Positions 1-64,000 of a DNA stretch of 64,000 bases are shown piece after piece; the stretch's first letter is position 1, and every line of letters begins with the position of its first letter. The notes under the pieces were generated by a model that worked only from the letters and a program-made list of their open reading frames with translations, was not told the origin of the DNA and searched no databases. Source of the stretch: Carcharhinus amblyrhynchos (Eukaryota). The translations under genes were made by a program, and so were the position numbers. The stretch covers positions 53,630,001 to 53,694,000 of the forward strand of contig OZ336874.1 of the NCBI GenBank assembly GCA_965287045.1. The letters run 5' to 3'.

Positions 1-1089
1 CAACGAAAAAGCCCAACACCGGCCTTCGCCTCAAGACGGGGGACATATTGATGACAATCGCCAGCTCCCACCAACTTCTCTCAACAGTCTCCATCTCAGT
101 TAATATAGCACGGCATTAAACAAAGCAACATATTGCTTCACTTAGGGACTGTTATTGGAAAATGGGAATGGTTTCACTCTTGTACCCCCATGTGGCAGTA
201 TCTCAGTATCTTCTCTGTCAATCTCTTGCTGAACTGTTCCTACAAAACCATTTGGCCATTGAGGCGCGCAAGTCTGCAACTGGGAAACATTCAGTGACAG
301 ATATTAAAGCTGTTGTTCGTTTTTACTGGCAGTAAGATTTTTAAGGTTGCTTTAATGAAATGTCACATAAACTATTAACCCGGTTAGGGACCGAGTGTGC
401 AAAACTATACAGCCAAATTAAAATAAGAAAATCCGATATTTAAAAAAACCAGACTGGGTTAGTGCAACTAGAACAGACGCACTTCATTAAGGGTTAGAAT
501 AAGTTTTTTTTTCTATTGTTTTCCAACTCTGTCTCCCCGTCCAGTAGAAAAATGCAATTAAAACAGCTCGAAATATTATCTGACATCTGCGGAGTGTTCT
601 CAGCTTCCAGCATGAAAGGAGTTCTCTGCAACTAAAATAACAATTTAAAAATTATCAACGAACACTAACGATATCCCTTTCCACTATAAGATAGCCTCTC
701 TAAAGATTAACAGGATCCAGCGTTATCTTGTCCCCATACTGTTCATTTCTTGTGATGAACAGAATTGCCACTGTTGAACGTTGCTCACCATGAAGTTTGT
801 AAAGGAGAGGAATCTGTGATTATATCGTATTTGTATACACTATACAAAATAACAGGACAAAAATCAAGAATGATTGCTCTGCAGTTACCCTGTATTCCTT
901 GGCTCTGATACGTGGGTCGAAATCAATCTATGTCTTGTTCAACATTTAAAAAATGAGCTACTATACATTACACGTTGATGTATATTATACTCGATCTCTT
1001 TTGCAAATATTCTTATTTACAAGCTGAGTCCTTCACTCGCTGTGTTTCTCTATCACCCCTACATAATAACGCACACGCTCTAACAGTCC

Positions 1090-1380
1090 GTCTATATTTG
1101 ATGTGTTTCTGACAGTATTACTTACATTTTTTTCTGTCTTTCACTCAATCTTCTGTCTTGGTGTCTTATTATTTCTAACACTGTTTTTCTGCCTTTCACC
1201 TATTGTCGCTCGGTGTCTCGTCCTCTTCCTGTATCTCTTTTTCTCACACATACACATCTTTTTGTCTCTCTTTATCCCACTGTCACATATCTTTTATTTT
1301 CTGTGTCTTTCCATGACCATTGTCTTGAATCTTGCATCTTGTCTGGTTCGCTATTATTCATCCCTCCTCGCCTCGTGTTA
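1090..1380. repeat. CT/T-rich low-complexity tract
   Basis: Degenerate TCTC/TGTCT/TTTCT runs. Confidence 0.6.
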
Positions 1381-1928
1381 CACTAAAGATATGAATTATT
1401 AAACGATAGAATAACGGTAACATTTAACTCCCAGATACCTTTGTTGAATTCTGTCGCAGCATGGGGATGATAACAATTCATACCTAATGCAATTGCTAGA
1501 TTGGGGCGGATAACTGTATGTAGTTAGGGTTTATCATAATCCAATTATTGGAGGCAACATTTTGAGATGTTTGAATGGCTATTTGTGAAGTGAAGTGAAT
1601 TAAATGGCTGTCTCTCTCACATAAGCCATGTAAAGTACGTAGTTACACAATTTCATGTTTTCAAACTGAATCACGTCAATGTACAATTGTGTTGCCATTC
1701 AATTTTGTCCCATTTATTTTCGTCACACAAAGAATTGTTTCGTGCAATTTCACGACCTGTTTTAGTTGTCAATGTTTTTGGAGAACTGAATATGAATTTC
1801 ACAGCAATTGAATACGTGGTTCCTCTTGGTTTGTGCTTTGCAGGCTGTTTACACAGTACTGATAGCATGCTAGTTTCGTTTAGATTTAAGTTTAGTTTAT
1901 TGCGGGGGGCGGGGGTGGTGTTGGGGCA

Positions 1929-1938
1929 GTCACGTGAC
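1929..1938. promoter_or_regulatory. Palindromic E-box GTCACGTGAC (USF/MiT-TFE type)
   Basis: Exact 10-bp palindrome about 30 bp upstream of the distal GLI site. Confidence 0.5.
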
Positions 1939-1965
1939 GGTGACAGGTCCTGCCTATTGAGAGCA

Positions 1966-1974
1966 GACCACCCA
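1966..1974 (+). promoter_or_regulatory. Perfect GLI consensus site GACCACCCA (distal promoter)
   Basis: Exact match to the GLI consensus; PTCH1 is a canonical direct GLI target. Confidence 0.85.
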
Positions 1975-4900
1975 CCTCGAGGATCGCGCTGCTTAATAGA
2001 AACAGGCATGTAATTGTGAGACCTTCCAGCACACAGCAGAATGACTGCAACCTAGCAGGATTATTACACTCCCTGTTCCTTTAAAAAATATCACTTTTTA
2101 AACCTTGTGAAAAATAACATCGTATACTCCCCGAAAATATAAAGCAAAGCTAGACCAGTACGGTCACACAAGGAAGCCTCGAGGAAGATGGTAAGTAAAA
2201 TTACCTTTGAAAAAAAAGACTGCAATGCTCTTGGGGTATACTCTTGGCAAATAGCTTGGGCATGTTGTGTTACTGATATTGTTAATTCAGCCACTGTTGC
2301 TGTAGCTAATAGTGGGATTATTATGGTTGGGTGGTATCAGAGCATTGATATGTATCTGAGGTGATTTTGTGTTCTCACTGTATTCGGAATACTCAGTTAG
2401 ACTTAGATGCTGAACAGACGGAGTCATTGATGGAAACGCTGACAGAGTTGGGGGTCCTTAGGATCCCTGTAACCTATTTTCACGCTCCGAGGGGTTGCCC
2501 CCAGCTTCCGTTCAGTGCAATTCCTATTGAGATGCACCTCTGGGACAAAAAGAAATCTATGATTAGTGCTGTCCTCAGCAGGGGAAAAAGACATCTAGAT
2601 TTTTTTCACCTCGATTGCTATTTCATTTAAATTATTTGTCAGTGGGTGTTGTATTTTTTCTTTGCTTTACTTCAAACACATGAATGTTTTAATGATATTT
2701 AAAATCAAAACTAGTTGGTCTGCCTATAAAAGTAATCCAAAGCATGGGTGATAAACCGAATCATTTATTTCTGATCACAAGCAACAATAAAACGTGCAGC
2801 CAGATAATTATATTTAAAGCGTAGCCCTTTGCAAAAAAAATTTCAATCACAAAAAAGGGATGGTGGAGATCGCTGCGTGTAAAGAAATGTCTTAATCTTT
2901 CTCATTTTCACTTAAATAGTTTTCCCCCATAGACATCAGCAACCCCCCCCCCTTTATTTTTTGCTGGTAATAGTCCTATTGAGTGATGTAGGCGTGAGGT
3001 GTAAACCGGATTAGCAGAGTCAAAGGGTGAGCACAATGAGGCGCGATTGTTTTACTTCCTTTCATTTCTCATGCCTATATATCTAATAAATTTGTTGCTA
3101 CAGCGGTAGGTCAAAGGATCGTGTCGCCAATCGTGTTCGACAAGACGTGATGCTAGGTTGTCAAATGAATGGCCCCTGAAATGATTAAAATTACTTACTG
3201 AAAGCAGATCTTTTTGTGTGTGTTTGTCAGTGTGTATATGCCTGTGTGTTGTACCCCTAATTCGGTGTCCATGCTCTGGACAGCATGCAATCCACTTCTC
3301 TTTCAGCTCCATCAAGGGTAATTAGTTGCGTTATTTTGACAGATTTTGTGAGTAGTGCCCCCCCCCCCCTCGCCCAACGTGTGTGGGAGAAGTGGGAGGA
3401 GGGGAAGAGTGGGGGCTTGACATATTGAAACGAGTTACAAGATTAAAACTCACTGGAAGACAACATCTACTTCAGTTGAAAATCCCTGTTAATGAAAATA
3501 GTTCAAAGGAAGAAGTGCAAGTAATATTCGCACTCTGATGAAGTATCCTTATTAATTAGTCCAGGCAAAAATCTACATTGAATATATGTTGCACTGTGAG
3601 ATGAGTCAATGTGATCTGCAATGTTCCATCACTCAAAGTTTTCCAGGTGTAAAGCCAATCAATACATGAAAAACTCAAATGAAACTAAACGAATTAGAAG
3701 TATTGAAGAGATTCTTAATTCAAAATCAGTAGGCGAAAGACATAGCTCCAAAGCAACACTTGGTACGAGTTGGAAGTGATGTCCAAAGTCCCAGTTCACT
3801 TGTGTTTATTGGAATTGAAAATGGGATGAATGATCCATGTTAGTCAGTGATGGTCATTTATAGAAAGTTTGCACTTTTTGCACCGTTGTCGCCAGAGCTG
3901 CTTAGAAATGGGTGATCTTTAAATTCTAAAGATTAAAAACCTATGTATGTTGGAGTTGGAAGAACATAATGGGAGATGTAATGTGCCACAATGCATACCT
4001 GCTGGCATTGCCTGTTTAGCGGGAGCTAATAATGCAATACTTTGTGCCTGAAGGCAGCATGGGCAGAGGGGAGGACAGCCTGGCACAGTATATGGATGGG
4101 TGGATAGAGTGAAAAAAGGAACAGCATATATCTGCCATTTTTCATAATATGCACTGATTGACCTAAATATACGATTGGGTAGACAACTTGTAACAAACAG
4201 ATCCATATAACAGTTTTTAAAAGTATACTCTTATTGCAAATTTAAAACCAACCAATCAATGATGCTCAAAGAAACATATTCAAGATATTGGATTTTATGT
4301 ATGTCTCTACCTAACCATGATGATAAATGAAAAATAACAGAGTAAAGTTAAAAATCCACGTAACATGGGTATCCCGTTAATGTATGAATGGATGGTTGAC
4401 TAAATGTATAGAAATCCTGTTAATAAGTACCATTACAGAAAAAAGTGGTCAAACGCAGAAGAGCTAGATTAGCTTGCTAGTTGTACTCTGCAAAACCCAA
4501 GTGAAAAATAAAATTGATTCAATCCATTTGGGAAAAAAAAGATTCTGACCACTATGAGGAGACCTTTAGTGATTTGTTGAAGTTAACCCAACCGGGCGTC
4601 GAGCGCCGTTTACATGAGCAAGGCATGCATATTAAAGACAACAATGCTTCCAAATGTAAATAAGGCTAGATTGATTACGAACAACATTATCGCTTCGGAA
4701 TGGAACACTCGCATGCATTAGCAATGAGGCAAATTGAGGGCATCCATAGCTGGCCACCCAAGTTGCGAGTTTGTGCTCACACTTCTTCCTTTCTCTCCAG
4801 CCATACAGAAGCAAGTCAATTATATGCCAAATGTACTCCATCCAATCCCTTTGCCATTAAAGCAGTTAACTGAGGATCACAAGATTAAAATGCCTTTTAA

Positions 4901-6681
4901 ACTTTTTTCCGCTATTCTAAGTAGAACAACCGTTTAGAACAAATTGGAGGAAAAATCATCATTGCAGCTTAAACATTTTGTCAAAACGGGTCTCTGAACA
5001 CGTTTGTTTCACCACAAAACAGATTTGCACACCTTTAAGTATGTTTGTAAATAGGTGCGTTAAAATGAAGTTCTCCGCAGCTACTGATTAACAACGCCCC
5101 CTTTCAGATAGTTTTGTAATGTTAAGGGAGCAAATACATTTTTCATTCAGGTCAGTGTCATAATATCAGATTCAATCAGCAAAAATTTTCTAGTTAATCA
5201 TATAAAGCTTTAAATTGACAAAAGTTTAATGATACAGTCACAAAGAATGACCTTATTTGACAGTTGGATATAGAAGATATTTTGTATATAGATTAAAATT
5301 CACAGACAAAAATGACCCAATTAACATGATAGTGTTCCTTTAACATTTCGCTGGACTATTGTGTGTGAAATTTATCAATTAAGATGCGTGGATTTTTACC
5401 CAAATTACGTTTATCTCTTGAAATTTAATATTATTCTTTCATCTGTGATGGCTATATTTTAAAAAATTATTATAGCCAGAATACCAAGACCCCTAATACA
5501 CACATACACACACATTTAGAAAATGTAGGATACGTTTTGAACAGGAACAGCTATCTTGGTAGTAAATGCTAATTCAGAGTTTGGATTGCATTTCGATCAA
5601 TTCATCAATCTTCAAAGTGGTTCATTGCAGTACCTATTCCGGTCTCTAAGGGGCATAGTATAAAATGCATTTTGGGGGAGAGGTACAGCCATAAAATACA
5701 TTCATCAGATAGGTATGGTTAACGATATTGCATTGCATTACAGTTAACGTATTGATCAGAAATGTGTGTGTATGTTTACATGTCATATATTCATAATTGG
5801 GACCTTATTTGCTTTCACTGTCCTAATACCAACAGAAATACTAATCCATGAAAATACTGTGACCACATTTCTGTAGGGTTCACGTAAGTACAGTCGAACC
5901 AAATTGAAATAAATAATGATTAGATAATAATTCACAGATGCTTAACAGTTCATGTATATATTGAATAAATTAAGTCAGTAAAAAGTGATGGAATGTTTAT
6001 TTGTAGTAGTAGTCAATGAGCTTTCCACTTACTCAATAATGAAATCCAATTGTGTTAAGAATTAGGATGAAATAAAAATGCGAAAACATCTGTGCTATGA
6101 TGGAATCGATTTATCCTCAATATTGGAATAAATGATGTTTTATTATGCAAAGTATGGTCAATTACTGAGAATCAATACTTCTTTCTTGATATGATAAATC
6201 GCGATTTCTGTGTTAAATATGTTAAATTTCTCCTTTGGTATTTAAGTAATATGACCCTATTTCCGTTTGATCTCATATGAAAAGGTTGAAAAGGCTGAAT
6301 AAACAATTCCGTATGTCCACCCGGTCCATCCTCTGCCTTGCCCAAATGCTCATGTTTCAGCTCTTACGTTCCATGTGATTGCTAGCCCCTGTGACTCTGA
6401 ACTGTTATTCCAATTGAAACTTGAATTTGCTATAACATATTGCAGCGTCACGTTACCGTATTGCGCTCAATAAAATAACACATCTCAACGAGTCCAGCTC
6501 AAGGCCTTGAAACGCTATCTAATTGTGGCATTGGATGAAAGGAGGGCTGCAAAGGAAATAAAGTTACTGCTAAGGTTCAAACTTCCACCAGGAGCACTGG
6601 TAAACGGGACCGTATTGGCTAACGGCGAATGGGTAGTCCTCATTGGGCTTGTCTCTAAAGCACCTTAACAATATGAAGGTG

Positions 6682-6749
6682 AAAGCAAAATACTGCGGAT
6701 GCTGGAATCTGAAACAAATAACAGAAAGTGCTGGAAAATCTCAGCAGGT
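6682..6749 (-). mobile_element. Short Penelope-like terminal fragment
   Basis: AAAGCAAAATACTGCGGATGCTGGAATCTGAAAC..AGAAAGTGCTGGAAAATCTCAGCAGGT; its 3' part is the reverse complement of ACCTGCTGAGATTTTCCAGCATTTTCT at about 44112-44138. Confidence 0.55.
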
Positions 6750-7010
6750 GAAGGTGAAATTTGATTTATCAGGTTTCCTTCCCCAGCCAGCCACCTTCTT
6801 CCCCTTCCAGAAATTAACAGAAGTCTGTTAATTAGCCATGCAAATCACATTGATCCTGATGGAGTTTGACAGGACTACTGAGCTTTTTGTTTTCTTCCTG
6901 TGTTACTCCTGTCATTCAGTCATTCCCACATTGTTGCAGCGCGTCGCCCTGGGTACGCCGGTCACATGACCTCCAGTGAAACTCCCCTATCTCAATGAAT
7001 AAAATGAAAA

Positions 7011-7034
7011 TGTGTGTGTGTGTGTGTGTGTGTG
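7011..7034. repeat. (TG)12 microsatellite
   Basis: Read directly. Confidence 0.95.
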
Positions 7035-7662
7035 GTTTGTGTGGGGGCGGCCGGGAGGCATGTGGGAGATTTCTATGATTAAAAATTGTCGATAACCTTA
7101 TTTATATCCAAAATCCACTCCATCCCATGATTTAACAAATAAATAAGTTTGTTTTTCTCCAGTCTGATAATATTCCCATTTACTCAGGGCGATTCGCCCC
7201 CCCCCCCCCCCCACAAAAAAAGTTTATTTTGTTTTCCATTTAACGTGTGGGTCGAGAAAGAGCAGCTATTGAGATTTCGAGTGAATGCAAAAAGCTGACA
7301 CTTCCCCACTGCACGATGCAGGCACTGTCATTATTTGTGCAAGCTGGCGATTCAACGGGGAGACCTCCCAGCATTTGTTACAACTTGGGGCCAAGATGCC
7401 GCTAAAGGGTTTTCTCTAAATCAGAGCAAAGTGCCTCCAAAAGTTCAATCTCCTCGCGAGAATCGGCCCGCTGTGTAATCTGCAGAAACCCCCGAGGTGC
7501 CCGCTGAAGAAATATAATCCCAGGATCATATCTTTGTACATTAACTCTTGTTTTAAACCGAGTGCGTGCAAAAGAAGGGAGAGGGAGACGGGAGTGGAGA
7601 GCTATGATTTCTTTCAGGCGAACCGCGGCTCCCCTGAAGTGGGCATGGATGCATTCACAGCC

Positions 7663-7671
7663 TGGGTGGTC
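7663..7671 (-). promoter_or_regulatory. Perfect GLI consensus site (TGGGTGGTC) in the proximal promoter
   Basis: Exact consensus in context CCTGGGTGGTCTCTCTACTTTGGTGAGCTG, about 520 bp upstream of the main ATG. Confidence 0.9.
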
Positions 7672-8036
7672 TCTCTACTTTGGTGAGCTGTTGCTAAGCA
7701 GCTAATAATAGTCGTGTTTGCTGAGTAATTTCTGCCTTCCTCGGCCAATCAGAGCCAAGCAATACAAGCCTTCTCCCAGCCATCTGACGGCCCTGGAGGC
7801 GGGTTTTTGCTTTCCTTCCCCCCTAAATGGAGAGAGAGGCTTTTTTTCTATTGAATCAAGGCTCACAGAGTTCCAGGGCCTGGTGCATAGAATGGTTCAA
7901 GCGAGTGATCGGTGCGGGTAAACTCCCCAGTCTCTGGAAGAAGGTGAACGTTTTCAAGCTTCGCTCTCCGGGTCTCTCTTAAAAGCGCACAGTTCCCGTG
8001 AATGTAGAAGATCGCCGGGATCCCCCAGATCGCGAA

Positions 8037-8204
8037 ATGTGGGAATGGAAGGCGCAAACTTTGACTCGCCATCGCTCCGAGGAGTATGAAGTTTGCCAGA
8101 CAGCGTCTACTTTGCTGAGGATTAAAGTGGCCGTTTGGTGGGAGCTAAGACGGTGTGTGATTATCCTAGCCCAGTCGCATCCACAACATGGCCTCGGCTG
8201 TTAA
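8037..8204 (+). other. uORF cluster in the PTCH1 leader: uORF1 8037-8204 (overlaps main ATG out of frame), uORF2 8045-8089, uORF3 8086-8118
   Basis: Read directly: MWEWKAQTLT...GLGC*, MEGANFDSPSLRGV*, MKFARQRLLC*. Whether they are transcribed depends on the TSS. Confidence 0.7.
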
Positions 8205-8355
8205 CACTGCGGAGCGCCGAAGGACAGAGGAGGACCATGTTCAGCAAAACAGGAGGAGGAGAAGGAGAAACCTGCGGCATCCGACAGCGGTTTTAGATTA
8301 TCTGGAACGGCCGAGCTATTGCGATGCTGCCTTTGCGCTGGATCAGATCTCAAAG
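8188..8355 (+). CDS. PTCH1: Patched 1, coding exon 1 (168 nt)
   Basis: AACATGG Kozak context; MASAVNTAE...RRRRRR...DYLERPSYCDAAFALDQISK; donor AAG|GTGCAT, phase 0. Confidence 0.95.
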
Positions 8356-9527
8356 GTGCATTCCCAGTTTGTAAAAATCCTTTCTTTTTTCTTCCTTTCT
8401 GCACACCCTTTTGTGTTCCCTATTATTATCCGAAAGCGAGATAGTGAGAGCTGTACGCCGCCGGACCATTGCTTTTTACTCGTGTTATCAAGCAATCTCT
8501 TAAAATCAGTGAAAGTTTGAAGCAAGGGTAAACAAAGCTTAGCTCTCGGAACGGTGCTTCCAGAACTGCTGCAATATTAGTAGCAGGGGAACATCGGGCA
8601 CACTTGCAGATGTGTGTGTGTGTGTGTGGGATTTCATGTCTCCTAACACGCCATTTTTCCAGATAAATATATTAAACCGAAGAGGATCCCGGATTATCTA
8701 TTGTTTTAAGAAAGCACGGGAAGCAGTAAAGATCCTGGCTGCGTGTTTAAGGTTTAAAGTAAACAAAAAGCGAAGCATTCTTTGAGCGATGGTATCTGTT
8801 GAGAGTAGGGTTCTAAGCTGAAATCCATGTGGCTGCCCTCTTCCGTTCGCAAATATTGTCGTAAGTCTCAGATGGCTGCTGCACTTCCTAATTCAGATCA
8901 CAGCGTCCTGATACTGCTATGGAAATGAATTACTCCAGCTTATGATGTTTCAGCAGAGCAACCACGTGGATGTACTATTTGCTACTATGTATTCCATTAG
9001 ATGTTGACCCAATAAATGTGGTTGTTGCATTGAATGTGCTACTTGGGAAAACTTAACATGTTGATCCTCTTTTGATGTTTAACACCCCTCCCCAAAAAAA
9101 AAACAAAATCGTAAATGCATTTGCTGTCATCTTAATTCATTTGCTGAGAAATGTAGATTTGAGACCACGAATCTGTTTGCAACATCTGTATTTCACACCC
9201 CGCAGTATCCTGTCACCACTGTCGCTAGATTTGCAATGATACTCCACTCAGACAGATGATGTGACAGTCGCTGTAGGGACCAGCCGTCATCTTTAGTAAC
9301 GTAATACCTCTACCCTCAATGTGTTTTGAACACAAAAGAGTCGCCGAATGTTGCAAGTTTGGGTAAACACCTTGCGATATGAAAGGTTTATTTTCTGATT
9401 GAAATACTTCTTACTGTGACTGGCGGTGGGCTATCAGAAGGAGTGCTGTCTCTTTAAGGACGCGCGATTGTCCGCTGAGTTCCCCTCAGTTCCTTAAAGT
9501 CTCTCATTCTGGTCTTTTATTTTCTAG

Positions 9528-9720
9528 GGAAAGGCTACTGGAAGGAAAGCGCCGCTGTGGCTTCGAGCTAAGTTTCAGAAACTGTTGTTTAAACTGGGCT
9601 GTTACATTCAAAAGAACTGTGGAAAGTTCTTCGTTGTGGGCCTGCTGATATTTGGGGCTTTCGCAGTGGGATTAAGGGCTGCTAATCTAGAAACCGATGT
9701 CGAGGAGCTGTGGGTGGAAG
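9528..9720 (+). CDS. PTCH1: Patched 1, exon 2 (193 nt, includes TM1)
   Basis: tttctag|GGA AAG; [64 protein letters not shown]; donor G|GTAAGA. Confidence 0.98.
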
Positions 9721-10098
9721 GTAAGAGGAGACTTTCTGGCCATTTTCTTTCAGCTTTGAAACAAATAATATATGTGCTATTAAACGTGGAGGGGTGGGGG
9801 GTGGAATGAAGAAACATCGTCCCAGAGTGGGATTGTTTATTGTATGGCTGTTTTGGCCAAGAGCCAAGGGAAAGTTACAAAGAAGTTGCTGTAATCCATA
9901 ATGATGAATTTCTACGTTTGTGCAAAACTTGCTGGAACCTGGTGTTAGGGGTGATGATAGTGATTTGTGGCATATTGTTTAGGAGAGGCGGGTGAGGTCT
10001 TAAAAAGTTTTTTTTGTAGTTTAAAAGAGTGGAGCTTGTCAAAGCCGCCATTTTGTGAGTGCCCCCAGCAGCAGAATGTGATCAGTGCAGCTCTCTGT

Positions 10099-10122
10099 GA
10101 GAGAGAGAGAGTGTGTGTGTGT
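10099..10122. repeat. Compound (GA)n(GT)n microsatellite
   Basis: Read directly. Confidence 0.85.
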
Positions 10123-12959
10123 GGTCCTGTTTTGGACAGCTTTCAACTTTCAAAAAAAACATTTGTCTCAGGAAAAAAGTGAAGTCGTACAGACTGGAAC
10201 GCATGTTTGCAAAGTAGATTAATGTAACCTAGCGGGTGGTGACGTATGTTTAATATAATTGCAGTTAGTATTGCATTAAAAAACAAGTTTTCCATAAGTC
10301 GTGTTTTTTTTCTTCTGTGGGAGGAAACTTAAGTTCAATTAAGAAAGATTTTGTGAGCTTTGATCTACATTCTAGTGGTCAAAAACAATGGGACAAAAAT
10401 GGTGAATTGTTAATTGATGCATGAGTAGTTCACGATCTGAAATGCATTTAGTGAGCTTTTAGCACTGCAAATGAACAGTTTTTATTGTTTGGGAGGGAGA
10501 AGTGAAAACATTGTTGTCTCAAAAGTTTCTCACAGTACTTTTACACTAATTAAAAATGGATTGTGAAACTTCTGCAGCGGAAGATACTTTTCTTTAAACT
10601 GTTATTCTAATATATATATCAAATGAAACTTTCATTTGTGAAAGTTTTTATTTCTTTATATTGATAAAGTCTCATGAAATTCAGTAAATGCCACTTTATA
10701 AAATAAAGTTTCAACGTGTTATTTTTATGAGTAATCCTCTTGTGGTTTTATTTTCATTTATTCAAAGTTTTTATTGCTACCTGTAGTTGTGATTTTTTTT
10801 CTTCCAAATGATTTTTGTCTTCTCATTTGCTTCACATACTGCCTTTGTCCCTCTGTCTTTCTTCCTCCTCCCCAAATGGCTGACAGCAGCAGGAATCTTA
10901 TGTAGCTGTGTGTGTTCTCAGTAGTGTGTGTAACGCTTTGGTCACGAACATGGGCTCTGCACAAATAAACCAAATGAGCAGCAGTTGCATATTTCTGTGG
11001 TTAAATGTATAAACAGAAGGGAGTGCAGAGTGAGGAACTGAGACAGAAGTTGTGGGGGGCATGGGGTTCTGTATGGGGGGGACCAGTTTTCTTGGTTGGC
11101 GAAAACTGACATCATAAATGATGGGGTTGAAGGGGGGACCATCATAAATAATGGGTGGGGGGATCATTGTGAACAACAGTTTCACAACCTTTATTTTCAG
11201 TCCATCAATTTTCAATCAAAAAATTTTGTAACATTTTAGTGCAAATTTAATTTGACCCATTGCAGAAAAGTATTGCTTTCATACTCCACCCATCACTAGC
11301 TACTGATGGAATCCAGTAAATATACCTTGCTGATGATAATGTGCTGAGATTCACATTAAAATTGTATCTAAAATTGATGAGGATACAGAATCATTTTAGT
11401 TAACTTGTTGTTTTGATAATTTATAGAAAGAACATATAGATATTTCTAAAGTTATTGGATTTTCATAATTCATTGCAGTTGGGTATGTGTGCATTTTTGC
11501 ATATTGAAAAATGTGTACAGTATCTACCCCATGCAAATGAAGATGATGTTTCCAAATCTAGTCTTCAGAAGGTTCATATCTAAAAGACTATGCTCACTAA
11601 ATACAAAAGGATTTGCAGTTTTCTTCCAATGACTCTTATAGTTTGGTTTTCCCAGAAGTTAATAAATCATACTTCATAACGTACCACTGTGTCTTTCTAC
11701 AAGAACATGGATTTAAATATTGTACAAATTTATAGCCAAAATATTTAAATTGTTTATAATAATGTACTTTTGGAACAGTGTTACAAGATGCATAATCTTA
11801 ATGTAGTCACTTTTTGTACCTCCTTTATTATTTACCACTTCAACATGTGAATTCTCCATTTTTTGCTCCACAGTTTATTCACCAGCAGGTAAATTTGAGC
11901 AGTATGAAATGGTTACCAGCCAACTATTCTCTTCTAGCCATGATTGGCAGGTGCTCCTTAGGGGAAACTTGAATGTAGATGTAATTTGTTACTAAAATTG
12001 ATATGGTTATAAGCTTCTTGAGAGTTTTCAGACACAATTTTCTCTTGAAACTGGCTTTCGTATCAGTCAATTGATAAGAATAATTGAGCACTACTGTATC
12101 ATCACGAAATTTATATACAGTGCCTGGCACTGTTGGTATCTTTCAGAACAAACTACCACTTATTCAGATCATGTATCCAATTGAAGTAGTTGATGCCAAC
12201 CGCCTTGTTAATAAACAAAAGGACCTAAAATATTGTTCAGTGTTTGGTTAAAACAACAGCGTTCAAAGTCATCTAGGAAAAGGACCTCACTGTTCAGATC
12301 AGATGTATTTTCTGTACTGTGCCATTGGATACTAAGCCAAAATATACCTGTTGGCATTGAACTGGATGCATTCAGTGGAAATTAATATATTTTCTTCTGG
12401 AAAGAAAATCCAGTTGATTACAAATATAACATCCTAAAAGAAGATCTCAAATTGGAGTCTTTCTCACCTTATTGACAAATACTATTTATTTCTGTTATTG
12501 TATATTTCCCAAGTATTTCAGCAATTAAGGCATTTTTTGATGATAACTATTTTCAGTTAAATAAATGATCTAATTAGTTGAATACTCACTATTTATGAAA
12601 AGCTTAACATTTACCATAAACGATTTAAATAATAACCTGCTTCCAGGTGTTTTGCACTTTAAGAACAAAAGAAAGAGTGAAATCAGGTGGGGAGGGTAGG
12701 GGGCTTCACCCATTGAGGCCATTTCTTCCACAGACCTATTGTGTTTTCCTTTCCAGCTATTTTGTTTTCTGCCTACATAATCCTTGACGTCCAAAGGCTT
12801 TTAAGCATGCATACCCAGTACAAACAACATCTTTGGCTATTAGACTTCTAAATTCCTCCTGTGCACAAAATTGTGCACCATGATATAAACTAACATTTGG
12901 CTTTCTCTGGAAACATTTTTTTTAATTTTAAAGATGTTCTTTACAGAGCTTCCCAGTTC

Positions 12960-13470
12960 ATATGGTAAAATACTCCTGCAGTTTGGAGCAGGAGTAGACC
13001 ATTCAGCCCTTTGATCTTGCTGCACCATTTAATAAGATCATGGCCATGATCTTGGTGTTTCTCAACTCCCCTTTGACATCTGACCCTCATAATCCTTGAC
13101 TCCCTGGTCTATCAAAAATCTCTCTAATACCACCTTGAATAAATTCAATGACTCAGCCTTCACTTCTTCTTTCTGGAGAAGAGAGTTCCACCATACTAAC
13201 TACACTTTGAGAGAAATAATTCCTCCACACCTCCATCTTATGATGGTCTTGTGTTTGAACTGTGCCCCTTGGTTCTAATCCCACAAACAGAAACATCCTC
13301 CCAAAGCTACCCTATCAAATCTACCATCAGGATCTGTATGTTTCAATAAGATCACCTCTCGTTCTTCTAAACTCTTATGGATGTAGGTCCAATCAATCCA
13401 ATCCTTCTTTATACATTAAGACCTTCATTCCAGGAATGAGTTGAATGAACCTTCTCTGAACTGCTTCTAA
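12960..13470 (-). mobile_element. CR1-like LINE 3' fragment, decayed
   Basis: GGAGCAGGAGTAGACCATTCAGCCC tail motif; reverse strand gives decayed RRTRGDLIETY-type ORF2 C-terminal sequence. Confidence 0.8.
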
Positions 13471-13477
13471 CCAAACC

Positions 13478-15700
13478 ATACACGTAAGAACTAAGAGGAA
13501 AAGTAGGTAATTTAGCCCCTCAAGCCTGCTCTGCCATTTAATACAATCACAGCTGATCTTATTTTGGCCTCAACTCCATTTTCCTGCACCTTCCCCATAG
13601 TCCTTCAAACCCTTATTAATTAAAAATCTGTCCACTTCATCCTTAAATTTACTCAATGTGCCAGCATTCCCCATGCTGTGTGGTATAGAATTCTACAGAC
13701 TCACAACCCTTTGAGAAAAATAATTTCTCCACATCATTGTTTTAAATTTGCCACCCCTTATCCTAAAACTATGACCTCTTGTTCTAAATTGCCCTACAAG
13801 AGGAAACATATTGTCTGAGTCGACTTTGTCAATCCCCTTTATCATCTTGCACACTTCAATTAGATCTGTTCTCATTCTTCTAAACTCCAGGGAGTATAGA
13901 TCTAAGCTGCCCAATTTTTCTTTATAAGACAAACCCCTGTTCTTTGAAATCAAAATACACGGTATTCAAGGTAAGCCCTGTACAGCTGCAGTAAAACGTA
14001 TCCACTTTTATAATCAGTTCCCCTTGCAATAAGTGCAAATGTTCCATTTGCCTTCCTAATCACTTGCTGTACCTGCATACTAACATTTTGTGATTCATGT
14101 ATCAGGCCACACAGATCTCTCTGTACCACTGAGTTCTGCAATCTCTCTCTATTTAGATATTATACTGCTTTTTTATTCTGCCGAAGTGGCAAGTTCACAT
14201 TTTCCCACATTCTACTCCATCTGACAAAATTTTGCCCACCCATTTAACTTGCATATATGTTGCTTTGCAGACTCTCATTCTTCTCTTGACAACTTAGTTT
14301 CCTATCTATCCTGGTGTCATTGACAACACTTGATACCATACATTTGGCCCCTTCATCCAAATCATTGACGGAGATCGTAAATAGTTGAGGTCCCAGCACT
14401 GATCCTATCATTTCCACTTGTCACAATTTGCCAACCTGAAAAAACCCATTATCCCTGCTGTTTCTTGTTAATTAACTGAATCTTTATCCATGCTAATATG
14501 TTACTCCTTACACCCTGTACTTTTAATGTGTGTACTAACCTTTGATGTGGCGCTTTATCAGATGCTTCTGGAAGTCCAAGTACATCGCATGTACAGGTTC
14601 ACCTTGATTATCTTGCTTGTACTTATTTTCAAAAAAACTTTAATAACTTAATTAAACATGGTTTCCCTTTCATAAACTCATGATGACTCTGCACAATCAA
14701 ATTATAATTTCCTAAATATCCAGCTATGACCTCTTTATTAATGAATGCTAGCAATTTCCTAAGGCAGATGTTAGGCTAACTAGCTATAATTTCTTGCTGT
14801 CTTCCTCCCTTTTTTGAATAAAGTATTACATTAGGTATTTTACAATCCACTGGGACCCTTCCGGAATCTAAGGAATTTTGGAAGGTTATAACCAATGCAT
14901 CTACTAACCCTGCAGCCACTTCTTTTAAGACCCTAGATGCAGGCCATCTGGTCCTGGGAACTTGTCAGCCTTAGGTCTAAAAGTTTTCTTGGCACCTTTT
15001 CCTTAGTGACGATGATTGTTTTGAGTTGATACTTGATTTTCAAGTATCTTTGAGAAGTTTTCTAAGTCTTCTATAGTAAAAACAGACACAAAATATCTAT
15101 TGCATGCCTCTCCAATTTCCTTATTTCATTATCAGTTCCATAAATGCATTCTCTAGGGACCAACACCAGCTTTAATTGCTATTTTCCTATTTAAAAATTT
15201 GTAGAAACTCTTATATGATTTTAAATAAGTAGCTTGCTTTCCGTCATTCTCTGCTTTCTCTTTTTAGTTGTTCTTTGTTGGTTCTTAAAAATAGACCTAA
15301 CATCTGACCACTAATCTTTGCAGATTTGTATCATGTTTTTTTTTCAATTTGATACTATCCTTTAACTTCCTTATTCAGTCATGACTGATGCGTCATTCTC
15401 AAAGAGTCTTTCTTTCTCATTAGGATATATCTTTGCTGACAGTTATGAAATAGCTCCTTAAAAATCTGCCACTGCATTTCTACTGTCCTACATTCTAACC
15501 TAGTTTCCCAATTCACTTTTGCTAGATCTGCATTCATATACTTATAATTATCTTTATTTAGGTTTATAACACTAGTCTGAGACTCATACTAAATTGAACA
15601 TGAAATTCTATCATGTTATGATCACTATTGCTAGAGACTCCTTTACAGTGAGGTTATTGATTAATCCTGACTTATTGCTCATTACTAAGTCCAAAATACA
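13478..15700 (-). mobile_element. Long decayed CR1-like LINE (end of endonuclease domain, RT and 3' UTR)
   Basis: ORF track: YKEKLGSLDLYSLEFRRMRTDLIEVCK..RTRGHS and QVQQVIRKANGTFALIARG. The far end reads ILDLVMSN..GLINNL on the - strand (APE C-terminus-like). Many frameshifts. Confidence 0.88.
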
Positions 15701-16247
15701 TCAACAGAACAAAAATAAATCAATCCACCACTACTAAAGATCGAAGTATGGCAATTCAAAATTAAAAGCAGAGTAACATTAGTAATTTACTCTCAGATTA
15801 TGCTACTACCATTTATTGTGCAAAATAAACTTTGATCTGGATTACAATTGTGACGGTACGGTCAGTATTAACAAAGTTGGAATTCAGTTCCACGTGACCA
15901 TTTACCAACATGCAAAGAACATCAATGCTTCCTATAACATACCTCAAGAAGTACTGTTACAGTAGCATATAAATTTAAGACAACACAATTGTTTGAAAAT
16001 TCCTTTCTTCACCAAAATATTTTATGCCAGTTTATGCACTTACTGTCAAAATACTGAGATAGGTTCTTATTCACTAGTTTGGTTTGGACTTGAATTGCGT
16101 TCTCCCAGTCAGTATAAATAAGCAGTCCAGGCCACAGTGAACTTAAGGGTTCACATTGTGTAGTGTAACTGAATCTTTTGATCACCTCTGTGTCTACATA
16201 CTCTACTCTTGCATCCTTCAATTGTTGTGCTCCCCACTTCGAATGTT

Positions 16248-16472
16248 CATATGAACATATGAATTAGGAGCAGGAGTAGGCAACTTGGTCCCTTGAGTCT
16301 GCTTCTCCATTCAAATAAGATCATGGCTGATCTGATTGTAACCTCAATTCCATGTTCTTGCCTATGCTGAGCCTTTTACCCCTTTGTTTATTAAGAACCA
16401 ATCTACCTCTGTCTTAAAAATATTCAAAGACACTGTTTCCACTGCCTTTTGAGGATGAGAGTTCCAGAGTTC
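16248..16472 (-). mobile_element. CR1-like LINE 3' end fragment
   Basis: CATATGAACATATGAATTAGGAGCAGGAGTAGG tail repeat followed by AAGATCATGGCTGATCTG. Confidence 0.8.
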
Positions 16473-17164
16473 CATATGATCTGTACAAGGTTTATTAATT
16501 TATTTGGAATATTACTCAAATTCCACCAACAAATTTTAATACTCAGCTGAAACAGTCGAAATGATTCCATATTTAACCTAAATAATATAATCATTTGACA
16601 TCAATAGTATAATTGTATACATGTATTATAGGCTTCAGCTACATTCTCAAATGCTTATTCCTTTTGATTGAGATTTCTGACTCCCAATAAACTACAATGG
16701 AAAGTTTGATTTGTGTAAAAGATACTACAGACATTGTTATTGCAGTATTCTATCGAATGATCCACTGTTATACAGTTGCTGCTTGAAAAATATTTTCTCC
16801 ATGTTGTTCCACAAGAATGCACAGCTCGCACAAGGATGAGTATTGCATTATTGACTGCTGTTGCAATCTCAAACGTACATTATCTGTTCTTCCGGTTATA
16901 CAAGGGTGACCTCAAGCCAAAGCTCCCTTGGCCCAGATAATCTTCAATTGAGGTAATGGCCAATGCTTCAGTGAAGCTTCAATGATAGACATTCTAAAAA
17001 TGGAATCCTAGCCACATGAAATATTCGTTTTTTTAAAAATGAGAATAAATAATGTTCTTAAAAACTTGTTAACCACTTTGATCGCTACTGAAACAACAAT
17101 ATAATTTTTAAAATGTGACTCATAATCCATACCATTAGAACTCTGAAGGTTTTGTCTATTTTAT

Positions 17165-17620
17165 TGGCCTATGAAGAGAGACTAAATAGACTGGGTCTGT
17201 ACTTGTTGGAGTTTAGAAGGATGAGGGGGGATCTTGTAGAGACGTTTAAGATAATGAACGGGAGGGATAGGGTAGAGGTAGAGAGATTCTTCCCGCTTAG
17301 AAAGGATAGCAGGACTAGAGGACCAGCCTCAAGATAAGGTGGGGGGACAGTTTAAATCGGAGTTGAGGAGGAACTTCTTCACTCAAAGGGTGGTGAATCT
17401 CTGGAATTCTCTGCCCGTTGAAGTGGTGGAGGCTACCTCGCTAAATATATTTAAGTCACGGGTAGATAGGTTTCTGATAGACAGGGAACTTAAGGGTTAC
17501 GGGGAGAAAGCAGGAAAGTGGAACTGATCCACTTCAGATCAGCCATGATCTTATTGAATGGCGGGGCAGGCTCAAAGGGCTGGATGGCCTACTCCTGCTC
17601 CTATTTCTTATGTTCTTATT
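17165..17620 (+). mobile_element. Relatively young CR1-like LINE 3' end
   Basis: YEERLNRLGLYLLEFRRMRGDLVETFKIMNG..; ELRRNFFTQRVVNLWNSLP..GYGEKAGKWN*; tail CCTACTCCTGCTCCTATTTCTTATGTTCTTA. Confidence 0.92.
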
Positions 17621-17741
17621 GACTTATTTTATTAGAGATTGGGTTACTGCTTCACCCTCTTTGGGCCTGGCTAATCAAGTAGTCCATTTTGTTATTTTAT
17701 ATATTCATTCTGGTTTAAGCAATGTTTTAAATTTGGATTAT

Positions 17742-17990
17742 ATACAATACATGGTGCAGGAAAGATCATCCAGCCCAACCGACTCATGCCAGAGTTTATG
17801 CCCTACTGGTGCCTTGTCCCATTTTTCCTCCATATAAATGTATCATAACCCCCTATTCCTTTCTCTCTCTTATACTTGTCAGACTTCTCAATAAATACAT
17901 ATATAATGTTTGCTTCAACTTGTCTGCAGGAATCAGTTGCAAATTCTCATCGTTCTTGGGTAAATAAGTTGCATCTGAATTCCCTATTTG
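17742..17990 (-). mobile_element. Old CR1-like 3' fragment
   Basis: Degenerate tail (GATCATCCAGCCCAAC..ATGCCAGAGTTTATG) and ORF2-end-like sequence. Confidence 0.5.
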
Positions 17991-18199
17991 TTCCTGATTT
18001 AGTCACTTCCATTTACATAACCAGTACTTTTCTCTTGAAAGTTTAGATGAGATTCATTTTTGTTTGTTTTCAACACACTGGTAACAATTCTACAGTTGTA
18101 CTTACCTGGTCATTCGTTGCCAAGATGTCCCAAAATGTATTAATAATTTATAGTCTTGAATTCAATATTAAAATAGCTCTTTTATTATCTTTTTGATGT

Positions 18200-18455
18200 T
18201 GGTAAATGTGGATGTGTCTTCCACTAAATTACAGTCATGTCATGAGTGTTCTGCCCAAAGGCAGGACCTTGGCTCATTGTCTGCTGATGCTTCATCCTGA
18301 GTTGTTTTCCTTTCTGTTTGACATTGCCTTCCAGTCCCAGGAGCCGGATGAGGAGCAGGTCCAAAGAATACCCCAGTCAGGACAGGAATCAAATCCAGAA
18401 GTGCTATTACGAATCACACATTGGCCACCTAGCCAACTGAGATAACCAGACTCCC
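18200..18455 (-). mobile_element. Old tRNA-derived SINE fragment
   Basis: Reverse strand begins GGGAGTCTGGTTATCTCAGTTGGCTAG (A-box-like) .. GGATTTGATTCC (B-box-like). Confidence 0.5.
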
Positions 18456-21400
18456 TTAAATTATAGTGTAACACCTAATCTCTTGTGCTTCAAAGGACAT
18501 TATCACATCAAACTATTCACTCATTGAAGATCTCTTCCGCCACTCTAAATCTGTAAACAGGACACCTCAAAAATGTCGATTAACTTGTGTTACATTGGTT
18601 TTAATAAATTTTTCCAACATTCAGGTCAATGAAGCACCATTTGAGTCTGGCAGAAATGCCAATATGTATTTTAAAATTTTTTTCCTTAGTATTGTGCTGT
18701 AATCAAGTATCACACATTGCCTAATATGCATTTTTTAAAAAAGCATCTTCTCTTGACACATACAAAGCTCTCCTTACTGCATTGGACAATACAGGACAAC
18801 ATGTGGGTAAAGCACTTGTAGATTGTAAGATTTATTTTTACAAGGCTCTGACTCTCAAATGTAAAACAAAAAGCTTGTATGTTGGATCGGTATTTAAACT
18901 GTATATATCTGTGCTTGAAGACTAAAATAAGACAGCTTCCAGATGTATGAACTGAGTGATCCATTTGTTTAGATTATGCTGCACAGCTGATGCCTAGATT
19001 AGTGCTGGCTGGACGAAGCTATGGGAGATTTGTCTGGTTTCCACGATGCCATGTTTATATTTCATTTGGATTCCTCCTTCAAAGCTGACCTCCCTGTGAC
19101 CTGCTGATAGGCTATGTCCACTAGGATACTGGCTTCATCTGGGCTACAACTGATCTCAATTGAAAAATTCAGATTCAGAGTTTTATTCTATTCTGTTTTT
19201 ATTGTCCTGCTTTGAGATTAATTTTGTCCAAATAATTGTGACCTTAATACTGAGATGCTGCTGGTGGAAGTTGGAGGTAACTGGTTAATTACATCTTGTT
19301 GAACTTTGGAAATGTATTATATCAAGACTGTATTACTATATATGTAGATCAAGATGTGCAGTTCTCTTGCATTTATTATTTAATTAGCTTAAAAAGTAGT
19401 TTAGTGCCATTGTTGATGGAAATGAGGGCAAAATGGTTGATGTTATCAGTATATTTAGTGATAAATTTCCAAATAAAACTATAACAAAAGGGAAAGGAAA
19501 TAAATGGCTAGTGTAGAGCTTTTAAAATAGTATAGCTAAAAGGCTTTTGGCCCAAGGCTAAGGGATCCTGCCCAAAAATGCCATATGTATTACACAATCA
19601 TGCATTGCAATGTAAACAGAATACTGTGCCATGGAAGCAGGGTGGTCTAAACCTCCATCCCTTTTTCCTCCCCCTCCCCCAGTTAAAAAATCTTCTGTGC
19701 TGTGAAATGACCACAGTAGTTGTAGTGTTATTTCTGTTTTGGCTGCTGAGCCAGGTTTTGGAACAAAACTGACAGTGAACATTTGAATTATTATAGACTC
19801 TGCACTGCCAAAGAACTGCAACTGAATTCAAAATCCGGTAGAATCTGGGTCAGATCCAATTGTCTCATTGTTTTTCAACAGCTTAATATACATATAAAAT
19901 ATATATCCGTGTTTATATTTGCCAACTTTAGTAACATAATGTATTTCTCTTTTTGTCTCTATATATATATATTATATATGTTGTGTAATTTCTGCCAATG
20001 GTACAGTCCAATTTTACCATCATTGCCTTTGATATAGTGTCCATTAAAAGTGAAGTCAATTTGAAATGTAAGTATCTTTACGTTGCATCTAAATATACAA
20101 TATTTATATGATTTATTCTTTGACAAACTCTGAAGGTGTTTGATAATTAAGTGGCTCAAAATATTGTGCAAAATTTTCTCTTTCAAATTAGAAGGCAGTC
20201 TTTTCCCTCAGCATTCTGAAGGTGGTTGTAGCACAGGTATCTTTCAACAGTCCAAGATGATTTTATTGTTAATTAGTAATTCATTTATTCTCTGTGAAAT
20301 ACTGGAGGAGGAGATTTTTTTTTCTGTCACTTTTATCTAACTAGTTTTATTGTTTTAATACCTGCTGTAAAGAGAACCCATGCGCTTCATTCTGGAGATC
20401 TTGGGAAGAAATGGGTGGATCTAGTAGTTTTTCTTTTTTTTTAAAGCTACTGTTTCACATGGCTTGCAAAATATATCTCTTTTTTTTGTTTCCCACACCA
20501 ATTGATTTATCATTTTGCTTGCAAGCAGACTTAGAATGTTAGGGCAGGAACACACTCACTTTTTTCTCGTAACTTTTTTGTTGCAGGCCGAAACCAGTTG
20601 ACTTGAATAAATTTTTCTGCAGTCTGAATGAAGCCAGCAACGTGGAAAAATCTTGCCATTCAGGGTTGTCTGAATGTACATTTCAGCCACACAGTAAGCT
20701 GTATTTGTAGGCAGTGGACTGCTAAATACAACCATTTTTCGCAGCGGAGAGTTAGACAGGTGATTAGCATAATTAGCACAGACCAAGCTATACATATGGA
20801 AATGCTAAGTGTGTAAATGCCAGCTGCGGTGTAAAATTTATGTCAGGGGGTCGACAGGGCTGTGTGAAAGTATTGTGTTACAGCTGCAGGTCAAAGCCTC
20901 CATTCCTTACCCCCTTTCTTTTGATAGTGAATGCGCTAAACAGAAGAGAGGAGAGAAAGAACGGGAAAGAGAAGAGAAGAAGGAATATAACAGATAAGGC
21001 TTTGATAAAACATCATGATTGCTCTAAAAGTTTCTATTTTCTTTAGTGAGTTTGTTTTTATTCTTTTTCCCACCTTCAGTGCATCTGTGTATTTGTTGAC
21101 TTTAACCATTTCTCGTCATAATTTCCATACAATGTTGCACCCATTTTAGTTTCTGAAATTTGTGAAATACTTTTGAAAGGAAGCATCTGTTTTGGTTTGC
21201 AGTGAAATATAACAACCACTGACACATATGTAAGTGTATTTTTGTGTAAAATGTTTCTTCCTTGTGCACAAATATCAATTTGGTAACAAAACTGAATGAG
21301 AGCCTACCATATCATGGTATGTGATCTTTAGGAAGATAAAAAGTTTAGATTTCTTTTTTTCAGATTTCTAAAGTTCCTTCTTATTTCCTGACAGGGAAAA

Positions 21401-22164
21401 AAAGCACTAGGGGGATATATTTGAGCGCATAAATTTCATTTTCTATAAATTGTTCATTCAGTTTTTGGTTGTGTATCTAATTTGTGATAGACTTGTGGTG
21501 TCAGTAGTGGAGTATAGTTAACATCACACTGACCCTGTGATGAAACTTCCTTGTGTCTGCAGGGGGTCCTTATGAGTCGGCCCCTAATCCAGCTAATCCT
21601 AGTCGCAACAAAATCATGAAAGTGGCCCCCAGTGATGTGTGTTTCCCTGCACAGATGCAGAAGGAAAAGTGTTGGCTATAAATCACTCTGAAATGATGTT
21701 CCATACAGACTGGGGAGCTTGTGTGAAGCTGGGGGCGGCCATTGTGTTTGCCCCATGTGGCCTACAGTGGAAAACCAATGAAAAGAGACTTTGTTGCCTA
21801 GAGGTGAGACCTGCTCAGTACTGATCAGTGATGTCAGCTTTACAGAATGTGGATAAGAGGAGTTTTGGGGTCAGTGTGACGCAACAAAAGTGAACGTAGT
21901 GACATGAGATTTCAGTTTTTACCAGAGTGTAAGACACAAGTTTTTTGTAGTAAGACTAGTCAAGTAGATGTTAGGATTTTTTTATACTTTGGAACTCAAA
22001 TTTATTTCCTTCGATATCATTAGTCTTATGTGTTGCAACGAAATTCATTTTTACAAGAGGATAGCCAAAAGTTAATTTTGCATGGTTTTACAGTTATGAA
22101 TATTTACAGTTCAAGTTTACATTCAACAAAATTATAATTTTCAGTTCTATATGCTTTTTTTATT

Positions 22165-22900
22165 TGTCATAGAATGTGGGCATCGCAGATCCCTAATTAC
22201 CTGCAGGAAGGTGGTGGTGAGCCACTTTCTTGAATTGCTGCAGGAACACCAACAATGTTGTTAGGGAGGGAGTTCTAGAACTTTGCCCCAGCAACAGTGA
22301 AGGAATGGCGGCATATTTCCACATCAGGCTGGTGTGTGACTTGGAGGGCTATTTGCAGATGGTGGCGGTGCTCCCATGCATCTGCTGCCCTTGTTCTAAA
22401 TGGTACAGGTCATGGGTTTGGAAGGTGCTGTCGAAGGAGCTTGGTGAGTTACTATGATGCACCGTGTAGATGGTACACAGTACTGCCACTGTGAGTAGAA
22501 AAGGGATTCAATGTTGCTGGAAGGGGTGCTAGTCAAGCAGGCTGCTTTGTCCTGGATGGTATCAAGCTTCTTCAGAATTATTAGAGTTCATCCAGGCAAG
22601 TGGAGAATATTCCATCAGCTCCTAGGGTGGTAGCCTTGGGTGATCAGGAGGTGTGTTACTCGCAGAATTCCCAGCCTCTGACCTGCTCTTGTAGCCACAA
22701 TGTTGAAATGGCTGGTCCAGTTCAGTTTCTTTGAATGGTGAGCACCAATACGTTGATAATGGGGGAATTCAATGATGGTAATACCATTGAATTTTGAGGA
22801 AAGATGTTTGGATTCTGTCTTGTTGGAGTTGACATTGCCTGGTGCTTTTGTGGTGTGAATGCTATTTGCCATTTATTAGCCCAATCTTGCTGCGATGCAC
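22165..22900 (-). mobile_element. Decayed LINE (CR1/L2 group) 3' portion
   Basis: ORF track on - strand: KLNWTSHFNIVATRAGQRLGILR and DWANKWQIAFTPQKHQAM, typical post-RT motifs. Confidence 0.8.
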
Positions 22901-24799
22901 AGTCATGCAGACCAACTATCAAGTCTGATCTGTAACTGTCTGTTAACTGATCCAGTTAGTCAGGCACTGCAGTTGTTCTCCAAACCAGCCGTTAGGGTGG
23001 AACAAAAATCAGCCCAAGGTTCTTGCTTTATAATCAGAAATGTTGCTGGAAAATAGACATGTCTAAAGAATGGCTGAAGGTGGAATCAGTTTAGCTATGC
23101 ATTCGTGCTGAATAGTCTGATAACACTTACTTATGCATGATATTAGAGGCTGCTAGTATCACTGGAATGGTACCCCAGCATGATTTGCCTCCTTCAGGAC
23201 AGAACACTGAAACAGCATTTATTTTTAAGTCACAGAGCTACAAATCTTAATCTTGCTTTTGATGAGACTGGTACTGATTCATACATGATAGGGTTGTGAA
23301 CCTGATCAAATTTTTTGTAAAGATAGTAAAACGTGATTTTGTTCATTTTCATATTATCTTGATGGAAGAGTGCAGGTTTCAAACTGTGCTCCTAGGGTGG
23401 AGGTAGGACATTTTCCACGATCCAGGGTGCTAGAACTCCAATCAGAGTCCTATCTGTTGATAATGCAAACAGTGGCCTGGTTTTTCTATCCATTCCAAGT
23501 ATCAGAGCAGCTGAGGAGAGGAACTTCCAAGCTCTGAGGGCAAGCTGGACATGGAATGTGTACAGGTCACTCAGTAGTACATTTGGGGTTCACCAGGAGT
23601 CCAAGCTTGGTTCCAGCCCAGAATCCCTACTGGAAATCCCATAGCACGATAGGCATCAGATCACAGCAGCTTTTATAAATAGTTTTTTTGAAGACTGTCA
23701 ATGACTGATCATTTATTTTCACCAAGCCTCCTCTGGTAAACTATGTGCATCATGATAAAGGCATCCACAAATTGAATACAAATCAATTATCTAATCTTTA
23801 TCTTGGAAATTTTAACAGGGTTATAAGTGAGGATCACTAGTTCCCACTCTGCAAACGCCTACTTTGACAGAGCAGGTCTAAGGATTATTGGGTCTATTTT
23901 GATTAGTTATGGCGTCAGCACTATTAAGAATCTGGTTTCCTGTAAGAGTTAATCATGATGCCTCTGTTATTAATATTGAAGTAGACTGGGTTAGCAGGAG
24001 ATACTATCTATTAAACATTTATCTTCCCATTGCCATTTTGGATGGGAGATTTTATCACATATTCATCTTTTGTGGTTAGGCTGGCACGGTGGGTGGTTTG
24101 ACCACCAACAGTGCTGTTGTTGGCCAGACAGCAGGAATGACTCAGTGGGGATTAATTTTCTGATTTCTCTTTTCCATATGAAGTCTATAACTAGTTTCTT
24201 CCAATCAATATAGCTGAGATTGGAAATTTATTCTAGTGAACATTCTCTTTTTAAGATGGCTTCTGTGAACTGTGGGTAACAGAAACCATATTGATTTTGT
24301 ACTAAAGAAATTCAATGTAAATAGTTGACAGAATAGAAATGTTCCAAATGAAAAAAATTACAGAATGTTGGCAAATAAAACTATAATAAAAAAAAGGAGC
24401 TTTCCTAGTTGTTTCCAACAGAACAATCACACTTCTTGGATGAGGCATGGGGACTTTGCAGGCAATGACATGATTTGACTTTGACTCACTGGGAAATATT
24501 GTTCTGATCTGATCATGCTCAGCGGAGAGTATACATAGTGAAAACTTTGCATTGTGCAGGACTTCAGAACTCCTAAGACTTCATGGCATTGGTAAATAAT
24601 TTCAGTAAACCATACCCAGTCCAAAATTTTTTTCAATTAATTAGTAAGTTAAACTACTGAGGCCTTGCTGCAATATATATGTCTGTATTTCCTGATTTAA
24701 TAATAACATTTACAGACATCTGATTTCAAGATTCTATCCTTTACTTACAATTTCAAGAAGTTAAAATACATCTTGCATAATCTGTGTATTTACATAGTT

Positions 24800-25225
24800 T
24801 CCCTGAACACTGGTAATTATCTAAATAAAAGAGGCCTTTCATCTTCCATTCATCAGCACAATTGGCACAAGTGTAAAGGGAACAATAATTTACACTGCAT
24901 GAGAAGAGAGTGCTGGACTCTGATTGGTAGAAGCATTGCCATGGAGAATGAACCAGTTAACTAATGACTGACAGTTAACTGCCAAAACCAGGCAGGTTGA
25001 CTTTAATTGGTCAAGGCATTGCCCTGGGGAATGAACCGGAGACTGGCTGTCATCCACTTTGTTTAGTTGAAGAAGACGCAATGTATGTACGTGTTCTTTC
25101 TGTCTGCAAAGGACAGGGTCCTGTGTATTAATATATGTAGCTTCTACAACATATTAAGTGAGCCACACTGTAAGCCCGACTGATGATCTTAAATTGGTTT
25201 ACAGTCTAATCCTTAGCAATATACT
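24800..25225. repeat. Unclassified interspersed-repeat-like segment with an internal direct repeat of about 40 bp
   Basis: GACTCTGATTGGTAGAAGCATTGCCATGGAGAATGAACC (about 24916) recurs as GACTTTAATTGGTCAAGGCATTGCCCTGGGGAATGAACC (about 24999). Confidence 0.45.
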
Positions 25226-25569
25226 TGGAAATATATCAAGCAACATTTTCAGCAATGTATCAAGATACTTTATTACAAATATTGACTGGGGTTAAGACAG
25301 TAGCAGTAAGTTAACTGTTGACCTGAGTGTTCCTGAATGTGAGAAAAATGTCATCATTAGATTGTAATTCCTCTCTATGATACTATTAGCATAATAATTA
25401 ACAGGAAAATATTTCTGGCCTCTTGACTAGCTTTGGGTGGACATCACCAAAATTATTCCTATTTTGGCCCAAACTAAAAATCTACCCTATGGCGTGCCAT
25501 GATCATACATCTGCAAGCTTAGCTTGAACTTCCATACGATTCCATTGAAAAGCTGAACATAGATGAATT

Positions 25570-26240
25570 AGAAGAAGGACCTAAGCATTGGTCCTGGCTG
25601 GTTTCCCAATGTGACAGCGTGGGGCTGGGAAGGGAAGCCATAGTCTGGTAACAATTGGATAGTCTGGTAACAACTGGGTAGATGAATGGAATCAAGCAAC
25701 AACCTTTCCATAGAGCTAGACAACAAGAACAGGAGAATGATGTGGTCAGTCACTTCACATAGCCAAGGAGGAATATTGCTTTATGGCTGGTGTCTACACT
25801 AGCATTCACTAGTGTAGTGGCAGAATGCCAGATTGATCAAACAGAGCTGCGGAAGAAATGACCGTACAGCTGGGAGACAAGGTGGAGTGGTAATTCTTGA
25901 GAAGAGAATGTCAAGAGTGTTTTTAAGGAGGAAATAATGGTGGTAGTTTTCTTAGAACAGTGGGGGCAGTGTCCGAGAAGTGGGACATATTTACTCTGCC
26001 AGTGGATGTTGGAAGGATGTTGAATGGTAAGGAGTGGGAATGTTATCAATAAACCAGAAAGAAGATGAATCTGGGGAGGATAGCATGTGATGGGAAGGAT
26101 CTAGAGGGAAATAGGACTTTATGGCTACAGTAGAAAGGAATGACTTGAAGGGCAAATGGAAGGGAGGTGGGGGTGGAGCAGCAAAGCCGTGATAAACTAC
26201 CTTCATAATGTGTTAGAAACATCCTGACCAACTGGATCAA
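25570..26240 (-). mobile_element. Highly decayed L2-like LINE fragment
   Basis: Purine-rich + strand typical of antisense L2; only weak peptide similarity. Confidence 0.35.
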
Positions 26241-26883
26241 TGTAAAAGTACAGTGTTTGATTTCAGATGATAATTCGGACTCTTGATTATTTCAATAGAA
26301 TAGGAAATAATTTGCTTTTATCATTACAGCGTTCAGTTACAGTCAGTTAGGTTTATTTTATATTGTGTAAGGTAAAGTTAGTTTTTATCAAGAAGTCCTC
26401 CATTCACCTGCTTAGATTCTTCTACAGATTTTGTAATAATCAATATACAACACTGTTGAATTGAGTTTTATTGGTTTGATATGCATGGATATTGGCAGCA
26501 AAGAATAGTTTCTGTTGATCTGAAATACATGGAAATGTTCAGGACACAGTGTGGAATAGAGAAATTGACCTATCCATGATGATAAAACAGTATTGTAAGG
26601 AAACTGGAATGACAACATGGCAGAATGTTTTGTTGCACAAACTGCAGTTCATTTTTATATGGGTTGAAGTTCCACTTAAACCTGTATTGAACCATCGAGG
26701 TAATCAAACGTCAGTGCTTCGGGGAGCTTCAAAACCTCTTGTAGCTGAGTAAAATGTGTATAATCAGGGAACATGAAAGTTTGTCCAATTTCTGTGAATT
26801 GCCATTGATGATTGCAAAATTCCCATGAGGTATTACCAAATATGGTTTTAGTAATGGCATTAAGAATGTTGAAATTGTGACTT

Positions 26884-26990
26884 AGGCTGGAATTTTCTGG
26901 CCCTGCCTGCAGGCAGGGTCTTCTGGTCCCACTGAAGACAGTGGATTTTTGGCTGGCTTATTACTTCACAGTGGGGCCAGAAAATCACCT
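26884..26990. mobile_element. MITE-like non-autonomous DNA element
   Basis: Ends GGCTGGAATTTTCTGG ... CCAGAAAATCACC form imperfect terminal inverted repeats shared with other copies in the window. Confidence 0.55.
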
Positions 26991-28409
26991 GGTTTAAGCA
27001 ACTAGAAGTAAATCAAAATGTGTGTGATGGAACAATCGAAGACTAGTCAGTGCGATGTTTCCATCAATTGAAAACACTTCTTAAATTACTTCAGGAAAAA
27101 GAAGATTGAATTTGAGATGATCCTGTATTCTGGGATGTGTAAATTCTGCTAGGCTCCCACAATTATTGATGCTGTGTCCCAGAGATAAAAGGAAATAACA
27201 TGCTGAGTACAAGAGATGAGAATATTTTCTTCTCCAGATCAGAAGATATAATCTCTAAATTATATTGTATACTTGCTGTTTCCTCCTTTTTATGTTTTAT
27301 TGATACTATCAGCTTTTCAATGACCACAAGTTTATATTTGCTACCGTAGTGTTTTTGTTGTTTTGGCCTATCTAAAATCAGATGCCATTTGATAGCAAGA
27401 GAAGCAAGTTTTATATATTGAATATTATAAAATCTGTACTAGTGATCTGAATGTCTGTCCTGAATTTAAGGTAATAACCTGAAAATCAGTGTTTATTAAA
27501 ACCCTGCACTAAAAGACTATGAATTGTCAGTGATCACTGAAGTTCTGCAGAGGGAAATCAGATGGACCTGCGCATTAGAAGTCAAATACTAATTTTGTAT
27601 TTGTAGTAAATTCAAATGGAACTATTGATGACTGGATTTAGAGTTTTCCTTTTTAAGTGTTGAGTAATGTCATATAACATAGATCAGCAAACCATGCCCT
27701 TAAGATCTTTAATGGAATTTGACAGGAGCTTGTTTGGGAAATAATAACTAGTGTTGATAGTAAACAATTGGCCAGTTTGAGAAGACATGAAGAATGTCTT
27801 GTTTGTCCTGGTCAGGATTTGTCTTTGATGCAAATTAGTGTTAAATTCCACTGATCCCAAAAGGAAATATCATCTCGGGCAAGAATTCCTAATAGAGTCC
27901 CTTTGCTATTGAATGAAAGACTAGCTCTGCAGTTGGTGAAGTTCTTTTTTTTGTCTTGACCCTGGTGGGGATTTAACAAATCTTATTAAGTAATACATTA
28001 TCTGTATGGATGTCAGGGGTCTTTACTGTTTCAGCTTTTTGATTAGGGTGATAGTGCTGGAAAATGTTACAGCTGTACTGATACTAAGCACTGATGCAGA
28101 CAGTCTCATTGCTGGAGTAATAGAATCTCTGTGCTGGTGATTGTTAATGAACTGTATAAGTGAACTATTTTGGGCTCATTTCGTACACTGCTGATTGCTT
28201 TACTATTGCAAAGCCTTATGTTTGAGAGAAGTAGAAAATTCATGCAGTGTAAGTTCCACAGTGTAATGATTAATGAGAACCAGGACATAATTGTCATGAT
28301 AGGAAATAATAGCACATAGGGCAAAAATTACTTTCTAGGCCCCTACAGTAATTTAAGTTTGAAGTGAAATAAAGTAATTTATTATAGTGAGCGTTGAGTA
28401 TCTTTACTT

Positions 28410-28518
28410 CCAGTGTACCCGAATAAACACTGGAGTGTGGTGACTAGGGGATTTTTGCAATAACTTAATTGCAGTGTTAATGTAAGTGTACTTGTGACAT
28501 TAATAAATAAACTTAAAC
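28410..28518 (+). mobile_element. SINE 3' fragment
   Basis: CAGTGTACCCGAATAA..GACTAGGGGATT..TTGCAGTGTTAATGTAAG..CTTGTGACATTAATAAATAAAC; a reverse-complement copy lies at about 43545-43670. Confidence 0.65.
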
Positions 28519-29075
28519 CTCACTCGTTTTGAGGATAACCTGAAATATTTCCTATAGTAGTTTACCAGGTGGACCGTAAGTAAAAGTATCCTTGGTAAAG
28601 AATTTACAAAGATATTTATGACCAAAAAATAGTGAAGTTTTGCTAGTTAAACAGTAAATTCTATATTAGTTGCAAGTGCTGTATTTGGGTAGAAAAATAT
28701 TCAAATAACTTTAGAAATTGCATAATATATTACTGTTTTCTACTTGAAAGAGGGACAAATCAATTTTGTTGCACAAAATTGCACAAGTACTGCAGAATAT
28801 AAATTGAAAATAATTATCAATACACATATTGTAAGTAGCCCATTTGTTCTTGTGAAAGGTTGAGGGAAGGCTGGTTTCACTGCCAAAATCATGGTTCTTT
28901 AGTCTAGGACAATAATGGTAACATTGTTCTCAGAGAACTTGATGAGATACAGAAGAACATTTTAAATGACATTTTTTAATAAGTTAATTTGACCCATTGC
29001 ATTCTTTGGCAATGTTTATTCAGGCTACAGGTACATATGAACCATGTGCAGGCTGTGGGAATATTTCAACTAAAA

Positions 29076-29296
29076 TCATTGAATCCCTACAGTGCAGGAG
29101 GCCATTCGGCCCATGAGCAGAGTAACTGTGTGGGGTTGCGGGAATAGCGCCTGGGTGGGATTGTTGTTGGTCTGCACCGACAACAATCCCACCCAGGCCC
29201 CATTCCTGCAACTCCACACATTTACCCTGCTAATCCCCCTGACACTAGGGTCAATTTAGCATGGCCAATCAACCTAACGCGCACATCTTTGGACTA
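29076..29296 (-). mobile_element. V-domain SINE (HE1-like) fragment with internal fold-back duplication
   Basis: GAATCCCTACAGTGCAGGAGGCCATTCGGCCC tail and CAATTTAGCATGGCCAATCAACCTAAC..CACATCTTTGGAC body; inverted repeat 29117-29230. Confidence 0.8.
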
Positions 29297-31684
29297 CACA
29301 TAAATTAACTACCATTTAAGGTGTAGCAGTAACTTTCATACCATTTATACATTGCGAATTTATTATCCCAGAATTTAAAATCAGCTATTTCATCGTCACT
29401 TTTATATAATTTGTACAGCAATAAAGCTTGTTTAATATCCCATATTGTTCTGGTACTTTGCAATGCACAACTAATTTAAAGTTAAAACAAAACATAATTA
29501 GATCTATTCATACCGGATCTAGGAGTGAATTACCCTATGATTAACATTATTTCTGGAAGTAGAGTTAATCTTTTAATCCCATTACACCTGTTTTGCAAAA
29601 CGTGGACATTTAGTATTCTCATTTGTCTGTTTTTGTGGCTTTCTGTTATTTTTCATTTTCTTTCTTGTTTGTTTTCAAAGATCTCTCTCTACTCATATGC
29701 TGAGAAAGTCTTATTTAGTGCAGAAGGTGTTATTTAGTGCAGATCGTTTGTTTCTGTCCTACAGAATGCATTTTATAAATGTTTTTGTTATAAGGTATAA
29801 AGATCTTAATTTCCAATTTTAACATGCAGTTGTTTTCAGAAAACAATACGAAATGTAATAATTTTAAGAAATCTTTATATCTCCAAAGGAATGGCTTCTA
29901 TTAAGCCTGGGACGTACAATCTTATATTTTGTTGCTGCCGTTTTCAAGTTCTCAGTGGCAAGTAAGGTGCTCACAAATAAGTGCAAACTTAAATTCTGAA
30001 TCGGGAACTGAGCAACTAAAGGAACTCCTCAAAGCTATGTTAAACTGAATGTGGACTATACAAATAATATGACATGGTGGAGGAATGTAACAATTACTTT
30101 AGCACTTTAACATCCATCATGGCGTTGCTGACACTTAGTTGGAGGTTTTATGAGTAGCTATGTAATTTCAAGTAGTATTATCATGAGCACTGATTAAATA
30201 GGATTGGGAGAAACATGGGATTTCAACATTAATGTTGTAGGGTCTCAAAATCCATGACTACTTAGTACAATTTCAGGATCTCACAAGTACCAAGAGAGGT
30301 GATCCCATGGTTTTGAGACACTAATATGGTTGGAGTGGTTCTAAGATCATTGCAACAGATCTTAATCAGGGATCATTGCAGTAAGGATCCTGAGATTAAT
30401 GACTATTGGGAAGGAAAATAAATTCATTCTCAGTGGAAATCCATTCTTCACAACTGCTGCTTAACACAATTCTCAACTAACTGTGTACTTAGTAATAGAA
30501 AAGTTGTTTTTACCTCAAATTAAATCTACCCAAAATAAATAATTGACATTCACTCTCTGGTTTGATTTTTTAAAAACCTTTTGGAAAATCAAGGATTTCA
30601 CAAATCTTCAAATGATGAAGGGAATTGCTTTTCTGCTTCAAATGCATGATGGGAAATTCTGCAAAGTGTACATGCTCAGAATGCACGGTTGTGGCTGGAA
30701 GTTCTGTGCAACATTTTCTAAGCTAGAGGACTCAAGTCCAAGTTTAAGTTTTTAAGATATGCTGAGACTTTGAAGTAAAGTTTCAAAGAAGACATCAAGA
30801 TACAAAATGAATGATAAATTTAATCATTATTATTGTGAGATATGTCTTAAAGTATTTTGTTTAAAACTTGTTTTGGAAATTATAAATTTCAGTTACTAAG
30901 AAAAAATGACAAACATAACATTTTTGATAAACATCTTGATTGGTTCATCAACAAACTGACGGGCAAGTGGCTAAATTGTAAATTAACATTATAAATATTT
31001 ATATCCAGTTTCAACTTTAAATGTTGACTTTAAAATTCTGACAAGAATTGGATAGAAATTGCATGCTTATGAAATATTTTTAATAAGATAAATTAATATT
31101 CTAGAGTGTATGCAAAATGCTATGCATCAAGTCCTGATGCATTTCAGATCCACATTGAGGATTGTATTGAAGCTGCTGACAGGAAATTTCTTGTCAACAC
31201 ATGTATAAGGTATATGTTGCATATATACATATACTGTATACATCTGTACTACATGTTTCTACAGAATAATACAAATAAAGCAAAAGTGTAGTCATTTAAA
31301 ACACAATGGAAAATGCAATATCTAGAAATCTGTCCATAAGCAATTGTGGCATAGTAGAAATGCACTTAGCAGAATGGTTAATCTTCAAACCTTAAAATAA
31401 ATTGACAATAGTGTATTTTGTCAGCTTGTTCTTTTAGGGTAATAAACAGTCTGGCATATTGCTGCTGAATGGGCTGTGAGGACTCCAACCAGGATTGTGT
31501 CCTTGAGAGACATAAGGAAATGCTATTTTATTTTGTTTCTTTGTTAATGAAAATGCTGTAATCAATTTGTGAGGTACCAAACAACATAAGGATAGGTTTT
31601 TGTATTTGCGACCTCAGCGTTAAACATTGTCAGAATGTAGCACAGAGTGGAAAATTGGTTGGGAAGGATTGCATGCCTGGTGTA

Positions 31685-32140
31685 CAAAGAACAACCCAGC
31701 ACGGGAAACAGGCCCTTCAGCCCAACGAGCCCGCGCCGCCGCATCACCCTACACCTATTCTACCCTGCGTGTCTACGAATGGAACCCCTAACTTACCCAG
31801 ATTCAGGGGAGAATAGTGTCAATTTGGTAAAACCAATCAGCCTAAGAGCACATCTTTGGGGTGTGGGAGGAAACCGGAGCGCCCGGAGGAAACCCACGCA
31901 ACCACAGGGAGAATGCGCAAACTCCCACAGACACAGGCCCAAATCCATGAAGCTGCACAGCTAGCAGTGCTAGCCACCGAGCTGTTGCGGCGCCCATCTA
32001 CCGGTCCAGGATCAAGCACACACACCGACACGAAGTACTAGGCCACTCCCGGAACTTCCAAGAGCAGCCCACGCACGACCCACCGTGTGCATGCCCCTCG
32101 TTTGACATGAGGTGGACCTCCACCTGCGGAATAAAAAGAC
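31685..32140 (-). mobile_element. Young CpG-rich V-domain SINE with CR1-type tail and atypical 5' extension
   Basis: - strand V-domain GCGTGGGTTTCCTCCGGGCGCTCCGGTTTCCTCCCACACCCCAAAGATGTG and tail GGGCTGAAGGGCCTGTTTCCCGTGCTG..TTGTTCTTTG; many intact CpGs. Confidence 0.8.
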
Positions 32141-32849
32141 CTATTCTGTTTTTTTCCCCATCAATTTAAACAAAAGGAAAATTAGGCAGACCATGTTATT
32201 GGCATGCAATCTTCCTCATTTGAGTTCATTCTGTGACCATCCCAGGCAGTGATTAATTCCCAGATAATTAGAATAAAAATCTATCTAGCAATATTTAGGA
32301 GAGTTTTATGGTAAAATATTTGTGGTATACATCAAAAGAATAACAGTGCGTAGAAGGAAGCCACAAAACTGTAACCTTATTGTTTAGTGAAATGTGCAAA
32401 CTGGAGTTGAAGAAGTTTGTGCCTGTGTTTTGCATATGATTGTGTGACTTTCATAGTCCTGTCTCTTAATTTTTACTGCATGAATCGTTTCAGAAGTGGG
32501 TGATGATTAGTAATGACAACAGTGTACTACACGTTTTATGTTTAGTGATTCTAGTGAAGAAATTACTCCTTGCTGTGTTCTGAGTTTGTTTTATCACTAT
32601 TCATATGGGAAGTGGCTCACCCATGAAAATGTGCCAGCCTGAACCCAATACCGAATCACTGAGCAATGTTGCAAATTACTCCTACAATCAACCAGCCTTT
32701 TAATTTTATATATGCAAATTTTTTTCTGTGCTTGGCTTTATTATTAGAAGTCAGTGCCACATGAAGCTAGATGATGGTTAATATCAGAAATTACGCCTTG
32801 TGGAGGACATATGGAAGAGTGTAGGAAGTTTTACATTCTGCAACTGAAG

Positions 32850-33350
32850 AGGAAATTGACTAGGTTGATTCTGGAGTTAAGAGGGTTGGCTTATAAGGAG
32901 AGACTGAGTAGACTTGGGACTATACGCATTGGAATTCAGAAGAATGAGGGGAGATCTTATAGAAACATATAAAATTGTGAAGGGAATAGATAAGATAGAA
33001 GCAGGGAGATTGTTTCCACTGGCAGGTGAAACTAGAACTAGGGGGCATGGCCTCAAAATAAGGGGGAGTGGATTTAGGACTGAGTTGAGGAGGAACTTCT
33101 TTACTCAAAGGGTTGTGAATCTGTGGAATTCCCTGCCTGTAAAGCAGTTGAGACTACCTCATTGAATATTTTTAAGGCAAAGATAGATTTTTGAACAGTA
33201 AAAGAATTAAGGGTTATGGTGAATGGTTGGGTAAGTAGAGCCAAGTCCACAAAAAGAACGAGCCAAGTCCACAAAAAGAACAGCCATGTTCTTGTTGAAT
33301 GGTGGAACAGGCACAAGGGGCCAGATGGCCTGCTCCTGCTTCTAGTTCTT
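32850..33350 (+). mobile_element. CR1-like LINE 3' end just upstream of exon 3
   Basis: GLYALEFRRMRGDLIETYKIVKGIDKIEAGRLFPLAGETRTRGH..RRNFFTQRVVNLWNSLP; perfect 22-bp tandem duplication at 33238-33281. Confidence 0.92.
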
Positions 33351-33474
33351 AAATTAAGTATTTGGGGATTCATTAAGAAAGCAGTAATTTGTAGAAAGAT
33401 TTTACATAATACGAATATCATTAACAACAAATCTTGGTCATAATAACTGAAAAGACCCCTTTTTTTCCCCTCAG

Positions 33475-33664
33475 TTGGTGGTAGAGTGAGTCAAGAATTA
33501 TCATACACACGACAGAAGATAGGGGAGGAAGCCATGTTCAATCCTCAGATCATGATTCAAACATCTCCTGAGGAAGGTGCTAATGTTCTAACAGTTGAAG
33601 CGCTGCAGCAGCACCTTAACTCTGCATTTAATGCCAGCAGAGTTCAAGTTTATTTGTACAACAA
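33475..33664 (+). CDS. PTCH1: Patched 1, exon 3 (190 nt)
   Basis: cccctcag|TTGGTGGTAGA; [37 protein letters not shown]; donor AA|GTAAGT. Internal GCCATG at 33534 corresponds to the short-isoform start Met. Confidence 0.98.
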
Positions 33665-33934
33665 GTAAGTAACATTGCTTCAATCACATCTCTTCATATT
33701 TTCTAAATCGTGTGGAACTGTTTTCAAAATCAAATTAAATCTTTGTTCTTTATGGCGATTTGAGCCTTTAATGTAGGCTAATGTACCATATTGCCACTAT
33801 TTCAGACCAGTTAAGTCTGGTCCAATCTTCTTGTTGAGGTGCAGTCTAATCTTCGTGATTTTTCATGTTTATCTTGCCGATGTGTATTTTTTTAACTAAG
33901 AATTTCTATTTTTTTTGTTCTTTTTATCATTCAG

Positions 33935-34004
33935 ACAGTGGACCTTAGACAACTTATGTTATAAATCAGGAGCACTTGTAACGGAAACTGGTTGGATGGC
34001 TCGG
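33935..34004 (+). CDS. PTCH1: Patched 1, exon 4 (70 nt)
   Basis: attcag|A CAG TGG; QWTLDNLCYKSGALVTETGWMAR; donor CGG|GTGAGT. Confidence 0.96.
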
Positions 34005-34153
34005 GTGAGTTTGGATTCCTCCTTAAAATAAATGGAACTTTAAAAAATCAAAACATATTCCATTAGACAAAGTAATGTTTCATCTTTAAATTTTTTTAAT
34101 ATATGCTAGCTATACTTGGTGAGCTAAATGTGATACTTCTATATTTTTACCAG

Positions 34154-34245
34154 CTTATTGAAAAATTGTATCCTTGTGTAATAATTACACCCTTGGATTG
34201 TTTCTGGGAAGGTGCTAAATTACAGTTGGGAACAGTCTACTTACC
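34154..34245 (+). CDS. PTCH1: Patched 1, exon 5 (92 nt)
   Basis: ttaccag|CTT; [31 protein letters not shown]; donor CC|GTAAGT. Confidence 0.97.
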
Positions 34246-36620
34246 GTAAGTAAATCTTAGTTACCTCTAGTTTTAGTTCCATCAATTAAAACTTATAGAT
34301 TTAGATTCTTAGAAATTACTTGTGATTTTTCTTGCGTATACCGTTTTATTATAAATGTGAGTTATTTAAATAAAGATAACTGCAAGGTAAAGCATTGCCT
34401 ATACATTGATTCAGGATTTTAATTTGTTCCTTCTCTGACCTAAGGGTCAAGAATATTGAAATTTTGAGGTTGTGCTGGTTTAAAAATGTCTGTCTGTAGA
34501 ATATTATTAATACTTATTTCACTATACCCTCCTGTACTAAATGCTTTAGAAATGGGCATAGGCTGAAATTGCACCTTGATGCATAAACTGATCTGGGATC
34601 AAACTGTGTACAAATATCCCTGAAAAACACGCAACCCAAAATTGGGTTGGGGCAATTTTTGTGTCCCTGCCAGCCACCTATAACAGACGTCTTACATTTG
34701 TAGGTTTACTAACTGTTTTTGGAATTTGTGCAGAAATTGGTTGCATAGAGTAGAGCAGGCTCTCTAGATTCTTCAGTGGCCATTGTTTTTGACCTAGGGG
34801 AAACAGAAGTGCTCCCCCAAATCTGCAGTGTCTGATTGCTGTTCCACATCTACTCTAACCCCTTCCCCCAACCCCACTTCCTAGGCCACTTCCAGCGAAG
34901 CAAGTGACCCGATATTCATTTTTCAAATGGGCAAGCTGCCTGTGGAGTTGCGACAGGAGCCAGCAGCTTACTCTTTCAATAGTAATGAGACTCGAGGTAC
35001 AATTTCATGCCAGACTCAAACCACCTGGTTCTAGTCACTCGTTTTGGCCACAGTCATACCTAAAACCAAACGCCAATATATTTTACCCCTCAATCTTTTT
35101 ACCCAGTTCACACAGCAAACATTTGGTGCCATCAATCTCTGTTCTACTGCCCATTCACATCAATCAATGGAGATTTTTGCCTGCTGACATCAATTAACAG
35201 AGAGTAGTGAAAACATATTTTTTCACATGCGACTGCTTATCAGTCGCTTACATTTCATATTTAGACATGGAATATTATGTAAATTTATAGGAAAATGATC
35301 CTAACAAGAATCATTAGTTTTTTTATTCTCTCTGAGATTTTGGAGTTTGTTGGCAGTGTGGGCAAGCACAGGGAATAGATAATGTAAAAATGGAATTGTA
35401 AATAAGGGTTTTGTGTTTTCTGGTTGGGAGGGTTGAAATAATGACTCAAGCCTGGTTAAGCAGATACAATGTGGTTTGAACCACAAAATAACCCAGCCAA
35501 AAGCCTCTCCAGTCTGTCAGCATCAGGAAGAAATTCAAAGGTGGGGGGGGGAAATGTTGGTCGGTTGCCAGGTTGTCAAAGAGCATAAAGAAGTAAGGTA
35601 TCATTAGTGGTAATAAAGGTCAGATACTATGATTGATTCAAGTAGAAAAACAGTTATTATAATACAGGAGGACTGTAATCAGACATTATGTCACAATCTT
35701 TTGATGCTGCCAGATGCTAGTTTCTTATCCTATTAATGTGCAAATGTGACATCATATTTTCACAGTGGAAAAGTCTCAGTAGGCATAGGTTGTCAACACT
35801 TTCATATTAAACACTAATTCATCTCACAGTATCAATCAAAGTAACAGGCGGAAATTGGAAGAGCATATCTGTTAAAATATTTATATTTCTTTAGATTAAA
35901 CAGAAACAAATAACTATCCAGGGAAAGAGAAATATTCAATTTATTGGAAATGGAAAGCAATCAACATTTTTGCTGTACATTTGCTTTCAGTTTGAGAAAC
36001 TTAGACAATATGATAGTGTGTTTCTTTTCGCTTCAATGTCTGTATATATAAACATTTTTTTAGCCTCACATTCAAAATCCTTTATTTTTGTGAGTTTTTT
36101 TTGATCTTTGGACTTTATTCTTTTTGCCTATTTTTGTCTATTCAGCCTGGTACTAGAGTAGGGTGGGCTTCCAGCTCTCCAGTGCTGTTGGTAGCCACCA
36201 GGAGGTGCTAGAGATCACCTAGGTATGTCCTTCTTTCTAAATTGCTATTCTTTCTACTGGGAATCCTTTCAGCCTCCCACTCAATGCAAATTATAAATGC
36301 AACGGCACTAGACTCCATACAACTGACTATTAGCATGCAAACCCGCAACATCACTGAGCCTCCCAGAAAGTTCACTTTGACCCATTGTGCACTGAATGAA
36401 TTTTAACACAAAATTAAAATGCTAATTTAATTTGCAAGATTTAACTAAATTAAGATATCTAATGTGGTGAGATTTTTGGCAGCCATATTTAATAGGGATG
36501 GCAATCCTGGCAGCAATCAATTAGTTCATGATGTAACTAAACTCATAATGCAACTCCCAACTGCAGTAAACACTTTTAGATGTTATTTTTTAATGAATGA
36601 GTTTATCTGTTTCTTGACAG

Positions 36621-36819
36621 AGGTAAACTGCAGTTGCAATGGACGAATCTTGACCCGTTAGAATTCCTGGAGGAGTTGAAGAACCTAAAGTCTGAGGTGG
36701 ATGGTTGGGAGGAGATGCTGAACAAGGCTGGGGTTGGACATGGTTACATGGATCGGCCATGCCTGAATCCTGCAGATCCAGAATGCCCACATACTGCCCC
36801 TAATAAAAACTCAACAACA
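36621..36819 (+). CDS. PTCH1: Patched 1, exon 6 (199 nt)
   Basis: ttgacag|A GGT AAA; [47 protein letters not shown]; donor ACA|GTAAGT. Confidence 0.98.
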
Positions 36820-37054
36820 GTAAGTAATAACTGTAGACGTTCTATCTAAATTGGGTTCATATCATGGTAATTATTACTGAACTTTCATTGTGAAACATTG
36901 ACGTAGACAATTTGCCATAATGATCATTTTTTAAGTGTTAATTAAAAGTCTGTCTGAATTTAAATTGAAAAATGTGGGAAACAATGAACCGTCTCGTTAC
37001 TGTTTATAATTGTATGGTACCCAGTTGTCTAATGATGCTTTACTGTATTTGCAG

Positions 37055-37176
37055 CCTCTTGATATTGCCCGTGTGTTAAGTGGTGGTTGCCAGGGCCTGT
37101 CCAAAAAGTACATGCATTGGCAAGAGGAGCTAATTTTAGGAGGCACCACAAAGAACAGCAGTGGAAAACTACACAG
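37055..37176 (+). CDS. PTCH1: Patched 1, exon 7 (122 nt)
   Basis: tttgcag|CCT; [40 protein letters not shown]; donor AG|GTAACC. Confidence 0.97.
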
Positions 37177-38289
37177 GTAACCAACCACTGTAATCAATTT
37201 GCACACCTCAAGTTATAGAGTTTCATTTGCAGTATGCAACAATCAGAAAACAGAAATACACAATATTGAAACCTTAGCAAGGATCCTCTGGTCACGGCCA
37301 CATTATAGACCTAATTTTAATCTTCCATTGGAGTTGGTTATGGAATGGGCAGATGCTGCTGGGGATATCACTTTGTTTCGCGCAAAGTGGGTGGAATTTC
37401 ATACCCTCTAGGCGGCGTTTTTGGATTTGGGTGGGGACACATTTAATCAGGCCTGAGAGTGGGAAGTCGCATCTCCGCCACCTTCTGCTGTAAATGCCCA
37501 CTTGAGGGTCTCATACTTATACAAGCAGCAGATACAAAATGCAAACTTCCTCAGGGGGATGGGGTGGGTTGGGGTGGGGGGGATCTCAAAGGCACTCAGA
37601 GCCATACTGAGTGACCTAGCATTGGTAAGGGGAGGAGGACATTCAGAGCAGCCCAGCTCTTTCTTACCCTCTTTCCCACAGTCCCCTCCCCGAAGACCAT
37701 CCCAACCCCGTCTACCTGTGGCCTGGGTCCCTTATTGATCATGGGTCCTGTAGAATGTATTAGCAGCATCCACCCCGAGTGGTGCTGACAGCAATGGGGA
37801 GCTGTTGGCTTTTGATCAGCCCACAGTTCCCAGGGTCCTGGATCCCAGGAAAACATGCTGCTGGACACATAAGTGCCTGATTGGCACTGAATACAGCTAA
37901 AAGGTGATGACTTAGGGTTCTTGCCAGCCAGCAGGTAAAACCCTGTCACCTGGATTAAATTCTGGTCAGTGCAGACTTCTGCTCCCTTTTTAAGCCTGAT
38001 TGTGGGGTTCAGAAACCACATGGAAATCCAATCTTATATGTTGTAAATATTCACTGAGCTATCATCTAGGAAGGGGAAGCTCTCCAAGAAGACATTTTTG
38101 TTAAATGTGAAAAGACTTGAGCAGTGAACCTTGTGTAAACCAAAGAGGATCTTGTCTTAGAAAATACAACTATTTTTGTAAAGACACAGCTATTTAAATG
38201 ATCTGATGGCCACAATTCCTGTTATGTATAGAAGTGCCATTGATGACAGAGACCTTGTATTAACCCCTCTGACGCATCCTCCCAAGACC

Positions 38290-38900
38290 CCACAATCACA
38301 ATAAGCAACACGCCCATTCTGTGCAGTACAGAAGTTCAGCTTTCTTGGGAGCTATCTTTGAGTATCCTCTTCTGGATATTGATGCTGGATGACAAAATCA
38401 ACCATCACTGGGTAAAAGCTTGCTCAACGTTTGGCAGGCTCAACTACAGACTTTGGAAAGAGCGTGGCCCAACCAGCCAGCAGTTCTTGCATCACTTCTT
38501 TATGGGTGTAAAACTTGGACAATCTACTGGCATCACGTAAAGCAACTTGAACTTTTTGCTGTCCGAGATCTATTTGCACCATCACATGGCAGGACAAAGT
38601 CCCAATACCGTGGTTCTTGCAAAGTGCTGTACATCTGATATTGAGAGCATGTTCATCAGTGTTCAGCTTTGCTGGGTTGGTTACGTGGTTGACTTGGAGA
38701 ATTCCCACATACCAAAGGCAGTACTCTATGGCCAGCCGTGCATGGAAAATCACAGAACAGGATGTCCCAACCTTAGGTATAAAGACATTCTTGAAACCAA
38801 TCTCAGAGCTTGCAAGCTGGATGCCAGCACATGGGAGGGAAAAAAACACTCTTGGAGAGAAATAGCAAAATCCTTAAAAGATTTCAACATTTGAGGAAAG
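38290..38900 (+). mobile_element. RTE-clade LINE fragment, decayed
   Basis: Frameshifted motifs DDKINHHWVKACSTFGRL..LW, LLYGCKTWT, QLCWVGYV..IPKAVLYG, RYKDIL..NL typical of the RTE ORF C-terminus. Confidence 0.8.
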
Positions 38901-39044
38901 CGGAATCAAGTGGTGTAAGGACAAGTGAACATGACACAAAGTCAATACTTCCATCCAGCACTCCAACATGACTTCATATACAAGAAGTTACCTAAAACAA
39001 TCATTGGCCTAATGTAACACATGAACAAGCTTCAACCTAGATTG

Positions 39045-40125
39045 TAAGAACATAAGAAATAGGAGGAGTAGGCCATCTAGCCCTTCGAGCCTGCCCCGCC
39101 ATTCAATAAGATCATGGCTGATCTGAGGTGGATCAGTTCCATTTTCCCACCCTCTCCCCATAACCCTTAATTCCCTTGTCTATCAAAAACCTATCTACCC
39201 GTGACTTAAATATATTTTGCGAGGCAGCCTCCACCACTTCAACAGGCAGAGAATTCCAGAGATTCACCACCATTTGAGTGAAGAAGTTCCTCCTCAACTC
39301 TGATCTAAACTGCACCCCCCCCCCCCCCCCTTATCTTGAGGCTGTGCCCTCTAGTCCTGCTATCCTTTCTAAGCAGGAAGAATCTCTCTACCTCTACCCT
39401 ATCCATCCCTTTCATTATCTTATACATCTCTATAAGATCCCCCCTCATCCTTCTAAACTCCAACGAGTACAAACCCAGTCTATTTAGTCTCTCTTCATAG
39501 TCCAACCCACTCATCTCTGGTATCAGCTTAGTGAACCTCCTCTGCACTCCCTCCAAGGTCAATATATCCTTCCGCAAGTACGGTGACCAAAACTGCACAC
39601 ACTACTCCAGCTGCGGCCTCACCAGTGCCCTGTACAGTTGCAGCAAGACCTCCCTGCTTTTATATTCTATCCCCCTCGCTATAAAGGCCAGCGTACCATT
39701 TGCCTTCTTGATCACCTGCTGCACCTGCACACTGGGTTTTTGTGACTAATGCACAAGGACCCCCAGGTCCCTCTGCACCATAGCATGCTGCAGCTTTTTG
39801 CCCTTTAAATAGTAATCCCTCCTACTTTTATTTCTGCCAAAGTGGATAACACCAGGTTTTAGTCCAACCTATTTATTTGATAATATACTCGCGAGTATAT
39901 TATCAAATAAATAGGTTGGACTAAAACCTGGTGTTGTCAGACTTTTTACTGTGTTTACGCCAGTCCAACGCCGGCATACCCACAAAGTGGATAACCTCAT
40001 ACTTGCTAACATTATACTCCATCTGCCAGGTCCTTGCCCACTCGCTCAGCCTATCCAGATCCCTCTGCAGACTTTCCACACACTCCGTGCAATTTGCTTT
40101 TCCACTCATCTTCGTATCATTGTAA
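39045..40125 (-). mobile_element. Young CR1-like LINE 3' part, interrupted by the insertion at 39851-39982
   Basis: QFWSPYLRKDILTLEGVQRRFTKLIPEMSGLDYEERLNRLGLYSLEFRRMRGDL and LQRDLDRLSEWARTWQMEYNVSK; closely similar to the 17165-17620 copy in opposite orientation. Confidence 0.93.
39838..39995 (+). mobile_element. Penelope-like fold-back mini-insertion with an 88-bp perfect palindrome and 13-bp target-site duplication
   Basis: Palindrome 39848-39935; CAAAGTGGATAAC repeated at 39838-39850 and 39983-39995; tail shared with the elements at about 45126 and 60872. Confidence 0.8.
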
Positions 40126-40876
40126 GCTGGATTGTTTTTGCTGAACTCATATCTGTCAAATTGACGGGAGAATCCAGTATGGAAGTGCATAAATAGCCAT
40201 ATTTAAATATATTTTTAAGTAAATATATAATCTAGACAAGTTTATTTATAATATTTTAGTGTGGATCAGTTTTTTGGTCCAGCTTAAACCACACAATGTG
40301 TTATATAAAGCCACTTAGCTATCATTTAGGAGACATTTTATTAAACTGAAAGGGTAGTTGTCCAAGATGTTTTGTTTTGGAGTGTTGGGAGAGTGGTATT
40401 TTCCACTTTGTCCTGGCTTGAATTCAATCCTTTTTTCACCCATGTACCATAATAAGCCCACCATTGATAGGAACTGCTTCTTTGTAAACAGATCATGAAG
40501 GAAGTAAGCAGTGAGAAATAAAAATAAATTCTCATCCCCAAAAAAGATTTCCAACCTGGTTTTAAGTGATATTCAACTTTACTTTGTACAATACAGAACG
40601 TAATGAACTAACCTATAAAATAGACCTCCTTCAAAGCAAAACTACTCATGCTGTTTGTATTACTTTTAAGACAAACTATGGAGAGGTACATTGCATATTT
40701 ATTCACAAGTTCATTCACTTAAATAGTATTCCAGCTTAATAAAAGTCATGTTTTTAGAGGGTGAAAGAAGTAGCTGAGAGATCTTGAGCATTTCATTTAT
40801 GACTTTGTAAACTGAGTTCTCTTCCTGATAATGTTTATTTTTTTCCCATCCCCCATCTCTCTGTGCTTCTGTTCAG

Positions 40877-41024
40877 TGCCCAGGCTTTCCAGACCATGTT
40901 TCAGTTAATGACCCCCAAGCAGATGTATGAGCACTTCAAGGATTATTACGACGTTTCGGATATCAACTGGAATCCGGACAAAGCTGCAGCCATTCTAGAG
41001 GCCTGGCAAAGGAAATACGTTGAG
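40877..41024 (+). CDS. PTCH1: Patched 1, exon 8 (148 nt)
   Basis: gttcag|T GCC; [49 protein letters not shown]; donor GAG|GTAAAC. Confidence 0.98.
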
Positions 41025-41154
41025 GTAAACTGGAAAAAAAAGTAAATTAAAAGTGCTTTTCTATATATAGTGAGACCAATGTGTTGGACCAGGAGATACA
41101 GTAAGTAATATTTTAAAAGAGTTAATTGCCACAATATTCACTTTACAACATTTT

Positions 41155-41295
41155 AGTCATACATCTATTTGTAGGGTCTTGCTGTATGCTGAATGACTGC
41201 TGTATTTGCCCTACATAACAATAGTCAGTGCCCTTCAGGGTAGTATATTGTACATGAATCTCTTTGAAAGATTTCTCAGAGACATTTATATATTC
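41155..41295 (+). mobile_element. Ancient Deu-domain SINE-like remnant
   Basis: TTTGTAGGGTCTTGCTGTATGCTGAATGACTGC..CCTACATAACAATAGTCAGTGCCCTTCA resembles the DeuSINE core as recalled. Confidence 0.45.
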
Positions 41296-42412
41296 CAGAT
41301 ATGTTACAAAACCATCATTTAATAATTTAAACTTATTCCAAATAAGTAAAATCCCATTAACGTTGTAAGCTTTTGTGCATTTGCTTTTCCCTTTAATTTG
41401 CGAATTGGAAATACTATGAGTTGCATTTCAATGTTTAGAAAACTTTGCATATAATGGCTGTGTGCAATAGGAAGGATGTGTCTGTTGAATGGTCTATTTA
41501 GCCTCCAGATGTGGCTTCCTGCAGTGAAGCCTGCTTCTGTCTCTTTTTGCTTGCACAGTCTACAAAAAAAACTCAAGCTATGCAGTGCCTGATTTGAGAT
41601 AAACCTGTTGGGATTCAGAGTTATTGGTATTGCTTTTTTTTGGAATACTACCTGTGGAGATTGTATTTTTAATGCAAACAAAAGTTGTGTTAATATTTCA
41701 ACCAAACTTACAATAACATTTGTTTTCAGCTGCATTTACAAACATAATATAGAAACAAACAAAGCCTACACTGAAGTGAGCAACAGTCGCCCACTGTGAT
41801 TGTTACTCTGTTTATTAAAAAAGGTGTCTGGAAAACATTAGCTAGGCACAGAATCTGCTCACAGCTGCAGTCCCATTGGTAGGGTCATGTGACATCATCT
41901 GGCATTTGTTTCCCGGGCAGTGACCTTTCTAAAACAGCCTGTGACCCCATGTGCTGGCCAGCCAATGGAGCATGAATGAGAAGCCAGGATATATTTTTTA
42001 TTTTGAATGAAGAAGAACCTGATGAATTGCCCAAGCAGTGACTTTTACTGTCAGTTGGTAGGGGGGGGTTGTTGTTGCAAGAAACAAAGATTGCTTCACG
42101 TATAAGTAGAATAGGAGATTCATTAAACGTCTGTAAATGAGAAATGCAGTTCAAGTAAGATAACAAGTATGAAATAGTTTTATCTTATTTTCAAATATTG
42201 CTCTGTATCTTAAGTAAAATTCAATTATTTATGTGGAGACTGAATCTTGACATCTAATTGATTAATTATTAAATAATTTGGTGTTTTCTTAAGTCCTTTG
42301 TTGCAACAGCTTTAAGAAAACCATAGGTTTTGGATATAATTTTTAGTAAAAATGTTTATTGGCGATCAAATGAATATCTCCTTTTAAAGTTGTTTTTGTA
42401 TATTTTCAATAG

Positions 42413-42544
42413 GTTGTCCATCAAAGTGTTGCACAGAATTCAACCCAAAAGGTTCTTTCATTCTCTACTACAACCCTGGAGGACATTCTCAAGTCATTTT
42501 CTAATGTTAGTGTTATACGTGTGGCTGGTGGCTATCTTCTAATG
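42413..42544 (+). CDS. PTCH1: Patched 1, exon 9 (132 nt, start of sterol-sensing domain)
   Basis: caatag|GTT; [44 protein letters not shown]; donor ATG|GTAAGT. Confidence 0.97.
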
Positions 42545-43544
42545 GTAAGTCATTCTGTGATTCAAAGACTGCAGCAATCGAAATAATAGCAGCAGCATTT
42601 TTAACAATGAAAGATAATGTTAGGGAAGCTGCTGACTACTGTAGTTTAAGGGCGTTTGGTAGAGTAAGGCTTAATGTGGGACTGGGGAAACGTACAGCCC
42701 ACATAGTGATGCAGAGTCACATGATGGTAGACTGTGTAATAGAGTCTGGAAGGAGATGGTATCAATGTCAGGCTACACCTTGAAGATGTATACAATGGGT
42801 TAATAATAAATGATTTGTGTTCAACCACACAAGCCTCCAGACCTCTCACTGAGACACAGAACAACTGTACAACATTGTGGCAGGGAAGGATGGACTCCGA
42901 GGTCCCAGAGAATCTGGAGAAGAAACCCAGAATCCCAAAGCATGAAGAAGAACTGAAACTTAACCGGAGTGAAGCGCACCTAATTTGAAGACCCAGATGG
43001 AGATTGTCTAAAGAGAAAAGTTCATTGCAGAGGCGGAGGCTGAAGGATTCCCATCAGAATACATAGAGGGCCATTGCTAGATCAAGGGACCTAGCTAGGT
43101 CACAAAAGACTGAGCAAATTTTTAAAAAGGAGAAAAGTTGAAAGCAAAGGAGTTATTGGTGAATCAGAACAGTTGGTTGAATGCAAAATTAACAACCAGA
43201 ATTGGTGAAATGTTGGAATTTCGTCCTGAAAAGAGCAAGGAAATTCTTGAATATTAATCCAATCTGAAGAACCTGAAAGCTGAGATGCACAGTATGGAAG
43301 AGCAAATTCAGACTTTTAAAAGCAGATATCTCTGAAATAATGGAACTCACCTGAGTGGTTGCTGAGGTGATTGACGAGGTTCATAAGCTTGTAAAATGAT
43401 TGGAAAATAAGAGAGCAAATAAACGTTGAGTTAAAATTATAGAACAAATGGAAATGAAGCTTCAATTGTTTTGAAATGTCAGTGTCCAGCAAGCTCACGG
43501 TGGCTCCCACAGAAAGGATAATCTGGGTCTGCTCTTACTTATTT

Positions 43545-43670
43545 ATTTTCTTAGTGTCACGAGGAGGCTTGCATTAACACTGCAATCCCTAGTTGCCACA
43601 TTCTGGCACTTGTTCGGGTACACTGAGGGAAAATTTAGCATGGCCAATGCACCTAACCAGCATGTCTTTC
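43545..43670 (-). mobile_element. SINE fragment nested in the LTR element
   Basis: Reverse-complement similarity to 28410-28518 plus AATTTAGCATGGCCAATGCACCTAACC. Confidence 0.7.
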
Positions 43671-43728
43671 AGAAATCTAGGAATAAACAGAGTGAACATT
43701 CCCTTGAGAAGGAAAGGGACAAACCCAT

Positions 43729-43868
43729 GGGATGGGATTTTTCAGCCATGCATGTTCCAAGGCCAGAAATTCCCACCCAAGCTCAATGGACCTTTAAAGC
43801 ATCCACCAAGTATTTTTTGTCTCGTATGCTATGATTCCTGCAGCGGGTCAGATGGGAAATTTTCAGCC
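43729..43868. mobile_element. MITE-like element nested in the LTR element
   Basis: Ends GGGATGGGATTTTTC ... GGAAATTTTCAGCC. Confidence 0.5.
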
Positions 43869-44043
43869 ATGGTGTCTGAACAAAGCAGATGTGCTGTTGA
43901 GAATTGCCACTCTAAAGAGCACAAAAAGCGAATCGGATGGAGACAACAAAGTGCCGGAAACATAAAGTACCACAATTTTAACATCATACCAACAAAGTCA
44001 ACCCAGATCAACTGAAACTATCATTCATCCCAATTGATAAGAA

Positions 44044-44146
44044 TGAGCTTTGACAAAGGGTCATCTGGACTCAAAATGTCAGCTGTTTTCTCTCCTAACA
44101 GATGCTACCAGACCTGCTGAGATTTTCCAGCATTTTCTCTTTTGGT
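44044..44146 (+). mobile_element. Penelope-like terminal fragment with decayed hammerhead-like motif
   Basis: GAGCT TTGACAA A GGGTC ATCTG GACTC AAAA TGTC AGCT resembles a CpG-decayed CTGACGA-stemII-GAAACGTH motif. Confidence 0.55.
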
Positions 44147-44673
44147 GACAAAAATGAGATCTGGAAGAATTGTCAGGCCTCCAGACTGAATTTATAAAGT
44201 CAGAGAGTTGAGAAGGGGAGCATGGAAGTGAAGAGGATTGTACAGTAAATATATTTGGATAAGGACTAGGAGGTGTAGTATAAGGGTGTTCGGGTTAATG
44301 TGGGACTGAGGAAACAGTACTGCCCACTTAGTGATGTAGAGTGTCACATGATGGTTGGCTGTGTGTAATAGAGTCCGGAAGGAGCCAGCATGAAGACAGC
44401 CATCATGCAGGGCTGTACCTTGGAGGATGTATGTAGTTATGAGTTGTTAGTATTACAGTATATGTTCAACCATACAAGTCTCCACACTTCATAATGAGAC
44501 ATCAAACAACTTTACAATAACAACAAGCTGGTTTGATCATATCCTTAAAATTGTCACAATTTACATCACTGCAATGTTTTTGAGTGTGACAAATGTATGT
44601 ATCATTGTTTTATTTCAGGTTTGGCTATATTTAAGTAATTCTTCATTTGGAAGACATAAAAATTGGATTTTAA

Positions 44674-44892
<219 letters not shown>

Positions 44893-45125
44893 TAAAATAA
44901 GTTATCTCTTCAGTCTTGTACATATCTAAGTAATGCCATGTGCTATGATACCATGAAAAGAGGAGTAATTTATCTCCAGGTGTGTCCCACAGATTATTAT
45001 TGCTTTGTTTTAAGATTAAATCATAAATTATATTGTAATGGTTCCCCCTCAAGCTATGTGGATAATGGTTTTACAGAGTAAAACAAAGGGGATAGCTGGC
45101 TTTGTCTTTCCCTCTCTCAATAAAG

Positions 45126-45540
45126 ACAGTAATAAGTCTCACAGCACCAGATTAAAGTCCAACAGGTTTATTTGGTAGCACAAACCAGAAGCTTTCGGAG
45201 CACTGCTCCTTCATCAGGTGAGTGGGAGTTGCGTTCACAAACAGGACATATATAGGCACAAACTCAATTTGCAAGATAAAGGTTGAAATGCCAGCCTTTA
45301 CAAGACTAAACAAGACTTGTACAAGACTTTACAAGACTCGCATTCCAACCATTATCTTGTAAATTGAGTTTGTGCCTATATATGCCCTGTTTGTGGACAC
45401 AACTCCCACTCACCTGATGAAGGGGCGGTGCTCCGAAAGCTTGTGGCTTATGCTACCAAATAAACCTGTTGGACTTTAACCTGGTGTTGTGAGACTTCTT
45501 ACAGTGCTTACCGCAGTCCAAAGCTGGCATCTCCACATCA
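45126..45540 (+). mobile_element. Penelope-like fold-back element (inverted arms of about 165 bp) with hammerhead motifs
   Basis: Arms at about 45127-45291 and 45340-45505; unique tail to 45540; flanks TCAATAAAG (45117-45125) and TCAACAAAG (45541-45549). Confidence 0.82.
45411..45445 (+). ncRNA. Putative minimal type I hammerhead ribozyme motif (Penelope-associated)
   Basis: CAC CTGATGA A GGGGC GGT GCTCC GAA AGCT T GTG: stem I, core, stem II, GAA, palindromic AGCT stem III, cleavage nucleotide. Activity untested. Confidence 0.6.
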
Positions 45541-45938
45541 TCAACAAAGTTAACCAGTGGAATCAGACTGTAGCATTCTGAATTCCTACTGCTAGCAGCA
45601 GTGCATTCATTTTGTTGTCCAACTGGTTAGGAAACACTCTGCTGAGTTTTTGATTTTCCAAAGTTTAGCAAAAATACTTGAGTAAAATATTTTTAAAAGC
45701 TGCCCTGAAACTGTCACTAGAGATAGTGAATGTGACCCAAAAATGCCAGCAGAACACATTACTTGCAATGTTTCATTCAGCTATTGGATTACTTGAACAG
45801 CTCACTGGAATAGTTTAAAATGCAATCACTTAACTAATATTTTTTCAGGAAAGGGAATTACATGGGATGCTTTCAGAGGTTAGTACTTATTGATCACAGT
45901 ACTTGCTTTGATTATTGTTGCCTTTAACAGAATATTAT

Positions 45939-46143
45939 GGTCGGAATTCTCCAGCCATTCACGCCAGTGGGATTCTCCGGTCTTAGCGGCAGCACACCCT
46001 CATCCAAGGGTTTCCTGCTGGCGTGAGGTGGCATCAGTGGGAATTCCTATCAACAGCAGTGGGACCAGAGAATCCCCCACTAACAAACAACACGCCACCT
46101 TCCACCTTCAGGGAACACTCGGCTGGGAGGCTGAGTCTTGCCC
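45939..46143. mobile_element. MITE-like element
   Basis: GGTCGGAATTCTCC start; internal GGGATTCTC/GAGAATCCC inverted motifs; inverted homolog at 46690-46886. Confidence 0.65.
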
Positions 46144-46689
46144 TGTCTCTTTTTAATTTGCCTACCTGAGTTAAAATCTGAAACTGACAGAATTAAAAAT
46201 AAATAAGCTTGCATTGTCAAAAATCATCTGGTTCTCAAAAGTATAAAGGAACATTTTTCCTCTGCTTCCTTCTCTCCTTTTAGACATTTTTTACATTAAA
46301 CTGACAGATATTTAACTTGAATTACAGAGCAACAATATCCATGAATTTTCCAGCATTTATACCAGCAAATCAGACACCCATATTTTGCAAGCAAACTGGT
46401 AAACCTAATTGCTGATGGGTCTAGTGTTTTGCCACCAAAGCAAGGGAGGAAGATTTACTAGTGTTAACAATGGAAGCCTTATCATGGTCACAAATCTCTC
46501 TGATTTAGACCTGAACACATGGCATTTTAACTACCTCTCAAAAGAATTATGAAGTTGATTTCCAATTAAATTGAGTCATCTGTGAACTGCAGCTTTTTTG
46601 ACCTTTTGTAGCAGTACTTTGATTACCTCTGGAGTAGACCAAGGTGTATTGTCATGGGTTTGCTAGCACTGGTTATCCTGAACTACTCA

Positions 46690-46886
46690 GCAGGATTCTC
46701 TGGCCTCCCCTCAGCGTTTTCCTCAGCTGAGTGCCGTTCGCTGGTGGTGGGATCCCCTGGTCCTGCTGCTGTCTGTGGGAATTCCCATTGAAGCTACTGA
46801 ACGTTGCCAGGAAACCTGCCATGGAACATGCGCCATCAGCAAGACCAGAGAATCCTGCCAGCTTGAACAGCTAGAGAATTCTGGCC
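46690..46886. mobile_element. MITE-like element, inverted relative to the 45939 copy
   Basis: Ends GCAGGATTCTCTGG ... AGAGAATTCTGGCC; interior is reverse-complement-similar to 45939-46143. Confidence 0.65.
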
Positions 46887-47995
46887 ACTATCACCAAGGA
46901 AATGTACTTTGTTTGATCAGTGAAATATACATCACAGTCTCAGATTGCATTGGGCATTTTGTGTAATTGTGTATTGCTCATTAAACCTATAGCACTGGCA
47001 GTTCAGTTGCTAATTCAAAATGTAATCCTCACGCAAATTAATCCCAAATTTGAAATCTAAATGCATTTAATTTCCTGACCTTAAAAACTTGGTAAGCCAA
47101 AAAATGTACAAATGTTACAGAGAACTAAAATAGGACTAAGTGCTAATAGAATAAATGGCCTTAATCTTTTTTGCAAATGATTAAGTTTAATGTCACTACT
47201 ATTACAACAGCAACTTTCATTTATACAGCACCTATAGCATAGAGAAATGTCTCTAAGTACTTATTCTTAATACTTAAATATTAAGGAATCCCAGCGGATC
47301 TCCGGACCGAAGGCCAGAGAATGGGGTGGAACCTGGTTCATCTGAGATTCCGTCCCATATTTCAGGTATGGGAGGCTATGGGAAAATGTTCAATCCACGT
47401 CCACCCCACATCCCCCCCACATCATTGGGGTGTGAGTGGGAGAATTCCTGGACAACTAAGAGTTGGTGTGAGGTTTTGAAGCCTTCAAAAAGGCACCAAA
47501 TCCTTACCAAGCAAAGGTATTCCATCGTAATTCAAGGGTTCCTTTAGAAGTGGAGAGTTTTAAATGCTTTTTTAATTTTTGAACCCTAAGAGAGCCTTAA
47601 ACATAATCTAGCAGAGTGTCTTTTGATCAATCTGCTGCTAAATCAGGTTAGACTCTACCAGTATGCCCATGGATGCCAGTGGCTTGCCCTGTATATGCTG
47701 ATGACTTTGTCCCTGCAATGTGAGATGAGGTTGAGAGCATTAGCACAAATACAGCTTCCCCAGCCATACTTCTGTCAGTGAAGCAAACCAATTGGAATTT
47801 TGATCCCTGGGGACTTTATTGGATTTTGGACCAAGCATTCCAAGCACTTCATGGAATTAAATGCAGATGAAAAATATTTTGTGATATTTGTTTATTCAGT
47901 TCACTGATGTAGCATATTGGTAATATTAGTTACTTCATCAGAACTGCTTTAATAATAAGTTTTAATTCCGCATTTAAGATACGTGTTAAATTTAG

Positions 47996-48136
<141 letters not shown>

Positions 48137-48910
48137 TAATTTCAGGGAAGCTGGCAAGTGAATGTCCTTACAATTTGTTTCTTTGTTGTACTAATGTCCT
48201 TTGCTTGGCATATTTGATGATATTTCAGAGCAAGTGTCATTTGTAGCTGGAGATGGGGAAGTACTTGAATAGAAAGTACTCGCTTCAACCTTAATTGGCT
48301 TTTAACAAAACTCATGTTAATGTCTATAACCAAGGTATGGGCTTCTGGAGTTCAATAACAAGTAATTTAAAAGAGACTCATATTTGCTTGACTTTCTTCC
48401 CAGCACCAACCAATTCCGCCTTCCCCTAACTCTCTGCACGCAATATACACTGACTCTTCAGTTCCCAGTGTCTTTGTTAGCAAGCTTAAAGCATTTTGAC
48501 TGTCTCATTCTGCTGGAGCTTTTATGTGCTTTAAATCAAAAAGTAAACAGTTCCCTTTGGTAGAAAAACATTATCCCTCTGGTTTTGAATGACAGACTAG
48601 CTCAATGTGTGGTCCAGCATTATATTGCTTCACCCTTTTTTTAGAAAAAGGAGCGTCATTCTGTGTTGGAAGCCCTGCAGATATACCATCAGCTGAAATA
48701 TGAGGATAATGCAAGAATAGTGTATCAAAAACAGGAATTGTTCAGCTTTGATGAAAAATGCCTACTATTCTTCTCCAGCACAATAGGATTGTGGTGTATT
48801 TTGTGAGGAGAAGATTTAACATATGATTAGATCATCTTAAAGAAGTCAACTGTTTTATGGCGTGGAGAGAGACTGGAGGTTGCATAGAGTTTCTAGCTTA
48901 CTACAAATGA

Positions 48911-49270
<360 letters not shown>

Positions 49271-51284
49271 TGAGTGCCTTGTGATTTAATAAAACAGCAA
49301 CATGTGTGCAGTTCAGTGAGTGTTACTGTTTTATCAATAATGTTATTGTGGTAACATGCGAACCACGAGTTATCTTTTAATGGATGATTGGAGAAATATA
49401 GCTGACATACACACTATTGTCCACAAGTTGTCACGATAGAAAAACGCAGAGGTGCCTTTATTCAGCAGCTTCCTGTTGGGAGAAAAATACTTCTGGAGCA
49501 TTTCTACAATTGCCATGAAACTGTGGTAAATTCTTTGCAGTTTGAAGGTGGTCAGCATTTAATGGTATTTATAATGGTACCTTGCTTGCCAGAACTATAA
49601 ACACTGGAAGCAAAATTCCTTGAGAACTTATTTAATACTTTATGGCTGTATGTATAGAAGGCTGCAGTCATCATTATTGCTACATAGGTAGGTTAAAACA
49701 ATAATCTAGTAGTATTATTCCAGTAATTAAAGTGAAATTCCTGCTCCACAAATCTACAAAAGCATTATTTTTCTAAAGTAATCCAACTGCTAAGTAAAAC
49801 ATCCTGGATCGCGTCCAGTCAAAGTGCTCAATTAATTGGCCTTGATTCTAACTAAAAGCCTACATTCTAAATATGATAGCAAGTAAATCATTTTTTGGTT
49901 TTGAGTAGCATTTTTCCAAAAGCATCAAAAGGTAAGTACCGCGGGCTAGCTGATATTCATAAACTCAACGCAGATCATATTCCTTTGTAATATTGCTGAC
50001 TGGAGACATAATTGCTTCAGCTTAACATGGAGACAATTTATGAGGTCAACTAACCTCTGCAGTGCAGATAAACTGTACTATTTCAGAAGAGTAATTTTGC
50101 TTTTTGTAACCTGTGTCTCCACTCATTTTTCATGCTGCTTGACCTCTAACCTCCCCAGCGGAAGTGAAGGGTTGTAATTTTTCTTGATACCTGAGATAAT
50201 AATTTCAGCAGCTAGACGTTGCCGCAAAGGCAGAGCTTCAAATCTCGGAGTGACAATGTGGTTACAGTAATTGTTGTTTTTAAATGAAGAGGATGAGAAA
50301 ATGTTTGGACAACTGTTTGGTTTCTACTTGATATCAAGATAGAAAGTACAGAAGCAAATTTTCAATCTTCCAATCCTTTGATGATAGAAGTTTGAGTTCC
50401 CAAAGCACCTGTTCAAATCACTGTGATTGGCTGGCAAAGCAGAAGTTTAGCATTGATTGCAACTTTAAACAGAAAGAGGACGTGCTTCATCTTTTTCAGC
50501 TTTGTTTGACTTTTCATGATTTTTCAAAAAAAAAATTCCAGTTGATTTATGTTTCAAAGAGGGAGTTGACGTTGACCTTTTCCTTAAGACGGTGTGAGAT
50601 AATTATCAAAGTATCCACGTCTTTTGAGGCCCAGTATCTGTAAAGCAATCCAGCCGCTGAGGGAGAGTGAATGGTTTCCTGATTAGTTCTTGCAAATGCA
50701 GTCTGGTTCCAGTCTTGCATGTCAATGGTTTCTTCTTTCCTTTTTTCCTGTTGTTTTGCTTGAAATGTTTGGCATAGTTTTCTCCTTCTGAATTGTTGGT
50801 TGAGTAACAGATCTAAATTTGATCAGTTTTTGGTGTCACAGTTGACAAACTTATTAAGGTGATCAGATCTAAGTTGGCAATTTTGTGAAACTTGCACAGA
50901 CCTGCAAAAAAGACTGGTGAAGTATTTTTAAATACACCTATGTGTACTTATTTATGTAGTATGAATAGGTTTCAATGGAAAGCATTTCTGTATATTGAAG
51001 AGGAGAAAAATAAATCCTTGGCAGCGTTGTGGTAGATTGAGTAAATGTGGTGAATGGCCTTTCTAGCTCCCCCCCCCCAACTTCTCCAATTCCTTAACCT
51101 TTGTAGACCCCTGCCTTGCACGCTGAAAAAAAGCTGTCGCAGCAGTTTAGAACAGGGTATTGAAAGGATCAACAAAGGGAGGATCTAGCAGAGTTGCAAG
51201 CAGGCAGAAGTAAGGTGGGAATTGTGGATGACAGGCCTCATCATCTGCTCATCACCTCTGGCTATGCATTACACTCATTCTCTC

Positions 51285-51293
51285 TGGGTGGTC
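51285..51293 (-). promoter_or_regulatory. Perfect GLI consensus site (TGGGTGGTC) in intron 12
   Basis: Exact consensus match; function not shown. Confidence 0.55.
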
Positions 51294-52148
51294 TACCAGG
51301 AATGGTGGATACAGCATGTACCTTGGACTGGGCCCCTACCAACCAGTCATGCTGGCTTCTCTTTGTGTACTGCATGCACAGGCTTTCATTCTTTTTAACC
51401 TTAGCATGAAGTAACTAGTTTCACTACAAACTATTGATGATGCATGTTTGAATTGTTTGTTTAATTTTTAAAAAAGTTATTTGCTTGAAAACACACACAA
51501 ATAAGTCCCTAAAGCTCAACTCCACTCAGAGTTGGTATGTTCATTCAGAAAACACTCCTAAAAGGATTTTACTCTTTTCTTTGAATTAGCACTGCAAAAT
51601 ATAATTATTTCAAAAAGTAACTCTAAAATTGAAGAATCTTACTAAAACAACAGTTCATTATAATATACCTCTGCCTTTTTTAATAGTTTTTATACTTAAG
51701 CCATGAAAATTCAGGACTCTAAATAAGTTCTGATGTTTATTTTAAGGCGATTTGTACAACAGCAAACAAAAGGTAACTATCACAGATTTCCAGAGACCAG
51801 TGCTAGCCTTTCATTGCTGCCCTTATTGTATAGTTGTGGTGCAATGCACATTACTACATGGAATGTTGATTCCAGCCTTTGTTCTTTTTGATAAATGCCA
51901 TATAAGTTACAAATGGCTAGGGGTACATTGATCTAGGTGAATCACACTAATTGTGTGAGCAATACATGGCAAAACAAAGCTACAGAATAGTATTAAATAT
52001 GGAAAAGTTAAAACTCTTTTTAGAAGGAATGTGATTAGCGTTTGTTATTCATTTATTTATGTAAACTAGTTGTGAGAATTACCCTCCTCCCCCAAGAGCA
52101 AACCGTTGTTCCTTAAATTATGAAAGGTTAACAATTTTGTTGCTGTGA

Positions 52149-52511
<363 letters not shown>

Positions 52512-53189
52512 TAGCTAATTTACTAGAAGCAGAATTGTTTGAAGAGCAATAAACTCTCTTGGCCCTTAAAATGTAACAGATAAATCAGAAAGTTATGGTC
52601 TATAGAAGAGAATTACAGATTTTCTCATGGATTTTAATAGAACTGATTAATTCCTTTCACGTGTAAATGCTTAAAAGTTGTCATTCCATTTTTAAAAAAA
52701 CATTAGTTTATTAATACCGATCTGAAAAGTTTGTAAGATCTCTTGTTGACACTGAAAAAAAAAATTAGTAATGCTATCAGAAATTTAGAGTAATAGCTAA
52801 CATTTTTGTATGCAGTTGGTCTTTGTTACAACCGATAGGCATCCATGGTGGACAGATAGAGTAATGGGTGGTAAATTCTAGGTACTAGATTGCAGAGGAT
52901 GCAGGATCTAGTTTTGAAGAGTGGTATTAATTTTTAAGTGTAAGCACTGCTAAAACTTTCTGTTGCTTTAATGCTGATGGGATGGAAGATTGTTGCATGC
53001 TTCTCACATTGTTCTTGGGCCACAAGAGGAATGTTGCTGGCTTGCAGATCAGAAAAGAGACCAAATTTTGGTAGAATGTTTCTTGGTTCTGTGCATCATT
53101 TTTTCCCAAATGGGTTATTGTTATTCCAATCTCAGCCCGCTGTGACACTTTGATGAGTTTCAGGTCAGATTGATTGGGATAAAACACAA

Positions 53190-53323
53190 GGGGTTGGAGT
53201 TCTTCAATCCCATCTGCCCTGCCAGTGCTGCCACCAAGAGAATTTGGTGCTTAGCCAAAATTCCCATTTACTGCAGCGGTCCTGGAGAATCCCTTCCATG
53301 GGTGATGTCAGCGAATTCCAGCC
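53190..53323. mobile_element. MITE-like element
   Basis: Ends GGGTTGGAGTTC ... GAATTCCAGCC; interior similar to 63467-63602. Confidence 0.55.
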
Positions 53324-53607
53324 AAGAGGTTTTGGTACACATGGAAAGGTCTCGATCAGTGATCTCCAAACTCCAATCTGAATGCGGCCCGCTGCGGGCC
53401 GGATGTGGCCCTTGGGCCATAGTTTGGAGACCCCTGGTCTAGACTGAAGTGTTACAAGTCTAATTTGTTTGTCTATTTGGTGATCTCTTGGATTTCATGC
53501 AAAATGAAAGACATAAATTATGAAATGCAACAATGAGCAACTCGGAGGATTAACTTAAGTATCAACTTTACACTGCATCGCTGAAATGTTTCTTCTCTTT
53601 CTTTCAG

Positions 53608-54013
53608 TCCTTGTGCCAACCGAGTGATTCAGATTGAGTCACAAGCATATAGAGATACCAATGACAACCATCCTTGCCAACCACCGCCACCTTACATCAA
53701 TCAAAATTTTACCCACGAAACTCAAATTACCATGCAATCTACTGTCCAGTTGCGCACAGAATACAATCCTCGCACCCAGGCATACTATACAACTGCTGAG
53801 CCTCGCTCTGAAATATCTGTTCAGCCAGTCACCCCAACTACGCAGGATTCACTTAGCTCTCAGAGCCCAGAGACTGCTAGCTCAACACGGGATCTTCTCT
53901 CCCAGTTTACAGACCCCAACCGTAACTGTGTAGATCCACCCTGCACTAAATGGACTCTCTCTTCTTTTGCCGAGAAACATTATGCACCACTGTTGCTAAA
54001 GCCAACAACGAAG
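53608..54013 (+). CDS. PTCH1: Patched 1, exon 14 (406 nt; large cytoplasmic loop with PPPPY motif)
   Basis: ctttcag|T CCT TGT; [59 protein letters not shown]; donor AAG|GTGAGT. Confidence 0.98.
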
Positions 54014-54099
54014 GTGAGTACTAAGGCTAACCAGCTTTACCTTGTTTACTGTTTGCTGAAATAATAACAAGGCCTTTGCACTCAACCTCCTGGGTAGAT

Positions 54100-54700
54100 A
54101 TAGGGAACCATTTTTAAACTTTACATCCGTGACATTGAATTGGTGGAATGAATAGTCCAACATCTCATTCCAATCAAAATTAGCGGTGGTAATTTGCAGA
54201 CAATACAAAAATAGGAACATGTTTGATTGTGAACAAAACTGTAAACGACTTCAGGAAGAAATATACAAACTAAGAGATTTGATAGATAGCAATGGATCTC
54301 AAATGTATAATTTGAGAGGAATGGAGGAGAAATGTGTAAATGGTAAAACTTTTTTAAAAAAAGCAAAGATTGAGGAAATTTTTTGTCCATGAAGTTATTG
54401 GGATATGAAATGCCTTACCAGAATCGATAATGGCGTTTAAAAAGGAAATGGATAAATATGTGAAAAATCAAAGCTCAGCGCAGCATGGTAGAAGGGAAGG
54501 AAATGGACCAAAGGAGAGGTGATAGACCAAGCAACCTCCTTCAGTTCCTATGTGGGTATTGGAAAAGGAAAGGAGATGCAGAAAGGTCAGTGGTTGAGAA
54601 GAGGCCCCTGAGAAAACAAGAGAGCAACAAATCCTGCATCTTCTGTGCCCACTATCTTCTTCAGCAAGTGCAACAAAGACTGCCATGTTATAATGGGCTC
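54100..54700 (+). mobile_element. Highly decayed CR1-like fragments
   Basis: CKRLQEEIYKL motif and GGCGTTTAAAAGGAAATGGATAAATAT..GGGCTCCTGAAT 3'-end-like sequence. Confidence 0.45.
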
Positions 54701-55346
54701 CTGAATCACACCAGGTGATGCTTTATCCAAGTTGCAAACCATCATGTCATGACATAGACGGCTGCCAAAGATTTGTTTTATTTTTTTTTTAAATGCTGTA
54801 TGGGTCATAATATTCCATTTCTAAGTGTATTAAAAGCTCCTACATTCAGTTCAAAAGAGGCATTGTGTATATGCAATACTAATTTCTCATCTTTAGATTG
54901 TGCTACAATTTGCCTTTAGAATATCAAAAGACCTATCATGATAGTGTTAGCTGCAAGTGCCCTTGGAATATTGTGTTTTTCTTGCATTAAACTCTAATTT
55001 GAACCTTACTGAAAGGGAGTTAATTGGAGCTGTAATTATTTTGAGCAGTCAGTAACTTAGAAATGTGACAGGCAAAAATAACATGGCTTTAATTAAAATG
55101 TTGAAGCACAGCCATTTTTAAATGCCTTTCCTGTCTCTTACCCTTCCCACTACCCATTTTTTTCTCTCTTTTCCTTTTTTATTCTCCACTACTACCACTC
55201 AGCTGATACCGATCTCCTGATTCACTCCTTCTCCAACCTGTCACCCTGTTTGATTTGAATACTTTACTCAGTCAGTTCAGAAGATCTACATTCCATTTCC
55301 TGTATATTATCTATCTCTGAAATATCTGATTATTATAATTAAGGAA

Positions 55347-55522
55347 TCCAAAGATGTGTGGGTTAGGTTATAGGCCATGCTAAAAATTGCCCTTAGTGTC
55401 CTGAATTGCATAGGTTAAAGGGATTAGTGGTAAATATGTAGGTAGGGTCTGGGTGGGAATGTGGTCAGTGCAGACTCAGTGGGCCGAATGGCCTCTTTCT
55501 ATACGGTAGGGTTTCTATGAAT
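55347..55522 (+). mobile_element. V-domain SINE 3' fragment
   Basis: TCCAAAGATGTGTGGGTTAGG..GGCCATGCTAAA..GGGCCGAATGGCCTC..GTAGGGTTTCTATGA; same family as 29076-29296. Confidence 0.8.
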
Positions 55523-55662
55523 CTAAATCTACTGTTTGCAGAAAATATCTCAGCGAATGCTTATCACCGGGATTTGTCTATTATCTTTGGAGAAATAGAA
55601 CGGGACTACTGTTCTTCAGACTCCTCACATAGTCAATGAACATAAATATATTTCAAAACCGA

Positions 55663-55870
55663 GGTAAGGATTCTCCAACCAATCCACCGCGTGTTTGCCT
55701 TGGTAGGAGGCAACCTGCCATTGGCTGATAGCAGAATGTTCTGGCCCCACCATTGTTAGTAGGGTCTCCCGTTGAATGCAATCCTCGCAGCAGGGAAACC
55801 CACAGTGGGGGTGAACCAACAGCAGGACAGGAAAATCCCACTGCTGTGAACAGCCGGAAAGTTCCAGCCC
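55663..55870. mobile_element. MITE-like element
   Basis: Ends GGTAAGGATTCTCC ... GGAAAGTTCCAGCCC; interior similar to 46690-46886. Confidence 0.55.
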
Positions 55871-56149
55871 TTCCCTTTGCTGTAAGTGGACCGTAAGATA
55901 AATGTAAGTTTTAATATTTAATATCTGGTGTAAACTCAGCTAGGTAACTACAGTAAAATATTATGTCTGCTTATCATCATAAATTAACATCACTGGTTAA
56001 ATTGCATATCAAATAACACTGGTGATAAATCACCCATGATTAGATTGTTTGCTCGGGCTATCACCAAATGTTTTTTTAACTAATTTTGCCCAGTCTTTGA
56101 GCCTGTGAATCTTGTTGAGTTCTGAACCTGAGTTTTTTTTATGTCACAG

Positions 56150-56462
56150 ATATTGGTCACATTGCTTTTCTTGGGTTTACTTGGGATCAGTCTCTATGGA
56201 ACTACAACAGTCAGAGATGGACTGGATCTTACGGACATTGTACCTCGTGATACGCGAGAATATGACTTCATCGCAGCACAGTTTAAATACTTTTCTTTCT
56301 ACAATATGTACATTGTAACTAAACAAGATACAGACTATCCCAATGCTCAACGCCTGCTGTATTACCTCCACAAAAGCTTCAGAAATGTGAAATTCATTTT
56401 GTTGGAAGACAATGGGAAACTTCCAAATATGTGGCTGCACTATTTTCATGACTGGCTCCAAG
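56150..56462 (+). CDS. PTCH1: Patched 1, exon 15 (313 nt; TM7 and start of second extracellular domain)
   Basis: gtcacag|ATA; [68 protein letters not shown]; donor AG|GTAAGA. Confidence 0.98.
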
Positions 56463-59400
56463 GTAAGAGCAGCAATCCTTTCCCCTTATTTTTAAATTAT
56501 AAGGTGAGGAAATACACATTAAAACATTATATATACATTAGATATTGTCTAGCTTTTTTTTTAAGAAAAGCACCTAATTAGATTGCTGAAAACTGTGGCC
56601 TTCTACAGGAGTGTTTATATATGGTATTCTTTAATACTGAACATTGATATTTATACATTGTTTTGGCTGTTGATGCTTCTGTGAAACACCTTGGGATGTT
56701 TTGCAATGTCAGATGTGCAATATAAATGCAAGTTGCTGTTGATGCATAATGTTATGGAATTTCTTAAAGTTCAAATAGAAGAACAACAATTTGTTAAAAA
56801 TGCCCACTTATAACTGGTAAAGTCATAATGAAGCCTTTTTAAGCGCAGAAAGATTAGCCGTGGTCTGTAATTTAGAACTTTAATCAAAATCTTTTGGAAA
56901 ATATTGGGTGCCAAAAATCCGGAAGGGATTGGCATGTTGTGGTATAAGTGCTGAGATGCTTCCACCTAGGAGTTCCACTGTTGAGTTGGCTGGAATTTAT
57001 GGGGTGGGAATAGTATCCTGATTTGCCTTGCAACAGCAGTTCTATGTGCCACAAGGGGTACATCTAGGATGTCCTCTGCTAGAAACATTCTGGAAAGTCT
57101 ATTAGAAGTGGCTGAGCTGAAGCATGTCAGGCCCACATCTCTCCCAGGAGCATACTATTATCTCCCTTATAACCGCTTTGATAAATTTTCTCTGTGTATG
57201 TGTGTGGGTGAGTGGGGTCCATTTCCTATCTTGTTAGGAAGGTCCAGCTTTGGGCTCTGCCGTTACTTCTGGCAGGAATTCAGCAGATCTGGAAATCCTG
57301 CCAATACAGCATGGTAGAGTTTGATCCTGATGCAAACCAGCAGATTTGGTAGATATCACAAGTTCACTGAGGAATGACTTGTGGCAAGAGGTTTTTTCAG
57401 TTACTGGGAGGAGGAGGAAATATAACTTTTATTAATATATGAACTAAGATGGACAGTACAAAATATTTCAAGTCTTTTCTATTGCATTTCTTACTAAATT
57501 TGAAAATATTTTGCCTCGTGTGCTCTATTCTAATATGAAACATGAAAGTCTGTACATACGGTTAATTTTCAAGTTCTGTAAGTTATTGTATTTTATTATT
57601 GGCCAGTTATAAAGTTCATTACTGCAGTGGGATGTATTTGTGTTGATGGGTTAGTTGATAATCCAGTTGAATTATTATTATTTAAGGAAGCTAAGCTTTG
57701 AAAACATGTGCACAAGCCAAGGCCACACCGAGTGGAGTGCTTTGAAATCACCTAGGTGGTATTTACAAATTGGTTCCTCTTCATTTCAAGCCAGGTCTGG
57801 GAATGTGCATCAAGTTTGGCAGGTGTGCTGTGTGTGCTTTTGAAGCTGCTGCCATTGTTTCAGACCAGTTTGTTTTAAGTTGATGTCTGCAGGTCTACGT
57901 GGGAGTTTTATTTCAAACTGGAATGAGCAAGCTCAGCCCTTAGGCAATGGCATTTGTGCCTGGCTTCTTTAGCCTTATCTCCTTACAGCTGTAGTTAACC
58001 TATCAGATCTGTAATGATGGTTTTGATTACAGCTTCAGTGCAGCTGTGAGGTGGGTCTAAACGTCGGGGTATGTGGTTTGTCATCTGCTCACACAGAGGC
58101 TCGTTGTACAGGATTGTGGCTTCCTGTTCCAAATCTGATCCAAATTACCTGCTTGGAACAGCTAGTGATCTTCCATGCTTTTTAAAAAAGGGTACAGAGG
58201 AAAATCGCAGTTGAGAATGAATAGGTGTTGGCTGTGATCTTTACACGTGCTGGCAACAGATCTCACGACTTGTAAGTGCTGCCCAAGTCAAACAGATGGA
58301 ATGAATTGAGGGCACAGTGCTAACTCATGCTGTGCTCAAGGAACGGCTGAGTTCCTTTTACTTTTTAACTTGTGCATTCATACTGTTCTCCCCCTCTGTG
58401 CTGAATACATTTTCTTCCAGTCTGTTCCATGGAATTTGGTTCTGTAATATTGCTATTAGAAAAGGTGACTATACTGTGCAGACTATACATGGTTACAGAT
58501 TTCACAATCAGGGTTTTCTTTTATTTTACCATGCATCTTTAAACAAGGAAACAAAGAGGGAACTTAAAAGATATTTAAGGATCAGTGTTAACCTGGTGCA
58601 GATTCAGCAGTGTGGAGACTGTAGCAGGTGGTGAACTATCCGTCTCACTGGTGTATAAGGCCCAGACGCTGACTCCTGCCCAAATGCAGAGGCAATACTA
58701 TTAAGAAAAGGCAAAAGTGGGAGTCACGTGGCAGTGGAGATTCAGGGCTGTCAGGTTACTGCCAGGCACCCGTTGAGATGATCCTTACCAAACTAAGTGA
58801 GCTAGACAGATAAGCAAAGATCATTGAGGGGGAACCATAACTGGGACAGAAGAGGCCTAAAGCATCTTCTTGGGACCAGGAGGAGCAGCTCTGATCCTAC
58901 TTGCTCACAAGGAACCTTTGAAAAGGAAAATAAAATTTACAAGGATGGTACCTATTATCTCTTTTAACTGATGAGTTCAGTACTGTGCAATCCTACATCA
59001 GTGTATAGTTGTTGTGGCAAGCATGCCTAATGAAATTAATATAATGAAACATTGCAATTTAAATTAGGCCCCTTTCTCTAGGCAGGTAGCCTTTCCCAAG
59101 TGTAATTTCAGTCAAGTTAAAATGATGGGGACAAGGAGGGGGAGTGAAGGTGGGGACACATTGAGCAACAATTCCGCCAAATAGTCTGAGTTAAAATTGA
59201 ATCTAACATTGAAATGTTCAGCCTTTAAACTTTTGGGGTAATGCGAATGCTTTGATATCAATGCTCTCAAAATTGCTTTGTGTGAATTTGTGTCAGTTTA
59301 TATGTAATTACACCCGTGCTATTTTAAGACGGGTATTAATTTTGCTAAAGTAACGGTTTAACACCTCTTAAGAATCAGCATAAGAATTTCATTCGAATAT

Positions 59401-59922
59401 ACTAAGCATTTGTATGTTATAATTTATATAGTAATATTTGAGACCGCAGAGTTTTGGATTAATTAGATAAAGTGATGACTATCTCCCTAAATTTCTGTAA
59501 AGCTCATCAAAATCCATCTTAAGCAAGCTTTTGATCGACCTCACCCAGTCTTTTTTGGTTCAGTGTCCATTTTGCTTCACACTATTTGTAAATGCCTTGC
59601 CAAATTTCTTAAAATTATTTTCAAGTGCAACTTGTTGCTGTAACGTTTCTTCCCTAATTCTGCTTGCGTAATTTCAGTAATTGTTTTTTTTCTTGCTCTG
59701 TTACTTTGCATGTAATTTTTTTGTTTGTAGATTTCATTTTCTGCCAAGCACTTAACCCCTGACTTAAAGGATGGGCGTATTTGATGGCTGAGGCAGCCTT
59801 CCTGCACCGCCCCCCCCCCCCGACACACACACACACATCCCCCCTCCCCACACTTCCCCCTTCCACCAGGTGCTCTGTGACTCATGCATTGACTTTTCAG
59901 TGCTCTTTTGGGGAGAAGGAAC

Positions 59923-59931
59923 TGGGGGGTC
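59923..59931 (-). promoter_or_regulatory. GLI variant site GACCCCCCA (TGGGGGGTC) in intron 15
   Basis: One-mismatch GLI variant in non-repeat-looking intron 15 sequence. Confidence 0.45.
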
Positions 59932-60640
59932 TGAAGTGGGAGCTGTGAGCAGGTTACCAAACTAACTTGCTGTGTACCAATTTGCGCTACCTAATATCAA
60001 GTGTCTCTTAAAATACATTTTCTGCCAATGATTCTGTAATTTGACTGGAATTTCTCACTACATTGGCCATCCCCATCAGGGATCTGACATACACATTTCT
60101 TGTAATAATGCTACAGTAATCAACATTTTCATCTCCTGAACAACATGATTCACGTAGGCTACAGTTCCAAGAGCAACAGTGACCCTGTAATGCCATGTAT
60201 AATTGGTCAATTTTCATGCATGAGTCCAGACAGTGAACCCTCAAACTATTCAGCCACAAGGACATCACAATCAAGCCCAAGCTGCTCCGGTTTTCAATCT
60301 GTACAAATGCAATTTAGAACACCATTTGCTGAACCAGGGTCAGAAACAGAGGAATCCTGGTCAGCCTTCCCTTTTTCAGCCTTGGGCTATCCCTAAGGGC
60401 AACTTTCAATTGCTAGCTGATAATTCCTTGCCTAAGAAAAAAGCAGCCAGAGTTGAAATTGGGGCATTCGGGGTGGTGGAGAATTCCAGCTCAGTTGCTC
60501 AGTTTGATACACAAGGCCCTGTTGATGCAAATTTCAGGTGAGTCTCAGGAAAACAGCTCACCTGCATTTTTCACCTCAACCAGAAACTTGTGACCTTTAG
60601 TGACCAAATGAGTCAATGACACAGCAAGTTGTATATTTAG

Positions 60641-61210
60641 TACCACAGAATCCCTACAGTGCAGAAAGTGGCCATTTGACCCACTAAATCTGCACTAACT
60701 CTCCAAAAGAGCAACCTACCCAGGCTCTCTCCTCTGTGCTATTTCCTTAATCTCACGCATTTACCATCACTAAAACATCTAATTTACACATCTTTGAACA
60801 CTAACAGGCAATTCAGCATGGCCAATTCACCTAATCTGCATATCTTTGGACATCTGGGAGAAAATTGGAGCCATGATGTGGATATGCCAGCGTTGGACTG
60901 GGGTAAACACAGTAAAAAGTCTGACAACACCAGGTTTTAGTCCAACTGATTTATTTGATAGTAAGCTCACTAGCTTTCGAGGGGATTCCCAGGTGAAGAA
61001 GAGGGAATCCCCTCGAAAGCTAGTGAGTTTATCAAATAAATCGGTTGGACTAAAACCTGTTGTTGCTAGAAAATTGGAACACCAGAGGAAATCCATGTTG
61101 ACACAGAGAATATGCAAATTCCACACAACACAGTTACCTAGGCTGGAATCAAACCTGGGTCCTTAGTACTGCTGCCTCACAGTGCTAACTACTGTGCCAC
61201 CATGTTGCCC
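60641..61210 (-). mobile_element. Full-length tRNA-head V-domain SINE (HE1-like), interrupted by a Penelope-like insertion
   Basis: - strand starts GGGCAACATGGTGGCACAGTAGTTAGCACTG (A box) .. GGACCCAGGTTTGATTCC (B box); tail CAGAATCCCTACAGTGCAGAAAGTGGCCATT on the + strand. Confidence 0.85.
60859..61078 (-). mobile_element. Penelope-like fold-back mini-insertion with apparent 11-bp target-site duplication
   Basis: Inverted arms at about 60925-60990 and 61003-61065; AGAAAATTGGA at 60859-60869 and 61068-61078; same subfamily as the 39838 element. Confidence 0.8.
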
Positions 61211-61446
61211 ATCCTTTAAACTTCGTAAACATTCCTATTCACACAAATCTGAATCCATTTTGTGAATGCAGAAAGAAAGCAATATTTTAGAATGTGGTCA
61301 CACCCTTTCATTTCCATTTGTTGTGACATATGCCAGTTACTCTGTAAAGCCAGTCTCACATTTACCTAGTGAATAGAAGTTAACAAATGCTTTGGAGTTC
61401 CAGGCTACTTGTTGTACACAAAATGTTCCAACTCTTGTCTAATCAG

Positions 61447-61589
61447 GTCTACAAGACACTTTTGACAGGGAATGGCAAGCTGGGAAGATTACTCACAACA
61501 GTTACAAAAATGGGTCTGATGATGGTGTTTTGGCCTACAAGTTGCTAATTCAGACTGGCAATAGGCATAGGCCAACTGACTTAAGTCAG
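61447..61589 (+). CDS. PTCH1: Patched 1, exon 16 (143 nt)
   Basis: aatcag|GT CTA; [48 protein letters not shown]; donor CAG|GTAAGA. Confidence 0.97.
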
Positions 61590-63058
61590 GTAAGAATTTT
61601 TTTTTAAGACATCAACGCCTGTATTGTTGATGAGTGAGAAAATAGCTCAATTTCTTTTGTCTTTTGAGCTGCTGAGTGTGAACCCAAAATTCCTCAAACG
61701 TTTTAGTGGCCCCTCTCGTAGTAATACATTATTTCTCCACATGGCTTCTGCACACAAGGTTACAGAATTACAATTTTTTATTTGTCTGCCTTCATTACAA
61801 ACGTGGAGTCTCAGTGGAAATGGTACTGAGCACTGAAAAAGCAATTAGGTCTCGCTCAAGCCATTTGTCTTTTTTTTCATTTTTTTTGGCAGAATCCCAT
61901 CAATAATGTGCCGAGAGTAGCTCTGCTTATTCTCTACCTTCCCCGTCATATTCAAGATGACAGTTTTACAGAGTACATTGTTTAAAGTTATTATGTGGTG
62001 TAAAACATGTTGGTTTATTGCAGACTACAGCATACCCGTTAACACTGAAAGAAATAAGTCACAAAACACTGATGTAGAGTTACTCTGAATGAGTATTTAC
62101 TCTGGTAAGCTTTAAATACAGTAGTTCATTCTTTACTAGGTGTAGCTTGTGGGACCAAGTGTTGGACTGTAACTTCTGATGTAATTTCCTGTGCCTGGGA
62201 GGGAGAAAAGTGTGCCATGCCCACAGGGGTTGCTAGCTGCACTGTTTGATTCCAGATACAGCTGAAGACATACAGTTGCCGAGTATCCTGTGGATTAATT
62301 GAATCCAGAGCCTGCGAATCAAATCTTTTTTGTACTCCTGTCACAGTCGTGTTTCATTCAGAAAAGACCTGAAATGGGAGCTTGGCCAGTGTGCTCAAAA
62401 GCAAAGGATTACATATTTTCCATAAAATTCTCTTAACATTCAGCCTTCAAGCACTCCCTCACCCCCACCCCCCACCGATCCCAGCACCCTGAAAAGTGCA
62501 AAAATTGGCAGATGCAGACGGTTCCTTTTGACACTATAGTGCATGCTGCTTTATGTCCGAGATGAATACTCAAAAGATGATTGCCCCCCCAGTGACCCAG
62601 GCAGGATCTCGCTTCTGTCTGTTTCTTGGCGTGGTGCATTTTCCGAATATACCTAGGTCAGGAGAAGCAAGTGCTAGCAAAATTTGTACAGATGTTGTTT
62701 TATTTTTATAGCTCTCCTCCATTTGCTGGGTGGCATTTCCTTCAGTGTTAACAACAGAGGTTAACTGCGCACAGACGTGCACAGGGACTCTTGCCAAATT
62801 TTTTTCTTTCCTTTTTTTTATTGTTATTTTAACTTTCATATTATTTCTATAGATACTTCAATTCTTGAAGAGGACTTGCTACCAAGTGAAGCATTTGTAA
62901 TGTGTTTGGTAGCTTCAAATTGAACTAAAAATTGTTGCAATTCATTCCCTATGTGAAGGCAAGATTGCTTTCCTTAAGCATTATGTTCATGAGTTTTTTT
63001 TTATTGCCCTGTGGCATTAAGACACATTGATTAAAAAAAATCCATGTATTCTAAATAA

Positions 63059-63298
<240 letters not shown>

Positions 63299-63466
63299 TA
63301 ATTTCTTAATCTTAAGTGCTTTCACTGGTGTGGTAGTAACTAATGGTCTTTAAAGTCAATTTTTATTGACAATTTTGAAAAGTGGTGTATTTTTGAGTAT
63401 TTTTTAGCATCAAAAACTAAAAGCAGCAGGGGAAAAAGAATCAGATTTAAATAATAACTAGATTAT

Positions 63467-63602
63467 GGCCGGAATTTTCTGATGTCGTGCAGCTCACAAC
63501 TGCTGCCAGCGAGAACAGAGAATTTGGCACTCTGCCAAATGTCCATTCGTTGCAGCAGGACTGGAGAACCCCAGATGCAGGTGAAGTCAGAAAATCCTGG
63601 CC
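63467..63602. mobile_element. MITE-like element
   Basis: Terminal inverted repeats GGCCGGAATTTTCTGA ... TCAGAAAATCCTGGCC. Confidence 0.65.
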
Positions 63603-64000
63603 TTTATCTGGAGAAGATCAGAGTATAAATAAGCTTTGATCATCACTCTCATGTTGTCATTATTTTATGTCAGCCTACCTAATCATTTATCCCATGTAAT
63701 CCCAACTAATATGCACAATGCGATACAGATTTGTCTTGATATGTGTGATAGACTGTCTTAGCTTATCATACACTCCACACAATCATACCTCATCATGTTA
63801 TGCTACATAATCTTGTCATGTAGTTTATATAAGATTGAACTGAAGCAATTCTATTTTTCACAGTTTGGAACAATTAAAATGAGATTTCATGAAGGCAAAT
63901 ATGTGGTTCCAATTTTGTCAATATCTCAGTTGCCGTACAATTCTACACTAAGTTCCCATACAGTGATACATTTTATTCTATTTAAATGAGAAACAAATGA

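Follow-up and report, generated by a model that had tools for sequence, protein, structure and literature searches.

Endonuclease (EN)-bearing Penelope-like elements (PLEs) leave insertion units (Pen2a_Av, PMC3846280; Fig. 2 legend, PMC8557442) that contain a head-to-head inverted 5'-truncated copy, with a tail of 30-40 nt on one end and a target-site duplication (TSD) of ~9 bp around the unit. A rotifer PLE is described with this layout, its tail being 31 bp and its TSD 9 bp, and self-priming is proposed for it (PMC3846280); for an anole PLE, two internal start sites of reverse transcription (RT) which bound the tail are shown in vitro (PMC11167929). Metazoan PLEs also carry minimal hammerhead ribozymes that combine CUGANGA and GAAA boxes with an extra nucleotide between 9 and 10.1, a G10.1-C11.1 pair, a palindromic 15.2-16.2 and a short stem I (PMC4209133). 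Monomer cleavage by these minimal hammerheads is undetectable and dimer cleavage low (PMC4209133); the anole PLE hammerhead cuts only with PLE protein, with no reads ending at the site (PMC11167929). Opposite-strand hammerhead pairs lying 100-700 bp apart have already been reported from Schistosoma mansoni (PMC4209133).

The insert described here lies in intron 10 of PTCH1, within a window of 64,000 nucleotides (the whole stretch of DNA that was analysed), and resembles these units in its head-to-head inverted 5'-truncated copy, its one-sided tail and the candidate TSD around it. It differs from Pen2a_Av-type units in being without an ORF and consisting of two ends of ~180-210 nt only. We are highly confident that the feature is the 5'-truncated head-to-head double end of a high-copy PLE, likely the product of one old insertion and likely in neutral decay, whose hammerhead is the element's own pLTR motif and likely does not cut PTCH1 pre-mRNA. 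As such it is an ordinary remnant, and searches of the literature listed no paper on this particular family. The features, in window coordinates, are as follows.

44704..44859, + strand: PTCH1 exon 10, matching PTCH1 aa 450-501
44860..48022, + strand: PTCH1 intron 10 (GT..AG), from the exon map
45117..45125, + strand: candidate TSD, left copy; 9 nt that differ from the right copy at 1 position, with a score equal to the threshold
45126..45302, - strand: left arm; 3' end (pLTR) of a Penelope-like element without a tail, in antisense orientation relative to PTCH1
45186..45220, - strand: minimal hammerhead of the left arm; stem II GGAGC/GCTCC, stem I weakened (G>C at the first pair)
45303..45332, strand not applicable: inversion junction; reiterated 8-nt units of element sequence, 4 copies over 45299-45338
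45333..45541, + strand: right arm; 3' end (pLTR) with the tail attached, in PTCH1 sense orientation; 90% identity to the end of the RT-bearing copy L043
45411..45445, + strand: minimal type I hammerhead of the right arm; predicted cut 45442/45443, 4-nt palindromic stem III
45459..45464, + strand: AATAAA polyadenylation-like hexamer of the element end
45503..45541, + strand: one-sided PLE tail of ~39 nt, which in an intact relative ends on the ORF start codon
45541..45549, + strand: candidate TSD, right copy; its first base is also the last of the tail

The exon map comes from TIGR00918, with the start codon placed by motif and the small exon 4 by reading; the exon at 44704-44859 is number 10 on this map, so that the insert sits in intron 10 (44860-48022), as an earlier note on this DNA had it. 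Self-comparison of the window returns an inverted repeat (45121-45307 against 45324-45510; 187 nt, 88% identity), and alignment to a natural reference copy sets the arms at 45126-45302 (-) and 45333-45541 (+, with tail), their length being ~180 nt and their similarity to each other 87-90%. The fold-back of the note is there, with arms a little longer (~180 nt) than the ~165 bp it had given them. The tail sits on the right arm, the candidate TSD matches at 8 of 9 positions, and no empty site was seen for this insertion. Folded as a 425-nt RNA, the fold-back reaches -280.6 kcal/mol (z -31.7; 0 of 100 shuffles equally stable), and in the pre-mRNA its arms are predicted to zip into a ~180-bp duplex. 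Head-to-tail tandem units with hammerheads, the retrozyme layout, are absent at the site, which holds an inverted pair only, and a non-LTR retrozyme was rejected as a reading on that ground. On the PTCH1 strand the antisense arm contains AG/GTGAGT (window 45216-45223), a strong 5' splice-site consensus that is the complement of hammerhead stem I and is predicted to be buried in the duplex. Downstream, at a distance of 400 nt (window 45912-46160), there is a different high-copy repeat that has short inverted repeats.

The Penelope-like origin proposed in the note is supported by relatives in which RT and GIY-YIG-type coding sequence precedes this 3' end. Two of them (L043, L046), ~90% identical to the arm, run contiguously 2.2 kb upstream into broken RT and endonuclease-like frames (RVT_1 E 5e-8); a related subfamily whose end is ~75% identical is represented by L049, with an open frame of 931 aa (L049:2909-5704, - strand; RVT_1 E 5e-10). 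A PLE-type RT, with DKG motif and RT core, thereby lies within one ORF ahead of this 3' end, and the order in the L049 frame is DKG, YIDD, CX4CxxC (aa 793) and then NIVYLIRC..GC..WYIGET. Read from motifs only, the C-terminus of L049 is of GIY-YIG type (NIVYLIRCKKGCPEAWYIGET plus two downstream EH motifs), an endonuclease with CCHH; the Pfam GIY-YIG domain has no match in L043/L046 or L049, and a PDB search with the L043 RT gave nothing below E 0.5. The CX2-5CxxC linker between RT and EN, present in L049, is common to Neptune and Nematis, and L049 further resembles the Neptune/Nematis-type ORF, as set out in PMC8557442, in its DKG, its RT core and its C-terminal GIY-YIG-type domain with two Cys between motifs, a likeness of motifs. 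L049 has pLTR sequence both before and after the ORF: its final 52 nt, together with the tail, stand ahead of the Met, and the hammerhead-bearing pLTR follows the stop. Its tail ends at the start codon, whereas in Pen2a_Av and the anole element the tail lies inside the ORF. Because the relatives continue into PLE coding features, each arm at PTCH1, though itself free of an ORF, can be assigned as the 3' end (pLTR) of a PLE, joined head to head to the other.

The family is abundant. A 31-nt hammerhead pattern has 2754 exact matches (reversed control, 0), a similarity search gave 6310 first-look candidates of which 40 were scored, and the sampled introns (1.25 Mb) contain 56 insertions, or ~1 per 22 kb, which would extrapolate to ~130,000 copies genome-wide if the sampled intronic density holds. 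The PTCH1 remnant as found thus matters little, being one of many thousands of Penelope remnants. The open frame of L049 and the 99-100% identical arms of L050, L054, L055 and L056 suggest recently active subfamilies.

As to how such fold-backs arise, we compared 72 head-to-head inserts with near-complete outer ends, which come from a first intronic sample plus similarity-picked loci and so are not an unbiased set. In 65 of the 72 just one arm carries the tail (both arms do in 1, neither does in 6), and a flanking direct repeat (score at least 6) surrounds 50 of the 72, against a mean of 3.5 (maximum 6) in 30 shuffled pairings; an inverted 5'-truncated copy, a one-sided tail and a TSD are found together, as in described PLE units. 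Rare alleles common to both arms average 1.88 in 41 pairs as opposed to 0.31 in random pairs, and the arms of young inserts are 99-100% identical. Since tail, TSD, shared rare alleles and near-identical young arms all point the same way, the whole fold-back is likely to stem from a single template and a single insertion event. Derived changes show no asymmetry between the tail arm and the tail-less arm (276 vs 294 in 39 pairs, p=0.48). The 5' breakpoints lie ~30 to >2000 nt away from the end of the element, the centre is a different one in every aligned copy and junctions differ from copy to copy. We infer that the element's endonuclease nicked both target strands and that reverse transcription started at two internal sites (the tail end and the tail start), giving two short cDNA arms from one template; template switches at short repeats then linked the two by their 5' ends. 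The four 8-nt units at the PTCH1 junction would be compatible with repeated slippage rather than prove it. These units (45299-45338) also resemble short direct repeats that the element has immediately upstream, and may reflect repeated priming or slippage in template switching. For the unsolved mechanism of PLE insertion these data are of modest value, in that they offer a fold-back within one TSD, one arm start per internal site and a common template. In two further cases (C7 sample 39447-39575; C11 sample 279499-279621) the second arm consists of tail only and does not duplicate the first, which looks like inversion without duplication.

The hammerhead of the right arm (CAC-CTGATGA-A-GGGGC-GGT-GCTCC-GAA-AGCT-T-GTG) lies exactly where the earlier note had put it (45411-45445, predicted cut 45442/45443), and its boxes and stems are those of a minimal type I hammerhead with palindromic stem III. 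The left-arm motif (45186-45220, - strand), too, has the GGAGC/GCTCC stem II described there and a stem I weakened by one change (G>C, first pair). Catalytic boxes, extra nucleotide 9/10.1, G10.1-C11.1, palindromic stem III and H17 are all present at the right arm, which thereby shares the hallmarks of metazoan PLE hammerheads including the short stem I (PMC4209133); stem II has 4-6 bp in the family of the PTCH1 element vs 7-8 bp in schistosome families (PMC4209133). The note had listed an extra A after the core and a weak CUU triplet as caveats. Both are indeed there; the extra A is known from the literature as a hallmark of PLE hammerheads, and CUU is the commonest triplet (52/108) among the sampled family motifs. 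In that sample, 108 motifs located by a core-box anchor and partly from pattern-picked loci, the base after GCT at the cut site is T in 52, A in 26, C in 20 and G in 2 (A, C or T together, 98), stem II has at least 4 bp in 92 and a G..C pair closes it in 88. Among 18 hand-picked variants, whose relatedness was not controlled, all five stem II pairs have two-sided changes (5/5), and stem II covariation is 0.359 vs 0.204 (0 of 500 shuffles), the 5' side of stem I being fixed by the search anchor. These motif statistics, together with compensatory changes in stem II, suggest that the hammerhead is likely under selection in the source elements. A gathering scan of the window with Rfam gave 0 matches, which is neutral evidence, as motifs this small would be expected to fall short of the cut-offs.

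What the motif does within PTCH1 is another matter. Without the left arm, folding predicts a stem I pair probability of 0.06 in a 48-mer and ~0 in longer contexts; with the left arm, the mean paired probability of the motif is predicted at 0.97. The lone PTCH1 motif is thus predicted to fold poorly and its active monomer fold to be rare even when the left arm is removed, and by these predictions and by analogy with published PLE hammerheads it probably leaves PTCH1 pre-mRNA uncut. The duplex would then add, incidentally, a second lock to a motif which, as a monomer and without PLE protein, is already close to inert.

Concerning age, contigs of three other organisms enter the element from both flanks before they end inside the repeat, so the insert predates the split from these organisms, whose left flanks differ by 1-12 in ~760 letters (~0.1-1.6%). 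The PTCH1 arms are 90% identical and have 14 private rare changes and 1 shared rare allele. The insertion is hence old and likely decaying neutrally. Against this reading, derived changes number 4 in the sense arm vs 13 in the antisense arm (binomial p=0.049, uncorrected); by reading, 5 of the 17 arm-to-arm differences occupy the 35 nt closest to the junction.

The earlier note had offered a reason why the motif is tolerated, namely that the complementary arm, being upstream and transcribed first, sequesters it and that a self-cleaving sequence may for this reason persist in a dosage-sensitive gene. In its stronger form, sense hammerheads would harm pre-mRNAs and selection would keep arm-locked copies, especially in genes like PTCH1, and the duplex is predicted to be highly stable (paired probability 0.97). 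The long duplex stands as a prediction; its role as the reason for tolerance is not supported. In introns of nine genes (1.25 Mb; strand taken from Pfam/NCBIfam exon matches and checked by YWTD-like motifs; two references), 39 of 56 insertions are head-to-head fold-backs, 8 are sense-only and 9 antisense-only. The fold-back is the default insertion form in the sampled introns, and the strand bias that shielding would predict is not seen there. Hammerhead regions without a covering arm are sense in 14 cases and antisense in 13 (p=1.0; 95% CI of the sense share 0.32-0.71), and strict motifs are unshielded in 3/13 sense vs 3/12 antisense copies, although in this sample, which may include nested genes and consists mostly of genes not known as dosage-sensitive, only a depletion of more than ~twofold is detectable. 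Sense-strand minimal hammerheads in introns are thus tolerated even when unshielded. In favour of shielding, the four insertions found in PTCH1 are all fold-backs (4/4), which is unremarkable at a base rate of 70%. The share of fold-backs is also higher in introns (39/56) than among pattern-picked C1 copies, where an adjacent partner was found in 17/40 and the motif was covered in 12/40 (5-kb windows, interrupted partners not counted), but ascertainment differed, the 40 copies being among the first 100 listed of 2754 with gene context not known. A non-target background has 12/21 fold-backs, a count contaminated by distant partner arms of targeted inserts. Moreover, the arrangement at PTCH1 needs no selection, because any fold-back puts an antisense arm first on either strand, and published minimal PLE hammerheads are inactive alone (PMC4209133, PMC11167929). 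We hence regard selection for arm-locked copies as improbable.

Rather than being merely tolerated, the element might have been exapted, its hairpin or motif tuning PTCH1 processing as a substrate for A-to-I editing, through cleavage conditional on PLE protein or by an effect on splicing or polyadenylation. That three related organisms have the insertion in common, and that the sense arm is less changed than the antisense arm (4 vs 13), could be taken in favour; sharing is, however, expected of any older insertion between relatives that differ by just ~0.1-1.6% in the left flank, and the arms have diverged by 10% with only 1 shared rare allele. Amniote intronic hammerheads have a canonical fold. 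The domesticated examples (RECK and others) in PMC6155905 resemble the PTCH1 motif in being of type I, on the sense strand of a vertebrate intron and probably retroelement-derived, but they are highly conserved across amniotes, whereas at PTCH1 we see a minimal motif in a decaying high-copy repeat that recurs every ~22 kb. Exaptation in any of these forms is in our view very improbable, and we give just as little credence to its specific variant in which the sense motif would be a latent, protein-switched ribozyme under weak selection, arm-locked and cutting PTCH1 pre-mRNA when PLE protein is expressed. Were this so, it would link retroelement activity to Hedgehog dosage and open a new route from retroelement expression to the dosage of a developmental gene, to which thousands of intronic copies could respond likewise. 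Hardest of all to credit is a non-autonomous element of MITE-like kind, mobile as an invariant palindrome of 400 bp. Fold-backs of similar size are indeed numerous among the best matches and target duplications do flank the whole unit, but matches of similar size were selected by the query, the tail is on one arm only, and with centres particular to every aligned copy and breakpoints from ~30 to >2000 nt from the element end there is no uniform internal sequence or size, and a MITE was rejected on this ground.

Beyond the insert at intron 10, three further head-to-head remnants of this family are found in PTCH1 introns (window 39848-39984 and 60873-61065, and the L198 region at ~72.9-73.5 kb in extended window coordinates), and in none of them does the strict test find an intact sense motif. 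A 5816-nt contig of run X1, a run whose type is only guessed as RNA, matches exon 10 alone with 0 differences, as a spliced message would, a pattern that says nothing on levels or junctions. The TIGR00918 search also found a paralogous PTCH1 locus on C9. An open frame of 998 aa spans two PTCH1 exon matches (G000:C5:53683576-53686464) and one of 1042 aa occurs at the C9 paralogue, which may be artefacts of hit-joining. Two more Patched-family matches (G000:C2:116196527-116198056 and 116301042-116302619), with open frames of 569 and 634 aa, lie ~100 kb apart and are apparently intron-poor.
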